Translations under genes and position numbers: made by a program
The notes under the pieces: generated by a model
What the model saw: the letters and a program-made list of their open reading frames with translations, nothing else
Databases searched by the model: none
What the model was told of the DNA's origin: nothing
Shown: positions 1 through 64,000 of the stretch, one piece after another
Numbering within the stretch: the stretch's first letter is position 1
Layout of the letters: each line of letters begins with the position of its first letter
Source: a virus
Strand: one strand, 5' to 3'
IMG/VR virus record: IMGVR_UViG_3300017765_000001
Coordinates: 32,001 to 96,000 of that record
DNA: 64,000 nucleotides

Positions 1-2206
1 TAAGTGCAGCTTCCTGAGCAACACATTGTGAAGTCCCTTGAGGAACGTCTTCATAAAGTTGAGTAAATTTAATTTCAGGAATATTATATATTTTATCACC
101 CCCAATAGCATTTCTTCCATTTGCTTCAAAAACACCATCAACATTGGTCAGATCAGGGATTACTGGTCTCCTGGTATATCCTTCCCTGTACCATATTCCT
201 CCTGGTCCAACTCTTGGTTCTTTGACAGTTTTATTAAAATCTTCAGGGTCAGGAAGACCATCTAAAAACTGATTCCATGTCTTTTTAACATTAGGATCAG
301 AATTATTAACGACTTCCACACTTGATCCTGCACCAATTGTGTTGGTGGTCATCATCTTTATGGTCTGAGGTACAAGTGCTGGTGTATCTCTTGGCAGACT
401 GAAATCATTCAGAAGATCTTTAAATTCATCTGGACTTCTAAGAACATCAAAAACAACAAATTCTGGTTTATTTCCTGAAGTATTTGGAGCATTTACATCT
501 ACTGATATAGTATCCTCTAATTCAAATTTAAAAACAACAGTTAAATTACTAGGGGGGATTGGATTTCCATTGTCATCAAATTCTATTGATTCCCTGTCTG
601 TGGCATCAGGATCAAATCCTATATTTCTAAAATCAACAAGTGCAGTGTCAATACCAACAATTTTGTTAGTTGATCTTTCCCCAGCTGAGGTAGGAAATAC
701 ACCTGCAGGAGCACTAACAAGTTGCCCTGGTTCAAATAAAATTTCTCCAATTGGATTTTCTCTTTTAACTTGATAGAAGTTTAAAAACTTTGTCCCAGAT
801 TTACAAGTTCCAATGGCACCAGCAACATAAGTGTCTGCTATGTCTTCAAAATATGGTTCAGAATACATTTTGAGACCATGATATGGATTAATACCAAGAA
901 GTCCACTTTTATTATCTAATCCAGGTGTTGTTACAATACCAATAATTGTAGGATCTGATAAAGGTTCAATTACCTCCAGATCACTCTGCAGTTGTTCCTC
1001 AATAAAGAAGTGGAAGAATGTCACTCCCAATCCAGGTGATTCCCAAACTTGTGCTCCACCAGTGTTGTCATAGGGAATATTAACTAGGACTGGAGATTCA
1101 AGACTAACAATTCTATTACTGTGAATTTGTAAGATAGAACCAATACCAACTGAATTATATCTTGCATCTTTAATATCCTTTTTTTTCTTTATACCAAATG
1201 GTCCAATAAATGTTTCAGTTAATTCAATTCTATCAGTATGAACAGTTGCAGCAGTGCCAACAGTAACAAGACCTGTTGGTGTTTCTAGAAAAATTGTAGG
1301 TGCTGGACCCTCAATACTCCAAGTTCCAATACCAGGTATTCTTGTAGTATCAAAAAATACTGTAGCACAACCAACTGTGTCTTGAACCTTTTTGCCATCA
1401 GCAAAATCAGTAACAGCATTTGCTGTGGCAACAACTGTGGCAATACCAACTTTATCAATCACCATGGTGTGAATACCAGGTCCACCAACATTATACTCAT
1501 CTGAAAATTGAATTTCATCTCCATCTTTAAGTCCACCACCACCTGGAATAGTTGCCTCTGGATCACCCAAGGTAGTGATAATATAATCAATATCTGTGCC
1601 AACACCAATTGTGGTCCCAGCAGCAACTCCTGATCCAATTGTGAATGCAAGAACAGATGCTCCTATCCCAATGCCATTAGTGGTGCCATCAATACCAGCA
1701 GCAGCTCCAAATGCTCTTATTGGAGTTCCAATACCTAAGACAGGTGAAGTGATAGAATCAGTAGAAGATGTGCCAACAGCATTAGCAGGCCCATATGCTG
1801 TAGTTTGACCAATACTAACTGCTGATATTGCAGTACAAGTAAGATTATAAGTTGTTGTCCCTGCTCCTGTTCCTGCACCACCCCTGCCAGTTCCCATAGG
1901 TGGATTGATACCTGTTACTCTCCAAAATAAGTCACTTCTGCAATTATTGGGTCTTTCAGTAGAGATAATTCTATTGTCATATGCTTCTGCAACAGAATTT
2001 ATCTGTCTATTGACTTCATCTAATTGATTTAAAGTGAGTGTATCAAGAACTCTAATAGCATTCTGATATGGTTCTTTGGTTGAATCCAGAACCAAAATCT
2101 TTTTTACTGCCTGATCAATAGCAGGTTTAGTGCGATCTACTTTTTGATTAAGAGTTTGTATTATAGCTTCAGCATTTGTTCTTCTCTTCTTCCTCTTCTT
2201 AGGCAT
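1..2206 (-). CDS. Large Gly/Thr-rich virion structural protein, partial (runs off the left edge; absent from the ORF track)
   Basis: ATG at 2206 (MPKKRKKRRTNAEAIIQTLNQ...). The frame is open to position 2 by manual translation. It has repeated GIG/GVG/VGT motifs typical of cyanomyovirus tail/baseplate proteins and lies downstream of the gp5 operon. Confidence 0.7.
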   Translation of the reverse strand, partial: MPKKRKKRRTNAEAIIQTLNQKVDRTKPAIDQAVKKILVLDSTKEPYQNAIRVLDTLTLNQLDEVNRQINSVAEAYDNRIISTERPNNCRSDLFWRVTGINPPMGTGRGGAGTGAGTTTYNLTCTAISAVSIGQTTAYGPANAVGTSSTDSITSPVLGIGTPIRAFGAAAGIDGTTNGIGIGASVLAFTIGSGVAAGTTIGVGTDIDYIITTLGDPEATIPGGGGLKDGDEIQFSDEYNVGGPGIHTMVIDKVGIATVVATANAVTDFADGKKVQDTVGCATVFFDTTRIPGIGTWSIEGPAPTIFLETPTGLVTVGTAATVHTDRIELTETFIGPFGIKKKKDIKDARYNSVGIGSILQIHSNRIVSLESPVLVNIPYDNTGGAQVWESPGLGVTFFHFFIEEQLQSDLEVIEPLSDPTIIGIVTTPGLDNKSGLLGINPYHGLKMYSEPYFEDIADTYVAGAIGTCKSGTKFLNFYQVKRENPIGEILFEPGQLVSAPAGVFPTSAGERSTNKIVGIDTALVDFRNIGFDPDATDRESIEFDDNGNPIPPSNLTVVFKFELEDTISVDVNAPNTSGNKPEFVVFDVLRSPDEFKDLLNDFSLPRDTPALVPQTIKMMTTNTIGAGSSVEVVNNSDPNVKKTWNQFLDGLPDPEDFNKTVKEPRVGPGGIWYREGYTRRPVIPDLTNVDGVFEANGRNAIGGDKIYNIPEIKFTQLYEDVPQGTSQCVAQEAAL

Positions 2207-2241
2207 CTTCTAGTACTATATCAAGGATTTTTGAATATTTA

Positions 2242-2973
2242 TCACAATTTCCTCCATGTTGATGGGTCAATCATACTGAACTCTGATTTTTGATACTCTT
2301 CCTTTAGTGTAAGAATGATGTCTCCTGCTATACCTATTCTGTTGATACTTCTAGGCATAAGATTAAGTGTAGAATGTAATGTTGAGCTGGGGAATAAAAT
2401 AATTGTTCCTTCAATGGGTGTGACTGTATAACTATTGCAGTTAAATTTATTATAGTTGGTAATCAAATTATTGTTTGGATTGACTGTGGTTTCAAATAAA
2501 AATCCAGAAACCTCATTTGGGTTTTTCTCTTGGTGCAGACATAATTTATCAGATGTTTCATTACATTGAAGATAGTAACAAAAAGATATGTCACTTGAGT
2601 TGTGATTGTGTATTTTAATCTGTGGTGAGTCTACTTCATGAATATTGACCCAAGATTTGGTTACATAAACATTTAATTTCTTTTCATCTACATTCAATAC
2701 CCTTAGATATTGTCTTACATTATCTTCAAGACATGTAAAAAATGAATCATATCTATTGTCATGATGTAAGAAATATCTACCAGAATTTTCTGGTGATGTT
2801 AATTCATCTCGTGGAAGTTCAGGAGCAAAGTGCCAATATTTGCACAGATTGTCCTTATGTTTTTGTTTGAATTCTTCATGACATTCCATCTCCCCACGAT
2901 ACACCACTGTTGGGAAGATTTCATAAATGTTATGTTTTAGGTTTTTGCCCTGGACGTTCTCCTGGACGTGCAT
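2242..2973 (-). CDS. Putative 2OG-Fe(II) oxygenase (TIGR02466-like)
   Basis: SWVN...HNH..SDISFCYYL...GTIILFPSSTLHS...R motif pattern. Confidence 0.75.
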   Translation of the reverse strand: MHVQENVQGKNLKHNIYEIFPTVVYRGEMECHEEFKQKHKDNLCKYWHFAPELPRDELTSPENSGRYFLHHDNRYDSFFTCLEDNVRQYLRVLNVDEKKLNVYVTKSWVNIHEVDSPQIKIHNHNSSDISFCYYLQCNETSDKLCLHQEKNPNEVSGFLFETTVNPNNNLITNYNKFNCNSYTVTPIEGTIILFPSSTLHSTLNLMPRSINRIGIAGDIILTLKEEYQKSEFSMIDPSTWRKL

Positions 2974-4024
2974 AATCCCAACCAGCTAAAGCATACTCAC
3001 TATTATCACCTGGATAGTCCCCTGGTGTCAACCCCTTATACTCAACTTGTAATTTATCTTGTGTTTTTCTCTCTCCAAAGACAGTATAGTGGCAATGTAC
3101 TGATGAACCAGATGCAGATCTTACTTTAATTCTTGTTCCCCACTCTACATGCTCTTCAACAAACAATTCTTGAAATCTACCAATTGGCGTAAGATTGACA
3201 GTGATTGAATCTTCATAAACAAGTTCTTTCCAATAATCTGGCAATTCAATGGTGTCAGAATCTTTAAGTGTTCCTCTAATATATGCTCCTACTTCTGGAC
3301 CCTCTAAACAGATATATCTAAGTCTGTGCTCATCCTTTGTAGGGTGAGGAATATCAAATCCTTTACCAGCTTTTGCCAGTGCTGCTTTTGCTATGCCAGT
3401 TGTAGAATTAAGAGTTCCAGCTGATGCTACTACATCTGCCCCTTTTTGTACAGTTTGGTTGACACTAGGTGCATTTCCAAGTTCAAGTGCCATATTGGTA
3501 TCAACACCATTTTCCATTTTGACACCAACTAAATTCTTGATCCCAATGTCTTCAAGGAATGCCTCAACATGGGTTTTAATCAGTGTAACAAAATTCTGAC
3601 CCTCTGGTCCAGTTGATTTAATAGTGGGTGGAGATATTTGTTTGACACCAGATACTCCTGGTGTAATTCCAGTAAACATTGTAACACCTACAGGTGCTGC
3701 AAAGCTGCCAATTAAAACATCAGTAGGAGTGTTAACAACCTTTAAATTATTTTGAATTGAAACAATTGGTCTTGGAGGTATAAAATTAGGCGCTAATACT
3801 GGATTAACCCTTGAAATCATCACAGTTCCTTGGGAAATCTGATCTGCAAATGGTAATCTTTGACCAATCAAAACTGGACCACTAATAGCTGCAGCGCCAG
3901 GAATACCACCACCTAATGTGGTTGGACAGTTTGCAAAACCCACAGTTCTCAAAGGTGTGAGATCACCTCCAACAATTAATTGGCCACCTTGTACCAAACA
4001 ATCTTGTGCTATAGTCTCTGACAT
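2930..4024 (-). CDS. Virion/baseplate spike-associated protein
   Basis: C-terminal FDIPHP...LRYICLEGPE...RG motif common in phage tail proteins; co-transcribed after gp5. Confidence 0.5.
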   Translation of the reverse strand: MSETIAQDCLVQGGQLIVGGDLTPLRTVGFANCPTTLGGGIPGAAAISGPVLIGQRLPFADQISQGTVMISRVNPVLAPNFIPPRPIVSIQNNLKVVNTPTDVLIGSFAAPVGVTMFTGITPGVSGVKQISPPTIKSTGPEGQNFVTLIKTHVEAFLEDIGIKNLVGVKMENGVDTNMALELGNAPSVNQTVQKGADVVASAGTLNSTTGIAKAALAKAGKGFDIPHPTKDEHRLRYICLEGPEVGAYIRGTLKDSDTIELPDYWKELVYEDSITVNLTPIGRFQELFVEEHVEWGTRIKVRSASGSSVHCHYTVFGERKTQDKLQVEYKGLTPGDYPGDNSEYALAGWDYARPGERPGQKPKT

Positions 4025-4695
4025 TATCCTTCTAATCCAAAAATACTTTTTGCTAGATCAACTCCAGTCGTTTCTAATGTTGCATTGCCACCCAATATTG
4101 CCAATACAGCGCTAAAAATTGAATTCTTTTTCAAAGCGGCATGTGTTTCACCATTACCTCCAAATGTATTTAACTTGGTTCCTGCTATAACATCCACTCT
4201 TTCATTTGCCATGAAAACAGCTCCCCCAGAACTCACGATTTTGGTTTCACTTGCTTTGCTAAGCAATTCTCCATTTGCTGAAAGGACAATATTTCCTGCT
4301 CCCTCTGGTCCTGAAGCAACAAGTTCAACTTGTTGTGCAATAATTCTAACCTTTCCCTGTGGTGCATGTAATACAAGGTCATTTGTAACTGCTTCAAAAA
4401 AAATGGCAGGCACATTCTCTGCAATATCAGGTGCCTGATCTCCATTATCTTCAGCAGATTTTATTGAATCACCTGCTCTGGCATAAAGCCCTCCAGGTGA
4501 TCTCATAACAGTTCCACCAGCAAGATGATCATCACCTGTTTTATACAGAGATATGTAATGTTTACCCTTACCTGATTTTGCTCTATTATTGATATAGACA
4601 GATGATGTTTCACCATCATCCAATACTTTATCAAACACTAACTCTCCACCAGTGGCACCTTTGCCTATTGGTCTTTGATGTGTGTTTCTTCTCAT
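4024..4695 (-). CDS. gp5 C-terminal beta-helix-like spike protein
   Basis: Short beta-strand repeats (VRIIAQQVELVASG..GNIVLSANGELLSKA); directly downstream of gp5. Confidence 0.4.
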   Translation of the reverse strand: MRRNTHQRPIGKGATGGELVFDKVLDDGETSSVYINNRAKSGKGKHYISLYKTGDDHLAGGTVMRSPGGLYARAGDSIKSAEDNGDQAPDIAENVPAIFFEAVTNDLVLHAPQGKVRIIAQQVELVASGPEGAGNIVLSANGELLSKASETKIVSSGGAVFMANERVDVIAGTKLNTFGGNGETHAALKKNSIFSAVLAILGGNATLETTGVDLAKSIFGLEG

Positions 4696-7685
4696 GCAAA
4701 TCTACCTACACAATCTATAACTTGAATTACTTTTTTAGGATCATAATCTTGTTCTCTGTCTTTTCCTATTCTATCTATACCAAATCTTGGTAGTAACTCA
4801 GCACCATAACCTGTCTTGGTATTAATGTAAATATCTGGCATGGTATTGAACCCCTCACCTGGATTTGTAATTGTTATTTTTGAAATTCTTCCTTGTCTAT
4901 CAAATGAAACACCTGCTTCTGCACCAAAAGACGGTTCAATTACAATAGTATCACCATCCTCATATCCTTCTCCAGAATCCTCTACTATAAGATCATCTAA
5001 TTTGAGAACCACAGGATATTTACCATCATTATCTCCTGGACTATCACCTATTCCACCACCTGTTCCACCACCTTCTCCTGGGATACCACCTGTTCCATCA
5101 CCTTCTCCTGGGATACCACCAGTATCTGTTGGTGAGGGAGTAGTTATACAACCTGCTTCTGTAATTATGGTCTCCACACCCCCTATCAATACTTGTCCAC
5201 TTGGTTCAACAGTTGCTGATGTATTGATAGGCAATGTTACTTTATCACCAACTTTGAAACACTTTAGTAAACCAGGTTTAGTTGGAGGGTCAAATGTATC
5301 ATCATCATGAATAATTAATGTTTCATCATTTTCTGCCCATGTTCTTCCGTCACCACCTTTACTACCATCTGGTTTTGTTAAATATCCACCACCAGGATTT
5401 GTTACAACAGCACCAATGATACCAATTGTTTCTACAGTATCATCAGGTGGTGTTACCTCTGAAATTCTAAGTCTGAATTGTGTGCCTGCTTCACTAAGAG
5501 GCAAAAAATTAAAATCTGGAAAATTAAGAATATCTCCAACTTTATATCCTTTACCTTTATCAAGTATATTTAAAATTGCATAAGCAGTATTATTGGGATT
5601 ACCTGCAGCCCCAGCCAATGCTTCAAAACGCGCAATTGCTTTAAACCCAGTTCCACTTCCTCCAGTTAAAGATATCTCTCCCTGTGTTGATTGGGACAAA
5701 AAACTCCAAAAATTAGCTGCTCCACCATAAACTGAATTAGCAAATTCTCCTAAATCTTTTGGATAAAAATCATTATCAACACCAAGTGTCTCATAAAGTT
5801 CAAACTTAACTACCTCTCCACCTAGTCCTCCTGCACCAAGAAATTCTCCTGTGGATGTGCCAGTATTTTTTAATACATTAAAATTACCACCACCAAGTCC
5901 ACCACCATTTATTCCTGGAAGACCACCACCATCAAGTGGAGAAATTATAATATCATCAGTATCATTGGGATCTTTACTTTTTATTATTTTAACTTTTTTA
6001 GATTTCTTAACTTTACCAAGAATTGGTCTTATTCTACCACCTCTCCCCTGTCCACAATTGCTTGATATGATTGCTCTTGTTTTTAAAGAAAATCCATAAC
6101 CAAAATCAGTCATATCCACACCTAAAAGTTCACCAGCAGAACTGATGATCAAATTACCAGCTGCTCCTACCCCAAGTTTACTGTTAAAACTAACTTGAGG
6201 TGGTCCACAAAATTCAAAAAGTGATTCACCACATGTATCCTTAGCTGATTTAGCTAGAGCACCAATATCAAAGGTGCTTTCAATATCATCCCCAATACCC
6301 CCAACAAAGTCAGTCACAGTATCAACAGCACCTGTGATATCTCCAACAGAAGACTTCACTTTATCAATTAAGTCTGAACCAAGTTGAAATTTTGGTTTAG
6401 TACCTGAACCCACACACCATTCATCTACTATTGATTTATTATTTTCATTATCTTCTTTACAAAAACTTCCTAATCTAAAACTAAAAACACCATCAATGGC
6501 ATCTAAGACACCTATTGCAACATCAGTCAATCCTAATAAACCATCTGTTAATGAGGAAATCGCTGATGATGCTGCATCAAAAGCACCATTTACTAAATTT
6601 TGAACATTATTCATGATTGGTAACACAATATTATTGATATAGCATTGTGTTACATTGACAACTCTTGATGCGGCTTGAGTAACAAATGATTTTATTTGAC
6701 TCAAAAGTTGTTTAACTAGAGTTCTGAATATACATTTAATTTGTCTAGCAGCAATTTCAAGCGCATTTTCAGCTTTTTGTTTTTCATCAGGTGCTAATGA
6801 TTCAAGAAGTGGAGCTGTAAGTTTATTAAATTCATTAAGTGCAGCTCTCATTGCATCATCATAAATTGTTCTCATTATTGAACTTATAATAGCAGATGCC
6901 CCATTTAATCCTGCATTAATTTCTTCCTGTTTTTCATCAAGCCACTCAGTTGCCTCATCAGATGCATTTTGTATCTCTTTTTGAATATCTTGTACCTTCT
7001 TAAGAGCATCTCTAATTGTCTTTTGAAATCCACTTACTGGTGCTGTTTCATCAACGCTTGTTTGTGCAAGAGATGAACATGAATGACTATCCTTTGCTGC
7101 TGATCTATCTGACTTTGAGGGTTGAGTATTTGGGTTTGATGAATTATTTGTTTGTGTCTCAGCAACAGTATCACTTGATTTTTGGAGTGGTGGTTGTGGA
7201 TTTGCTTTTGGGGTTGCTTTGAGGTTGCCAGGTCCAATTTCTGTTCTATCTTTTACTGAGTATCCACTGTATGGTACAAAAGGTTTTCTTTGACTCAGTG
7301 TGGTCATAGTCTGAGCATAATCATTATATCCCAAACAACCCATAATCACAGGTTGTTGGGCATCATCACCATCCAAGAAAAAACCAAATACAAATGTTCC
7401 TGCTGCTAATGCAGAATTTTCGTAATTACCTCTTCCACCACCACCTGCTGTGACAGGATACATCACTGTTGCCCATGGCAATGCAGAATCAGGCAAATCT
7501 GCTGGTGCAGCAGTATGATACCCCATGATTCTAACTTTATATCTCTCTCCTACCCCAGGTGCTTCTTCAGTTGGTTTAGATGCAAAATTAGGCAGCCAAC
7601 TCTCTTCAGATGCAACCTGCCCAATCCACCAGACAAATCCATCTTTTCCAGCAAAATGGGTTTTAAACAGTGTCTGATCCATCAT
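4692..7685 (-). CDS. gp5: Baseplate hub/central spike gp5 (N-terminal OB domain; no lysozyme domain)
   Basis: FVWWIGQV...RYKVRIMGYH...LPWATVMYP...VFGFFLDGDDAQQPVIMG, the gp5 OB-fold signature. Confidence 0.85.
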   Translation of the reverse strand: MMDQTLFKTHFAGKDGFVWWIGQVASEESWLPNFASKPTEEAPGVGERYKVRIMGYHTAAPADLPDSALPWATVMYPVTAGGGGRGNYENSALAAGTFVFGFFLDGDDAQQPVIMGCLGYNDYAQTMTTLSQRKPFVPYSGYSVKDRTEIGPGNLKATPKANPQPPLQKSSDTVAETQTNNSSNPNTQPSKSDRSAAKDSHSCSSLAQTSVDETAPVSGFQKTIRDALKKVQDIQKEIQNASDEATEWLDEKQEEINAGLNGASAIISSIMRTIYDDAMRAALNEFNKLTAPLLESLAPDEKQKAENALEIAARQIKCIFRTLVKQLLSQIKSFVTQAASRVVNVTQCYINNIVLPIMNNVQNLVNGAFDAASSAISSLTDGLLGLTDVAIGVLDAIDGVFSFRLGSFCKEDNENNKSIVDEWCVGSGTKPKFQLGSDLIDKVKSSVGDITGAVDTVTDFVGGIGDDIESTFDIGALAKSAKDTCGESLFEFCGPPQVSFNSKLGVGAAGNLIISSAGELLGVDMTDFGYGFSLKTRAIISSNCGQGRGGRIRPILGKVKKSKKVKIIKSKDPNDTDDIIISPLDGGGLPGINGGGLGGGNFNVLKNTGTSTGEFLGAGGLGGEVVKFELYETLGVDNDFYPKDLGEFANSVYGGAANFWSFLSQSTQGEISLTGGSGTGFKAIARFEALAGAAGNPNNTAYAILNILDKGKGYKVGDILNFPDFNFLPLSEAGTQFRLRISEVTPPDDTVETIGIIGAVVTNPGGGYLTKPDGSKGGDGRTWAENDETLIIHDDDTFDPPTKPGLLKCFKVGDKVTLPINTSATVEPSGQVLIGGVETIITEAGCITTPSPTDTGGIPGEGDGTGGIPGEGGGTGGGIGDSPGDNDGKYPVVLKLDDLIVEDSGEGYEDGDTIVIEPSFGAEAGVSFDRQGRISKITITNPGEGFNTMPDIYINTKTGYGAELLPRFGIDRIGKDREQDYDPKKVIQVIDCVGRFA
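5056..5120. repeat. 30-nt tandem repeat encoding TGGIPGEG(D/G)G linker in gp5
   Basis: ccacctgttcca(c/t)caccttctcctgggata x2 plus a partial copy. Confidence 0.85.
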
Positions 7686-8998
7686 TTTCCGTATGAGTCC
7701 CTTACTAGTGAGAGACTTGTTAAAGTATTCTCTGGTGTAATTTTATGACACACATGTGCTACCATATATATGCCTGAAGATTTGTTATTCTTACCAGAAT
7801 TTTTATCTGCCTCAAGTTGTGGGAATATAACCTTTACTGTATCACCAGCCCTTATTGAAAAATCACCAGGAATAGTGATGGTTGTTTGTATTGTAAACAA
7901 CTGATTATATCTCATAATTGTAAGTGCTGCAGCACCATACTTACTAAAACCTTGTTCTTTCTTATTTTCAGGATCATTCTTAAATTTTTTTAATTGTTCT
8001 TCTGAACTCTTCCCTGCAGGTAATGCTCCATAATCATAAACAATATTCATCAATCTTGATGGATTATTGCTACTAATACCTCTTTGTGTTGGATTTGGAT
8101 TACTTACACCCCTCCTCTTTTCATTAATTAATTCAGAAGCAGACTCTGTTTTCTTAGGTCTCATAATACTTTTTTGATCTGAGACATCATAATCCTTGAC
8201 AACATAACTAAAAGTTAATGGATCAAAAAATAATACACTTGTGCTATAAGTTCCAAGAGATAAATTTTCATGTAAATCAATATCTCTATCAATGGTGTAA
8301 TTAATGATTATATCATCATGCCCACCCTTCTCTCCAGTGTTATAGATGAAACTTTTTATTGGTTCCTGTCCAAGAAGTTTGTCTACAGATTTAAATTTAA
8401 AAGAATCAATAGTTTGATAGAATAAGTATCCAACAGCACCTTCTTGTCCACCATCTTTGGATATAGATTTGGAAGCTAACCATGTACAGACATAAAATGG
8501 TTTTCTATCATTACCCATAAAATTATACTCATTAAGAGTATCATCAATATCAATAAATCTAGTAGTTTTCAACTTTGATAACATTTTACCAATATTATCT
8601 GATATCTTTCCCTCATATCTTTCTGTAACCCTTACAGTATCATTTGAAAAATACTCTGGAGATGCAAAATCAACAATATACAAATCTTTTGTAGACTCTG
8701 GATTAGCATTTCTCAGTCTGTTAACCAGAAGTTCAGATTTTATTGATCTACCTTGTGCATCTCTTATTTTAAATGTTAAATTTTCTCCACCTCTTATGGG
8801 AAGTCCATCAATTGAACCTTTCACACCATGACCAGTCTCTACCACTATGGCAGTGGCAGTCACAGTATTTGACAAGACACTTTCATATAATCTGAAGTCA
8901 GAAATACCAGCTGACAAATCAACTGAATTTGAACCAATACTGGCAGTCAGTTGAAATTTATCTATGGAACCTGTTTTTAATGAATCTTGTGACATCAA
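7682..8998 (-). CDS. Baseplate hub protein (gp27-like)
   Basis: YLFYQT..FKFKSVDKL and TITIPGDFSIRAGDTV...SGIYMVAHVCH motifs; immediately upstream of gp5. Confidence 0.6.
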   Translation of the reverse strand: MMSQDSLKTGSIDKFQLTASIGSNSVDLSAGISDFRLYESVLSNTVTATAIVVETGHGVKGSIDGLPIRGGENLTFKIRDAQGRSIKSELLVNRLRNANPESTKDLYIVDFASPEYFSNDTVRVTERYEGKISDNIGKMLSKLKTTRFIDIDDTLNEYNFMGNDRKPFYVCTWLASKSISKDGGQEGAVGYLFYQTIDSFKFKSVDKLLGQEPIKSFIYNTGEKGGHDDIIINYTIDRDIDLHENLSLGTYSTSVLFFDPLTFSYVVKDYDVSDQKSIMRPKKTESASELINEKRRGVSNPNPTQRGISSNNPSRLMNIVYDYGALPAGKSSEEQLKKFKNDPENKKEQGFSKYGAAALTIMRYNQLFTIQTTITIPGDFSIRAGDTVKVIFPQLEADKNSGKNNKSSGIYMVAHVCHKITPENTLTSLSLVRDSYGK

Positions 8999-11748
8999 CC
9001 TCTCTTATACAATGCACCAAGTAATTGTGCCTTATAGTATCTATCTAAGGAATCACCACCCATCATCATCACCCTTGATTTACTTCTTATCATTGGTGAC
9101 TGTTGAGATCTTTGTGCTGCCAAAGGAATAGCAATTGTTTGTTCTGCTCCCTCTTCGTATGATGCTTTCCTCTGTATTGATGATGCAGTTGAAGTAGATG
9201 ATGGTGGAGAGGAATCTGCTAATGTGGCTGGACTTGTTTGAGTTGGTGCTGATTCAGGTTCCACATTTTGTGCTGCTTTATCATCATTATCTGGAGTTGC
9301 TTCTCTCCCCATTGTTGGATTATTCTGCTCACTTTCAACTGAGTCCAATGTTGCTGGGGGTGATGATTGTGAGACATCTTGTCCAGTGCCTTTGCCTGTC
9401 TTTGAGAATGAAACATTTGCTCTACTACTGGTTCCTGTCTCAATCATACCTGCCTCATCATTTCTTCTCCATGAATTAAGTCCATTATCATGTTTAGCAA
9501 GATTGTTTCTAAAGTAGTCAGCAACTGGTTGATAATCACCAGTTTCAATAGAACTCATAACTATTTCTGTTAAGGTCCTTCCAAGACTACCATAATTGAA
9601 TGCTTTGGACTCTAATGCAGCCCTTACATTTTCAGGTATTTTAAAATATTCAGATGATGGTATCTCTCTTAATACTCTCTGCCTATGCTCCTTTATGTGC
9701 TGCTGCTTTATCCACAATGCTTCCTGCTCTGTTATTGTGTCCCCCATCTTGACTTTACCAGATAATCTAAATCCAGAAGGATAGTATGTTGCCCCCATAC
9801 CTATGGTTGGAATACCTTTTGAATCTTTATATGCATTTGTTCTTAATCCTTCATAGCTCTTGAGTAGTGCAGCAAGATTTGCTTCAAATCCTGAAGCACT
9901 ACCACCCATCATTTTTTCTTGTGGTTGTGACTGTGCTTTTGTTTTAACACCAAATGCTGCCTTTGCTTCTTCTTCAGTTTTTCCTAAGAATTCTTGAGTT
10001 TCAGTGCTGTAATATCCTCCAGCTGCCTCAAAATATTTTGGTATTTCCTCCACAGGTGGTGAAATCAATTCCCCAGGTTTCATTGGGTCATCACTTAAGA
10101 ATGCTGCACCAATATTCCTTGCTATACCCATTGGATCAGTAAGAGATCTTGGATCAGGAATTTCTTCTATTCCAAATGTAAATCTTTGTAGTAAAGGATT
10201 TATCTTAATTTTGGGCAGTGAATCATACAATCTTGTAAAACCATTTCCAGCCCAATCCAGTGCTGCTTTTCCACCAGACAAAAAACTCTCCCATTTTTGT
10301 TTAAGTTGTTCTTTTGCTGCTTCTAAACCACCTTCATCTCCACCTTTAAGAAATGCAGTATAGAATAAATCACCAACCTCAGCACCAAGTAGTTCACCAA
10401 CTAGCATACCAATTGGTCCAAGGGGTGATCCTGCTAACCCCCCTATCATTGTCCCCAATGCTTTTGAAGTGGCTTGTCCTGCAGGTTCTCCTGATAATAG
10501 ACCAGCTACCAGAACAATCAATGGACCAACAATAGGAACCTTTATTTTACTAATTACACCTTTCAATCCAGAAAATAAACCAGATTTTTGTGCAAGACCA
10601 ATTTTTTCCTTTAAAATATTACCAATTGGTAGTTTGTTTATTATTCCTTTTACTTTTGTGACACCAGTTTGTGCTAATTGACCACCTTTTTGCACAACAC
10701 TAGTGGCAGCAGAAGTGACTTTTTGTGCTCCTGTGGCAGCAAACTTTGCTGCATCATCAACAAAACTTTTTGCACCTTTAAAGAAATTCTTTATTGCTTG
10801 TGGTGTCCTTGCTGCTAAGAACTTTGCTGCTGCCTGAGCACCTTGAGAAATGCCATTTACAATGGCATTTGCAATATTTTTAATTGTGTTAAATGCATTC
10901 TTACCAAAGTTAAATATTACATTTCCTAATCTTGTAAGTCCAGTCTTTACTCCTGTAGTAATTGCCTTACCAATCTTACTTGTCAATCCAGTAAAACCAC
11001 CAAGAATTTTACCACCAACATTTTTGACAATTCCACCTAATGCCCTAGCAACTTGTGCAAATGATCCAAGACCATACTTAAGAGTTACAAAAATTAAGTG
11101 AGCATTCTCTTTAAAGTCATTGAATAGTTTCTCTATCTCTTTGAATGCTTTGATTATTGCTACTATAGCTCCACCAATCAAAATATTAGTAAAGAAATTA
11201 CCAATTCCAAATTTTCCACCTACTGCTGCAGCACCTGATGAAGCACCACCTACTACTTTTTTGCCAGACTCTAATAAAGCTTCTCTTCTTTTTCTTGCTG
11301 CTTCTTTTCTTCTTTTTCTTTCCTCTTCTAAAATATCTTTATCACTTTCAAGTTGTGTTCTTGATGCATTACTAATGTCACCTGTAATTTTTACAATATT
11401 ATAAATTGTTTGAGTGAGTTTATCATATGCGATTTTTGGTGTAGGTTTTACATCTGTTGATGACTTATCTAACTTTGAGTCAAGAGACTTAGAGATATTA
11501 GAGATTGGTATTAACGGAGTAGATCCTACAGTTGTGATTGCACTTGATGGCCTTAATGCTAGTGCCCCACCTTTCTCTTTTTTTTCTTTCTTACCAAAAA
11601 ACTTATCCTTTATCTTTCCTTTTACCTTTTTCTTTGCTTTGTTAGTGATGAATTTTTTAGCGCCACCAGTTGCTGCTTTTTTAGCAAGAACCTTTGCTAC
11701 TGTTGTGATAGCTTTTATTGCTGTAACTGTTGCTGTGATTACTGCCAT
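8995..11748 (-). CDS. Tape-measure/hub-like tail protein with C-terminal GH24 lysozyme domain
   Basis: Ala/Gly/Lys-rich helical body; EGLRTNAYKDSKGIPT gives the E-x8-D-x5-T catalytic triad. Confidence 0.75.
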   Translation of the reverse strand: MAVITATVTAIKAITTVAKVLAKKAATGGAKKFITNKAKKKVKGKIKDKFFGKKEKKEKGGALALRPSSAITTVGSTPLIPISNISKSLDSKLDKSSTDVKPTPKIAYDKLTQTIYNIVKITGDISNASRTQLESDKDILEEERKRRKEAARKRREALLESGKKVVGGASSGAAAVGGKFGIGNFFTNILIGGAIVAIIKAFKEIEKLFNDFKENAHLIFVTLKYGLGSFAQVARALGGIVKNVGGKILGGFTGLTSKIGKAITTGVKTGLTRLGNVIFNFGKNAFNTIKNIANAIVNGISQGAQAAAKFLAARTPQAIKNFFKGAKSFVDDAAKFAATGAQKVTSAATSVVQKGGQLAQTGVTKVKGIINKLPIGNILKEKIGLAQKSGLFSGLKGVISKIKVPIVGPLIVLVAGLLSGEPAGQATSKALGTMIGGLAGSPLGPIGMLVGELLGAEVGDLFYTAFLKGGDEGGLEAAKEQLKQKWESFLSGGKAALDWAGNGFTRLYDSLPKIKINPLLQRFTFGIEEIPDPRSLTDPMGIARNIGAAFLSDDPMKPGELISPPVEEIPKYFEAAGGYYSTETQEFLGKTEEEAKAAFGVKTKAQSQPQEKMMGGSASGFEANLAALLKSYEGLRTNAYKDSKGIPTIGMGATYYPSGFRLSGKVKMGDTITEQEALWIKQQHIKEHRQRVLREIPSSEYFKIPENVRAALESKAFNYGSLGRTLTEIVMSSIETGDYQPVADYFRNNLAKHDNGLNSWRRNDEAGMIETGTSSRANVSFSKTGKGTGQDVSQSSPPATLDSVESEQNNPTMGREATPDNDDKAAQNVEPESAPTQTSPATLADSSPPSSTSTASSIQRKASYEEGAEQTIAIPLAAQRSQQSPMIRSKSRVMMMGGDSLDRYYKAQLLGALYKRG

Positions 11749-11749
11749 C

Positions 11750-14116
11750 TTATCCTACCACATTGTAGATTGATTTGATGACAATAAGTTCAGGATTATT
11801 CATGTCAATTGGAGAGAATCCATCGACTCTTGTCTGTCCAGCATTTGATGCACTATTTGACCCCTTTGGAGATGAATCACCAATAGGTGGGATTAAAGTT
11901 GCTTTGACTGCAGGTGCTGATGGTTGTGATGGTACAGATGCTGCTTTCTTTGATGAATTGTCTACTGTTGCAGTTCTAGGGGGGGTAGGACTGGCACTGC
12001 CAGATGATCCCCCTGATCTAGTATTTGACCCAAGAGCAACTTTCATTGAGGTTGGATTTGCTTGCTTCCAATACTTTAGAAAATCTTGTTCTGCTTTGGA
12101 CCCTGCTGCTCCACCTAAACCAACACCAATACAACCCAAAGTGCCATCGTCATTAATGTCATTGTGTATCATCAATCCACTTCTTGTACCAATTGATCCA
12201 CTTGAATTATTAACATAAGCAGACCAATGACCAATACCAGGTAACCCTGGATATGAACCATGCTCTTCAAATCCCATGACAGGATAAGTGCCATCTGGCA
12301 TGGGAGCATTACGAGTTGTTGATCTATCTTTCTGAGCGACATTCATTCCAGCATATGTGCCACTAATAGCAAGATATTTTGGACCTACTTGTTTACCTGC
12401 AGAGTCTTTCATAATAAAATCACCCTCAACTGTATTTCCAGTTCCCTTTACCTCAATCATTCCACCACCAGAAAACCCTCTAACTTTACCCATCTTTGGT
12501 TTATTTGTTCCACCACCCTCTTTATTCATTGCAAGTAAATTACCAGCACCCCAATAATTTACAGCAGATTTACTCATTACCATTTCACCTGGTTGGGCAG
12601 CAATCAACTGGGTATCAGCACCCATTCCTGATACCTTTTGACCTGAATTAGATGTAATTGATCCACCACTAGCATAAGAGAAATTATTTACTCTTTGAGG
12701 ATTTATATTTTGGTTCATAGATCCACCACCAATAAATCTTGGTGTATCCATTTTTAAATTGTTAACAACACCACCACTATTGTATTTTGGTGCATCCATC
12801 TTAAAACTATTAACCACTCCACCACTGTTAAATTTTGGTGTGGTCATATTGACAATAGGACTGAACACAACTCCACCTTCCTGCATAGCAGGGACCATCC
12901 CACCACCCTCTGCTCCAGCAGCTGGCATCTCTGTCTCACCACCTTCTTCTAAAAGTGGTATTTTTGGAATCTGTGGGGGTTCTAAATTTGGAACCTGGAA
13001 TTTTTCAATTGGGTCTCCACCAAATAAATTAATAGCATCATTAATTCTATCAGTTATAAATCCAATTCCAAAATTAAAATTATCAATCATTTTGTTTGGT
13101 ATAAAAAGCAGCACAGTGAATATCTTCTCAAGGGCATTATTAATAAAATCAATGAATCCATTGATATTGTTTATGATTGGATTCAACATTTTACCAGGAT
13201 TTTCAATAATATTCATCAGTGCTACAAGAGCACCACCAAGTAGTATGTTTTTAAAGAAATTCAATATCATATCAAGAAATCCACCCATTGGTTTGGTGGC
13301 TTTCTCTGCTTTCTTTACAGTATTACCAACTTTAGGTGTCTTACTCTCTAATTTTGCCTCTCTGTCCTTTCTTTCTGTTGTCTGCTCAATTTTATCTGCT
13401 TGCTTTACTGCATCTTCTCTCAGTTTAGTTTGTTCTCTAGTATTGCCAAGTATTTCCTCTAAGTTTTCCTCCATGGATGCAAAACTTGGAGCAAGCATAT
13501 TAAGTGCTTTCTTTTGTTCTTCATTCTCTGATTTTAGATCATCAATGACTGCTTGCTTTTCATCTTTATCATTTCTTATATCTTCTAAAAGATCATCTAA
13601 TCTCTTGTCAAAATCATCTGCAATATTCTGCACATCATTTATTACATCATCCAGTTTGGAATCAAATTCATCCCTTATAGACTGAGCAAAATCACTATCA
13701 ATATTTTGTGATTCATCCAGGTCTGGATCTGGTGGTAATAATTTTTGGGAATTAACTGATGGTCTTTTTGTGCTATCAACTTTTACAGGAGATAGATTGA
13801 ATAGTTTTTGTGCTGATTTTGTATCAGATTTCTTTTTTTCTTCTGCTTTTTTTACAAACTTATTGATATCAATCTTTTTCTTTGCCTGTCCTTCAGGAAC
13901 CTCTATCTTTTTAATTCTAATGAATTCATTGGTAAGATATGATATGTCACTGCTGTCCATGTCACCACCACCCATTCTAGCAGCAGCAATTTTTTCTCTC
14001 AATAATGTCTTATATGTACCAAAATCTATACCAATGGGGTCATCAACTCCCAAATATGTGCGCAGGATACCCTCATTAATCTCCTTATCTACATTTGTTT
14101 GGGTATCAAGAGCCAT
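11750..14116 (-). CDS. Tape-measure/hub-like tail protein with putative L,D-transpeptidase-fold (Tlde1/DUF2778-like) domain
   Basis: Coiled-coil N-terminus; repeated F/Y-x-x-GG-x-V motifs; AISG...PMPDGTY...GLMIHNDINDDGTLGCIG. Confidence 0.6.
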   Translation of the reverse strand: MALDTQTNVDKEINEGILRTYLGVDDPIGIDFGTYKTLLREKIAAARMGGGDMDSSDISYLTNEFIRIKKIEVPEGQAKKKIDINKFVKKAEEKKKSDTKSAQKLFNLSPVKVDSTKRPSVNSQKLLPPDPDLDESQNIDSDFAQSIRDEFDSKLDDVINDVQNIADDFDKRLDDLLEDIRNDKDEKQAVIDDLKSENEEQKKALNMLAPSFASMEENLEEILGNTREQTKLREDAVKQADKIEQTTERKDREAKLESKTPKVGNTVKKAEKATKPMGGFLDMILNFFKNILLGGALVALMNIIENPGKMLNPIINNINGFIDFINNALEKIFTVLLFIPNKMIDNFNFGIGFITDRINDAINLFGGDPIEKFQVPNLEPPQIPKIPLLEEGGETEMPAAGAEGGGMVPAMQEGGVVFSPIVNMTTPKFNSGGVVNSFKMDAPKYNSGGVVNNLKMDTPRFIGGGSMNQNINPQRVNNFSYASGGSITSNSGQKVSGMGADTQLIAAQPGEMVMSKSAVNYWGAGNLLAMNKEGGGTNKPKMGKVRGFSGGGMIEVKGTGNTVEGDFIMKDSAGKQVGPKYLAISGTYAGMNVAQKDRSTTRNAPMPDGTYPVMGFEEHGSYPGLPGIGHWSAYVNNSSGSIGTRSGLMIHNDINDDGTLGCIGVGLGGAAGSKAEQDFLKYWKQANPTSMKVALGSNTRSGGSSGSASPTPPRTATVDNSSKKAASVPSQPSAPAVKATLIPPIGDSSPKGSNSASNAGQTRVDGFSPIDMNNPELIVIKSIYNVVG

Positions 14117-14285
14117 TCCTTTGTTTTGCCTTTAATTCCTCTTCTTCTAAGTGTTGCTGAAGAAGTGCAACATAAATGTCACGCTCCCAGGGAATAAGAT
14201 TTTCTATCTCTGTCAAGCTATATTTATGGTACTGCATTAAGGCAAAATTCAATTTATAATAATTTTCAAGGTCCATATGGACCAT
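14106..14285 (-). CDS. gp51: Baseplate hub assembly protein gp51 (absent from the ORF track)
   Basis: Manual translation MVHMDLENYYKLNFALMQYHKYSLTEIENLIPWERDIYVALLQQHLEEEE...; follows gp26. Confidence 0.85.
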   Translation of the reverse strand: MVHMDLENYYKLNFALMQYHKYSLTEIENLIPWERDIYVALLQQHLEEEELKAKQRNGS

Positions 14286-14287
14286 GC

Positions 14288-15007
14288 CTATGCGAAAAAA
14301 CTGGACAATCCCTCCAGAACTACAGTGCTCTTTTTTTTAGTCTTTGGATTCACAATTGTCACCTCATGTGACAATTTTGGCATAGTTGTAAAGAAGTTCT
14401 CAATCTTCTTGAATTGTTGTGAATTCATCTGCTCAAGAAAATCAGTCAGTTCTTTTTTGCTACAATCTGCTGCAGCCCAGACCTCGTCTTCATTATAAAT
14501 TTTATCAATACATGCAGCAATCAAATTAAATGATTGATCCACACTTGTTTTTTCATTAAAATCAAAATTAGTTTTAATGAATTGTTCAAGTGATGGATAC
14601 TTCATTTCCATAATCAGGTCATCATCCAATTTAATTTTCTTGTCATGACCATCATATTCTTTGACTTCAATTTCATCAAGTGAAATTTCTACCTTCACAG
14701 ATGTTTCATTGTCATCAGGTGCAATAATATTAACTTCTACCTCTTCTCCCACAGACTTCCCTCTAATATTGAGAAATAGATACTCAATATCAAAGGTAGG
14801 AAGTTCCTCTACTTTTACACCTCTTGTTTTGATGCAAGATTGTAATACAGATTTGATGGCAGTTGTAATATCTTTTTGATCCTCACTCTCTAATGCCAAA
14901 ACAAGTAATTTTTCTTCTTTGACCAGAAAGGGTCTGTATTTTACTTCTTTCTTAGTTGATGGTAGCACCAAAGAATATGTTGGTGTTGCAATTGTTGGTA
15001 AAGGCAT
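14288..15007 (-). CDS. gp26: Baseplate hub subunit gp26
   Basis: MPLP.I.TPTY.L.LPST...YRPFLVKEEK...DIEYLFLNIRGKSVGE. Confidence 0.9.
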   Translation of the reverse strand: MPLPTIATPTYSLVLPSTKKEVKYRPFLVKEEKLLVLALESEDQKDITTAIKSVLQSCIKTRGVKVEELPTFDIEYLFLNIRGKSVGEEVEVNIIAPDDNETSVKVEISLDEIEVKEYDGHDKKIKLDDDLIMEMKYPSLEQFIKTNFDFNEKTSVDQSFNLIAACIDKIYNEDEVWAAADCSKKELTDFLEQMNSQQFKKIENFFTTMPKLSHEVTIVNPKTKKKSTVVLEGLSSFFA

Positions 15008-15035
15008 AACAACCTAAAAAATTCAGTGTGATTAT

Positions 15036-15860
15036 TTATGCCTTCTTTTTACCCTTTGGATCTTTATAAATTTCATTCTGATTGATGGCTTCAATTATTG
15101 TCATTCCTTCAGGAATATACTTAGTACCTCCAATACCAGGTGGAATCTGCTTTCCACTGACTGCTCTAAATCCTTTTCCTTTTTTATTCTTAACAAGGTC
15201 ACCTGGTCTCTCAAAATCAACTGAAATTGGGTCAATATTAATATCTAGGTACTCTCTTACATATCTAACATATGAAAAAGATACGGAGAATCTTAGTATA
15301 TCACTTGTTTCATAACTTATGGGTATGTTATTGATTGCAACTGGGAAGGCATCAACAAATGTATGATATAACTGTCTATCAAGTAAATCTTTTTCAAACT
15401 TATTGACATGTATGTTTGTCTTATATGAATCAGGAAAATGATTTCTAAATCCAACCTGAGTATTTTTATATGCAGAAATACCTCCAGGATTGTCACCTAC
15501 ACCTGATATCCAATCAATCCATCCCTCAAAGAATTCAATAATCTTATATTTTTTATCAACATAGAAAGTCATATCAAGAGTCTCATCATATATTCTTCTA
15601 TATGCTAATTTCTCTGTGACTCCCATGTAGTCATTGGTCTTATCATGAGTAGCAAGAGCACTTCCTGGCAGAGTAGTTTCATTACAAAGCAATTCTAAGA
15701 ATCCATTTTCACCACTATAATTTAATCCTCTACCTTCAAGCATTGTTGCAACATCAGCAGGAGGTTGAAACTTCACCATAAATTGTGAAGACTGTGCCAA
15801 GTTCATGAACCTGGATTTCAGTGATGAAGTAGATATTCTTCCTGAGCGTGCCCCCGCCAT
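15036..15860 (-). CDS. Tail tube-like protein (gp54/gp19 family)
   Basis: LLCNETTLPG...LDMTFYVD...FFEGWID...DAFPVAI...FSVSFSY tube-fold pattern. Confidence 0.65.
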   Translation of the reverse strand: MAGARSGRISTSSLKSRFMNLAQSSQFMVKFQPPADVATMLEGRGLNYSGENGFLELLCNETTLPGSALATHDKTNDYMGVTEKLAYRRIYDETLDMTFYVDKKYKIIEFFEGWIDWISGVGDNPGGISAYKNTQVGFRNHFPDSYKTNIHVNKFEKDLLDRQLYHTFVDAFPVAINNIPISYETSDILRFSVSFSYVRYVREYLDINIDPISVDFERPGDLVKNKKGKGFRAVSGKQIPPGIGGTKYIPEGMTIIEAINQNEIYKDPKGKKKA

Positions 15861-15861
15861 C

Positions 15862-15869
15862 TATAAATA
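15862..15869 (+). promoter_or_regulatory. T4-type late promoter TATAAATA
   Basis: Exact consensus ~25-30 nt upstream of gp4. Confidence 0.7.
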
Positions 15870-15891
15870 AACGTGATTACTATAACTATGT

Positions 15892-16368
15892 ATGATTAAA
15901 GTGGCAGGATCTTACAAGAGTAGATATAAACCTAGTCACCCTGAAAAATACAAAGGCAATTCCAGTAATATCATTTGTAGAAGTAATTGGGAAAGAACCT
16001 TTTGTAAGTATTGTGATCTAAATGAAAATGTAGTCAGTTGGGCAAGTGAAGAATTCAATATACCATATGTTTCACCAGTTGATAATAGAGTTCACAGATA
16101 TTATCCAGACTTTTTGATTGAAGTGAAAGAAAACAATAGAATTAAAAAATATGTAATTGAGATTAAACCCAAAAAACAAACAAGTCCTCCACCAAAAAAA
16201 TCAAGAGTTACTAAATCATACATCTATGAGTGTAAAACCTTTGAAGTGAATAGAGCAAAGTGGAGAGCAGCAAGGGAATTCTGTATAGACAATGGACTTG
16301 AGTTTAAAATCATAACAGAAGAAGAACTCTATGGATCAAGAGGAATACCTAGAAAGCGCAAACAATAG
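15892..16368 (+). CDS. gp4: Head completion nuclease gp4
   Basis: YKPSHPEKYKG...RSNWE...WASEE..IPY.SPVD..HRYYPDF...EIKP. Confidence 0.9.
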   Translation: MIKVAGSYKSRYKPSHPEKYKGNSSNIICRSNWERTFCKYCDLNENVVSWASEEFNIPYVSPVDNRVHRYYPDFLIEVKENNRIKKYVIEIKPKKQTSPPPKKSRVTKSYIYECKTFEVNRAKWRAAREFCIDNGLEFKIITEEELYGSRGIPRKRKQ

Positions 16369-16708
16369 GTTTGAGTATATTGTGGATGACATTATCTCTG
16401 AATCGTCAGCAGATGATAGAATGCAGAAAATCTTGGAAGTTGCTACTGATGTTGAAGTTATCCCTGATGTAGGTAGATACTATACCTTCATATACGCCCC
16501 CAAAACACCCAGAATACAATATGACCAAAATCCACTGATAGCATGTGTTGAAGTTCAAAGGTGGGGATTCAAAGGTCTTAACTATCATTGGGGTGAAGTT
16601 AGAAATTATACCTGGAATGAAGTTATAGGACAGATGCATGTTATTTACCCAATGGAACTGACTGATTTGAGGTCTATTCCATATCAATATATTAGAATAA
16701 ATAATTAA
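16331..16708 (+). CDS. gp2: DNA end protector gp2-like protein
   Basis: GRYYTFIY.PKT..I.YD..PLI...GFKGLNYHW; located between gp4 and gp48. Confidence 0.6.
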   Translation: MDQEEYLESANNRFEYIVDDIISESSADDRMQKILEVATDVEVIPDVGRYYTFIYAPKTPRIQYDQNPLIACVEVQRWGFKGLNYHWGEVRNYTWNEVIGQMHVIYPMELTDLRSIPYQYIRINN

Positions 16709-16724
16709 ATAAAGTATCCTACCA

Positions 16725-18356
16725 ATGAGTCGTAAATATAAAAAAAATTTAGACGGGTGGGTAGCGCATTTGGATGAAGCAGGTCTCCCCACGAAAAAAT
16801 GGACTGGAGAGATAAGAATCAATAAAGAATTAAAAAAGAAGAAACAGGGTCAAACTGATAAAAAGAGAAAAAAACAAACACTTAAATTAGAACTTGACAC
16901 AGATCAAGGTGATTACTATGTTTATGAACCAGGAAGTGAAACACCAATATACAGATACAACCCAAGAGTTGATAAGGTAACGATAAGCGATGAAGAAAAA
17001 TTTGAGGAGTATTTTGTTGGTGATAAAAACAAAGAAAAACAACTAGAAAAAATTAGAAAAAATGCACTGTCAAGTATTCTTGCTTTAGCAGAGTCTGAAT
17101 ATGATAGAGCAGCAGCCTTAAGGCTGAATAATGATGAACCACGAAGAGATGATAAGAGATTGAAGAGAATACTTGAAAAACTTGAGAAGAAGAAAGGATT
17201 TAAATCTCTTAATAATACTGCTGAACCTGCTGAAATTGCTGAAGTAACATCACAAGACAAGGGTAAGAAGGACAAGGGTCCAAATACTCCAAAAGATGGT
17301 AAAGTTTCTGCCAATGTTGATGTGGAGTTAAGTATTAATACAGCATCTGGAGGATCTGGAGTATCTGGAGGATCTGGAGGTGGTGGTGGATCTGTGCAAA
17401 ATTCTGGTTCAGGAAATCGTATTGACACAGAGTCAGATATTGTCAAAACATCAATTGTGAGTCTTGAAATGCCTATAGAGACTCCTCCAGTTGCAGCAAT
17501 AAATGATGGTAGCATGAGATATCCAGTTATACCACCACCTTTTGGGTATGACCATATCAGAATCACTGCTTATGCTTATGTTGAGTCTGGACTAAGCAAG
17601 CAACAAGCTGAAACAACAAAAGACCTTAAGAAAAGATTTACTAAATCTTTAGGAGATGTTGTTTTACCCATGCAACCTAATCTCTCAGAAACAAACTCAA
17701 TTGATTGGGGTGGAGATAAAATAAATGCTCTTCAAGTTGCTGCTGCTGGTGTAGCTATGAGTGGTATTGAAAAACTTGGTGATTTGGATGTAGTTGGAGC
17801 TGTTACAGGAATGGCTGGACAGACCATGGGAGAGATAAAAAAAGCTTTAGCTGATCCAGCAACAAAACAAGCAGTAGCAGCATACTTTGCTGGTCAGGCA
17901 GTTGGTGCAAATGTCTTGACAAGAACAACAGGAACTGTCATCAATCCCAATCTTGAGCTTCTCTTCTCTGGACCAAGATTGAGAACTTTTAACTTCAATT
18001 TCAATCTTACACCAAGATCTGATGATGAAGCAATAATGATAAGAAGAATAATTAGATTTTTCAAAAAAACATCTACACCTTCAATTTCATCATCAGGTAA
18101 TTTTTTACAGACACCATCTGTATACTTACTAGAATATATTTTTGATCAGGATGATGGTGGACAACATCCATATTTGAATAAATTTAAACCATGTGCATTG
18201 ACTTCTTTTAATGTAAATTATACCCCTGATGGGTCTTATTCTACATATAAAACAGGATCAATGACATCATATTCTATAACTATGTCATTTGGTGAACTTC
18301 AACCAATTTATGCAGGTGATTATATCAATAGTTCAGGGGACGACATGGGATTCTAA
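16725..18356 (+). CDS. gp48: Baseplate tail-tube cap gp48 with long N-terminal extension
   Basis: INPNLELLFSGPRLRTFNFNFNLTPRS..EA...KPCALTS.NVNYTPDG. Confidence 0.85.
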   Translation: MSRKYKKNLDGWVAHLDEAGLPTKKWTGEIRINKELKKKKQGQTDKKRKKQTLKLELDTDQGDYYVYEPGSETPIYRYNPRVDKVTISDEEKFEEYFVGDKNKEKQLEKIRKNALSSILALAESEYDRAAALRLNNDEPRRDDKRLKRILEKLEKKKGFKSLNNTAEPAEIAEVTSQDKGKKDKGPNTPKDGKVSANVDVELSINTASGGSGVSGGSGGGGGSVQNSGSGNRIDTESDIVKTSIVSLEMPIETPPVAAINDGSMRYPVIPPPFGYDHIRITAYAYVESGLSKQQAETTKDLKKRFTKSLGDVVLPMQPNLSETNSIDWGGDKINALQVAAAGVAMSGIEKLGDLDVVGAVTGMAGQTMGEIKKALADPATKQAVAAYFAGQAVGANVLTRTTGTVINPNLELLFSGPRLRTFNFNFNLTPRSDDEAIMIRRIIRFFKKTSTPSISSSGNFLQTPSVYLLEYIFDQDDGGQHPYLNKFKPCALTSFNVNYTPDGSYSTYKTGSMTSYSITMSFGELQPIYAGDYINSSGDDMGF

Positions 18357-19015
18357 TGGCAAATCAGTACTTTTCTTACTTACCAGACTTTGAGTATGTT
18401 AGCAGATTATCTGGAGCTAACATTTCAGACTATGTAAGAGTTAAAAATCTATTTAAGAGAACAAAAGTCAATGACACAATATTTGGTGATTTAACCAATT
18501 TCACCAAATATAAGATTATTGGCAATGAAAGACCAGACCAGGTGGCTTTCAAGATTTATGGAGATTCAAATCTTGATTGGTTGGTAATGTTGACTAATAA
18601 TATAGTCAATTACCAGAATGAATGGCCACTACAAGAGGATGCATTCTATAATTACCTCATTGGGAAATATGGCAGTGAAGAGAAGATCTTTGGTGTTCAT
18701 CACTATGAAACTAAAGAAGTCAAATCATCACTTGGTGTGACTATTGTTCCACAAGGTTTAGAAGTGCCTTCAACTTATTCTGTGACATTCTATGATAATG
18801 GTCAGATGAAGACAGAAAGTTTATTGGATACTGTGACAAACTATGAGTATGAACAAAAGATACAGAATGACAGAAGAAATATATTTTTACTTAAAACACA
18901 GTTTTTAAGTCTCGCACTTGAAACTGTTGAAGATGTTCTTGCTAATCAATCAGGTAGTTCACAGTATGTCTCTGATGAATTAACAAGGGGAGAAAATATA
19001 AGATTATATCAATAA
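18356..19015 (+). CDS. gp53: Baseplate wedge subunit gp53
   Basis: YFSYLPDFEY...ERPDQVAFKIYGDSNLDWLVMLTNNI...EWPL...HHYET. Confidence 0.9.
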   Translation: MANQYFSYLPDFEYVSRLSGANISDYVRVKNLFKRTKVNDTIFGDLTNFTKYKIIGNERPDQVAFKIYGDSNLDWLVMLTNNIVNYQNEWPLQEDAFYNYLIGKYGSEEKIFGVHHYETKEVKSSLGVTIVPQGLEVPSTYSVTFYDNGQMKTESLLDTVTNYEYEQKIQNDRRNIFLLKTQFLSLALETVEDVLANQSGSSQYVSDELTRGENIRLYQ

Positions 19016-19022
19016 AAAAGGT

Positions 19023-19066
19023 AAAGGGGGCAAAAAATTCTGGAGAAATTTTTTACCCCTTTTTTG
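19023..19066. terminator. Probable bidirectional intrinsic terminator between convergent gp53 and gp32
   Basis: aaagggggcaaaaaatt...aattttttaccccttttttt inverted repeat with A/T tails. Confidence 0.6.
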
Positions 19067-19159
19067 GAATTAAAGGTGAATTTTAATTTCACCCTCTTAA
19101 CAGATTAATGTATGATGCTATCACAAGAAGTGTCAAACATATCTGATTGTATTTCATCA

Positions 19160-20092
19160 TCAACTATCAGCAAGTTTAGAGAAGTAAGACATAGGATCAT
19201 CGTCATCAGAAGTGGATGTTGATTCAACTTGCTTTGATGCCTTGTAAGAATCTTCAAGTTTCTGCATAACATCTTCTTCGCTGACAGACTTCTGTTCTGT
19301 TGCTGCGTAGTTGTCATATTCAGTCTCCTCCTGTGCTACATTACGTGTTGATTTTGATCCCAGAACATAATCAAGACGCTTCTTCAGTTCATCATAGGTT
19401 TTGAACTGATCAGCAGCAGTAAATGCACTCAGAGAATATTGCTTCTTCCAAAGTGCTTCAAGGGCATCATCATCATCCAGGAGAGGACCCTGACGATCAA
19501 ACTCAGAGGAGTCATAATTCCAATACCCAGCAACCTTCTTCAACTTCAGTTTGAAGTTTGCACCTTGCCAGAAGTCAAAGGGGTTGATAGGAGTTTCATC
19601 TTCAAACTCAGGTTGCATGGCATCCATGATCTTGTCAAAGATCTTCTTACCAAACTTATAAAGGAATACACCACCCTCATTCTGAGGATTGGCAGGATCT
19701 TTCACAACATAGATGTTTGCATAAAAAGAAAGCTTACGCTTTTGCTTACGAACAACATCCTTATCAGACTCATTTCCACTGTTCCAGAGTTCACGATTGA
19801 GTTCTCCAACAGGATCTTTCCCACTAACTGTTGTCAGTGAGTTTTCAATATACCATCCACCAGGTCCTTGGAATGCATGAGAATACAGTTTCACCCAGGG
19901 GAGATCTTCTCCTTCAGGTGCTGGTAGGAAGCGAATGACTGCATATCCATTACCAGACTTGTCCATTTCTGGTTTCCAGAGGCGATCATCTGCCCCACTA
20001 CCACCAGAGTTATTCATTTTTTCAACTTCTTTCACCAACTTATTGGTGAGAGACCCAAGTGAAGATTGTTTCTTCAGGTCTGAAAAAGACAT
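19160..20092 (-). CDS. gp32: Single-stranded DNA-binding protein gp32
   Basis: DDRLWKP..DKSGNGYAVIRFLPAP...HAFQGPGGWYIENSLTT; acidic tail. Confidence 0.95.
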   Translation of the reverse strand: MSFSDLKKQSSLGSLTNKLVKEVEKMNNSGGSGADDRLWKPEMDKSGNGYAVIRFLPAPEGEDLPWVKLYSHAFQGPGGWYIENSLTTVSGKDPVGELNRELWNSGNESDKDVVRKQKRKLSFYANIYVVKDPANPQNEGGVFLYKFGKKIFDKIMDAMQPEFEDETPINPFDFWQGANFKLKLKKVAGYWNYDSSEFDRQGPLLDDDDALEALWKKQYSLSAFTAADQFKTYDELKKRLDYVLGSKSTRNVAQEETEYDNYAATEQKSVSEEDVMQKLEDSYKASKQVESTSTSDDDDPMSYFSKLADS

Positions 20093-20162
20093 TGGATTTA
20101 CCTCTTATTTGTTAGATTTGGCCTGTTCCCTTAGCTTGTGTGAGGGTTGGGTAGCCTCTTAT

Positions 20163-20190
20163 ATTCTATTGGGTTTGTGTCAGTTGTCAA
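20163..20190 (-). promoter_or_regulatory. Sigma70-like promoter for gp32
   Basis: TTGACA-16-TAGAAT. Confidence 0.6.
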
Positions 20191-20519
20191 GAATTATTCA
20201 AAGACTTCTTCATATTCTCAATCATATTAACCATATTGGAGAAAACATAATCAAGATTCACATCTGGGGGGAACCCAAGTTGTTTTGCTTGTGATATGAT
20301 GTTTTCTTTCATTTTGACAGCATCAGGATCATCAGACAATGTAAGTCTAGTATAAAAGATTCTCTGCCTCTTCAGCAGATCTTCCATCATTTCTATATGT
20401 TCTATTTTATCCTCTTTGCTCATGGCAGGAAAAAGGAAAACAGATTTATAGACCTTCTCTTGAAGTTTCTCAATCTCTCTCATTTCCTGCTGAACAATAT
20501 CAGACTTAAAATAACTCAT
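20187..20519 (-). CDS. Conserved cyanophage protein (DUF1825-like)
   Basis: MSYFKSDIVQQE...RQRIFYTRLTLSDDPDA. Confidence 0.65.
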   Translation of the reverse strand: MSYFKSDIVQQEMREIEKLQEKVYKSVFLFPAMSKEDKIEHIEMMEDLLKRQRIFYTRLTLSDDPDAVKMKENIISQAKQLGFPPDVNLDYVFSNMVNMIENMKKSLNNS

Positions 20520-21118
20520 ATCCCTAGAACCTGTTTAAGAATTTTCCTATAGCGTAACACATCAATATGTAGGAAGGATTTATACTTGTCAATTCTGAGT
20601 GAAAGAAAATCCCACACAGGATCATTCATTTTATTATCAAAATCTTTCTTGAATCCAAGAATGTTTTCAAGAATAATGAAAGTCTCTAATGATATGTTGT
20701 TCTGAAGAAGCTCTTTCACAAGAACAGGATGTTTACCATTCTCAATGTGAAATACCTCATCAAATTTATGATCACTAAACAGTGTGTCTACCTGCTCCTT
20801 AAAGAGGTAAGACATAGACTGCATCTTCTTCTTCCAGTCTGTGTAATAGTCTTCACCATTTCTCACAATCTCACCAATCCATAAGGACTCTGGATTATCA
20901 CATGCTACAAAATTAGATACAAAAAACTCAATCACCTCACTATCATTTTTTTGTCTGCTGAGTTTCTCAAAGAAATATCTATCTTTCCTTTTGTAAAAAC
21001 TCTGCACAGATGCTTTTGATCTACCACAATACTTGTGGTAGTCATACTTCTGTTTTGTAAAATGATTTTTCAATCCAAGATAGGACTTGTATGTATCAAA
21101 TGGTTTCACCTTGATCAT
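20516..21118 (-). CDS. gp59: Helicase loader gp59
   Basis: YLGLKNHFT...YDYHKY.G...FYKRKDRYFFEKLSR. Confidence 0.9.
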   Translation of the reverse strand: MIKVKPFDTYKSYLGLKNHFTKQKYDYHKYCGRSKASVQSFYKRKDRYFFEKLSRQKNDSEVIEFFVSNFVACDNPESLWIGEIVRNGEDYYTDWKKKMQSMSYLFKEQVDTLFSDHKFDEVFHIENGKHPVLVKELLQNNISLETFIILENILGFKKDFDNKMNDPVWDFLSLRIDKYKSFLHIDVLRYRKILKQVLGI

Positions 21119-21290
21119 TTATCTCTTCAAAATCAACAATTTCATCAAGTTTAACAACATGCTTATTGTCAATAAGATAGGTGTGTTCTCCATCAATCAT
21201 ACCCAAATACTTGAGTTGATCTTCAGGAAGATATCCCTCTCTTATTGCAGCAAGCATTCTGAGGTGTCTGAGTTCTTTGTAAGAAATCAT
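21096..21290 (-). CDS. Hypothetical protein
   Basis: ORF translationally coupled between gp33 and gp59. Confidence 0.55.
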   Translation of the reverse strand: MISYKELRHLRMLAAIREGYLPEDQLKYLGMIDGEHTYLIDNKHVVKLDEIVDFEEINDQGETI

Positions 21291-21547
21291 AGTGGTAACT
21301 TAGCACGAGATGTTCTTTTTAACAAGTTCAACTCCATTGCTTCTGCTTTCAGTTTTTCCTTAAGTGGTTTTGAAACTAACTTAGGTACTGACTCAACATC
21401 CACATTGTTTTTCTCACAGAAAAAAATGATTGCATCTATGTACTTCATGCCCTTATTTTCAAGCACAGTCTTTTCAATCTCTTCAGCAAACTTTTTAGAA
21501 CTGTAGAACTTCTTCTCTATCAGTTCATTAATGTTCTCTTCAGGCAT
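21287..21547 (-). CDS. gp33: Late transcription coactivator gp33 (start trimmed to MPEEN)
   Basis: FAEEIEK...YIDAIIFFCEKNN...KLVSKPLKEKLKAEAMELNLLK. Confidence 0.85.
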   Translation of the reverse strand: MPEENINELIEKKFYSSKKFAEEIEKTVLENKGMKYIDAIIFFCEKNNVDVESVPKLVSKPLKEKLKAEAMELNLLKRTSRAKLPL

Positions 21548-22205
21548 AGGTTTGAAGCTTAAATTCAACAAACTCTCTAATGTATTCTGAGAGTAAGTTG
21601 ATATACTTTCTCTTGTCGTATTGTTCATAAACTACACATTCTCCATTTTCACAAGACATTATGATGACAAACTTCTTCACCATTATACCAGTCATTTCAT
21701 ATAACATGCAAGCATATGCTGCACATTGTACATAATAGTGCTCAATCCACTTTTCAGGTTTTGGTTTCTTACTAGTCTTAAAATCAATCACAGCAAGTTC
21801 ACCCTCATATTCAGCAATGCAATCAACTGTTCCAGCAACACCCAATTCTTTGCTAAAGAGTGCTTGCTCAATAGCATGAATGTTATCTATCTTGTCTAGA
21901 TCAGATTTAGCTTGTAGAAAGAGAAATTGCGATAGTGGTTGGACTTCAGGTAATTTAATATTGCGAAGATGGCACTCAGCAAGAGTATGCATGTCAGTGC
22001 CCCTGCTTGTGGATTGCTTTGTGATCTTGTTTGCTTCTACATTACCTACCCTTGCTCTCCATTCTCTGAAGATCTCTCTGTTGTAATGACTAATGATAGA
22101 TGTAATAGAAACAAGTTTATTTCCATCTGGAGTGTCATAGTATCTAACACCATCAATCATCTCCCTATCTAATTTAGGGTAATCAATCTCAATATGTTTG
22201 AACAT
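21540..22205 (-). CDS. PD-(D/E)xK exonuclease
   Basis: RGTDMH...AGTVDCIAEYEGELAVIDFKTS...YYVQ..AYA. Confidence 0.85.
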   Translation of the reverse strand: MFKHIEIDYPKLDREMIDGVRYYDTPDGNKLVSITSIISHYNREIFREWRARVGNVEANKITKQSTSRGTDMHTLAECHLRNIKLPEVQPLSQFLFLQAKSDLDKIDNIHAIEQALFSKELGVAGTVDCIAEYEGELAVIDFKTSKKPKPEKWIEHYYVQCAAYACMLYEMTGIMVKKFVIIMSCENGECVVYEQYDKRKYINLLSEYIREFVEFKLQTYA

Positions 22206-22975
22206 TAGAGTCCTAATTCAAGTTTTGTTGTTATGTACTCTTTGACAAATCCACTTCTGCAGATATCTTCAGCTTGGAATTCAATGACATCAAAGGATGG
22301 CATGTTCTTCAAGATACGCATGAAATCAATGATGCCATTCTTCTCACTCATCTTAATAAGGTCAGTCTGTGTTGCATCACCACAGAACATGATCTTTGAA
22401 CCTTCACCTACTCTGGTGATGATAGAGTCCAATTCATGGAAATTCAAATTCTGAAACTCATCAACAATCAAAATTGAATTATCAAAGGTTGTACCTCTAA
22501 TATATGATGTGCTCCAGAAACTAATAGTTCCCTGTGCCTTAAGATTATTGTAAAGCATATCAAAAGATGAGTCATCAGGCATCTCAAACATATACTTTAC
22601 CATATTCTTATATGGAATTTGATAGATGTCTGATTTGTCCTCATGATCACCAGGCAGGAATCCAATCTCTCTGGTAGGCACCAAAGATCTCACAATATAG
22701 ATTTTCTCATACTGAGTGTTAACATTCAATACATCCTGAAGTGCATTATATAAGGTAATGAATGTCTTGCCTGTGCCTGCACACCCATAGGCAACCATAT
22801 TTTGGTTCTTCTTGTATGAATTAAAGAAAATCTCCTGGTTGTCAGTCAGTGGTTCAATTTTCTTGGCATAATCAAGATTAATTGGTTTCTTTCGCTTCAT
22901 TTGTCTATTACTCATTCCAAATGGGACTGGATTGGTGCTACCAATACCTGAAGACTTTCCTCTACTCTTGGGCAT
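22205..22975 (-). CDS. phoH: PhoH-family ATPase
   Basis: Walker A GCAGTGKT; IGFLPG; RGTTF; DEFQN; CGDATQTD. Confidence 0.95.
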   Translation of the reverse strand: MPKSRGKSSGIGSTNPVPFGMSNRQMKRKKPINLDYAKKIEPLTDNQEIFFNSYKKNQNMVAYGCAGTGKTFITLYNALQDVLNVNTQYEKIYIVRSLVPTREIGFLPGDHEDKSDIYQIPYKNMVKYMFEMPDDSSFDMLYNNLKAQGTISFWSTSYIRGTTFDNSILIVDEFQNLNFHELDSIITRVGEGSKIMFCGDATQTDLIKMSEKNGIIDFMRILKNMPSFDVIEFQAEDICRSGFVKEYITTKLELGL

Positions 22976-22984
22976 AAACTCTAA

Positions 22985-23227
22985 TTAAACAGGATTAACA
23001 TTTGAACCTGGCATCTTGGATACCTTATGAAGAACATCATTCCAACCTGGATGTGACTTCTTCAGTTTATCATATGTCTCCCCTACTTCTCCCACGCCAG
23101 CACATCCAGCTGACCAATCTTTATCCCAATCAGGATTTTCATCTCTCCACTCACTATATTTAATCATAGTCATATGGAGAGTTTGTGTCTCTCCTGTCTT
23201 CATATTTTTCACTGGATATGTTGGCAT
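22985..23227 (-). CDS. Conserved cyanophage hypothetical protein
   Basis: MPTYPV... family usually found between thyX and phoH. Confidence 0.65.
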   Translation of the reverse strand: MPTYPVKNMKTGETQTLHMTMIKYSEWRDENPDWDKDWSAGCAGVGEVGETYDKLKKSHPGWNDVLHKVSKMPGSNVNPV

Positions 23228-23253
23228 ATCAACCTCAATTGTATGTATATTTA

Positions 23254-23889
23254 TTAAACCCAGTCAAGGGCACCCCCAATGATGGGAAATTGTTCAGTAA
23301 AGAGTCTCTTACACTCATTGGCAATGTCCATATGTTCTTTCTGAGTTCCATTGGCAGATCTCAGATCAATATAGTGAATCCATGAACGAACAGATCCAGT
23401 CATGTACATTCTAGTTGGAGTTGCTAATGGTAAGACCATACGAGCACACTCCTTTGCTACACCTCTTTCAAGCATCTGTTGATACAGTGCCATAGAAGAG
23501 TCAAACAGAGTCTGCATCTGGAGTTCCAGATTTTGTTTAACAAATGGGTCAAGATCATCAGTGGAATTCTGACGATTCTTAGTGTCCTGACGTCTCAATT
23601 CTGGAAGAGGAATCTTATCCATCAACAAAGATGAATCAGCATACCTTTGTGAAAATTCTTGATATGTGAAGCTCCTATGACGTAGCACTTGAGCCGCAAT
23701 TGCTCTTGATGTTTCTATCTCAAGAGTCATGTATGCCTGTTCAAAGATGCTCCAATGCTTGTGCTTGATGCAATACTTGATAAGACCCTCAAAGGAATCA
23801 TTGCCCTGGTTAGTGGGGTTACTGACCCTTGCACAGTAAGCAATGTGCTTCTCTGCATCGGGGGTGACTGATAGTAGTGTTACTTTCAT
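23254..23889 (-). CDS. thyX: Flavin-dependent thymidylate synthase
   Basis: RHRSFTYQEFSQRY ThyX motif. Confidence 0.95.
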   Translation of the reverse strand: MKVTLLSVTPDAEKHIAYCARVSNPTNQGNDSFEGLIKYCIKHKHWSIFEQAYMTLEIETSRAIAAQVLRHRSFTYQEFSQRYADSSLLMDKIPLPELRRQDTKNRQNSTDDLDPFVKQNLELQMQTLFDSSMALYQQMLERGVAKECARMVLPLATPTRMYMTGSVRSWIHYIDLRSANGTQKEHMDIANECKRLFTEQFPIIGGALDWV

Positions 23890-24454
23890 TTAAAATTCTT
23901 CCTCACCTTTTTTAGTTCCTTTAGTTCCTCTTTAATTTGTTGATAAGCATCCTCTGTTTTGATTTTGTCTGCCATTTCCATGGCTGTGATTATTTCAACT
24001 CTTGTTCCAAAATGTTGTAGTGCCCTTTCAAAACAATCTAATTCTTCGTACATTTTAACCTCTATTGAAGTATGCATTGAAATATGCACTGATACCATTG
24101 GATGTTTTATTGCCTTGAGAAATCCAGGTATCAACACACTCATAAATGTCTTGAGTGCTGTAAGGTGCCTCCTCTATCCTTACACCTCCATATTTATTGA
24201 GTAGAATATTAAGGCATCCTGCCCTAAGTTTCATTCTGTCCTCTGTGTATCTCCAATCTTGGTTAGTCTGGATATCCATCATCATCATTAAAAATTTCAT
24301 CATAGTCAGAGATTGGGGCATAGTATGATGCTGGATCATCTAAGTTTTCTCTCTTGTCAAGGTATGCAGTAGTATCAGAGTAAACTTCAGACTCTAGTGC
24401 ATCTACAAGTAATTTAAGATTTCTGACAATTAGTTTGAGTTTATCCTTTTCCAT
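23886..24454 (-). CDS. Run of three small conserved cyanophage hypothetical ORFs
   Basis: Overlapping ORFs MEKDKLKLIVRNLK..., ...DWRYTEDRMKLR..., MYEELDCFERALQHFG... Confidence 0.55.
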
Positions 24455-24476
24455 AGGAGAATATTTACTTGTACTA

Positions 24477-24513
24477 ATTATAGATAAAAAAAGAGGACCA
24501 GTCAAGGTCCTCT
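24477..24513 (-). promoter_or_regulatory. Composite intrinsic terminator / sigma70 promoter
   Basis: AGAGGACC-TTGACT-GGTCCTCT-TTTTTT hairpin; -35 in the loop, 17-nt spacer, TATAAT. Confidence 0.7.
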
Positions 24514-24667
24514 AAAAAACTTTCCAATCAGATATGCCATGTGATTTAAGAAAAATCCATTTAGCATATGATACACCACGATATGTCAAAAGTCTAAAAA
24601 CTTTTTCTGGATCATGGGTCTCTGGATTGTACTCTGGAAGATCATAACAAAATTTGATCTTCAGCAT
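24512..24667 (-). CDS. Small DUF4278-like protein (51 aa; absent from the ORF track)
   Basis: MLKIKFCYDLPEYNPETHDPEKVFRLLTYRGVSYAKW...; LTYRGVSY motif. Confidence 0.55.
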   Translation of the reverse strand: MLKIKFCYDLPEYNPETHDPEKVFRLLTYRGVSYAKWIFLKSHGISDWKVF

Positions 24668-24780
24668 TTGTCATCCCTCAGATTTTTTTTAGAAGGAGTA
24701 TTTCACCATACCATAATGACATTGTCGCAAAACAAGCAAGAGTGGTGACTGCTGTGAGTTGTAGTGCTCCCATAATTACC

Positions 24781-24945
24781 TCATTTGGTATAGGTACGAC
24801 CACGATAGCAGAAGGTGCCATGAGGCTCCTGTCCTGCCTTACGAACTTCACACTTTACACCACGATATGCAGTGTGAGTGATTCGTGCGTCATGCAGAGC
24901 TGCTGCCTTGTTAATTTGCTTCTTAATGATTGTAAGTGTGTTCAT
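24781..24945 (-). CDS. DUF4278 small protein (54 aa)
   Basis: Two YRG motifs (TAYRGV, FCYRGRTY); AGGAGA RBS at 24951-24956; downstream of glutamine riboswitch. Confidence 0.8.
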   Translation of the reverse strand: MNTLTIIKKQINKAAALHDARITHTAYRGVKCEVRKAGQEPHGTFCYRGRTYTK

Positions 24946-24978
24946 TGATTTCTCCTGAAAGTAAGGGGTTTTTAATCC

Positions 24979-25221
24979 CGTTCCTTCAGTCGTTTGCGTC
25001 CCATCTACACTCAGAAGTATAGTCCTGAATGGTTTCAATTAATTCTAACTTCCACTCTGCTTTCAGATTCTCATGCTTTTGGATCCTAAGGACCATAGCA
25101 TCAGCATCTGAACATGTAATGGTTGATGAAAGAAAAAATTCAAACATGGGATGAACGCTCCGTTCCGCGACTTACTTGCGTCCTGAGACTGAATTTTACT
25201 TCTGACTCTTGGATGAACGAT
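24979..25221 (-). ncRNA. Double glnA-type glutamine riboswitch
   Basis: CGUUCA-UCC..GGA-CGCAAGUA-AGUCG-CGGAACG followed by CGUUCA-UCCCAU..AUGGGA-CGCAAA-CGACU-GAAGGAACG; matches the glnA three-way junction/E-loop consensus as I recall it. Confidence 0.8.
24986..25147 (-). CDS. 53-aa ORF embedded in the second riboswitch aptamer (absent from the ORF track)
   Basis: MFEFFLSSTITCSDADAMVLRIQKHENLKAEWKLELIETIQDYTSECRWDAND*; GGAG 10 nt upstream. Confidence 0.6.
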   Translation of the reverse strand: MFEFFLSSTITCSDADAMVLRIQKHENLKAEWKLELIETIQDYTSECRWDAND

Positions 25222-25227
25222 GGTCTT

Positions 25228-25279
25228 ATTATAGACCTCATGACTTATATAGTCAAGTTTGTATGTAACTTGTGATACA
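25228..25279 (-). promoter_or_regulatory. Sigma70 promoter with upstream NtcA-like box
   Basis: TTGACT-17-TATAAT (25228-25256) just upstream of the riboswitch; TGTA-N8-TACA at 25264-25279. Confidence 0.6.
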
Positions 25280-25291
25280 ATTTTACTATTT

Positions 25292-25564
25292 CTACAGAAT
25301 TATACCTTTGTCTCTAAAAAAGTGTAGCAAATCCTTCAAACCACCCACATGTCTTGACCCATCACTATCAATTGTAATCTGAGGATACTCTGCCTTCTCT
25401 CCAAACTCGGACTTGAATCCAATCTCTGAGAAGTCTTGGCCTACATGATAGACACTAATATCATGACCACTAAACTGGACACTTTTCAGCAGACTCTCTG
25501 CTCTCTCACACTCTTGATTGTCATTTGAGTAAATGATTGCTCTCATTAGTCTCTCTGTCTCCAA
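25292..25564 (-). CDS. Glutaredoxin-like protein
   Basis: IYS...QECERA...YPQI...HVGG thioredoxin-fold pattern, single Cys. Confidence 0.65.
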   Translation of the reverse strand: METERLMRAIIYSNDNQECERAESLLKSVQFSGHDISVYHVGQDFSEIGFKSEFGEKAEYPQITIDSDGSRHVGGLKDLLHFFRDKGIIL

Positions 25565-25860
25565 TCGTCTGGTTTGTCCTGTTTAAACCAATCAAGAATT
25601 TCATCTGCCCCATCAAATCCATTCTTGTGATTAGATGGATCAGGATCTCCTAGTCCCATCTTATTCAAAAAGTCATCAGTGCTGCCCTCCTCAATTTCTG
25701 AAGTAGACTGACGTCTTGCTTTATTTAACCAATCTCTTGCAGTTGTGTGTGCCTTTGCTAATTTCTCTACCCAGATCATGTCTTCTAGGGGAACATTCTC
25801 TTTATTAGCAATGAGCCTACAAATAGACTCTAAACGAAGTCTGTATGCAGTAGAAAGCAT
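25546..25860 (-). CDS. Conserved cyanobacterial/cyanophage hypothetical protein
   Basis: MLSTAYRLRLESIC...DDFLNKMGLGDPDPSNH...DDWRQRD. Confidence 0.65.
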   Translation of the reverse strand: MLSTAYRLRLESICRLIANKENVPLEDMIWVEKLAKAHTTARDWLNKARRQSTSEIEEGSTDDFLNKMGLGDPDPSNHKNGFDGADEILDWFKQDKPDDWRQRD

Positions 25861-25861
25861 C

Positions 25862-26107
25862 TTAATCTCTATGCAATTTTGCTTCTAAATCTGTTGTCCT
25901 TTGGAAATCAGCATATGCACCTTCAGATCTCTCATGAAGAATGTCCATGAGATCAGCATAAATTACATCTACCTCAACATAATCATTGAAGTATGAATCA
26001 ATTGCTTCTTTGAGATACCTTTTACGATTCCACTCAGGTGAATAAGGCTTATACATGATATGAGGAATACATGATTTAATCATATTACTATTTAACCACT
26101 TTGTCAA
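25862..26107 (-). CDS. Hypothetical protein
   Basis: YKPYSPEWNRKRYLKEA; real start probably internal. Confidence 0.5.
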   Translation of the reverse strand: MTKWLNSNMIKSCIPHIMYKPYSPEWNRKRYLKEAIDSYFNDYVEVDVIYADLMDILHERSEGAYADFQRTTDLEAKLHRD

Positions 26108-26430
26108 CGTTCTATCTGACCAATTCTATGTTTTGTAGCCTCTAGTTTATTGATGATGATGTCACATCCCAATTCAGGTATTGCATTGCCACAGGTAAAA
26201 AAGTCTACAGCAGCTTCTCCTCTCTCAGGCCAGGTATGAATTGAGATATGACTTTCACTTAGAAGACCCAGAATGGTCACACCATGAGGCGAGAATGATT
26301 TAGATACTATTTCTAATAGATTAACTCTACTAGTAGAGCAAGCCTCTGTGACACACTGTCTAAGAAAATATTCATCATTTAGTAATCCAAATGGGCAACC
26401 ATACAGATTTACAAAGTAATGCTTACCCAT
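26104..26430 (-). CDS. speD: S-adenosylmethionine decarboxylase proenzyme
   Basis: F.PHGVT...LLSESHISIHTWPE.G.AAVDFFTCG. Confidence 0.92.
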   Translation of the reverse strand: MGKHYFVNLYGCPFGLLNDEYFLRQCVTEACSTSRVNLLEIVSKSFSPHGVTILGLLSESHISIHTWPERGEAAVDFFTCGNAIPELGCDIIINKLEATKHRIGQIER

Positions 26431-28075
26431 CTACAGGATTATCCTCCAACTCTTTGATCATATTTGAAATAACCTTTTCAGATCCATCCAGAGTTTTCAG
26501 TTCAAAGAAATTAGATTTGCGATACTTATTCAGTTTCTTATATTTTTTGATGAGTTTGTCCAAATCATCTTTGGGCAAATCAAATTCAACATCAAATCCT
26601 TTTCCCATCTTACTTCTTCTTTTTCTCTTTGCTCTCAATACCCCAAAGTTTAGGATTACTTCTTCCCTCTGCTTGGTTCATGGTAACAAAATTCTTTTTG
26701 TAAGTATCATAATAGTGATCAAATATCTCACTTTGCTTACCTGCAAAAACTAAGTCATAATGAGATGCATCATCCACTCTATACTCTACAAGGAATGCAT
26801 TATTGGGTAGTGATTTATCCTGTGCATCAACAGGATCACAATCTTCTTTAATGATCTTCAACTTCTTCCTCCCCATTCAATATCAGGATATGCTTGTGAC
26901 ACAACATCCTTGGTGATTCTATACTTTGATCCTAGCACTTTATCCTTAATAAGGCAAATAATTTCTGCCTCACCAGGATGAAGTCCTTCTAGCATTTGGA
27001 TAAAGATAGACTCTCTACGGGTCTTAGAAAGTCCATCATTGCCACCTTTCACAAAGTGATAGAGATTCCTATACTCCTTCCTCAAAGAGGTATGGTCTGT
27101 CCCAATGGGTGCCTCATTCTTATTAAAGGGAACTTCCCCCTCAGGAAGCAAAGAGATCACTGTATCATCAAAGTTCCATATCAAGATTGAAACAAGAGCA
27201 TCATTTCTATGCTCCTTCAAAATCTCAATCTTCTTAGCATTAGATCGTTGCTTACTAGCAAACTCCAAAATCTCATGGATAAAAGGATTGGGGGGAAGTT
27301 TTTTAGTTACACTAAATTTCTTCTTCGTCGTCTGGGCCATTTTCAAACCTCACTGATAAAATTTCATCTGGGATAATCTGTCCATTCTCATCAAACATTT
27401 CAGGGTGGGTGGGAATGTATGTAGCTGTTCTTTGATATGCATACTCTCTAAGAAGATATCCAACTACACCTCCAACAACCAGAAACAATAATGAAATGAC
27501 TGTAGACAGTGTTAGGGTTACTGCTAACATTTTACCTCTCCCCTCTAGGACTGTGTTTTAAGACATCCAATGAGAAGTCTAGATTAATGTGAATCTCCCT
27601 TCTTAGTAAGGAGATCACCTTACCAAACCTCACTTGGAAAGTTTTTGGTCTGGGTTTCCTCCTTTTGTTTCTTAATAGTAATTCTACACCTCTGTTCATT
27701 TTGAGGGTATCATCACTTTTGACTTTATTTAGAGGACTTTCTTCTCCTCCCTGGTCTTTTGTCACTACTGTACCTCCATCCATCAAGAAGAATCCCATAT
27801 AGGTATTCTTTTATTTTTCTTGCCTGAGGTTTAGATATGAAACCATAAGCCTCTCTCAGTTGTTTGTGCTCATCATCAGCACCACCTTTGATATATTCTT
27901 CAAGTTGTAAAGTCAAATCACTCAGCTCTGCAGCAACAGAGCTTTCATTAAAGGCATCAATCTCATGCTTCTTGATTTTGTTATCTTTAAGAAAATCATA
28001 AAACTTGAAATTTAGATTGCCCCTGAAGGCATTGTCAATTACATGCTCAATCATATCATAGGTTTCCTCATTCAT
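26423..28075 (-). CDS. Six tandem conserved cyanophage hypothetical ORFs (26423-26638, 26610-26876, 26858-27346, 27312-27530, 27532-27798, 27725-28075)
   Basis: Tightly overlapping minus-strand ORFs between nrdC and speD. Confidence 0.6.
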
Positions 28076-28311
28076 TACACCAGTTTGTTTTCTCTGAGAT
28101 ATTTAACCGTATCCACACATCCACCAAGTTTCTCTTGATCTTTGAGAACCTGAGGGAATGTGGAACCCTGTCCAAAGACATCATAGAATTGATCTCTATC
28201 AAAGTCTCTTCCTAGTTTGTACTCCACAAATTTCAACTCTGCTAATTGTAGGACACTGATGACCTTTGTGCAATAGGGACATCCATTTTTACTGTAAACT
28301 GTGAACATCAT
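28075..28311 (-). CDS. nrdC: Glutaredoxin
   Basis: CPYC active site; TFPQV; LGG. Confidence 0.88.
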   Translation of the reverse strand: MMFTVYSKNGCPYCTKVISVLQLAELKFVEYKLGRDFDRDQFYDVFGQGSTFPQVLKDQEKLGGCVDTVKYLRENKLV

Positions 28312-28411
28312 AATAGAACTATAACTATAAAAGGAATTGCAATTATGCTTAATGATATGAGAATGCCCCCTACAATGTCAAGTAGGGGGCGTAAACTGAA
28401 TGGGTCTTCTG

Positions 28412-28726
28412 TCATTTAGATTGGTGAGGGTGGGCAGGTTTGAATTCACCTTCTGGAAATGGTTTTGAAGGTTCAAAAGGACTGCGATCCAGATTCTTGA
28501 TGACTATGAATGCATCCTTATTATATTTACGTGTTCCATATGGTGCAGCCCATTTCTTGTTATAGTTTTCACCTTGATGAATACCAGAAACCTGAGTGCC
28601 ACCAATCTCTACCACCACATCATCATAACATTCCCAACCGAGAGTGGAGATTACCTCTGATAATTTTCCAGACACTGTTTTCATTACTGCTGAAGCTTTT
28701 CTACTTGAGGAAACTTGATCTGCCAT
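28412..28726 (-). CDS. Hypothetical protein
   Basis: 104-aa ORF following a terminator hairpin at 28727-28750. Confidence 0.55.
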   Translation of the reverse strand: MADQVSSSRKASAVMKTVSGKLSEVISTLGWECYDDVVVEIGGTQVSGIHQGENYNKKWAAPYGTRKYNKDAFIVIKNLDRSPFEPSKPFPEGEFKPAHPHQSK

Positions 28727-28756
28727 TAAAAAAGGAGGATTTCTCCTCCTAGCATA

Positions 28757-28975
28757 TCATTCTTTATCATCCTTGTAAAGGTCTTCTAACCTCTCTCTTG
28801 AGAGGTCCACATACATTACCTCATCACCTGGAGCAGGTGCCTCTGGATGCCTTGGTTTGGGAGGTTCATCCATCATTTTATTGATAGATTGAATGTTCCC
28901 CCACATCATTGCAAAAGCAGCTCCACCAATGGCAGCAAAGCATACAAAATAGAAAAAGACTTCAAAGTTATTCAT
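28757..28975 (-). CDS. DUF2973-like membrane protein
   Basis: N-terminal TM segment followed by RHPE motif. Confidence 0.55.
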   Translation of the reverse strand: MNNFEVFFYFVCFAAIGGAAFAMMWGNIQSINKMMDEPPKPRHPEAPAPGDEVMYVDLSRERLEDLYKDDKE

Positions 28976-29217
28976 GCTTCCTGTAGAGATTGAACTGTGT
29001 TATGAAGTTCTCCAATATCACGAAGACCTTCAACGCTAAACCAAGGAGCATTTGCCCAACTGAATCCTTCACCCATTGTGCTATCAGGTGCTGTGATATA
29101 CCAATGACATGCTGTGTCTGGTACATCAACAGCACACTTAGACCAATCATCACTCCACTGTGGGACTTGTACCCACATTAGAGCAGCAAACATTAAAGTG
29201 AATAGAGATTTAATCAT
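28972..29217 (-). CDS. Small cyanobacterial-type hypothetical protein
   Basis: WVQVPQWSDDWSKCAVDVPD.ACHWY. Confidence 0.55.
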   Translation of the reverse strand: MIKSLFTLMFAALMWVQVPQWSDDWSKCAVDVPDTACHWYITAPDSTMGEGFSWANAPWFSVEGLRDIGELHNTVQSLQEA

Positions 29218-29608
29218 TTGTGAGTCTTAGTTTTATGAGATGATCTAGTGAGAAGTTACCCCCACCATTGAGAAAGACACATGCTGCACCTCCCCAGTAA
29301 AGAATTAAAAGTTCTAGCAAATATATGTTAAATCCAGATGTAACTAGAGCATGATAAATTGCGAATGATATTGTACCTAGGATTGCTAGGGCACCCAGAC
29401 GAGTGCCAAGTCCAAAGATAACCAACCAACTCCCCACAATCTCAGAGAATGCTGCGAAGTATGAGGATAAGATTGGGAATGGAAGATGCAATGGTCTTAC
29501 AAATGCATCCGCAAAGTTTTCAATGTTCTCTAGTTTCTCATATCCATGATGGATGAGCATGGTGCCTAATGCTATACGAAGTAATAAGAATCCTAAAGAC
29601 TGAATCAC
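29210..29608 (-). CDS. DoxX-family membrane protein
   Basis: [18 protein letters not shown]...AAFSEIVG...GLGTRLGA...GGGNFSLD. Confidence 0.85.
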
Positions 29609-30660
29609 AATGCATTACCTCTGGGAAGCACTTCCTCTGGAAACACGAAGTTCTCATGAGGTTGATCCACTGGTGCCATCCAAGCACGTAGACCTTCATT
29701 CAGAAGGATGTTCTTTGTGTAGAAGGTTTCAAATTCTGGATCCTCTGCTGCTCTGATTTCTTGGGAAACGAAATCATAAGCCCTAAGGTTGAGAGCAAGA
29801 CCAATAATACCGATGGAACTTGTCCACAAACCCATAACAGGAACAAACAGCATAAAGAAATGCAACCACCTCTTATTACTAAACGCAATACCAAAGATCT
29901 GAGACCAGAAACGGTTTGCTGTAACCATTGAATAAGTTTCTTCTTCTTGAGTGCTGTCAAATGCTTTGAAAGTATTTGCCTGATCACCATCTTCATACAG
30001 AGTGTTCTCAACTGTTACACCATGGATAGCACTCAGTAGTGCTCCACCAAGTATACCAGCAACTCCCATCATATGGAAGGGATTGAGCGTCCAATTATGA
30101 AAGCCCTGGAGGAAGAGAAGGAAGCGGAATATCGCCGCGCCACCGAAACTCGGCGCAAAGAACCAACTAGACTGTCCGAGTGGATAGATGAGGAAAACAG
30201 AGACAAAAACAGCAATAGGCCCAGAGAACGCAATAGCATTGTAAGGACGGATTCCTATGAGACGACTAAGTTCAAACTGCCTAAGCATGAAACCAATGAG
30301 GGCAAATGCACCGTGGAGAGCAACAAAGGCCCAAAACCCTCCAAGTTGGCACCACCTGACAAAGTCTCCTTGAGCTTCAGGACCCCAAAGTAGAAGAAGA
30401 GAATGACCCATAGCATCAGCAGGCGTTGACACAGCCGCTGTAAGAAAATTAGCACCCTCAAGGTAACTGCTTGCGAGTCCGTGGGTGTACCAGCTCGTAA
30501 CAAAGGTAGTGCCAGTAAGCCAGCCCCCAATTGCAAGATAAGCAGTGGGAAAAAGAAGTAGTCCAGACCAACCCACAAAGACAAAGCGATCCCGTTTAAG
30601 CCAGTCATCAAGGATATCAAACCATCCCCTCCTTGTTTGTTGAATTGTTGATGCAACCAT
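29605..30660 (-). CDS. psbD: Photosystem II D2 protein
   Basis: [16 protein letters not shown]...[11 protein letters not shown]; uninterrupted. Confidence 0.99.
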
Positions 30661-30680
30661 TTTTATTTACCATTTAAGAC

Positions 30681-30707
30681 TAAAAAAAGGGGTGCTGTTA
30701 ACACCCC
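30681..30707 (-). terminator. Intrinsic terminator after psbA
   Basis: GGGGTGTTAACAGCACCCC followed by a T run. Confidence 0.7.
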
Positions 30708-30729
30708 ATTGTTGTGATTTTATGACAGA

Positions 30730-31806
30730 TCAACCAATGGCTGGTGCCTGAAGTGCCACAGGAGTGGACTCAGAAGCAGCAAGGTCCAGAGGGAAGTTAT
30801 GAGCATTGCGCTCATGCATGACTTCCATTCCAAGACCAGCACGGTTGAGGACATCTGCCCAAGTGTTGATCACTTTACCTTGAGACTCCACAATGGACTG
30901 GTTGAAGTTGAAACCATTGAGGTTGAATGCCATGGTGCTAACACCAAGAGCAGTGAACCAGATACCAACAACAGGCCATGCAGCTAAGAAGAAGTGCAGG
31001 GAACGGGAATTGTTGAAGGATGCATACTGGAAGATGAGTCTTCCAAAGTATCCGTGTGCAGCAACAATGTTGTAGGTCTCTTCCTCTTGTCCAAACTTGT
31101 AACCATAGTTCTGGGACTCAGTTTCTGTGGTTTCACGAACCAGCGAAGAAGTAACAAGACTTCCATGCATAGCAGAGAACAGAGATCCACCGAATACCCC
31201 AGCAACACCGAGCATGTGGAACGGATGCATAAGGATATTGTGTTCTGCTTGGAATACAAGCATATAGTTAAAAGTACCAGAGATACCAAGAGGCATACCA
31301 TCGGAGAAACTACCTTGACCGAAAGGATAAACAAGGAATACTGCAGATGCTGCTGCTACAGGAGCAGAGTAAGCAACACAGATCCAGGGACGCATACCCA
31401 GTCTGTAAGACAGTTCCCACTCACGACCCATATAGGCAAAGACGCCAATGAGGAAGTGGAATACAACTAACTGGTAAGGACCACCATTGTACAACCACTC
31501 ATCCAGAGAGGCTGCTTCCCAGATGGGATAGAAGTGAAGTCCAATAGCATTTGAGGAAGGAACAACAGCACCAGAGATGATGTTGTTACCATACATTAGA
31601 GAACCAGCAACTGGTTCACGGATGCCATCAATGTCTACAGGAGGTGCAGCAACGAAGGCAACAATGAAGCAGATTGTGGCAGCAAGCAGGGTAGGAATCA
31701 TGAGGACTCCAAACCAACCAACATACAAACGATTATTGGTTGATGTGACCCACTCACAGAAATTATCCCAGACTGACGGGGATTGTTGACGTGTAAGAGT
31801 TGACAT
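30730..31806 (-). CDS. psbA: Photosystem II D1 protein (Glu130 high-light type)
   Basis: [17 protein letters not shown]...GREWELSYR...[13 protein letters not shown]; no intron. Confidence 0.99.
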
Positions 31807-31827
31807 TTGAAAAAGGGTTAAGTAAAA

Positions 31828-31915
31828 GTGCGGGGAACACTAGGAAAAATATTCCAACTCTACCCTCCAGAGTTGGTATGAGAGACGTTTTTTACTTCCC
31901 TAGAGGTCTCGGTTT
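31828..31915 (-). ncRNA. PhotoRC-II-like structured psbA leader
   Basis: GAGAC/GUCUC stem; CUAGGGAA/UUCCUAG pseudoknot pairing; CCAACUCU-GGAGGGU-AGAGUUGG hairpin. Confidence 0.7.
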
Positions 31916-31959
31916 AAGGGGAAGAGTAAAAAGGTGAGGAAACCCCCACCACTTCCACT

Positions 31960-31993
31960 TATTTATATTAAGTTAGTTTAAGTGTTTTGTCAA
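31960..31993 (-). promoter_or_regulatory. Overlapping early (TTGACA-17-TAATAT) and late (TATAAATA) promoters for psbA
   Basis: Both consensus elements read directly from the sequence. Confidence 0.7.
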
Positions 31994-32017
31994 GCACTTT
32001 GGACACTTTGAAAATTG

Positions 32018-32762
32018 TCACTGTGAATACTCATTCAATACATCAAGCACATCATTCAAAGATTGATCTGCGCCATCCAACCATTGACCTGGTTTGTTGG
32101 CATGTTTTTCATTCAGATCATTCTTTAATTTGTATACTCTTGCCAAGATATCAACCTTGGTCACTCTTCCTCTTGGCATGTTTCAACTCCGTTTCAAAGG
32201 ATCCGTCAATATATCCCCTACGATACTCCCAGGTTGTTCCTCCGTCAACTCCCCTCTTTGGGTTTATACACTTAGTATAATCTGGATCCTCTTTAGAAAT
32301 ACTATTGCAAACTAGTCCTGCTAGATCTAGTTCATTACCTTTTGCTCCTGTTCCTGTCCATCTATGTTCTCCATTTAACCAAGTAGCTCCACATTTTTCA
32401 CATACCTCTTGCTTGAGGGAAAAATTGAGTTCTTCAGACATTAATTACATTCCTGGGATAGAGGGCATGGTGACACCACCAGTCATTGGAGGAAGTGATG
32501 CACCACCAGACACACCACCTGTCATTGATGGAATTTCTGGCATCTCTGGCATCATACCTCCAACTAAGTCAGGAAGCATAGTAGAAACTTGTTCTAATAC
32601 TTTTGACTTGACTCCTTCAATGATAGCACCACGACTAGTGTACACATAAATTCCACCAGCAACAGCAACGCTTGTTACACCAAATGAGAAAATTGCCATA
32701 GCATTAATAATTTTCTGCATAACGCGTCCAATAAAATCGTATTTAGATAAATACAAAGGCAA
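32018..32762 (-). CDS. Three small hypothetical ORFs (32018-32179, 32151-32441 Cys-rich, 32445-32762 TM plus Pro/Met-rich tail)
   Basis: ORF track plus manual translation (MPRGRVTKVDILARVYKLK...). Confidence 0.55.
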
Positions 32763-32779
32763 ACAATTCTTTACATAGT

Positions 32780-33271
32780 ATGAGAAAGTTAGTACCTTTT
32801 CTCATGATTTTGATGGCAGCAGGACCAGCATCTGCTGATATTACTCATAAATTAAGTAGTTCTACACAATTGACTGTGGATGCTGCCGCCTCTCAGGCAA
32901 CACGCATTGGATCCACATATAGTGTAAGTGGTTCTAATATCACTGCTGGCACAATGGGTGGAATTACTGCTCCTGCATCTGTCACAACTGCCGCCACTCA
33001 AATTCAAGGAGCATATACAGTTACCACAGCAGGTTCTGCATTTTCCCTGAGTGAGTCTTTTACTTATGGTGATGCAATCCCCACAGGCACAACTGTTGGA
33101 ACAGGTGTTGTAGGAACTCTGCCAGCATTTGGTTCAGTTACAACCACCGCAGGCGGAGTGGCAGGCACTTTAGCTGGCACCATAACCTCAGCGGGGGTAA
33201 CAACCCTGACTGCAGGTGGGGCAGGAACATCTGCCACTGGCCAATTTGTCAGTGAGATCTCTGTAGACTAG
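32780..33271 (+). CDS. Secreted Thr/Gly/Ala-rich beta protein
   Basis: Signal peptide MRKLVPFLMILMAAGPASA; ATAAATA late-promoter-like element at 32747-32753. Confidence 0.7.
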   Translation: MRKLVPFLMILMAAGPASADITHKLSSSTQLTVDAAASQATRIGSTYSVSGSNITAGTMGGITAPASVTTAATQIQGAYTVTTAGSAFSLSESFTYGDAIPTGTTVGTGVVGTLPAFGSVTTTAGGVAGTLAGTITSAGVTTLTAGGAGTSATGQFVSEISVD

Positions 33272-33291
33272 ATATATAATGGAGAGTCTCT

Positions 33292-33762
33292 ATGTCTAAA
33301 CTGCAAGAGGCAATCAGTCTTGGTCTGGTACTTGGTATCCTACATGGACTGTCTCAATCTTCAAGGGCAGTCCCTGTGGTCCCAAATTTCAGCCAGGGAT
33401 CAATGACGAGCCACACAGAGACAACATCTAAGGTAACTGAAACAATTAATTCCATTGATTATAACACAGGATGGCAATACTCAGTGACAGGAACAAATGT
33501 TGGAAATGGAAGCAACGCACTAAACCCAAGCAGTGTGGAGAGTTCAGTGAATCTGAATCCGCTGGGAGGTATAGAGGGGCAAATTTCAAGCACTCAATCC
33601 TCAGCAAACTTAGGAACTGCACAATTCACAATAACAAACCCTGGGGAGGCATTTCAGTTCACCCAAACTTATCAGGGTCCAGGAATTTCAAATCAGACTA
33701 TAATTCAAAGGGTAACAGAAGTTACAAGCGTAACAGATACTACAAGTATATTCTCCCAGTAA
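33292..33762 (+). CDS. Secreted beta protein, apparent paralog of the preceding gene
   Basis: Hydrophobic N-terminus; shares YSVxGxN...xxTxxGxAFxxxxx pattern with 32780-33271. Confidence 0.7.
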   Translation: MSKLQEAISLGLVLGILHGLSQSSRAVPVVPNFSQGSMTSHTETTSKVTETINSIDYNTGWQYSVTGTNVGNGSNALNPSSVESSVNLNPLGGIEGQISSTQSSANLGTAQFTITNPGEAFQFTQTYQGPGISNQTIIQRVTEVTSVTDTTSIFSQ

Positions 33763-34742
33763 TTGGTTGCTTATCATTTTCGTCCAATGCTTTTGCAGAT
33801 GTGGGTGGTGTCTCAGCAACAGCAAACCCAATCGCAAATAGTAGCGGGTCAGTAACCAACCAAGCTATTCAGGTTTTACAAGGTCCATATGTAACTAATT
33901 CATATGGTAATGGGATATCTTGTCAAGGTCCCACAATGAATTTCACTCCATACGTAACTCACTCAAAAAGTTATCAGTTACCTTTTGAGAGATATCATAA
34001 TGAACCTCAGTATAATGCCACAGATTTTAAAGGAAGGAAAGTAGAGATACAACAACAAGTTAAAAACTATCCATGGGAAGAGTGGTATGACAATCGTACC
34101 TACATCTCAGATGGTAGTGATGGTAATGAAGTTGGAAGTGAACAGAGATGGTTTCCAGATGGATCTGATATGACAATTGTAATTGAACAAATACAACCAG
34201 ATGGAATACCTGATAAGCCAGGCCAGATCTTGTGGGAAAAACCAGTAAGGACTGGTCAGCAAGATAACTACAACACTAATATTGGATTCTCTGCCACTCT
34301 CTCATTCCCTCTTGATGGAGGACTTCAGGAAAGATGTAAGGCTGCAGCAGATACACATACTGCATTGATGAAGCAAAATCTTGCCAACAAGAGATTAGAT
34401 TTTGAGATTGCTCGTCTCAAGAATTGTGGTGAATTGATGAAATCTGGAATCAGTTTTCACCCCAAGAGTAGATACTATGCCATCTGTGCAGATGTGGTTG
34501 TGCAAAATGTCAACACTATACCACAACACAGACACTCTATCCCTTCTTCTTCTTTGCAATCTTCAAGGGTTGCAAACCCCTCTTCTCGCGATACTTATTC
34601 GCAGCAATCTCAGATGCAGACAACTTTGGGGGCTTCTTCCCCAATAAGGTCTGTACCTTCGTCAATGCTTTCTTCACAACAGGTTTCACCACTCTTAACA
34701 AAAGATCAGCAAGAGGTTTTGCAAATATTGCCGAAGAGGTAG
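33471..34742 (+). CDS. Secreted/outer-membrane-like protein (true start uncertain)
   Basis: Internal signal-peptide-like ILPVIGCLSFSSNAFA|DVGG; amphipathic strand NIGFSATLSFPL; four Cys in the predicted mature part. Confidence 0.6.
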   Translation: MAILSDRNKCWKWKQRTKPKQCGEFSESESAGRYRGANFKHSILSKLRNCTIHNNKPWGGISVHPNLSGSRNFKSDYNSKGNRSYKRNRYYKYILPVIGCLSFSSNAFADVGGVSATANPIANSSGSVTNQAIQVLQGPYVTNSYGNGISCQGPTMNFTPYVTHSKSYQLPFERYHNEPQYNATDFKGRKVEIQQQVKNYPWEEWYDNRTYISDGSDGNEVGSEQRWFPDGSDMTIVIEQIQPDGIPDKPGQILWEKPVRTGQQDNYNTNIGFSATLSFPLDGGLQERCKAAADTHTALMKQNLANKRLDFEIARLKNCGELMKSGISFHPKSRYYAICADVVVQNVNTIPQHRHSIPSSSLQSSRVANPSSRDTYSQQSQMQTTLGASSPIRSVPSSMLSSQQVSPLLTKDQQEVLQILPKR

Positions 34743-35349
34743 CAACCACAGCAATTGATGCTGTGGCAGTCACTGCACCTGCTGTAGGAAGATTACCCAC
34801 AATCTGTGCCACAACCTCAATCTTCTCTGTAACCTGAATACATTCATTCCCTACAAGTCTATAGTCAGTTACTTTTTGATCACCCTTTACAAAACCAATA
34901 GGTTCTTTTAATTCCTGTGCCTCAGTGGGGCATGGGATTTCTTCTATGGGTGTCTGAGGAACTTCTGGTGTCTGTGGGGTAGATGGCTCTGGTGCCTCTG
35001 GAGATTCAGGTGATTTTACTGGTGGAACTTCTCTTGATTTTTTCTCAGTGATCATCTGCAATCTAGATGCATCATATTGTATGGGATTAAAGGTTGGTAT
35101 TCCTGAGTCACAATATGTGACAATCCCATCTTCATCCTCTTGAGTTAGTTGTACATTCTCGTTACTATCTCTATGAGATTGAACACAGCCAGGCATATCA
35201 ATAATTGGTATACCTATTTGAGAGGTTATTGGTGGATAAATTGGCAGGGCAAGAGGGGGTGACTGAGACCAATTATGGATTGGAAGATTATAAATTGAAA
35301 GTTCTTGAATATTTAATTCAGGTATCTCCATCCAATTCCTCACAATCAT
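34537..35349 (-). CDS. Membrane-anchored Pro-rich protein
   Basis: Two Cys pairs; Pro/Glu linker; C-terminal hydrophobic segment and basic tail. Confidence 0.6.
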   Translation of the reverse strand: MIVRNWMEIPELNIQELSIYNLPIHNWSQSPPLALPIYPPITSQIGIPIIDMPGCVQSHRDSNENVQLTQEDEDGIVTYCDSGIPTFNPIQYDASRLQMITEKKSREVPPVKSPESPEAPEPSTPQTPEVPQTPIEEIPCPTEAQELKEPIGFVKGDQKVTDYRLVGNECIQVTEKIEVVAQIVGNLPTAGAVTATASIAVVATSSAIFAKPLADLLLRVVKPVVKKALTKVQTLLGKKPPKLSASEIAANKYREKRGLQPLKIAKKKKG

Positions 35350-35878
35350 TAATAGAGGTTGCTAATTCTCCACCTACTTGTGCTCCTTGATCAGCACCAA
35401 AGAGAGCAACAAAACCAGCAAGCACTGGACCAACAAAGGGTATACCTGTCACAAATCCCGAGGCACTAGCACCAATGCTAGCTCCCACAATCCTTCCTGT
35501 TTGTTCTCCACCACCTTCCGCCTTGATGCACTCTAACGCTTTTGCACTCAACTTTTTTCCACCACCTGCTGGAGGTGATCCTTCCATGGTATATTCAGTC
35601 TCAACATCCACAATAGATTTACCACCTACTCCAAAAAATCCATTCTTTTTGTCAATATATTTCTTTGTGCTCATCACCTTTGGGTCATTAGCACTATACT
35701 CTATACTGTAACCCTCCTGACCTGCCTCAACTTTATATGAGGTGTAATCACCAACAGGTAGATTGATATCAGGTAATTCTGTATTGGTTCTGGTAGCAAT
35801 GATTCCTATCATTCCAATGTGACCTATGCCTAAAATTGCTCCCAATCCAAGAGCAAACCATTTGAATGTGTTTGACAT
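35318..35878 (-). CDS. Membrane protein with glycine zipper
   Basis: N-terminal TM; GxxxG repeats; TATAAATA late promoter at 35901-35908. Confidence 0.6.
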   Translation of the reverse strand: MSNTFKWFALGLGAILGIGHIGMIGIIATRTNTELPDINLPVGDYTSYKVEAGQEGYSIEYSANDPKVMSTKKYIDKKNGFFGVGGKSIVDVETEYTMEGSPPAGGGKKLSAKALECIKAEGGGEQTGRIVGASIGASASGFVTGIPFVGPVLAGFVALFGADQGAQVGGELATSINDCEELDGDT

Positions 35879-35910
35879 GAGATTGCCTGCGGTGGCAACT
35901 TATTTATAAA

Positions 35911-36372
35911 TTAGTCAATAAGAGTGCCGTGTGCTCTCCTAATTTCTCTTAATTCCTCAAAGTTTTTCTGCTTTGTGCCACCATCATATGGCCATGCATA
36001 TCCTTGTTCAATCATTTGTTCATTCAGTGATGTCTCTGCATCTCCAATATATAACCAACCAAGAAGACGACCATACTTACCCATACCACCAACAAGTTCA
36101 GTTCTAATGATGAGATCTTCATCTCCATCTATAGCACCTTCTAGTCTCGCTTTCATCCAGTTGGTGGCATCTATTCCAAGTGCCTTTTCTTCAAGGTCTC
36201 TTGTTCTTTTCTCTGGTGTGTCTACACCAGCAATTCTTACTCTTTCTTTTTTAAAAAGATCAAATCCAAGATCAATAGTCACATCAATGGTATCACCATC
36301 AACAACTCTATTAATCTCTACAACTCTAAAATTGTAGCATGACTTTCTACTAGGGGGAAACATTGCACCCAT
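35911..36372 (-). CDS. Thermonuclease (SNase-like)
   Basis: RVVDGDTIDV...RVRIAGVDTPE...GKYGRLLG...LNEQMIEQGYA. Confidence 0.9.
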   Translation of the reverse strand: MGAMFPPSRKSCYNFRVVEINRVVDGDTIDVTIDLGFDLFKKERVRIAGVDTPEKRTRDLEEKALGIDATNWMKARLEGAIDGDEDLIIRTELVGGMGKYGRLLGWLYIGDAETSLNEQMIEQGYAWPYDGGTKQKNFEELREIRRAHGTLID

Positions 36373-36819
36373 TATTCTTGCTCCTCTGATGAAGGTTTAA
36401 TACTGACTTCCTCAACAACATAACTAGAAATTAATTCAGTGGCACATGGAGATCCTGTCAAACTATCTTCAGTGAATGCATCTGCATCCTGTGGTATTGC
36501 TACTATGATTCCCACAAGTGTCACTGCAGCAGTGATTACAGCTCCAGCTCTCCATACCCAACGCTCTAAATTACGAACTCTGTCACGAAGTTCTTCTGCC
36601 ATCTTTTCAGCATCCTCAATCCTATGTGTCAACAATGCTATCAGTTGATCCTGATCCGCATCCTTCTGATTGATTGTGGTCATGGTTCAATTCATCAAAA
36701 GCCATACGCATTATATAGACAATATAGTATGTGACTCCAGCCAAAAATATGATCAATCCAATAATAACACTCCATGTTGGGTCATCATAATTATCATGGA
36801 GTTTAATAATATTCAACAT
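36372..36819 (-). CDS. Two small membrane hypothetical proteins (36372-36683, 36622-36819)
   Basis: ORFs with single TM segments. Confidence 0.5.
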
Positions 36820-37112
36820 CAGTAAAGCTCTTCTTCTGCCTCTGCTTTAATTACACAATCAGATTCAGGATATGAAACACAAAGAAGTGCAAAACCTGCC
36901 TCAATCTGATCATCATCAAGGAAGGATTGATCACTCTGGTCTAATGTTCCTGATACAATTTTTCCTGCACATGTTGAACATGCACCTGCTTTGCAAGAGT
37001 AAGGCATCAACACACCTGCCTCTTCTGCAGCATCCAAAATGTATTGATCTGTATCACACTCAAATGTATTCTTCTCACCATCTGAGGTTTCAACTGTGAT
37101 TGTATAAGACAT
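36819..37112 (-). CDS. petF: Plant-type [2Fe-2S] ferredoxin
   Basis: [25 protein letters not shown]...LLCVSYP; start at MSYTI. Confidence 0.95.
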
Positions 37113-37139
37113 GTTAAAAAAGTAATGCAAATTATATAG

Positions 37140-38224
37140 TTAGTTATTTCTGGGGTCAAGTCCAAGATCTTTAAGATATTCAACCCACCATTCAGGATCC
37201 TTAGTGGTTCTCCAATCAGGAATAGGAATTCCTCTCTCAACAGTGTAATACTGATAGAAAGATTCATTTAAAGTCTGTGCGATCTCCATATTCTTCCTCC
37301 TTTTCGTCAACGTCTGCATATGGATCGACCACATATGGTCCTCGCTTTCTAAATGGTTCTTTTTGAACATATGATTGTTCCAAATTAACTGCAGAAATCC
37401 AAACAGCAAGTTTCATGATAATGAATATTATGGCAAGAGGTGAGAGACATGCTAATAAAATAAGTGGATTCATATGTTCTCTCCAATGAAATTATCGTTG
37501 TCAGATTCTTCTTCATCATCCCAGTCTGGTTCATAAAGAGGGCATGGTTCTTCAAACAAATGTTCCATTCTAAGTTGTTTAATTCTTTCCTTGAGAGACT
37601 TATAAAATTCTCTCTTTTCGTCATCTTTCATTTATGACTTTTGGTGAATGGTTCCCAATGTTGCCAACCATAATTATGTATAGCCCAAATTCCTATAATG
37701 GGAACAAACACAAGGCAAAATCCCATGACTCCTAAACACCATGGGGTTTGCATAACAGATCTAACCAGGAGCTGAATGTGATTCATTTTGGAAATGCTCG
37801 GGGAAAGGACAACCTTTAAACTCATTTAGTTCATTCTGAAATAAAACAAACATAGTAACAAATCCTAGGCAAAAAGCAAATAGCATCTGAGGGAAGTTAT
37901 AGTTTCCCATATAAGCAGTAGGATCAGGCTCATCATCATGAGGATGAATCATCTTTGCTATATCTTCTGAGGACTTTTTCAATTTGTCGTCTTGTTCTGT
38001 CCCTTGCTTCTGGATTTTCTGTTTCTTTTCTGGTGTATCCATGTTTCTGATGAAAAATGAAATGGCCTTGACATATCATAGTCAATACAAAAAAACTTGC
38101 TGTAACAATTCCAACCAATTTTAGAATTAAAGATACAGAATCATCCACGATATCTGCCAGGCCAAGTTAATTGCATTCCAGCAGTTAACAATCCAATAAA
38201 GACAAACACAAATAACAAGTTCAT
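37140..38224 (-). CDS. Run of about seven small, mostly membrane, hypothetical ORFs between zwf and petF
   Basis: Overlapping ORFs including 37264-37473, 37470-37631 (MKDDEKREFYKSLKERIKQLRM), 37628-37786 and 37936-38148. Confidence 0.5.
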
Positions 38225-39570
38225 GCTGGATAATCCCAATTGGTTATGATATTTGTTTTATGCACTGGACCCCATTGCCCCTCCTTGTAAATATAAGGTG
38301 CTGTTCTGATTGGACACTTATCACCTACACATAATAAATCATCAACAATTCTCCAAGATTCCAAAACCTCTTCAGAATGAACAAAATGGGATTGATCATT
38401 ATGGAGAGCATCAAATAAAAGTTTTTCATAACCATCAACACCCAACCAATCAGGATATCGATGAGTCAGAGTTGCAGTTTCAACATCATTCTTAAATCCA
38501 GGTGCCTTCATATCAATTCTGATATCAAAGTGTGGATGTGGTTGGAGACGCATTACGATACGATCATTATATTCATGTCCATCAAACAGTTGTTGAGGAG
38601 GTGCCTTAAGTTTAACCACAACTTCAACACATTGATATGGCATTTTCTTTCCACTCATGAAGTGAAAAGGAACTCCCTCCCAACGCCAGTTATCAATATA
38701 TAAGTCACCAGCAATATAGGTAGCAGTGTCACTGAAAGAATCAACACCGTCTTCAGATTTATAAGATTCATATTGACCAAAAATAACTTTGTGTCCTAGT
38801 CTAGTCGCTGCAAGAACTTTTGTCTTCTCTCTACGAATCTCAGTAGCATTCATTTTACATGGTGCTTCCATGGCAATCAGTGCAAGAACCTGAAGCATGT
38901 GATTCTGAAGCATGTCTCTGACAACACCAGATCCATCATAGTATTGTGAACGACCTTCACAACCAATTGTTTCAGTTGCAAAGATCTGAACCTCTTCTAT
39001 GTACTGGCGATTCCAAAGTGGTTCAAGTAATGTATTGCTAAAACGAGTGGCAAGGATATTATTAACAGTATCTTTACCAAGATAATGATCAATCCGATAT
39101 ACTTGTTTTTCGCGTAAATGTCTATCCACCACTGACTGTAAATTATCAGCAGATTTATAATCGTACCCAAAGGGTTTTTCAATAACCACACGCGATCTTT
39201 CTGGGTCATCTAAGAATCCTGCTGACTTAAGATGAGTAATTGCACTAGCATAAGTGTTTGGTGGTACAGATAAGAAATATGTGGTGTCAGCACTCTGATC
39301 ATGCAGTTTCATCAGACTTTCTTCACATTCCAAATCACAAGATACAAAATCCAACCAATGACAAAAATCTTGTGGATATTCACCCAAATGACGTAACCAT
39401 TCATCTCTAGAAATTTCTCTACGAGAAGAACCAACAATTAATAACCCTGGAGGAAGCAGATTTTTTTTCCACAACTCATAGAGTGCAGGAATCAGTTTTC
39501 TTTTACAAAGATCTCCAGCAGCACCAAAGATAACTATGTGTTTACTAATGTGCTGTTCCATTTCCATCAT
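38221..39570 (-). CDS. zwf: Glucose-6-phosphate dehydrogenase (start trimmed)
   Basis: IFGAAGDL; EKPFG; YRIDHYLGK; RDMLQNH; NWRWEGVPF. Confidence 0.97.
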   Translation of the reverse strand: MMEMEQHISKHIVIFGAAGDLCKRKLIPALYELWKKNLLPPGLLIVGSSRREISRDEWLRHLGEYPQDFCHWLDFVSCDLECEESLMKLHDQSADTTYFLSVPPNTYASAITHLKSAGFLDDPERSRVVIEKPFGYDYKSADNLQSVVDRHLREKQVYRIDHYLGKDTVNNILATRFSNTLLEPLWNRQYIEEVQIFATETIGCEGRSQYYDGSGVVRDMLQNHMLQVLALIAMEAPCKMNATEIRREKTKVLAATRLGHKVIFGQYESYKSEDGVDSFSDTATYIAGDLYIDNWRWEGVPFHFMSGKKMPYQCVEVVVKLKAPPQQLFDGHEYNDRIVMRLQPHPHFDIRIDMKAPGFKNDVETATLTHRYPDWLGVDGYEKLLFDALHNDQSHFVHSEEVLESWRIVDDLLCVGDKCPIRTAPYIYKEGQWGPVHKTNIITNWDYPA

Positions 39571-39673
39571 ACTTGTCTGTGTCATAGTAGTCATTTTCAC
39601 CTTTTCGTAACCCGAAATATACTGTGGATAGTACAAAGGGTAAAGCAATCCATTTAAGTATCTCACCTAACAT
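39545..39673 (-). CDS. ndhP: NDH-1 small subunit NdhP (42 aa; absent from the ORF track)
   Basis: MLGEILKWIALPFVLSTVYFGLRKGENDYYDTDKYDGNGTAH*; TM helix plus a C-terminus matching the NdhP F/Y-Y-D-x-D-x-Y-x-G-N-G-x-A-H motif. Confidence 0.8.
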   Translation of the reverse strand: MLGEILKWIALPFVLSTVYFGLRKGENDYYDTDKYDGNGTAH

Positions 39674-40727
39674 GATGTCCCCCAAACATGTATCGCATTC
39701 CGTTTAAGATTTTATTTCCAAATTCTCCAAGTCTCCTTGAATTGAATCTTTCAAATAAAGCAGCAGATATAACTGGAGTTGGTACACCAAGATCTACAGC
39801 AGCATGAAGAGTCCAACGACCTTCACCAGAGTCTGATACCCCTCCATCAAATTTACTAAGATCATGATCATGTCTTAATACATCAGCAGTAAGATCAAGC
39901 AACCAACTGCCCACAACAGAACCACGACGCCAAAGCTCAGCTACTTCAGCACAGTCAATATCATATTCATAATCCTTTGGATTTTCCATTGGAGCCACCT
40001 CAGCATCACCTTCCTTGGTGTAGTTGGAACCAAGATTGCCATGATGCAAGATATTGAATCCCTCAGCATATGCCTGCATTATACCATATTCTACACCATT
40101 GTGAACCATTTTCACAAAGTGACCTGCTCCAGGACCCCCACAGTGAAGCCAACCATATTCAGCACTGGATGCTCTTGTATATGCATCTGTGCGAGGTGCA
40201 GCGGTGATACCTAGTGCAAGTGCCCTGAAAATGGGGGCACATGTAGATACTGCTGTATTTGCACCACCAACCATGAGACAGTATCCACGCTCCAGACCAT
40301 AAACTCCACCACTAGTACCACAGTCAATATATTGGATGCCCAACTTTGCCAGGTATTCTGCCCTTCTGCGAGAATCTTTAAAGTTGCTATTGCCATGATC
40401 AATAACAATATCCCCACTGCTAAGTAATGGTAGTAACTCATTAAGTGTGTCCTCTACAAGTTCTGCTGGAATGACAAGTTGGAAGATGCCAGGTTGCTCA
40501 ACATAAATTGTCTCACCAGATTTTTCCCCATAGACACTCTCTGCTTTTTTTACTACTTGAACAAGGCTTTCCAGAGAAGTGGCAACTCCACTGACATAAC
40601 CTGCTTCATACGCCTCTTGAGCTTTTTCATAGTTCCTCCTATATCCCCATGTTTCTATTCCTGCCTTCATCATACGACGAGACATACCCTCGCCCATACG
40701 ACCAAGACCAATAATACCCACTTTCAT
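39663..40727 (-). CDS. gnd: 6-phosphogluconate dehydrogenase (short form)
   Basis: GLGRMG; DCGTSGG; GAGHFVKMVHNGVEYG; SDSGEGRW; FGGH. Confidence 0.97.
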   Translation of the reverse strand: MKVGIIGLGRMGEGMSRRMMKAGIETWGYRRNYEKAQEAYEAGYVSGVATSLESLVQVVKKAESVYGEKSGETIYVEQPGIFQLVIPAELVEDTLNELLPLLSSGDIVIDHGNSNFKDSRRRAEYLAKLGIQYIDCGTSGGVYGLERGYCLMVGGANTAVSTCAPIFRALALGITAAPRTDAYTRASSAEYGWLHCGGPGAGHFVKMVHNGVEYGIMQAYAEGFNILHHGNLGSNYTKEGDAEVAPMENPKDYEYDIDCAEVAELWRRGSVVGSWLLDLTADVLRHDHDLSKFDGGVSDSGEGRWTLHAAVDLGVPTPVISAALFERFNSRRLGEFGNKILNGMRYMFGGHHVR

Positions 40728-40748
40728 AATTACACTCCCTTAAATTTT

Positions 40749-41346
40749 TCAATTTCTTTTACTCATTGCAAGTAATGTATCATATGGTATCCATGCTGGA
40801 TCCTCATCTGCAAATTGAACCTGCACCTCAACAATATTTCTCTCCAAATACCTAGAGTAAATTGTTCTTGTATTTTTGACGCAAGATATGATGTTTGTCA
40901 TCCTGTCCTCCTTGCAATTGCTGACATGCTTCTCCTATTCATTTCTTTAATTAGGTCACCATACTCTTTGTGCATTCTATCTCCTACCACATATCTTGCT
41001 TGCTTTTGTTCTAATGCACACACAATCAAAGCATAATCTTCTTGAGTGAAGTCAGGAAAATATTTTATCATTAATTCTATTGCAATTGAACAACATTAAG
41101 AACCTCTTCTTTTACTCTATCTATTATATCCTGCATCATGTCAACATCAATACCCATGAAGGGTGGAATCATACCAATGACTCTGAAGAATCCCTCAGCA
41201 AAAAGAGCCAGGAAAATAATCCCAAGGAACATGCTAATGATAGATGCATTACGATTGTGCTTGTTAATAGCATTGTCAATCATTTTTTCACATTCTTCTT
41301 TTGTGACATGATGAGCAGGTTTTATCTCATCCATTCTGTGTGCCAT
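40749..41346 (-). CDS. Three small hypothetical ORFs (40749-40901, 40898-41071, 41077-41346)
   Basis: Manual translation plus ORF track. Confidence 0.5.
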
Positions 41347-41893
41347 GAATCAATTCCTCACAAGAGGGCAAATCATTTGTTAATCTACCTGAATTTATTA
41401 ATTCAATTGCCTCAAGTAGTTCTCTTGAATGTTCTAATTCATCATTAAGAATCTCAAGAATTTTATCATCAGGACCATTCAAGGCAAGATACTTCCCATA
41501 AGTTTCTGCTGCATGAATCTCTACTTCGTAGGAGAGATGGTAAGCAGAACGAGGAGCCACCCAATAATAAACCACATTCACCCAATAGTAGATAAGTACA
41601 AGGTGTCTGGCAAAAAAGCGATCAATCCAATAAGAATTTCCACCACGACTTTCCATGTATTCTAGATGTTCTGTTTCGTTAAGAGTCTGAGCAAAATGTT
41701 CCTTCATCAAATAAATGTGTTCTGGACCTCGTAAACCCATGGATTCTCTCAAGTGCAACACACTTAAGAATGCAAAATATGGTGCTCTGGCAATCTCCTC
41801 AAGCACCCAGAATCTTTGATAGTCTCTTCCTGAATAGAGGAAGTCAATGATTGCTACAGTAATGTTTAAAGTAACTTCATTGAATTTTTTCAT
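41327..41893 (-). CDS. ptoX: Plastoquinol terminal oxidase
   Basis: LEEIARAPYF; NETEHL; EIHAAETY; DELEH diiron ligands. Confidence 0.93.
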   Translation of the reverse strand: MKKFNEVTLNITVAIIDFLYSGRDYQRFWVLEEIARAPYFAFLSVLHLRESMGLRGPEHIYLMKEHFAQTLNETEHLEYMESRGGNSYWIDRFFARHLVLIYYWVNVVYYWVAPRSAYHLSYEVEIHAAETYGKYLALNGPDDKILEILNDELEHSRELLEAIELINSGRLTNDLPSCEELIHGTQNG

Positions 41894-41894
41894 T

Positions 41895-42218
41895 TTACTC
41901 TACGTGAATAGTACCTGTCATTCCAGCTCCCTGATGTGGTCCACAAAAAAAATCATAATCACCTGCGTCTGCAAATGTAATATCTTGTGATTCACCAGGT
42001 GAAAACATTAGTGCTTCTCTGGACAAGTCTGCACGACCCCCAACAATAATATTGTGTGGCGGAAGCATCCCATTAACAAAGTGAACTGTGTCTCCTGCCT
42101 TTATTGTAATATCAGATGGATCAAAAATCAAGTTCCCATTTGATCCCAATGTGACATCAACTGCCCATACTGGCGCAACAAAAAATAGTGTAGCCAGCAA
42201 AGCAAAAATAAACTTCAT
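41895..42218 (-). CDS. petE: Plastocyanin
   Basis: Signal peptide; PHN...CGPHQGAGM copper ligands. Confidence 0.95.
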   Translation of the reverse strand: MKFIFALLATLFFVAPVWAVDVTLGSNGNLIFDPSDITIKAGDTVHFVNGMLPPHNIIVGGRADLSREALMFSPGESQDITFADAGDYDFFCGPHQGAGMTGTIHVE

Positions 42219-42282
42219 ATAAGTTTAGCAACTACACTATCTAGGTGTTTATTCTTTTCTTAAAACTTTTTTTATTAGGATA

Positions 42283-42726
42283 TCATGACTCTTTTTTGGG
42301 ATCAACTGCTGATGCCACAGGTGGTTCTCCAGCAATTTTAATTGGTCCTTGTTCAATCCTAATTGTTTGTGCTGGTGCAGTCTGAGCAGCAGCTGCTATC
42401 AGTCTTTCCAGATCTGCCTTACTTACTCCACCACCACCTGAAGAACCATTTCCGTTCTTCTTAGCAGTCTGAACCCCAAAAGTAGCTAAAACCCCAGTGA
42501 AGACCGAGGCGATGAAAGTTGGGTCCAGTTTTTGTTCTGGGATTCCCAAAGCAGGGGGTAATTTGATGTACGCAAGTGTGAGAATTCCCCCACTCCAAAT
42601 AAGAATACCAAGCCTAACAAAAGTAGAAAGAATCGCCAACTGTTCATCAGAGTCATCTAATTTATCCTTTAGTTTACTAATGGGACCTTTGGTCTTTGTG
42701 TCTTCCTTCTTTACTTCTGCAGGCAT
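42283..42726 (-). CDS. Conserved cyanophage two-TM membrane protein
   Basis: WSGGILTLAY...DPTFIASVFTGVLATFGV. Confidence 0.65.
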   Translation of the reverse strand: MPAEVKKEDTKTKGPISKLKDKLDDSDEQLAILSTFVRLGILIWSGGILTLAYIKLPPALGIPEQKLDPTFIASVFTGVLATFGVQTAKKNGNGSSGGGGVSKADLERLIAAAAQTAPAQTIRIEQGPIKIAGEPPVASAVDPKKES

Positions 42727-42882
42727 GGCACTAGAGTATCTGGGTTATTTATTATGCACCCTCATAAACTGGAGACATAATTCCACCACCTGGACCATCA
42801 TTATCATCATCAACATTATTTGTAAGTGCCCAGACAACCCAGGCAAATATTAATCCTGATGATAGTGCTAACATATTCTCAA

Positions 42883-42990
42883 TCACCAGACACCTGGGAT
42901 GATTTGTCCTGTAAAGGCATATGAACCAATTGCTGCTACAACACCCAGCATGGCTGCCCAACCATTGATACGTTCTGCTTTTTCGTTCAT
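42883..42990 (-). CDS. hli: High-light inducible protein (35 aa; absent from the ORF track)
   Basis: MNEKAERINGWAAMLGVVAAIGSYAFTGQIIPGVW*. Confidence 0.92.
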   Translation of the reverse strand: MNEKAERINGWAAMLGVVAAIGSYAFTGQIIPGVW

Positions 42991-43444
42991 TGTCCTGTCT
43001 CCTGTAGTGTAAGATAAAAGTTTTCGTTTGTGGGTCGTCTACCATCTAGTTCATAGATTGTAGAATCACCGTATGTTTTGTGATCTTTGTATCCAACCAT
43101 TCTGCCCTTTGTATTTTGAAGGGCTGGCATGAATACAATAAAAAAGAATACTCCTGGGGCACCAATCAAAAGGGCACCACCAATAATATAGTAAGTAAGA
43201 ATTTCAAGAAGTGGTGATTGCATAATTAAACTGTGAAGTGCTTGGAAATAACTTGGATACGTTCTTCTTCTTTTGCAATTAGGTCAATCTGCTCTTGAAT
43301 AGCACCTAATACATCTGAATGCTCACCAATGCCAACAGGACTATGAAGGTAGATTTCTACATTCATCTTTGCCCTTTGGATGTTGCCCTTTGATTGTTCA
43401 ATCAGAGCAGTGGTGATATCATCTTTGAGTGAATGGCAAGACAT
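42987..43444 (-). CDS. Two small hypothetical ORFs in the hli cluster (42987-43223, 43226-43444)
   Basis: ORF track; PVGIGEH motif in the second. Confidence 0.55.
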
Positions 43445-43529
43445 CAGTATGTTTCAGATAACTGTTCTACAGAATAACCCAAAAGCACAAAAAAAGCAAT
43501 ACTTGTGACAGTAAAGATTGTTTCTACCA

Positions 43530-43739
43530 TCAGATCAAACCAAAGAAAAGATTTCCAGTCAGTGAATAGGAAAAGATAGCAAAAAAGAATCCTACCATGG
43601 CAGTTCTGCCATTGAGTTTCTCTGCACGCTCTGCATATGTTTCATAACCATAACGCTCAGCATCTGATTTTGAAACATACATTTGTGGTTCCTTAGCAAA
43701 AAGATTTTGCTGACCATGCTCATTAGTTGTTACAGTCAT
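43530..43739 (-). CDS. hli: High-light inducible protein
   Basis: AEKLNGRTAMVGF motif. Confidence 0.9.
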   Translation of the reverse strand: MTVTTNEHGQQNLFAKEPQMYVSKSDAERYGYETYAERAEKLNGRTAMVGFFFAIFSYSLTGNLFFGLI

Positions 43740-43763
43740 TTACCAATTGTAATGAATCTTTAC

Positions 43764-43800
43764 ATATTATATATAAAAAAAATCCCCCTGTCAAGGGGGA
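43764..43800 (-). promoter_or_regulatory. Composite terminator/promoter upstream of hli
   Basis: TCCCCC-TTGACA-GGGGGA-T8 hairpin; TATAAT 19 nt after the -35. Confidence 0.6.
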
Positions 43801-43817
43801 GGTGTAGTAATTTATAC

Positions 43818-44006
43818 TTAGTAGTCTTCTCCTTCAAGGATATCCTGACATTTCTCAGGGTTCTTTTCACAAAATTGTCTCACATAACCATGAACATCTT
43901 CATCCATGCGATGATGATAGTTGTTGTGCATAACACCAACAAAAATAAGAAATCCAATAATTAAAAGATTGAAATAAGTTACTGGAGAGGTTAAAATTCT
44001 TTTCAT
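43818..44006 (-). CDS. Small hypothetical membrane protein
   Basis: TM segment; follows a terminator at 44006-44030. Confidence 0.5.
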   Translation of the reverse strand: MKRILTSPVTYFNLLIIGFLIFVGVMHNNYHHRMDEDVHGYVRQFCEKNPEKCQDILEGEDY

Positions 44007-44055
44007 AAAAAAAAGGGGTCCGCAGACCCCTATATTATAGCAGATATTTCAACTA

Positions 44056-44436
44056 TCAGAAGGCATATTTCACACCAACTTTAGCACCCCAATCAATGAT
44101 CTCATCACCATCAGAGTCCTCACCAGCAGTCATTCCTGCAATTTCACCATAGATGCCCAGATCCTCTGTGGCAGCATAGGACAGACCAACCTTACCTGAG
44201 AGTTCAGTCTCAGTGTCATCAGCAACTTCACTGTGGACAAAGGCAGGACCACCTTGGACATAGTATCCAACCTTACCTGAACCACCTTCAACACCTACAT
44301 GAAGATCGGTAACTGCTGAAGTATACTCTCCATCAGGATATGAAGCATTGGCCTCTACATTGACGTAGGGTCCTGCAAGGGCAGCACCAGCGAAAAGAGG
44401 AGCAGCAGCAAGAGCTGCGATTACAGATTTAAACAT
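44056..44436 (-). CDS. Small outer-membrane beta-barrel-like protein
   Basis: Signal peptide; alternating beta strands; C-terminal KVGVKYAF (terminal Phe). Confidence 0.7.
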   Translation of the reverse strand: MFKSVIAALAAAPLFAGAALAGPYVNVEANASYPDGEYTSAVTDLHVGVEGGSGKVGYYVQGGPAFVHSEVADDTETELSGKVGLSYAATEDLGIYGEIAGMTAGEDSDGDEIIDWGAKVGVKYAF

Positions 44437-44640
44437 TTTTTTTACCTTAGTTACTTGCGGAATGATTACCCGCAGATGGAAGAACCTCGACATGGTTCTG
44501 TTTAGAAATTTTGGATTGAATAGAAACTTGCTCTAGTAATTGAGGAGGTTATTTCTTTGTTAATCTACCAAAATTGAAAGACTTACTCAAGTAATTGCGG
44601 AGTTTGTCTTTGGACACATATAGATTTCTTTACTTTTGTT

Positions 44641-44674
44641 TATTTAGTATAGATACCTACCATAATTTTGTCAA
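44641..44674 (-). promoter_or_regulatory. Early promoter TTGACA-17-TATACT with overlapping late-like CTAAATA
   Basis: Consensus elements read directly. Confidence 0.6.
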
Positions 44675-45504
44675 GACTTTGGTGTATTATCACTACTATG
44701 TGAGGGTTCCACCACTCTTCCTAGGTAGGGATCAAAATCCATAAGATCCTGGATCTTCATTTGAGCACCTTGTTGTGACCAATAACCAAACTGAGCATTA
44801 TAATTTCCCTTATGAAAAACATCAATGTGCTCTGGATGAATACTAGATCCTAACTCAATTTTGTATAAGAGAAGAGGAATAGAATAAGTATTTCCAGAAT
44901 TGTAAATCAAATCATCAGCTACTGGTCTTGGTTTGACACCATTATCTAGTTTGTATTTGTCACCTTTACAGTGCAATCTAATGAGTTTTTCAGCATGATG
45001 TCTGTTAATAATATAACAGGCAGTAGAAAACTCATTTACAAATCTCTTGTGAATCTTGATATGGACATCACCAGTGCAGATAATTGCTATCTGAACAACA
45101 TCCCAATCATATGGAAGTTTACAATAGAAATCCCTCCAAGTAAAGTTCCAGTACTTAACAAGGTCCAGACTGCAGTCATCCTCCATGAAGATAGCATAAG
45201 GAGAGTCAGAGGTTTCATACCAGTGCTTAATAGCTTTGAGATGTGATGTAACACATCCAATCTCACCAGAGGACATCATCTCTGGATATCTACCTTTGAT
45301 GATATGACTCAGATCATCATCTCTACCATCATACCCAGAGATACGTGTGTAATTCTCAATCTCCCAATACTTGAATTGTTCCTCCATGTATTCCCATCTC
45401 TCTGGTTGTCCATCAAGATTAGTAACATAGATGGGTCCAATGCCACTGAGTTTAAATGCTGATTTATTTTTATCTACCACTGATTCTGTCATATCACCTC
45501 CCAA
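44671..45504 (-). CDS. Glycosyltransferase family 25-like
   Basis: YVTNLD...R; GEIGCVTSHLKAI; EDD; STACYIIN. Confidence 0.8.
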   Translation of the reverse strand: MGGDMTESVVDKNKSAFKLSGIGPIYVTNLDGQPERWEYMEEQFKYWEIENYTRISGYDGRDDDLSHIIKGRYPEMMSSGEIGCVTSHLKAIKHWYETSDSPYAIFMEDDCSLDLVKYWNFTWRDFYCKLPYDWDVVQIAIICTGDVHIKIHKRFVNEFSTACYIINRHHAEKLIRLHCKGDKYKLDNGVKPRPVADDLIYNSGNTYSIPLLLYKIELGSSIHPEHIDVFHKGNYNAQFGYWSQQGAQMKIQDLMDFDPYLGRVVEPSHSSDNTPKS

Positions 45505-46283
45505 TGATCTGGATACAAGTCTTTAGTATTTAAGTGTGCATTATTAGGACCAAACCATTTCTTTGGTGCGATCACTCTTCCTCTGTTTGCTAACCATGCT
45601 CCCCACCAACTGAATGAACTGTTGGCTATAATAAAATCATTACACTGTGTCATCATGTATAGGTCATGATATGAATCTGCCTGTTCTGAAATAATAAAAC
45701 TATCTTCAGAGAATAGATCTTGTTCCATACACCAGGCAGGATCATCACTGAAGATAATAACTTGTCTACCTTTCTCAAATTTACTGAGTGCATCAGCATA
45801 GTATTCAAGACTTTGGTTATGATGATTTCCAGAGTTTGTGAGAAAATCACCTCTTCTGATGTGAAGGGAAATAGGATTATCAAAGTAATTATCAATGATA
45901 TTCTTACATTCGTCAACTATGTGTTGTTTGAATGTAAACTCTTTTCTGACTTTATCTTGGATATGAATAAAGTATTTTTCTGTTTGATAGAATCCATGGA
46001 GTGTGAAATCATCATTTTTGATATCAAAAACACTATCATCAAATTCAAATCCAGATTGTTGATATACCTTTCCACTGTTGATGAAACCAATGTTAGGTTT
46101 GATATTGAAACAATCAAAGAGTTCTATGTGTAGTTTGTTTCCAATACCATCATCAAAGATCTCATCATGTTTGGGTATCTTAAATCCCACTCCAATTTTA
46201 TCTGCTATACCCATGGTAGCAGCATATTGAAACATTTGGTTTCCCAACTGTCCCAACTTTCCAAGGTAATCAAATCCTATCAT
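45489..46283 (-). CDS. Alpha-1,2-fucosyltransferase (GT11)
   Basis: GQLGNQMFQYA; GFYQTEKYF; LHIRRGD; IIANSSFSWWGAWL. Confidence 0.9.
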   Translation of the reverse strand: MIGFDYLGKLGQLGNQMFQYAATMGIADKIGVGFKIPKHDEIFDDGIGNKLHIELFDCFNIKPNIGFINSGKVYQQSGFEFDDSVFDIKNDDFTLHGFYQTEKYFIHIQDKVRKEFTFKQHIVDECKNIIDNYFDNPISLHIRRGDFLTNSGNHHNQSLEYYADALSKFEKGRQVIIFSDDPAWCMEQDLFSEDSFIISEQADSYHDLYMMTQCNDFIIANSSFSWWGAWLANRGRVIAPKKWFGPNNAHLNTKDLYPDHWEVI

Positions 46284-47176
46284 TGTTTCTTAATCCAATC
46301 AAGAACATCAATCTCAGGCATCCACCCCAAGACATTTGCTATCTTACTTATGTTAGCAAATGTCATATCCATTTCACCTGACCTTTTAGGAATGTATGTT
46401 TGATTATCAGAAATTGCATCAGCAATACTTTGAACAGAGACACACTTACCACTACCCACATTGAATACCTCACCAGCATGTCCTTTGAGTGGCATGGTAG
46501 ATGCAAGATAGTTTGCCCTTGCTACATCCTTGACATGAATAAAATCCCTCTTCTGTGATCCATCTCCAACAATGGTCAGTGGTTCACCAGCATCTTTCTG
46601 TCTCTGGAAAATACCTATCACAGGAGCATATTGACCCCTTGTGGGGGATCTATCGCCATACACATTGAAGTATCTCAGAACAACTGTCTCAAGACCATAG
46701 AGGTTGGTGTACATCTTACAAAACTTCTCTGCTGCTATCTTTGATGCAGAGTAAGGATTCAAGCAATCATCAGGTTGAGTTTCAACATTGGGAACAGAAT
46801 TATTTCCATAACCAGATGAAGTGGAGGAGTAGATAAATCTTTCAACACCTGCCTCTCTTGCACACTGAAGAACAGTGGCTGTGCCTACACAGTTCCTGTG
46901 TACTGCTTGAATGGGATTTTCAATTGCTGGTTGAAGTCTTGACTCTGCAGCAAGGTGATATACATGCTTTACATTCATAAAGCAATTTCTTAACTCTTTA
47001 TAGTTGCATATATCAACCTTAATATTAATTACCCTATCACTATCACTCCAATAAAACTTATCATTATTAGCACTTTCATTGTCAACACAAATTACTCTCT
47101 CTCCTTTACTGATTAAATAATCTACAAGGTTAGATCCAATAAATCCAGATCCACCAGTAACAAGGCTATACATCAC
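46280..47176 (-). CDS. NAD-dependent sugar epimerase/dehydratase
   Basis: VTGGSGFIGS; YSASK; LRYFNVYG; RDFIHV. Confidence 0.9.
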   Translation of the reverse strand: MMYSLVTGGSGFIGSNLVDYLISKGERVICVDNESANNDKFYWSDSDRVINIKVDICNYKELRNCFMNVKHVYHLAAESRLQPAIENPIQAVHRNCVGTATVLQCAREAGVERFIYSSTSSGYGNNSVPNVETQPDDCLNPYSASKIAAEKFCKMYTNLYGLETVVLRYFNVYGDRSPTRGQYAPVIGIFQRQKDAGEPLTIVGDGSQKRDFIHVKDVARANYLASTMPLKGHAGEVFNVGSGKCVSVQSIADAISDNQTYIPKRSGEMDMTFANISKIANVLGWMPEIDVLDWIKKQ

Positions 47177-48027
47177 TTGATACCTCTCTTTTCCTTCATA
47201 TCATTAAACACCTTAGCAATACCTTCGTCAATGGTGGTCTTGGGAAGCCACCATCCAAGAATATAATTATCAGCTTCATTTCTCTTGTCCAGTTGCACAC
47301 TATCTTTAGCAATCCCTGGTATGATTTTAATTGGTTTACTAATCAAATTAAACTGACCTTGAATAATATCTGCAATTTGTCTGATACTATTGTTGTGGAA
47401 TGATGTGATATGCAGTGGGTCATCTGATTTAAAATCTGTATAACAATTCATCACAGTTTCAAGTGCCTCACAGCAATCCTCTGCATATAGGAATTGCCTT
47501 TCTTCTGTTCCATCTGTCATCATCTCAAATTCACCTTCATCAAATCCTTTATTGATAAAGTCAGTAATGACATGAGCTTTGTCCATATCATTCTCAATAC
47601 CATAGACATTCCAGAACTTCACAATCAGTCCTTTCAGTGCCTTGGTGTAGAGTTCTCCAACTCTCTTGGCAACACCATAAGGGGAGTAACTCATGTTACT
47701 CATCTGGGATGATGCGAACACAAATCTCTTGTTGTACTTCTCAAGGAGACCAAACACACTTGCCATCATCCGTGTGTTGTTATCAATGAACTTGAAGGTA
47801 TGTTGATACTTCTTCAGGTATCTTGATCCACCCACATCAAAGGCAAGGAAGAACACAAAGTCTGATTCTTTGATCAGGTGTTCAAGAGCAAGGTTTGGAA
47901 TTTGTGTGAGGTCTTGAGTAGGGACACTTGCAATGTCATACTCAAATACATGATGTCCCTTATTACTAAGATACTCAGTCAAGTAAGCACCAATCTGACC
48001 AGCAGATCCTAAAATTGTAATCTTCAT
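47173..48027 (-). CDS. NAD-dependent epimerase/dehydratase
   Basis: LGSAGQIG; YGVAK; FWNVYG; RQFLYAED. Confidence 0.85.
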   Translation of the reverse strand: MKITILGSAGQIGAYLTEYLSNKGHHVFEYDIASVPTQDLTQIPNLALEHLIKESDFVFFLAFDVGGSRYLKKYQHTFKFIDNNTRMMASVFGLLEKYNKRFVFASSQMSNMSYSPYGVAKRVGELYTKALKGLIVKFWNVYGIENDMDKAHVITDFINKGFDEGEFEMMTDGTEERQFLYAEDCCEALETVMNCYTDFKSDDPLHITSFHNNSIRQIADIIQGQFNLISKPIKIIPGIAKDSVQLDKRNEADNYILGWWLPKTTIDEGIAKVFNDMKEKRGIK

Positions 48028-48785
48028 AATGCCTCAACGATTGAATTGTAAATCTCTTTCTTTAGTTTAGTGGTTGAATAACCATGATCCTGGCGTTTAA
48101 TCCAAACTATATCTATGTCAATATCTTTACCAGTGTAAGATCCATCTTCATAATCATCACCAAGGAATCTTACATCATAATCTGAGAGATAAGAAAGAAA
48201 AGTATCCTCTGCTTGATAGACTACAACATCATCAATATACCTTATTGATTTCAGTATTTCTTTTCTATCCTCAAGAGACTGTACAGGTATCATTTTGTGT
48301 GGACGTCCCATATTAGGATTCTCATGCAGTGCAACAGTCAGATGATTACAGTAATCCTTTGCCTCTTTGAACATCCTAATATATCCAGGGTGAATAATGT
48401 CAAATGCTCCAGCCACAATACCTTTTCTTAGTGGCATTCTTTTTTTCCATTCTTCTACACTGATACCCTTGTCATCAATAAACAAATCAGCAGTTGGTTT
48501 ATGAAACATAGGTTCAAGTTCATGATACTTGTATCCCCACATTGCCAATTGATTTCTAGTAAGGTCTGAGTGATCAATACCAGAACCTCTACCTCTTGCT
48601 GTCATGAAGATAATGTGATGTCCCTCATCATATAGACGATTGACATGCTCCACCATCCAGGTGAATGGCAGAGCATTATAGTAATCTGGTTTTCCTAGAG
48701 AATTATTAGGAGTATGACAGAGTGTGCCATCAATATCAAAACAATATCTCATACAACACCATGTAAGAATATCTGGTGTACGCAT
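48024..48785 (-). CDS. HAD phosphatase / HIGH-family nucleotidyltransferase fusion
   Basis: FDIDGT...KP...IDDK, then GAFDIIHPGY...GDDY...STT. Confidence 0.8.
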   Translation of the reverse strand: MRTPDILTWCCMRYCFDIDGTLCHTPNNSLGKPDYYNALPFTWMVEHVNRLYDEGHHIIFMTARGRGSGIDHSDLTRNQLAMWGYKYHELEPMFHKPTADLFIDDKGISVEEWKKRMPLRKGIVAGAFDIIHPGYIRMFKEAKDYCNHLTVALHENPNMGRPHKMIPVQSLEDRKEILKSIRYIDDVVVYQAEDTFLSYLSDYDVRFLGDDYEDGSYTGKDIDIDIVWIKRQDHGYSTTKLKKEIYNSIVEAL

Positions 48786-49261
48786 TCTACCACACCATAT
48801 GACCTGCTGGCAATATAATAATTCCAGAGTGCATTAGTAGCTTCATTTCTAATAGTATTGTCAGGACTAAATCCAGTTAACACACCATAGGGGATCTGAT
48901 TGTCTTCACACCAGTCCACACATTTCAGCATGTTCTTTGACTCACCCCCTGAGCTCATGATTACAACTAGAGTATCATCCTCAACATAATACTCCAGAAA
49001 TTTCTTGTATGCATAATCATAACCAAAATCATTTGTGAGCATGGTAATCATTGAAGGATCAGAGAGGATAGACACCTTCTTACTATGAAACTTCATGTAA
49101 TCTTGAGAGATATGAGAAGCAACTGAATTGCTTCCACCATTACCTAGAATAATGATTCTATTGTAGTTCTCAAATGCTTTTTGATACTTCTCAAACTCAC
49201 TTTCAGTATGAGCATTTTGTAAAGCATCAACATACTCGCTAAATGGATTGTTTATAGACAT
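48749..49261 (-). CDS. SIS-domain phosphosugar (phosphoheptose) isomerase, GmhA-like
   Basis: GNGGS; NDFGY; SSGGES.N; E..H...LH. Confidence 0.8.
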   Translation of the reverse strand: MSINNPFSEYVDALQNAHTESEFEKYQKAFENYNRIIILGNGGSNSVASHISQDYMKFHSKKVSILSDPSMITMLTNDFGYDYAYKKFLEYYVEDDTLVVIMSSGGESKNMLKCVDWCEDNQIPYGVLTGFSPDNTIRNEATNALWNYYIASRSYGVVECVHQIFLHGVV

Positions 49262-50199
49262 TTACCTTTCACTCCATTGGGTGATACATTTATTTTAACA
49301 GAATCATATGGTATATTCAAGTCATTCTTTTTAGAAAAGACCAAGAAGAATCCACCATTACCCGCCCCACATAATTTATGTGCGATGACAGTGTCACTTT
49401 CTTCAAGAGTTTTATCCATAGTTCTGATGATCTTATTTTCTGTAATATGAGATGTTGTTTTTTTCTTCTGATCCCAACTCAGATTTAATAATTCTAAAAA
49501 CTCAGGATAGTTTTCATCCAGTAGTGCATCATATGCTTTCTCCACTGTCCCAATTAGAGGAACTGCCTTATCAAGATTATCTGTCACACTTTTAAGAACG
49601 CCTCTTGAATTTCTGGTGACTCCAGTAAACACAAGTGCCATATCATAATACTTGAATAAGTCAGTAGATAGAAAATCATACTTAACTATCCCACCCCTGT
49701 AGAAATCAATCTTCTTGAAACCACCAATACCACATCCATATGGATCTTGATATCCACAATATGGATTCATCTTCAATTCAAGTTTGTATGCCAACTTGCA
49801 TATCTCCACATCAGTCATGCTCAAACCATTGAACATGGATATGGCTTTAATCAAACTAATAATGTAGGATGAAGAGGATGCAAGTCCACTTCCCTGAGAA
49901 TATGCATCACTAGTCATTGAGATATTCATTGGATTACAATTAAAGTGGTCCAATACAACCCTTACAAGTTCATTCTTGATATCTTGAATGTGTTGTACCT
50001 CCTCTCTCTTTGAATAGTTGATAATATACTTACTTGATTCAGCATTATATCCCAACTGATCCTGATGAAGAGTAATGTAAGTCTTCAAGTTTGATGTAAA
50101 ACTAATGACAGATCCTTGTCCATACTTCTCAACAAAGAATGGATTATCAGTGGATCCACCAAACAAAGACACTCTAAGTGGGCAACTAGATATTAGCAT
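49252..50199 (-). CDS. GHMP sugar kinase, HddA-like
   Basis: PLRVSLFGGSTD; GSGLASSS; GYQD; KLCGAGNGGF. Confidence 0.85.
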   Translation of the reverse strand: MLISSCPLRVSLFGGSTDNPFFVEKYGQGSVISFTSNLKTYITLHQDQLGYNAESSKYIINYSKREEVQHIQDIKNELVRVVLDHFNCNPMNISMTSDAYSQGSGLASSSSYIISLIKAISMFNGLSMTDVEICKLAYKLELKMNPYCGYQDPYGCGIGGFKKIDFYRGGIVKYDFLSTDLFKYYDMALVFTGVTRNSRGVLKSVTDNLDKAVPLIGTVEKAYDALLDENYPEFLELLNLSWDQKKKTTSHITENKIIRTMDKTLEESDTVIAHKLCGAGNGGFFLVFSKKNDLNIPYDSVKINVSPNGVKGKCL

Positions 50200-51022
50200 A
50201 CTTTTTAAGATACTCCTGATTAGAATAATAAGATCTCAGTTGATGTCCAGTCATTTTTTGAATCTTCTCCCATTCATCAAAGTTTTGTTTCATGTATGGA
50301 TTACCTTGCACAGAATTAGGCCATGAGTTTGCACCTCTACTGTGCTCTAAGTGATATACTATATCATCTAATCTACCAACAGAATACCCCATCTTATCAA
50401 ATCTATAGAATCTTTCCTTATCCTCTGGAGATGATCCCCTGAAGTTTTCATTCTCCATCCCTGCAAGAATATAAGATTTTCTATTGACAAACTGCACATG
50501 TCCATACTGTGCATCATACATTCTGGATTTCTTATCTAGGACTTCAAAATCAAAGTCTTCGTTAATAAAGTCACTCACACCATCATCATCAATGAATACT
50601 TGCTTTTGATAATTTCCAAACCCATATGGATACACAAGGTCAAATCCATCCATAATCATCTTGACTGATTCAACGTATGTTTCTTTCTTGAAGAGAACAT
50701 CACAATCATAGTTTGCTATGACCTTTGTATCAACCATATCAATCATCTCATTCAGGATCTTCATCCTGTAGAATACAGGATCATCAGATTTCTCAAATAC
50801 ATGAGTAAGGTTGTTGATATTGTCACCAAGAAAATCTTCTATCTGAGGTAGAACCTGATCCTCAAATACAGATTCTACATCAACCTCTTTAAGAATAACT
50901 TTGGTATCAAAGGTTTTAAGAAGATAAGCAAGGACAGTGACAACATTTCTCATCCTATCTTCACTTTCAATCCTGATAGGAATAATGAAAGTACAGTTTT
51001 TTAAATCAATCATTTTGTGCAA
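50186..51022 (-). CDS. GT-A glycosyltransferase (GT2/GT7-like)
   Basis: TFIIPIR; DCD; GMENENF.G..PED.E; VYHLEH. Confidence 0.75.
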   Translation of the reverse strand: MHKMIDLKNCTFIIPIRIESEDRMRNVVTVLAYLLKTFDTKVILKEVDVESVFEDQVLPQIEDFLGDNINNLTHVFEKSDDPVFYRMKILNEMIDMVDTKVIANYDCDVLFKKETYVESVKMIMDGFDLVYPYGFGNYQKQVFIDDDGVSDFINEDFDFEVLDKKSRMYDAQYGHVQFVNRKSYILAGMENENFRGSSPEDKERFYRFDKMGYSVGRLDDIVYHLEHSRGANSWPNSVQGNPYMKQNFDEWEKIQKMTGHQLRSYYSNQEYLKKYANI

Positions 51023-51768
51023 CAGAAGTATGCTGACTCATCCCACCCTTTATACCCAGGGACATTACCAGAATATCCTGCTCCTCTCACAATATGTGTG
51101 AAAAGATATCCAAAGTGATTGGCATCATGTAGACCCTCTTCAAAGATCTTGAACCCTGCTGCTTCTAACTTTTCTTTCCACCATACTGCAGGAAATACTG
51201 ATTGATGCAGAGTAAACAATTCTCCCTCATACCCTACTGTTTTATCATAAGGTGCAAAAGGTGGGACCATATCCTCACCCTTCTCATTTCTTACATCTGG
51301 TACAAGAGACACACCAAATACACACAGACCACCCTCTTTCAGATGCTTAAAGATATTATCAAGCATTGGTTCAACATCATCTGGAGCAATATGTTCAAAC
51401 ACTTCCTCTGAGTGAATAAAATCAAACTCCATGGGTTTACCATCCTGATACAGCTGGTAATCCTTGGTGATATCACACAAGAAAAGATTCTTGTCATGAT
51501 ACTTATCCCAGTTCTTCTTGCCAACACCAGTCAGTGAATTACTGCTTCCCTCTAAACCAATACCAATATCACCTCTATCAATGAAGTCAACAACAAACTG
51601 CCCACAAGCACAACCAAGATCAAGCATGGCAATCTGCTCATCATCAAATCCATCCTTAACCTCATCAATTAATCCCTGAGAGGTGAAGTTGTCTCTGATG
51701 GCACCTACTGGACAGATATGATCTGGAGAGTCATCAGCAACTGTCTTGTTTGCTTCTAATGTAATCAT
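51010..51768 (-). CDS. Class I SAM-dependent methyltransferase
   Basis: LDLGC; EVFEHI; HLKEGG. Confidence 0.8.
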   Translation of the reverse strand: MITLEANKTVADDSPDHICPVGAIRDNFTSQGLIDEVKDGFDDEQIAMLDLGCACGQFVVDFIDRGDIGIGLEGSSNSLTGVGKKNWDKYHDKNLFLCDITKDYQLYQDGKPMEFDFIHSEEVFEHIAPDDVEPMLDNIFKHLKEGGLCVFGVSLVPDVRNEKGEDMVPPFAPYDKTVGYEGELFTLHQSVFPAVWWKEKLEAAGFKIFEEGLHDANHFGYLFTHIVRGAGYSGNVPGYKGWDESAYFCCTK

Positions 51769-52544
51769 TTTTTTACGTAAATTAGATTGTTGAATTCTTC
51801 ATCAAAGTTTTTTGGTTCAGGTATAATTACCTCAGCCTGACAACCACCAAACCACCATGCAACCTCATCAAACGAACTAGCATATGTACCAATAATCTTA
51901 GCACACTTAGATAGTATCAACAACTCAATGAATGCATCAGTTGTGATCTGGATGTCATCATGATGACCAGACTCAGCTAGTTTAGGATCATTAAAAATCT
52001 TTCTGTCATACAAAATTATTCTGTCAGGATATTTTTCTGCAAAATACTTATAGACATCTGAGTTATCAGAGCAAAAGAAAAACTTTTGATCTTTTGGTAA
52101 TCTATCTATCTCTCTTTCAAAGATGGAATTATCATGAAACTTCCTCCTCTGACAATACCAGGATCTAATATGCACACCAACCATATTGTCCCACGAATTC
52201 ACAAACTCAGAGACATATTCAACAATTTCTGGATTGATTTTAAGTTGTTCAATCACTCTCAAATACTTTTTGATAAAGTATTCTGGTGTTCTTTCATATA
52301 AAAGATCTATGGTTTTATAATCATCAATATATTGTTCTTCATCTGGCTGTACATATAATCTCCAGTCCTCCTCATAGATCATTTTTGGAGGATCAACTAG
52401 ATCAATACCTGGAAGAAGAAAATTAGTTGTCTCATGAATAGTGCATACCTTATCATAGACTGACATTGCACTGAGTATATTCTTTATTCTATTAGCAATG
52501 CCAGCATGACTTACTACTGTAGCATCCATCAAATAACCTCCCAA
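51765..52544 (-). CDS. Fucosyltransferase-like GT-B protein (NodZ/O-FucT-like)
   Basis: GIANR; GVHIR; CSDN; LILSKC..IIGT..SSF. Confidence 0.65.
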   Translation of the reverse strand: MGGYLMDATVVSHAGIANRIKNILSAMSVYDKVCTIHETTNFLLPGIDLVDPPKMIYEEDWRLYVQPDEEQYIDDYKTIDLLYERTPEYFIKKYLRVIEQLKINPEIVEYVSEFVNSWDNMVGVHIRSWYCQRRKFHDNSIFEREIDRLPKDQKFFFCSDNSDVYKYFAEKYPDRIILYDRKIFNDPKLAESGHHDDIQITTDAFIELLILSKCAKIIGTYASSFDEVAWWFGGCQAEVIIPEPKNFDEEFNNLIYVKK

Positions 52545-53314
52545 CCTTCAGGATATAAATCATCAGTATTGATATCTGAGAGACCAGGACCATACCATGG
52601 TGTGGGGGCAATTACTTTACCATCACCCAACCATGCACCCCACCAACTAAAAGTGCTGTTAGATATAATAAAATCTTTGCACTTTGAAATTAAACAAAGA
52701 TCAAAGAATGCTTTCTCAGACACGATATTAACATCATTATAGATAAAATTATCTCCAACAAAATGATTCTTGAATCTATCTATATCATTTGAGCAGACAA
52801 TATATTTTCTATCTTTACCAAACCTTTCAATAGCTCTATCAAAGTATTCCATTTCAATATTTCTATGATTATTACTACAATTAGGATAATCAAAATTATC
52901 ATTGTAGAATCTCACGCAGATTGAAACAGGGTCATCTTTTAGGTGTTCACCAAACTTCTCCTCCACCTCTGCTTCAATTTCTTTTTTGAATCTAAAATCT
53001 AATCTGATTAATTTTTCAGCATTCTGAAAATACTTGTCAGATTGAAAATATCCGTTGAGTGTTACATGATTTGGACATCCATAAAATAAGTCCTCACAGA
53101 ACTCATGTGAGTCATGAAGTTCAACTTCATCACCATCTATCATTCCAAATCTCTCTCCACAGTGTAGCATACCAAATCCTCTGACCAGATCACAGTCACT
53201 TGGAATTACAAAATCATAACCACTCTGTTTAGCAATACCTACAAGAGCAGCATATTGGAACATTTGATTTCCAAGTCTGCCATTCTTACCAAGATTGTTC
53301 ATTCCAATGGTCAT
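52529..53314 (-). CDS. Alpha-1,2-fucosyltransferase (GT11)
   Basis: GRLGNQMFQYA; GYFQSDKYF; IISNSTFSWWGAWL. Confidence 0.88.
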   Translation of the reverse strand: MTIGMNNLGKNGRLGNQMFQYAALVGIAKQSGYDFVIPSDCDLVRGFGMLHCGERFGMIDGDEVELHDSHEFCEDLFYGCPNHVTLNGYFQSDKYFQNAEKLIRLDFRFKKEIEAEVEEKFGEHLKDDPVSICVRFYNDNFDYPNCSNNHRNIEMEYFDRAIERFGKDRKYIVCSNDIDRFKNHFVGDNFIYNDVNIVSEKAFFDLCLISKCKDFIISNSTFSWWGAWLGDGKVIAPTPWYGPGLSDINTDDLYPEGWEVI

Positions 53315-54144
53315 AATACTATCTCCTTATTCTGTTCCTTTAATCTATCATCAATTATATCACCAATATCTAGTGAATAAAAGGCGTGCCACCCTCTAGT
53401 GTTACCTGTGTACCAGTGATTACAATCACCTCTATGCATCTTTACAGTTTCCCAGTACTCTCTTGATTGTAATTGATAATGATTCAATAACAACTCTGGG
53501 TCATCTGTATCCATCTTATATGAAAGATTAATTGATGGTCCATCATTGACTGCATCATGGACCATGAATGCTTTGCATCCAAAATCTGTATTAACAATAC
53601 ACTTAGGAGCATTCAGATTCTGCCACTCAGGTTCATTCTGTCCATTCTCAGCAGCATGACTGTAAATGGTACAGAAAACCCTGGCATCATACTCTGCTCT
53701 CTTGTTAAAATTTTTGACTATACCACCCTCTGGATGATCAATATATTCATTAGAATTAAACCAGACCCAGTTGGTAATTACCCTACCATAGTTCTCATAG
53801 TTCACAAGAATGTCTTTAAGATTGATTGCTTTGGGACTATATAAAAATTCATCAACATCAACCTGAGCAATCCACTTTGACTCACTAGCAATTGGAAGAA
53901 GATACTTATTGGTGATATCAATCTGTCTACCAATATATCTCTCAGAGATATCACTTTTGAATAGTGTGACATACCCAGAATCAATATATGGTTGCAGGAT
54001 AGGCATGTAATCATCATCACTGAAGTCATCCACAAGATATACATGGTCTGCTCCATGTAACTTATAGTGCTCAATCCACTCCTTAAGACTCCAACTTTCA
54101 TTCTTGAACATTGAAGCCACTGAAAAATAATACTTGTGACTCAT
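53311..54144 (-). CDS. Glycosyltransferase family 92 / GT2-like
   Basis: MFKNE...EWIEHY; DDFSDD; DVDEFL; LLNHY. Confidence 0.75.
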   Translation of the reverse strand: MSHKYYFSVASMFKNESWSLKEWIEHYKLHGADHVYLVDDFSDDDYMPILQPYIDSGYVTLFKSDISERYIGRQIDITNKYLLPIASESKWIAQVDVDEFLYSPKAINLKDILVNYENYGRVITNWVWFNSNEYIDHPEGGIVKNFNKRAEYDARVFCTIYSHAAENGQNEPEWQNLNAPKCIVNTDFGCKAFMVHDAVNDGPSINLSYKMDTDDPELLLNHYQLQSREYWETVKMHRGDCNHWYTGNTRGWHAFYSLDIGDIIDDRLKEQNKEIVL

Positions 54145-54848
54145 TTCTTTATTCCAAACTTCTTATGAACATAATCAAATTCCTGCAGTGTTTCTTCTTC
54201 TGATACATCTGCCATCAATGTGTTTTCATCTCTTACTCTATTGGCGATAAGAACATCATGATGAAGAATAGGTTCACCATATTTAAGCAGCATGGAATAG
54301 TAGAAATCTACATCTAGACACATTCTAACATTTGGGTCAAATCTGACATCAACACCATTCTTAATTGTAAGAACAGAGAGACCACCAATATAATTAAATC
54401 CTGGATCAGTGATCATTTTCTCATGAAGAAGAGGTAACATGGGATTGAAGAATGAATGTCCATCATCCCTAGTATGAATGGCACCACAGGCATACCATTG
54501 AGCAGGTGTATCATTCATCACATCATACATCTTTTGCAGTGCTTCTGTATCATACAGAAAATCATCCTGCTGGAAGATTTTAATAATCTCTCCAGTAGAA
54601 TGATCAATGGCATTATTAGTATTGACAGCAGGATTTCCTCTTGCCTATACATTACGAATGTATTTGATATTTAAATCATATTCATTCTCATCACAATATT
54701 CTTCAATCTCAGTATCAACACTGTGATCTGAAATGACAACCTCAACATCTTTCAATGTTTGTTGTGAAATTGTGCGAAACATATCATCCAGCATTTCAAC
54801 ACCAAATCCATAGTATTCAAACACTGGGACTGCAATTGAAACTTTCAT
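54141..54848 (-). pseudogene. GT2 glycosyltransferase interrupted by one in-frame TAG (54645-54647)
   Basis: ...IKYIRNV*ARGNPAVNTNNAIDHSTGEIIKIFQQDDFL... continues in frame into the 54141-54530 ORF. Confidence 0.75.
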
Positions 54849-55633
54849 CGTGTTACAATCATTTCTCCATGAAGACCATTCCTAAGCAACTCATACTTGT
54901 AATTATTTTTATCCAACCATTCCTTACAAGCAAGTCTTTCATGCTGATCATAGTCAGGTTCATGACCATGCCAATCATCAAATCTCATGTAAATCTTTTT
55001 CCATTCACACTGATCAACAAAGTTCAGTGCTGATACTGTGGGTTCATAAATGTCCACATCAATATGTACAGCACAGATCTTTTTGATCTCATAGTCCTTA
55101 GGTTCTGTGAGATCATGAATGTCTTCTACAATCAAACTAATATTATCAAACTGAGAGAGGTCATCAATCACTTCATCATATGTTTGACGATATTCAGGAC
55201 CATCCAATGCAAATGCTCCTTCATGCCACCCAGCATATAATGGGATAAATTGTTGTGTCTGCTCCAGTCCTTCAAAGTGATCAAATCCATGCCATCTTTT
55301 TGTTGGATTTATGAAAGCAAAGTCACGAATAGTTCCTCCACATGCAACACCAAACTCAAGAACATCACCTCTCAATTTCATGGTTTTGAGAATAGCTGCC
55401 CACTCAATGTGAGTCATTGGATGAGTTGGGACATCCTCAGGAAAAATTTTATCTGTTTCAACCCATGATGGTGGTTCATAACCAACTGCCCCTGTGTTCA
55501 GGAGAAAGTGATTTTTCTTATGATATGTGGTAAGTGCTTCAAGTGCTTTCACACCACCAGTCATGTCAGCATCACTTACATTCTGAAAAATTCCTTGAAA
55601 GTATGGAGTTGAATGGTCAAGATCGTATTTCAT
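54845..55633 (-). CDS. TylF/MycF-like O-methyltransferase
   Basis: GDVLEFGVACG; GFDHFEGL; VHIDVDIYEPT; FDDW. Confidence 0.8.
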   Translation of the reverse strand: MKYDLDHSTPYFQGIFQNVSDADMTGGVKALEALTTYHKKNHFLLNTGAVGYEPPSWVETDKIFPEDVPTHPMTHIEWAAILKTMKLRGDVLEFGVACGGTIRDFAFINPTKRWHGFDHFEGLEQTQQFIPLYAGWHEGAFALDGPEYRQTYDEVIDDLSQFDNISLIVEDIHDLTEPKDYEIKKICAVHIDVDIYEPTVSALNFVDQCEWKKIYMRFDDWHGHEPDYDQHERLACKEWLDKNNYKYELLRNGLHGEMIVTR

Positions 55634-55641
55634 TATATCTC

Positions 55642-56415
55642 CTATGAAAATTGTACACCTTGTGGGAGGTTGCCATGAAACCCAAAAGGTATCATACCAT
55701 AATTAATATCTAGGGTGCTCTCATGAGAGAAATGTTTTGCCACCTCCACTGGAGCAAACTTACAACCCTGGGATTCAAAGATGTGTCTGTTGTGAACACA
55801 GATGTTTCCATCTTCATTCCAATTGACACCACCAAACATTTTGTAGAAATCATTCATTGCCACAACATCAAATGGCACCTCAACTTTTGATGGAACATCA
55901 AGAAGTTTCTTACTCCTGAATGAGAATCCACCATTACCAACAGAGATGTGCTCTCCAAAGGGTGTCACAAATCCCTGCTCTCTCCATGGCCATGGAGCAC
56001 CAATGTAATCATAATCATAGTACTCATCTCTCCATTCATCTGGATTAATAATAAATCCATCATGCTGAATAGTAAGAGTATAGTTTGTGTCTACATGCTC
56101 AGTCAAATGATAAATCATAAATCTAGCATAATCCTTCATATTAGTGATAGGAATACTAGGTTCTTCACATACAATTCCATCCTGCAACAGGTCTTCACCT
56201 CTGATATCAATGACTTCTTTTGACGTGATGAACTTGACAGAGTCAAAGTCAGCAAAGTCCATGCAGGTGTAGATAGCACGAATAGTATCCTCCACACCAT
56301 TGTCAAGAGTCTTACTTTGCTCTCCATCTTGAAGGTCAGATGCAGCAATCTTACTCTTATCCCATGGCACATACATGGTTGATAGAGTAGTGTCTTTGAT
56401 TCTTAATTTAGTCAT
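55642..56415 (-). CDS. DUF5672-like GT-related protein
   Basis: IQHDGF; YDYIGAPW; VGNGGFSFRSK; PFGFH. Confidence 0.75.
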   Translation of the reverse strand: MTKLRIKDTTLSTMYVPWDKSKIAASDLQDGEQSKTLDNGVEDTIRAIYTCMDFADFDSVKFITSKEVIDIRGEDLLQDGIVCEEPSIPITNMKDYARFMIYHLTEHVDTNYTLTIQHDGFIINPDEWRDEYYDYDYIGAPWPWREQGFVTPFGEHISVGNGGFSFRSKKLLDVPSKVEVPFDVVAMNDFYKMFGGVNWNEDGNICVHNRHIFESQGCKFAPVEVAKHFSHESTLDINYGMIPFGFHGNLPQGVQFS

Positions 56416-57154
56416 TTGTCTCCACATATAGTGCTTTGTATCTCTTGGCAGATGTTGGAGCAAGATCTGTCAAGTAGTAGACAGCAATACTCTTTCTCAT
56501 TTTGCCATCAGGACAATTGATAGGTATTGGAAATCCATGCCATGAATTCTGTGATGTATCAAATAGAACTGCTCTGTTAAAAATAGGTTCTATTTGAGTA
56601 ATCTTTTCTTTTGGTTTGTTAGTATCAGAATCATGTGACCAAAATTCTAAACTACCTCCCCAATCAGGATTATAATCCTTCTCAAGATATACTATCAGAT
56701 TCAGTTTCCTAAGCAAGTTGAGTTTAGGATGTGTGGCATAATCAAGATGCACAGCTAAACTTCCACCTGCTCTATGCATGTGCCACCCACCACCATGCAA
56801 TCCCACATCAGGATACAGAGGTTCAATATTAGTTAGAGATGATATCTCTGACGTAAATTCTGATGACAATAGTTTAGTAAAGACATCATATGTTGTGGCA
56901 GGAAATCTATTCCACACATTACATGTCTTCTTATCACCAATCCAACCTTTGTAGTGAACAACATCTTTACCATCATCAAAGTCAATAAACTCATTGGTCA
57001 TTGACTCTGCCACATCTTGATCTAAAAAATCATCAATGATCCAATGATCAAATGGTTCGCTACAATATACAGATTTAGACAACATCTGGTTTATCATCAT
57101 AGAACTCATGTCTTTTTCTATATTCTCTATATTCTTCTTTGCAGTCAGTTCCAC
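56408..57154 (-). CDS. 2OG-Fe(II) oxygenase (prolyl-hydroxylase-like)
   Basis: GGGWH...HLD; WGGSLEFW; FNRAVLF; SWHG; RKS. Confidence 0.85.
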   Translation of the reverse strand: MELTAKKNIENIEKDMSSMMINQMLSKSVYCSEPFDHWIIDDFLDQDVAESMTNEFIDFDDGKDVVHYKGWIGDKKTCNVWNRFPATTYDVFTKLLSSEFTSEISSLTNIEPLYPDVGLHGGGWHMHRAGGSLAVHLDYATHPKLNLLRKLNLIVYLEKDYNPDWGGSLEFWSHDSDTNKPKEKITQIEPIFNRAVLFDTSQNSWHGFPIPINCPDGKMRKSIAVYYLTDLAPTSAKRYKALYVETND

Positions 57155-58118
57155 TCATCATTATACCAGATCTATCAATATACATCCAGTCATCCACAAT
57201 ATTATCATCACCTCTCCAATATCCTGTTGACCTTTTGTAATCATTCCAATACTTAGGAGCAATGATAGTTTTTGCTTTTGTATTAGTCCATGCTGGCCAG
57301 AAAGCAAATGTTGATGAGGTCAGAATAGAGTGAACTGCATTGTTCAGAATAGAATAATCAATACCAATGGGACCACCTTTATAGACATAGAATCCTGATC
57401 CCTGTAGATGTGCTAGTGGGTCAATCTGATCTGATGATGATGCTCCAATGATTGGTGCCCAGGGAATATACTTCTTTGCATTCTCAGGGTCGTCAGTAAT
57501 GACTCCAAACTTCATGTTGGGATTAATCTCAAGCATTCTATCTGCTGCCATCCTGTAATATTCAGGCGGACACCAGGCAGATGTAATTAGATATTCACCA
57601 CCTCTGAATTGGATGACACAAAAATCATCACTTGAATAATCAGTGACTGTGATATTTGGTTTCAACCATTCAATAATATCAGATCTTCTATCATTAATAT
57701 ATCTAAGTCTTTGAAATGTCCCATCAATTTTTGTATTATCAGGGACAGTATTATGGAGAAGATCATCATAGATCATTGCATCTTCATTTGGTAGTTCGTG
57801 AAATCCATATGGATATTCATCCACTCTTTCTCTTCCATAGTATTCAATACCATCTGGAAGTTCTGATGGCTCTTGACCTTCCTGGTGTGTGACACCTCCT
57901 GTGACCTCATCCCCCCAATCAATATTAGTCAGAAACTGACATCCCTTGAAAGTCTTAAGTCCTACTGTTTGTAGATTGGATGCACCTGACCCACTATTAG
58001 TGATGTCTCTACGCACTCCCCATCTAAACCCTCTGTGCTCTGCTATGCATCTAGGAGCAACAATATTCCACAACTGGTTACCCAAACCAGATCCATTATA
58101 AATTTCAGATACAATCAT
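57075..58118 (-). CDS. GT11-like glycosyltransferase
   Basis: GLGNQL; FRGGEY; ITDD; SSTFAFWPAW; IIAPKYW. Confidence 0.75.
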   Translation of the reverse strand: MIVSEIYNGSGLGNQLWNIVAPRCIAEHRGFRWGVRRDITNSGSGASNLQTVGLKTFKGCQFLTNIDWGDEVTGGVTHQEGQEPSELPDGIEYYGRERVDEYPYGFHELPNEDAMIYDDLLHNTVPDNTKIDGTFQRLRYINDRRSDIIEWLKPNITVTDYSSDDFCVIQFRGGEYLITSAWCPPEYYRMAADRMLEINPNMKFGVITDDPENAKKYIPWAPIIGASSSDQIDPLAHLQGSGFYVYKGGPIGIDYSILNNAVHSILTSSTFAFWPAWTNTKAKTIIAPKYWNDYKRSTGYWRGDDNIVDDWMYIDRSGIMMSGTDCKEEYREYRKRHEFYDDKPDVV

Positions 58119-58891
58119 TTAATCAAGTGTACATATTTTTCTTGGTTATCAATTATATATTGAGGAAAAGAATCATCAATTTCTACAGTTCTATAACTCA
58201 TATTACCTCTACTCAACACATCTTTTCCATTCTTGAGATTATCAGACACATTATCAAGAACTTGTGGCACATTGAACTGTGTGTCACAGAATGAATTGAT
58301 CTTCTGTTTTACATGTTCAGCATCACCACAGTATGTAAAATGCCAACCTGCATTGGTAATAATTGAACCTGTAATCTTACTCTCGTCCTCTGTGCCTTCT
58401 CTTATATCATCCACTGTAGTTCCTTTCATGAACTTATAAGTGGCTGCTCTTGATCCAAACCATGTATCAGAATAGAGATTGTTCAGATATCCATGATATG
58501 CAGACTGTTGAAATGTGAAATGAGTATCATCTGATATCCACTCTGAAGCATGTTCAATTACCTCAGGACTAGGAATCTCATCCCCATCACTTAACAAAAG
58601 TAGATCATCATCCTCAAAGATATCCAAGTCCATTACAGAGTTCCTTGAGTATATCTCACGATGCCAGGGTCCTTCAAGATCAGGAATCTTGATTTGATTA
58701 TGAATAATCTTATGTTCCCACTTAGCAAATCTCTCTTTGTTATTCAGATAATGACTATCCTTTGGTTTGCCAGAAAATGTAATGTCACCCTCTGTAATTA
58801 CAAAGTAATCACAATACTCATCTAAGATATTGAGTCTAATCTCAAGTAGTTCAACTTCATGATTGAAGATGATGCAGTCATAAATTTTCAT
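58115..58891 (-). CDS. Glycosyltransferase family 17-like
   Basis: IYDC..FNHE..LL.IRL; TFSGKPK; SDGDEIP; GWHFTY. Confidence 0.85.
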   Translation of the reverse strand: MKIYDCIIFNHEVELLEIRLNILDEYCDYFVITEGDITFSGKPKDSHYLNNKERFAKWEHKIIHNQIKIPDLEGPWHREIYSRNSVMDLDIFEDDDLLLLSDGDEIPSPEVIEHASEWISDDTHFTFQQSAYHGYLNNLYSDTWFGSRAATYKFMKGTTVDDIREGTEDESKITGSIITNAGWHFTYCGDAEHVKQKINSFCDTQFNVPQVLDNVSDNLKNGKDVLSRGNMSYRTVEIDDSFPQYIIDNQEKYVHLIK

Positions 58892-59955
58892 CAGTCCTCT
58901 AATACTCTTGATAGTGCTTTTGTTTTAGCAGCATTATACTCTTCTGTCTGCCATGCATTTCCATTACTAGCATTCTTGTAATGCAGCACAAATGCTTCAG
59001 TCATATCATCATCAGTTTCAAACTTTATAAGATCAATGAATGTTGGTTTAGGAAAATTATGAGTTGCTGAGTATCTCACCATGTACTTGAAACAGTCATA
59101 AACATACTGCCAATGATTCTCTCTTTCTTTCTGATGTGGGAATGTCTGTTTGTCTGAATGTTGATAATCAAGAATGATAAATTCTTTATCATCAAGATTG
59201 ACATGCATTGGTGAACAACCATTGAAACCCATCTCAATGAATCCATCAGGAGGTGTATGTTTATCTCCTGAGTCTGCATCTCTTTGAATACTGACATGAT
59301 CAAGATATTTAATTTTTAATTTATCTTTATAATCAATCAGATATTGATAACCTTCACCACCAACATCACATGGCTGTCCATTGAATACACCCAACCCCCA
59401 CTTTAATTCTGATGGATTTGGCATATTAGGAATATCAGCAATCACCAAACCATTCCAAGGATATCTGAGAGCAATCTGTCCTCTACTTTCCTCAGAGTAT
59501 TTTTGTGAGTATCTGTATGATGGAATGAATGCAAGATTATGATCCTTCATCATCTCTTCAAAAGAAATGTCTTTGATGAAAAACATATCAGAGTCAATCA
59601 AGATTGAAATGCAGTCATTGTTGACAATATAATGCTGCCACCCCCATGTGAATGCATATCCACAGACCTGACTTCCATCACCTGTAAATGAATCACCTTC
59701 AAACTGTTTATACCCATTGATGAACTGATACTCTGGATCAAGTTCAACTCTGATGCATTGGACACCTAATGACTCACATACATCATTAATCTCCTGAACC
59801 CTCTCAGGTTTGTATCCACTAAAAGGATTTGATCCTGCTCTTTCATTGTTAAAGACAATGTATTCAAAATCATCTTTAATGTGTCTCTTCATACTCTCAT
59901 ACTGAGGTTTAATCAGATCAGGTCTATTATGAGAGTAGGTATAAATTTTAATCAT
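58891..59955 (-). CDS. Putative GT-A glycosyltransferase
   Basis: NRPDLI..Q; IDSDMF DxD; LHY; island context. Confidence 0.5.
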   Translation of the reverse strand: MIKIYTYSHNRPDLIKPQYESMKRHIKDDFEYIVFNNERAGSNPFSGYKPERVQEINDVCESLGVQCIRVELDPEYQFINGYKQFEGDSFTGDGSQVCGYAFTWGWQHYIVNNDCISILIDSDMFFIKDISFEEMMKDHNLAFIPSYRYSQKYSEESRGQIALRYPWNGLVIADIPNMPNPSELKWGLGVFNGQPCDVGGEGYQYLIDYKDKLKIKYLDHVSIQRDADSGDKHTPPDGFIEMGFNGCSPMHVNLDDKEFIILDYQHSDKQTFPHQKERENHWQYVYDCFKYMVRYSATHNFPKPTFIDLIKFETDDDMTEAFVLHYKNASNGNAWQTEEYNAAKTKALSRVLED

Positions 59956-61004
59956 TTCTTATTGTCAATTTGCTGTTTAATCCATGTATAAGTTTTTCTG
60001 ATTCCTTCTTCAAGAGATTGAGAATAATCCCATCCAAGATTCTCTCTAATCAGATCATTATTAGAGTTTCTACCTCTGACACCAGTAGGTGCATCAAGTT
60101 TGTACAATTTCTTGACTACCTTACCTGATACTTTAGCAGCAGTATCAACCAATTCATTGATTGAAACCATCTCTTCTGATCCAATATTGACTGGACCCAT
60201 GAAGTCAGAATCCATCAGCCTTCTAGTTGCTTCAATGCATTCATCAATGAACAGGAAGGAACGAGTCTGTAAGCCATCTCCCCACACCTCGATGCCTCCA
60301 CCTGTCTCAGGGAGGTAAGCGACTTTACGGCAGATTGCAGCTGGCGCTTTCTCTCTTCCTCCCTCCCAGGTTCCTTCTGGACCGAAGATATTGTGATACC
60401 TAGCAATACGAACAGGAATAGAATGATTACGGTTGTAAGCCAAGTAAAGTCTTTCGCTAAAGAGTTTTTCCCATCCATATTCTGAGTCTGGGTTTGCTGG
60501 GTATGCTGATTCTTCACGACAGTCTGGATTGTTGGGGTCAAGTTGATTGTGTTCTGGATACATGCAGGCAGATCCAGAATAGAAAATCTTAGTGGTATTT
60601 GTTACTGTATAGTCATTAAACTCTTTTTGTGCTTCAAGCACATTAAGATTGATGCTGACAGAGTTGTGCATGATATTGGCATCATTCTCACCAGTGAATA
60701 CAAATCCTGCACCACCCATATCTGCAGCAAACTGATAGATCTCATCAAAACATTGATGATACTGTTGAGGGACATCATAATAAAAATTTCCCTGATATCC
60801 CTTAAATCTGATGACCTTATTCACAAAAGTTGGATCACGTAGATCACCATGAACAAATTCATGTGCCTCTGATTTACCAAACTCAGGGCTCTTCAAATCT
60901 ACTCCACGCACCCAATATCCCTCAGCACGCAGACGTTTTACCATATGACTACCAATAAAACCACCTGCACCTAAGACAAGTGCAGTCTTTGTGTATTCAG
61001 ACAT
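59952..61004 (-). CDS. GDP-mannose 3',5'-epimerase-like NAD-dependent epimerase (WcaG family)
   Basis: GAGGFIGSH; FAADMGG; SACMYP; YGWEK; GGREKAPAA. Confidence 0.88.
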   Translation of the reverse strand: MSEYTKTALVLGAGGFIGSHMVKRLRAEGYWVRGVDLKSPEFGKSEAHEFVHGDLRDPTFVNKVIRFKGYQGNFYYDVPQQYHQCFDEIYQFAADMGGAGFVFTGENDANIMHNSVSINLNVLEAQKEFNDYTVTNTTKIFYSGSACMYPEHNQLDPNNPDCREESAYPANPDSEYGWEKLFSERLYLAYNRNHSIPVRIARYHNIFGPEGTWEGGREKAPAAICRKVAYLPETGGGIEVWGDGLQTRSFLFIDECIEATRRLMDSDFMGPVNIGSEEMVSINELVDTAAKVSGKVVKKLYKLDAPTGVRGRNSNNDLIRENLGWDYSQSLEEGIRKTYTWIKQQIDNKK

Positions 61005-61031
61005 TTGATCTAAGTTTTTTACTTACTATGT

Positions 61032-61068
61032 ATTATACAAAAAAAGATGGGGTAAGACAACCCCATCT
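61032..61068 (-). promoter_or_regulatory. Composite terminator/promoter heading the glycan island
   Basis: AGATGGGGT/ACCCCATCT stem plus T run; TTGTCT in the loop, 17-nt spacer, TATAAT. Confidence 0.65.
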
Positions 61069-61075
61069 AAAGAAA

Positions 61076-61137
61076 TCCATGCACGCCACTTGTTTTTGAG
61101 AGAAGCAAGAAACTCTGGGGTATCCCGACCAGGGCTA
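61076..61137 (-). ncRNA. wcaG-like cyanophage structured RNA motif
   Basis: CCCUGGUCGGGAU..GAGUUUCUUGCUUCUC..AAAAACAAGUGGCGUGCAUG upstream of a WcaG-family gene; recalled motif, and the manA motif is not excluded. Confidence 0.5.
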
Positions 61138-61374
61138 GTTTTGAGACGATACCGAGTCTTTAACATAACAAGGAACACCCTCTGGATCTAACCACTTGGT
61201 GTATTCAAAGTCATCAATAGCAGTGAGCAACTGCATTTGATTATCAAGAAGATACATGTCCCTATACCTTTTGGTATAACTATCAGCCTTTTGAATGCGA
61301 TAGTCTGGGAATCCATTTTCTAGAATCCCATTCTCAACGTACCTGTAAGGAAAACGCTCAAGCAAAATTTTCAT
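61135..61374 (-). CDS. Conserved cyanophage hypothetical protein
   Basis: ERFPYRYVE.G.LENG.PDYRIQK. Confidence 0.65.
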   Translation of the reverse strand: MKILLERFPYRYVENGILENGFPDYRIQKADSYTKRYRDMYLLDNQMQLLTAIDDFEYTKWLDPEGVPCYVKDSVSSQN

Positions 61375-61586
61375 ACCACCTCTTTAGGATCAAGATCTTG
61401 AGCCAGATAATCCAGAAGAATATCATAATCATCAAGTGGGTCACCAGAAAATACTACACCTGTATTCTCATAATACTTGCGAATCTTTTTGTAAAGTTTT
61501 GGATTCTTTACATCAAGATAAAAATCTCCATTAACTGCAGACTGCAAAGTGCTGATGTCTTTCTTGAACTTAGTTGTGATAGTCAT
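61371..61586 (-). CDS. Conserved cyanophage hypothetical protein (start MTITTKF)
   Basis: LDVKNPKLYKKI; promoter TTGACT-17-TAGAAT at 61609-61637. Confidence 0.65.
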   Translation of the reverse strand: MTITTKFKKDISTLQSAVNGDFYLDVKNPKLYKKIRKYYENTGVVFSGDPLDDYDILLDYLAQDLDPKEVV

Positions 61587-61659
61587 TGACTTGTGTGTTG
61601 ACCTTTTTATTCTAAGGGATTTGACCTTGTGAGTCAAGTAGACAGATTTGATTCTGTCA

Positions 61660-61732
61660 TAGGGGTTGTGAGGATCGAACTCACCTTAGGCAAATTATGA
61701 GTTTGCTGCATTCACCAGATTGCTAAACCCCC
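61660..61732 (-). tRNA. tRNA with CAT anticodon (Met or lysidine-type Ile2)
   Basis: Cloverleaf; GCAAA-CTCATAA-TTTGC anticodon arm; GTTCGA. Confidence 0.85.
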
Positions 61733-61736
61733 AAGG

Positions 61737-61808
61737 TAGGACTGCTGGGACTTGAACCCAGATCACTCCGTTATAAGCAGAGGGCCTTTACCTTTAGGCG
61801 ACAGTCCC
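61737..61808 (-). tRNA. tRNA-Ile(TAT)
   Basis: Anticodon loop CTTATAA; GGTTCAA T-loop. Confidence 0.85.
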
Positions 61809-62447
61809 TTGTACCTGCTTCCAATCATTCTCAAAGATTTCCATTCCTTTATCAGTAAGGATATGATCATACATTTGCTCAAACACTTTTGGTGGCATAG
61901 TGCAAATGTGAGCACCATTATAGTATGATCTTACAACTCTTTGAACATTTCTGATTGAAGCAGATAGGACTTGAGTTTCAATTCCTTGAACTCTATAGAG
62001 GTCTGATATAGATCTAACGACCTCCAGTCCTGCTACTGATTGATCATCCAGTCTACCCACAAAAGGAGAGACATAAGTTGCTCCTGCCTTTGCTGCCAGA
62101 ATTGCTTGTGCTGCACAGAAAACAAGTGTAACATTGGTCTTGATACCTCTGTCTGCCAGATTTTTACATGCCAAGAGACCATCTCTCGTGCATGGGACTT
62201 TAATTGTTGAGCAATATCCAAACTTGTCATCAAGTCTGATGCCTTCATCAGTCATCTCTTGTGCATCACCCATGACTTCCATGCTGATATCTTCAATTCC
62301 TATCTCATCTATCTCTGCATAGACATCTTGAGGATCTCTACCACTCTTCCTAATCAGTGTGGGGTTTGTTGTCACACCATCAATCAATCCAGTCTGGAAA
62401 TACTTTCTGATGACTTCTGTGTCTGCTGTATCAAGAAAAATTTTCAT
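61794..62447 (-). CDS. talC: Transaldolase
   Basis: IFLDTAD; GVTTNPTL; IKVP; YVSPFVGRLDD; ASIR. Confidence 0.95.
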   Translation of the reverse strand: MKIFLDTADTEVIRKYFQTGLIDGVTTNPTLIRKSGRDPQDVYAEIDEIGIEDISMEVMGDAQEMTDEGIRLDDKFGYCSTIKVPCTRDGLLACKNLADRGIKTNVTLVFCAAQAILAAKAGATYVSPFVGRLDDQSVAGLEVVRSISDLYRVQGIETQVLSASIRNVQRVVRSYYNGAHICTMPPKVFEQMYDHILTDKGMEIFENDWKQVQGTVA

Positions 62448-62617
62448 GTTCCTTCGTTATTGTTATCTCTGTACATTTTAAGTATTTCATCATCAGCAGG
62501 CATCATGACTGCTGCATGTCCATCATCATTCACTATGCCAAGGTGTTCACCTTTTTCAACTCTCTCCATTAATTCATCCCATTTATCCTGAAATTCTTTG
62601 ACTGTGAAAATTTCCAT
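62444..62617 (-). CDS. Phd/YefM antitoxin-like small protein (57 aa; absent from the ORF track)
   Basis: MEIFTVKEFQDKWDELMERVEKGEHLGIVNDDGHAAVMMPADD... Confidence 0.55.
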   Translation of the reverse strand: MEIFTVKEFQDKWDELMERVEKGEHLGIVNDDGHAAVMMPADDEILKMYRDNNNEGT

Positions 62618-62644
62618 TGCACATAGGTTTTGATTATATAGGCA

Positions 62645-62718
62645 TCGAGGTGACAGGATTCGAACCTGCGACCCCTGCTTCCCAAAAGCAGTGCTCTACC
62701 AAACTGAGCTACACCTCG
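62645..62718 (-). tRNA. tRNA-Pro(TGG)
   Basis: Cloverleaf; loop TTTGGGA. Confidence 0.92.
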
Positions 62719-62723
62719 ATGAG

Positions 62724-62810
62724 CGGAGAGGGTGGGATTCGAACCCACGTTGCCCTTGCAGACAAGCTGGTTTTCAAGACCAGAGCCATAAACCACTCGA
62801 CCACCTCTCC
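62724..62810 (-). tRNA. tRNA-Ser(TGA)
   Basis: Loop CTTGAAA; long variable arm. Confidence 0.92.
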
Positions 62811-63059
62811 TTATCTCTCTTCAAAGTCAAGTCTTCTGACTTTCCTTTGACGTCTTGCCTCCTGAAAGGCAAGGTCTTCATTTGATAGAACTCCTTTTCT
62901 TTTTTTAGGATTGTTAGATTTTACCATAACAATCTTACTTAGGTCAACTGCAGTCACCTTATCATCAACCACTGTCATCATATTGGGACATCCACAGGAT
63001 TGAGATTTGGTGGAGCTCGTGATTTCTTTTCTGCATACTTTACATCTTACTGTAATCAT
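62811..63059 (-). CDS. Small Cys-rich (putative Zn-binding) protein
   Basis: CKVC...CGC. Confidence 0.6.
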   Translation of the reverse strand: MITVRCKVCRKEITSSTKSQSCGCPNMMTVVDDKVTAVDLSKIVMVKSNNPKKRKGVLSNEDLAFQEARRQRKVRRLDFEER

Positions 63060-63079
63060 TGGTTTAGTTGGATACTACA

Positions 63080-63151
63080 TGGGAGATACAAGGATCGAAC
63101 TTGTGACATCCTCGGTGTAAACGAGATGCTCTACCGCTGAGCTAATCTCCC
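63080..63151 (-). tRNA. tRNA-Val(TAC)
   Basis: Loop TTTACAC. Confidence 0.92.
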
Positions 63152-63154
63152 ATA

Positions 63155-63227
63155 CTCCTCCACCTGGACTCGAACCAGGGACAAGGTGATTAACAGTCAC
63201 CTGCTCTACCAACTGAGCTATAGAGGA
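63155..63227 (-). tRNA. tRNA-Asn(GTT)
   Basis: Loop CTGTTAA. Confidence 0.92.
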
Positions 63228-63434
63228 TTATTCTAAGACACTAGTTTCTTGTTTCTTCAATCTAAAATACATCTTATAGTATTTCTTTTTGATTCCATCA
63301 AGAGTTTCCTTATCATCACCAAACCCCATCCAATTACAGAGTTGTGCTGATCCTTCCAATTCACTAATCAGTCTCAATATATTGACTGACTGAATAGGAA
63401 GACCTCCTGGTTGATAATCTTCAATTGGGTTCAT
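63228..63434 (-). CDS. Hypothetical protein (start MNPIEDY)
   Basis: ORF between tRNA-Gly and tRNA-Asn. Confidence 0.5.
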   Translation of the reverse strand: MNPIEDYQPGGLPIQSVNILRLISELEGSAQLCNWMGFGDDKETLDGIKKKYYKMYFRLKKQETSVLE

Positions 63435-63452
63435 AATACTCCAGTAGGAGGA

Positions 63453-63524
63453 AGCGAGTAAGGGGACTTGAACCCCTGACATTCAGCTTGGAAGGCTGAC
63501 GTTCTACCACTGAACTACACTCGC
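63453..63524 (-). tRNA. tRNA-Gly(TCC)
   Basis: Loop CTTCCAA. Confidence 0.92.
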
Positions 63525-63543
63525 ATTGTGGGAATAAATCCCA

Positions 63544-63615
63544 AGCCAGATAACAGATTTGAACTGATGACCTTTGCTTTACAAAAGCACTGCTCTACCA
63601 CTGAGCTAATCTGGC
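63544..63615 (-). tRNA. tRNA-Thr(TGT)
   Basis: Loop TTTGTAA. Confidence 0.92.
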
Positions 63616-63619
63616 AAGG

Positions 63620-63693
63620 CGACTCAAGTAGGATTCGAACCTACGACCGACTGCTTAGAAGGCAGTTGCTCTGTCCAGCTGAGCTATTGAGTC
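63620..63693 (-). tRNA. tRNA-Arg(TCT)
   Basis: CTGC-CTTCTAA-GCAG anticodon arm. Confidence 0.92.
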
Positions 63694-63701
63694 ATGAAAT
63701 A

Positions 63702-63730
63702 ATTATAGTGGCCTTTGGTTCCTCTGTCAA
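63702..63730 (-). promoter_or_regulatory. Consensus sigma70 promoter for the tRNA cluster
   Basis: TTGACA-17-TATAAT, 8 nt upstream of tRNA-Arg. Confidence 0.85.
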
Positions 63731-64000
63731 CTAGGGAAGATTCTCTGATCCTCCTAGATGGACTTTGTTTTTGGTTGCCATCTCATACATGACTTCATGA
63801 ATATTCTCTGATTCCTTTGTTCCATAGAACTTGTGTGCCTCTTCCTTGAAGGCATCATGCTCAATCTTCTTCTGTTTTGATTTGTCTGATAGAACTGCTG
63901 GACCAAACCATGGGTCATCTTGCAGATACTCTGGTGCTGGAACTGTCTTGTGTTATTTTTTATCCAATTCAGAATTAATCCAGGTTACAAAAGGAATTAA

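Follow-up and report, generated by a model that had tools for sequence, protein, structure and literature searches.

A putative glutamine-I-type riboswitch in a cyanophage, with a small gene enclosed by a helix of one of its two interlocked cores

The element described here lies in a 64,000-nucleotide stretch of viral DNA (the window; positions 32,001 to 96,000 of IMG/VR record IMGVR_UViG_3300017765_000001). This record is a 110-kb fragment from a T4-like cyanomyovirus and is ~56% complete. Rfam and tRNA annotation of the window places a PhotoRC-II RNA (31841-31937, minus strand, 78 bits) and an array of nine tRNA genes (61660-63693, minus strand) in the same stretch, and ThyX- and SpeD-like open reading frames (ORFs) were recognised there by eye.

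The locus comprises a promoter, a leader element assembled from two glnA-type (glutamine-I) half-sets, a small gene lying within that element, and further small genes downstream. In the order of transcription, its features are the following.

25256-25228, minus strand: sigma-70-type promoter (TTGACT 25256-25251, 17-nt spacer, TATAAT 25233-25228; 11/12 consensus)
25219-25215, minus strand: 5' strand of the outer P1, CGUUC-A, invariant in 79/79 sequences
the A between CGUUC-A and UCC, minus strand: J1/2 of the outer core, a canonical junction
25213-25181, minus strand: P2(1) hairpin of the outer core (UCC 25213-25211, GGA 25183-25181, 27-nt loop)
25180-25173, minus strand: outer junction J2/3, CGCAAGUA, with the AGUA half of the E-loop; invariant, matching the RF01739 consensus CGGAAGUA with one substitution
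25172-25168, minus strand: 5' strand of P3, AGUCG, common to both cores and complementary to 24992-24988
25165-25153, minus strand: inner P1 hairpin, GAACG-GAG-CGUUC (GAACG 25165-25161, GAG 25160-25158, CGUUC-B 25157-25153)
25151-25146, minus strand: 5' strand of P2(2), UCCCAU, including the AU of the start codon (AUG 25147-25145)
25147-24986, minus strand: embedded gene, 53 aa, phrog_504 (E 1.4e-22, full length)
25004-24999, minus strand: 3' strand of P2(2), AUGGGA, 141 nt downstream of its partner strand
24998-24993, minus strand: inner junction J2/3, CGCAAA (CGCA[A/C]A in 200 parsed loci, CGCA being required by the pattern)
24992-24988, minus strand: 3' strand of P3, CGACU, whose final U also begins the ORF's UGA (24988-24986)
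24987-24984, minus strand: GAAG, the E-loop strand and J3/1 of the outer core, overlapped by the ORF's UGA
24983-24979, minus strand: 3' strand of the outer P1, GAACG-B, invariant; GAAG and GAACG-B match the RF01739 consensus GAAGGAACG
24989-24952, minus strand: expression platform (CUGAA 24989-24985 with UUCAG 24959-24955, enclosing a small hairpin)
24945-24781, minus strand: downstream gene, 54 aa, phrog_545 (E 4e-29), with two YRG motifs
24773-24678, minus strand: 31-aa hydrophobic ORF behind GAGG (MGALQLTAVTTLACFATMSLWYGEILLLKKI), in the element's transcription unit
24667-24512, minus strand: 51-aa phrog_6192 protein with a YRG motif and a weak DUF4278 tail (12.6 bits), in the same unit
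24513-24492, minus strand: terminator-like hairpin and T-run

A preliminary description, made from the sequence alone, had placed two glnA-type half-sets on the minus strand at 25221-24979, and they are present at those positions. The complementarity that it reported between AGUCG of unit 1 and CGACU of unit 2 is there as well, as are the AUG in the 5' strand of P2(2), the UGA within CGACUGA, the GGAG in the inter-aptamer linker, and the two sides of the outer E-loop (AGUA in the CGCAAGUA junction and GAA in the GAAG strand). The long loop closed by UCCCAU and AUGGGA, given there as ~140 nt, measures 141 nt and holds the 53-codon ORF. Between AGUCG and the GAACG of the inner hairpin lies CG, and a single A separates CGUUC-B from UCCCAU. 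The GAG triloop of the inner hairpin, together with the preceding G, forms a GGAG that stands 10 nt before the ORF's AUG.

The predicted transcript start (~25221) falls immediately upstream of CGUUC-A, the first strand of the outer P1, and in ORF-less relatives a promoter is also found directly upstream of the nearby 5' half. The terminator-like hairpin probably ends a transcription unit of ~730 nt. A second promoter (TTGACT 24505, TATAAT 24477; 11/12 consensus) overlaps this hairpin and serves the next small gene, and a DUF7219 protein (E 1.9e-22) is encoded in the neighbourhood at 24143-23886 (minus strand). Directly upstream of the element's own promoter lies the gene for a thioredoxin/glutaredoxin-like phrog_22 protein (25564-25292, minus strand).

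Relatives of the region were found by blastn in 418 cyanophage records, where the nested ORF is labelled a hypothetical protein, and the element also occurs in hundreds of metagenomic contigs. Two pattern scans of IMG/VR returned at least 120 matches each, which were parsed to 200 unique loci among the matches listed; a 27-nt stretch of the central junction was matched exactly in at least 120 IMG/VR contigs. The search patterns held constant the central junction, from the 3' half of the first unit to the 5' half of the second, and the parsing expression likewise demanded CGCA; three relatives outside that expression have CGAAAA as the inner J2/3. The half-sets that were free to vary in the sample are invariant across the 200 unique cyanophage loci parsed. 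An alignment of 79 sequences, used for half-set invariance and helix covariation, gives the same picture: the flanking half-sets, which no pattern had fixed, do not vary, and the ORF body between them varies, with indels in multiples of three. Given the recurrence of the region in 418 records and at least 120 contigs, and the invariance of the half-sets around a varying ORF body, the region is not a chance arrangement. Among the matches listed, the second core holds a gene in 127 of the 200 parsed loci, like that of the window; the other 73 are compact, with a 10-21-nt hairpin as the second P2 and an entire element of ~95 nt. No further copy of the element was found in the 110-kb phage record (~56% complete). 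A stricter junction pattern was absent from 401 sampled cyanobacterial genomes, a result that speaks for this sample and does not imply absence elsewhere, and a scan of genome contigs with a 14-base pattern gave only random matches in unrelated bacteria, none with the extended motif, which has no bearing on hosts.

Is the enclosed reading frame a gene? The preliminary description had put a 53-codon ORF inside the loop closed by P2 of unit 2, and GGAG into the inter-aptamer linker, and the coding check upholds the ORF: the frame is intact in 126 of the 127 loci listed, and dN/dS is ~0.36 (0.36 over 1618 pairs in the 53-57-aa group; 0.24-0.42 for forms of 58 aa and longer). The frame runs from an AUG (or UUG) beside P2(2) to a fixed UGA or UAA, or to a UAG in the same frame, one codon ahead of GAC. 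Every linker is 3 nt long. It reads GAG, and hence completes GGAG, in all 127 ORF-bearing loci listed; among the 73 ORF-less loci listed it reads GAG in just one and otherwise GAA, GAU, GUA, GGA or GCA. This Shine-Dalgarno (SD)-like motif thus tracks the presence of a gene to translate. The nested protein ends in WDAND, encoded by the 3' half of the aptamer, and its C12, E35 and C47 are invariant. An AlphaFold model shows a two-helix hairpin (pLDDT 83) that has no significant neighbour in the PDB (best E-value, 3.9), and no Pfam match was found for the protein. Judged by its frame and substitution pattern, the nested ORF is a real gene. We had considered that the ORF groups (53-56, 59-65 and 66 aa) might be unrelated, an idea that was dropped in view of their common hydrophobic N terminus and two Cys residues ~35 residues apart; as far as the sequences tell, the three groups are probably one divergent family.

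The relatives carry genes in other places, too. In 52 unique relatives among the matches listed, the outer P2 also encloses a gene, here of ~66 codons (62-70), and the 5' half of the first core (CGUUCAUC[C/U]nAUG) lies ~200 nt upstream, right after a promoter; a TATAAT-like box stands no more than 45 nt upstream of this far 5' half in 43 of the 52. The P2(1) gene has a hydrophobic N terminus and two Cys residues (~66-aa consensus, M.SILLALTLAHH..PYGWHMSCERFLQRR...KSKVEGQC....), its stop codon abuts GACGCAAGUA, and its AUG often pairs with a CAU preceding its stop. Examples are found in cyanophage S-IOM18 (L004, 197-397), in L152, L183 and L073, and in 48 other loci. All four layouts occur: neither core holds a gene, the second alone does (as in the window), the first alone does, or both do.

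Downstream of the second core, CUGAA of the expression platform consists of the last two bases of P3 and the GAA of the E-loop strand, and its pairing with UUCAG competes with P3 and GAAG. UUCAG in turn overlaps the SD AGGAG (24956-24952) of the downstream DUF4278-like gene. In the 79 sequences, 95.2% of the cells of this alternative helix are paired, compared with 26-67% when the strands are slid, and its middle pair is GC in 35, AU in 23, GU in 15 and another combination in 3; the 5' base of this pair doubles as position 2 of the stop codon (UGA or UAA) that ends the nested gene. The preliminary description had included neither this covarying helix to the downstream SD nor the genes in P2(1) nor the compact form. 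The downstream 54-aa protein scores 15.8 bits against DUF4278, below the cut-off of 25.3; we predict that the gene is DUF4278-like and regulated by the element.

The preliminary description had proposed covariation in two helices, UCCCAU/AUGGGA and AGUCG/CGACU, as a check. Across the gene, pair 4 of P2(2) is C-G in 99, U-A in 22 and U.G in 5 of the 127 loci listed, with a single mismatch; pairs 1-3 are invariant, and pair 5 is A-U in 102 of the 127. In the 79-sequence alignment, 96.3% of P2(2) cells are paired, compared with 27-46% when the partner is slid, and the covariation score was reached by none of 500 shuffles, with double-sided changes at only one pair. The U-A state occurs mostly within one ORF lineage, so independent compensatory events are few, and the need to encode Trp-Asp constrains the AUGGGA strand as well. 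In the compact, ORF-less class, P2(2) covaries at five positions and P2(1) covaries fully as well; the P2(1) hairpins of relatives covary freely (UCCC/GGGA, UCAGAG/CUCUGA, UCUC/GAGA and UCACC/GGUGA). Over the ~200 nt that separate the strands in the 52 relatives with a P2(1) gene, pair 3 of P2(1) is C-G in 30, U-A in 19 and U.G in 3, with no mismatch, and its 3' base lies in the stop codon, which is UAG with C and UAA with U. The other of the two helices, AGUCG/CGACU, is nearly invariant in the ORF class, where two G.U variants occur (AU 78 and GU 1, GC 78 and GU 1, in the 79-sequence alignment). Compared by class, P3 is AGUCG/CGACU in gene-bearing loci and GGACGG/CCGCCC in compact ones, where G.U variants occur and the helix contains an A.C or A.A mismatch, so that the evidence for P3 totals one covarying pair and a matched length change. 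P1 is invariant and hence carries no covariation information.

The glnA assignment of the preliminary description held for a relative and fell short of the Rfam threshold for the window itself. The glnA covariance model gave no match at the gathering score on the window; with relaxed thresholds, unit 1 alone was detected (18.0 bits, E 0.37, RF01739; gathering cut-off, 35). The ORF-less relative L181 reaches 38.5 bits against RF01739, in an alignment that pairs its first CGUUC with its last GAACG and accommodates a 52-nt insert within P3; for other relatives the scores are 29-34 bits. The window remains below the threshold because of its 27-nt and ~175-nt inserts. When the RF01739 junctions are followed one by one (P1, A, P2 with UCC/GGA, J2/3, P3, GAAG), all elements of the outer core appear in order with one substitution, CGCAAGUA for CGGAAGUA, which places C instead of G in J2/3; this G-to-C change is fixed in all phage copies. 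Against the glutamine-II model RF01704, unit 1 scores 14.0 bits (cut-off, 33) and relatives 23-29 bits, and the window has no P2 hairpin presenting GGAACGG for a pseudoknot. Nor does the element look like a pseudo-cooperative tandem: its cores are 3 nt apart, have P3 in common and use one platform, and the ORF lies inside the second core. On the strength of these junctions and helices, the element is a descendant of the glutamine-I (glnA type) riboswitch and would work like one, with glutamine as the presumed ligand. The inner core, in which the E-loop is missing and J2/3 is shortened, may be unable to bind ligand.

In total, these observations are consistent with a structure of two glnA-type cores that have P3 in common, as first read from the sequence, and in this architecture we have high confidence. 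We propose that the outer core would consist of P1 (CGUUC-A/GAACG-B), the P2(1) hairpin and P3 (AGUCG/CGACU), joined by the junctions A, CGCAAGUA and GAAG, and that P3 would enclose a circularly permuted inner three-way junction made of the local P1 hairpin, A, P2(2) and CGCAAA. The preliminary description had offered this nested fold alongside a kissing tandem pair, and it is the nested fold that the junction geometry and the Rfam register of L181 support better. In the side-by-side alternative, CGUUC-A would pair with GAACG-A, CGUUC-B would pair with GAACG-B across the gene, and AGUCG/CGACU would form a pseudoknot between the units; the result would be a cooperative pair, in which the gene within P2 and the regulatory logic are unchanged. 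The four P1 strands match, so both pairings are possible, unit 1 alone is aligned by Rfam at 18-34 bits across the window and relatives, and tandem glutamine riboswitches are common (157 doublets; PMC9481103). However, only with nesting do CGCAAGUA and GAAG share one end of P3, as in the canonical CGGAAGUA-[P3]-GAAG; side by side, the J2/3 (AGUA) and J3/1 of a unit would sit at opposite ends of P3, unlike the canonical junction in which AGUA faces GAA, and unit 1 would be without GAAG and unit 2 without GUA. The linker is, moreover, always exactly 3 nt and its hairpin forms in the MFE fold, and the sole Rfam alignment above threshold, that of L181, is in the nested register. Nearest-neighbour energies are -72.2 kcal/mol for the enforced nested fold and -69.6 kcal/mol for the side-by-side one, whose kissing helix cannot be scored. 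Covariation cannot separate the two topologies because the outer P1, the inner P1 and most of P3 never vary, and no natural P1-strand variants that would do so were found in the relatives. Pairing of P1 strands between units is physically possible, as in a glutamine-II RNA crystal CGUUC and GGAACG are exchanged between two copies (PMC7357161). We regard the side-by-side fold as unlikely, if worth keeping in mind, give the nested fold roughly three times its chance, and infer that the topology is nested rather than kissing. The whole reading, in which a small operon under an early promoter carries at its 5' end a glutamine-I riboswitch with one core inside the other, is the one toward which we lean.

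How might such an RNA work? We posit that without glutamine, the 3' strand of the aptamer (CUGAA of CGACUGAAG) would pair with UUCAG beside the SD, keeping the DUF4278-like gene off, while the nested GGAG and AUG would be within reach, and ribosomes translating the nested gene would prevent P2(2), P3 and the outer P1 from forming. Glutamine would lock both cores, enclose the start region of the nested gene within the inner junction and free the downstream SD. The net effect would be a toggle, with the nested gene expressed at low glutamine and the downstream gene at high glutamine. The MFE fold (-84.4 kcal/mol) contains the inner P1 hairpin, P2(2) and the alternative helix and lacks P3 and the outer P1; the enforced nested fold is 12 kcal/mol worse. 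The alternative helix in the MFE fold fits the published view of glutamine riboswitches as translational ON switches whose ligand-bound form probably competes with a fold that blocks the ribosome-binding site (PMC6212724, PMC6698751). L-Glutamine is the candidate ligand, and glutamine sensing and translation of the nested gene probably compete on one RNA. For the toggle itself, we see the chances as evenly balanced. More tentative still, and in our judgment a little short of even, is the reading in which a ligand-binding fold encloses a translated gene such that ribosome traffic and glutamine binding are mutually exclusive, setting the nested two-Cys protein against the downstream IF17-like one; as part of the same reading and at the same strength, two nested genes in relatives, one per core, may be governed likewise.

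It could instead be that the long-range helices are idle in vivo, the gene having been inserted into an ancestral tandem switch of which local pieces alone now act. GAACG-GAG-CGUUC would then be a translation operator, the 3' half and the alternative helix a constitutive or protein-controlled mask of the SD, and the remaining conservation a product of coding or other constraints. Translation of the ORF would indeed usually hold the strands apart, the MFE fold is not the nested one, a single long-range pair covaries in the ORF class, and the 3' half overlaps the WDAND codons. Yet the nucleotide invariance of both 3' halves and CGUUCAUCC goes far beyond what coding needs, the 5' half is non-coding, and the body of the ORF has a dS of ~1.1. 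Divergent ORF lineages and the early in-frame UAG variant keep the RNA frame, the P2 pair beside the start and stop codons covaries in both P2(2) and P2(1), two positions independent of each other, and neither half has been lost in any of the 127 loci listed. Taken together, we find the idle-helix explanation improbable. Smaller still is the probability that we give to a ligand other than L-glutamine, or to a protein as the bound partner, with CGCAAGUA and CGCAAA in place of CGGAAGUA re-specifying the pocket. The sub-threshold Rfam score of the window, the J2/3 change fixed in all phage copies and the inner core without its E-loop would all fit a changed specificity, but CGCA is the consensus at the equivalent site of the validated glutamine-II class in the alignment, an ORF-less relative passes the RF01739 threshold with CGCAAGUA in place, and the downstream genes are YRG/DUF4278-like, as with known glutamine switches (PMC6212724). 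Nested cores that respond to glutamine remain our preferred reading.

The closest known system is the glutamine-I riboswitch (RF01739; the Synechocystis gifB/IF17 leader, PMC6212724), with which the element has in common P1, A, P2, J2/3 (..AAGUA), P3 and the GAAG E-loop strand, as well as its position in the leader ahead of a small gene that has YRG motifs and is predicted to be DUF4278-like, and a likely translational ON mode via release of a masked SD. It differs in that P3 here encloses a permuted core instead of a hairpin, that one P2 loop is 141 nt long and contains nearly all of a translated gene, and that J2/3 has C instead of G; it is also phage encoded, and the window's copy is invisible to Rfam at threshold. 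Tandem glutamine riboswitches (157 doublets, 4 triplets; PMC9481103, PMC2864571) likewise place two cores before one gene. These are described as complete and sequential, whereas the cores in the window lie 3 nt apart, have P3 in common and are each without a P3 hairpin of their own. The glutamine-II class (RF01704, the Downstream-peptide motif; PMC6698751) likewise has CGUUCA..CC/GG..CGCA, with CGUUC pairing to a GGAACGG strand, and its domain-swapped dimer, with exchange of CGUUC and GGAACG, resembles the proposed P1 pairing between units; in contrast, the window scores 14 bits, has no P2 hairpin with GGAACG in its loop, and possesses the class I AGUA/GAA E-loop. A published survey counted two glutamine aptamers in cyanophages (PMC5473149), and the tandem survey dropped overlapping hits and arrangements with an intervening ORF by design (PMC9481103); the count of just two is low because ORF-split or overlapping hits are discarded (PMC9481103, PMC5473149).

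A working fold of the proposed kind would be the first known case of direct competition between a ligand-sensing fold and translation of a gene that it encloses. Riboswitch aptamers are treated as compact non-coding leaders. In RNA phages, long-distance pairings also cross translated ORFs: in the coat-replicase interaction of MS2, a helix spans a translated region and ribosome traffic controls a distant start, with no ligand-sensing aptamer. The preliminary description knew of no report of the present arrangement, and the full-text literature that we searched, which did not extend to Ames and Breaker 2011 (tandem glnA), gave neither a nested core nor a gene within an aptamer helix; this suggests that the nested-gene layout has not previously been described in that literature. 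Were the proposal true, it would provide a simple physical means for two genes to respond oppositely to one metabolite, and early gene expression in cyanophages would be tied to the nitrogen status of the host via glutamine. It also offers a regulatory context for two abundant unannotated families, phrog_504 and phrog_545.

The region around the downstream start has peculiarities of its own. GUUCAU of either 5' half (25218-25213 and 25156-25151) is complementary to AUGAAC (24945-24940), the start and second codon of the downstream gene, and this pairing is present in the MFE fold. AUGAAC is common in the gene-bearing class and absent from the compact class, where the gene starts with AUGGCU or AUGUCU. 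An extra conserved insert, composed of AACGGAUCC, a small GAAA/GNRA-type hairpin and GAGAAGGUUAAUUUUCACCC, lies between GGAACGGG and the SD in cyanophage S-SM1 (L003, ~610-660), in L146, L151, L026 and L097, and in others; it may be another structured module.
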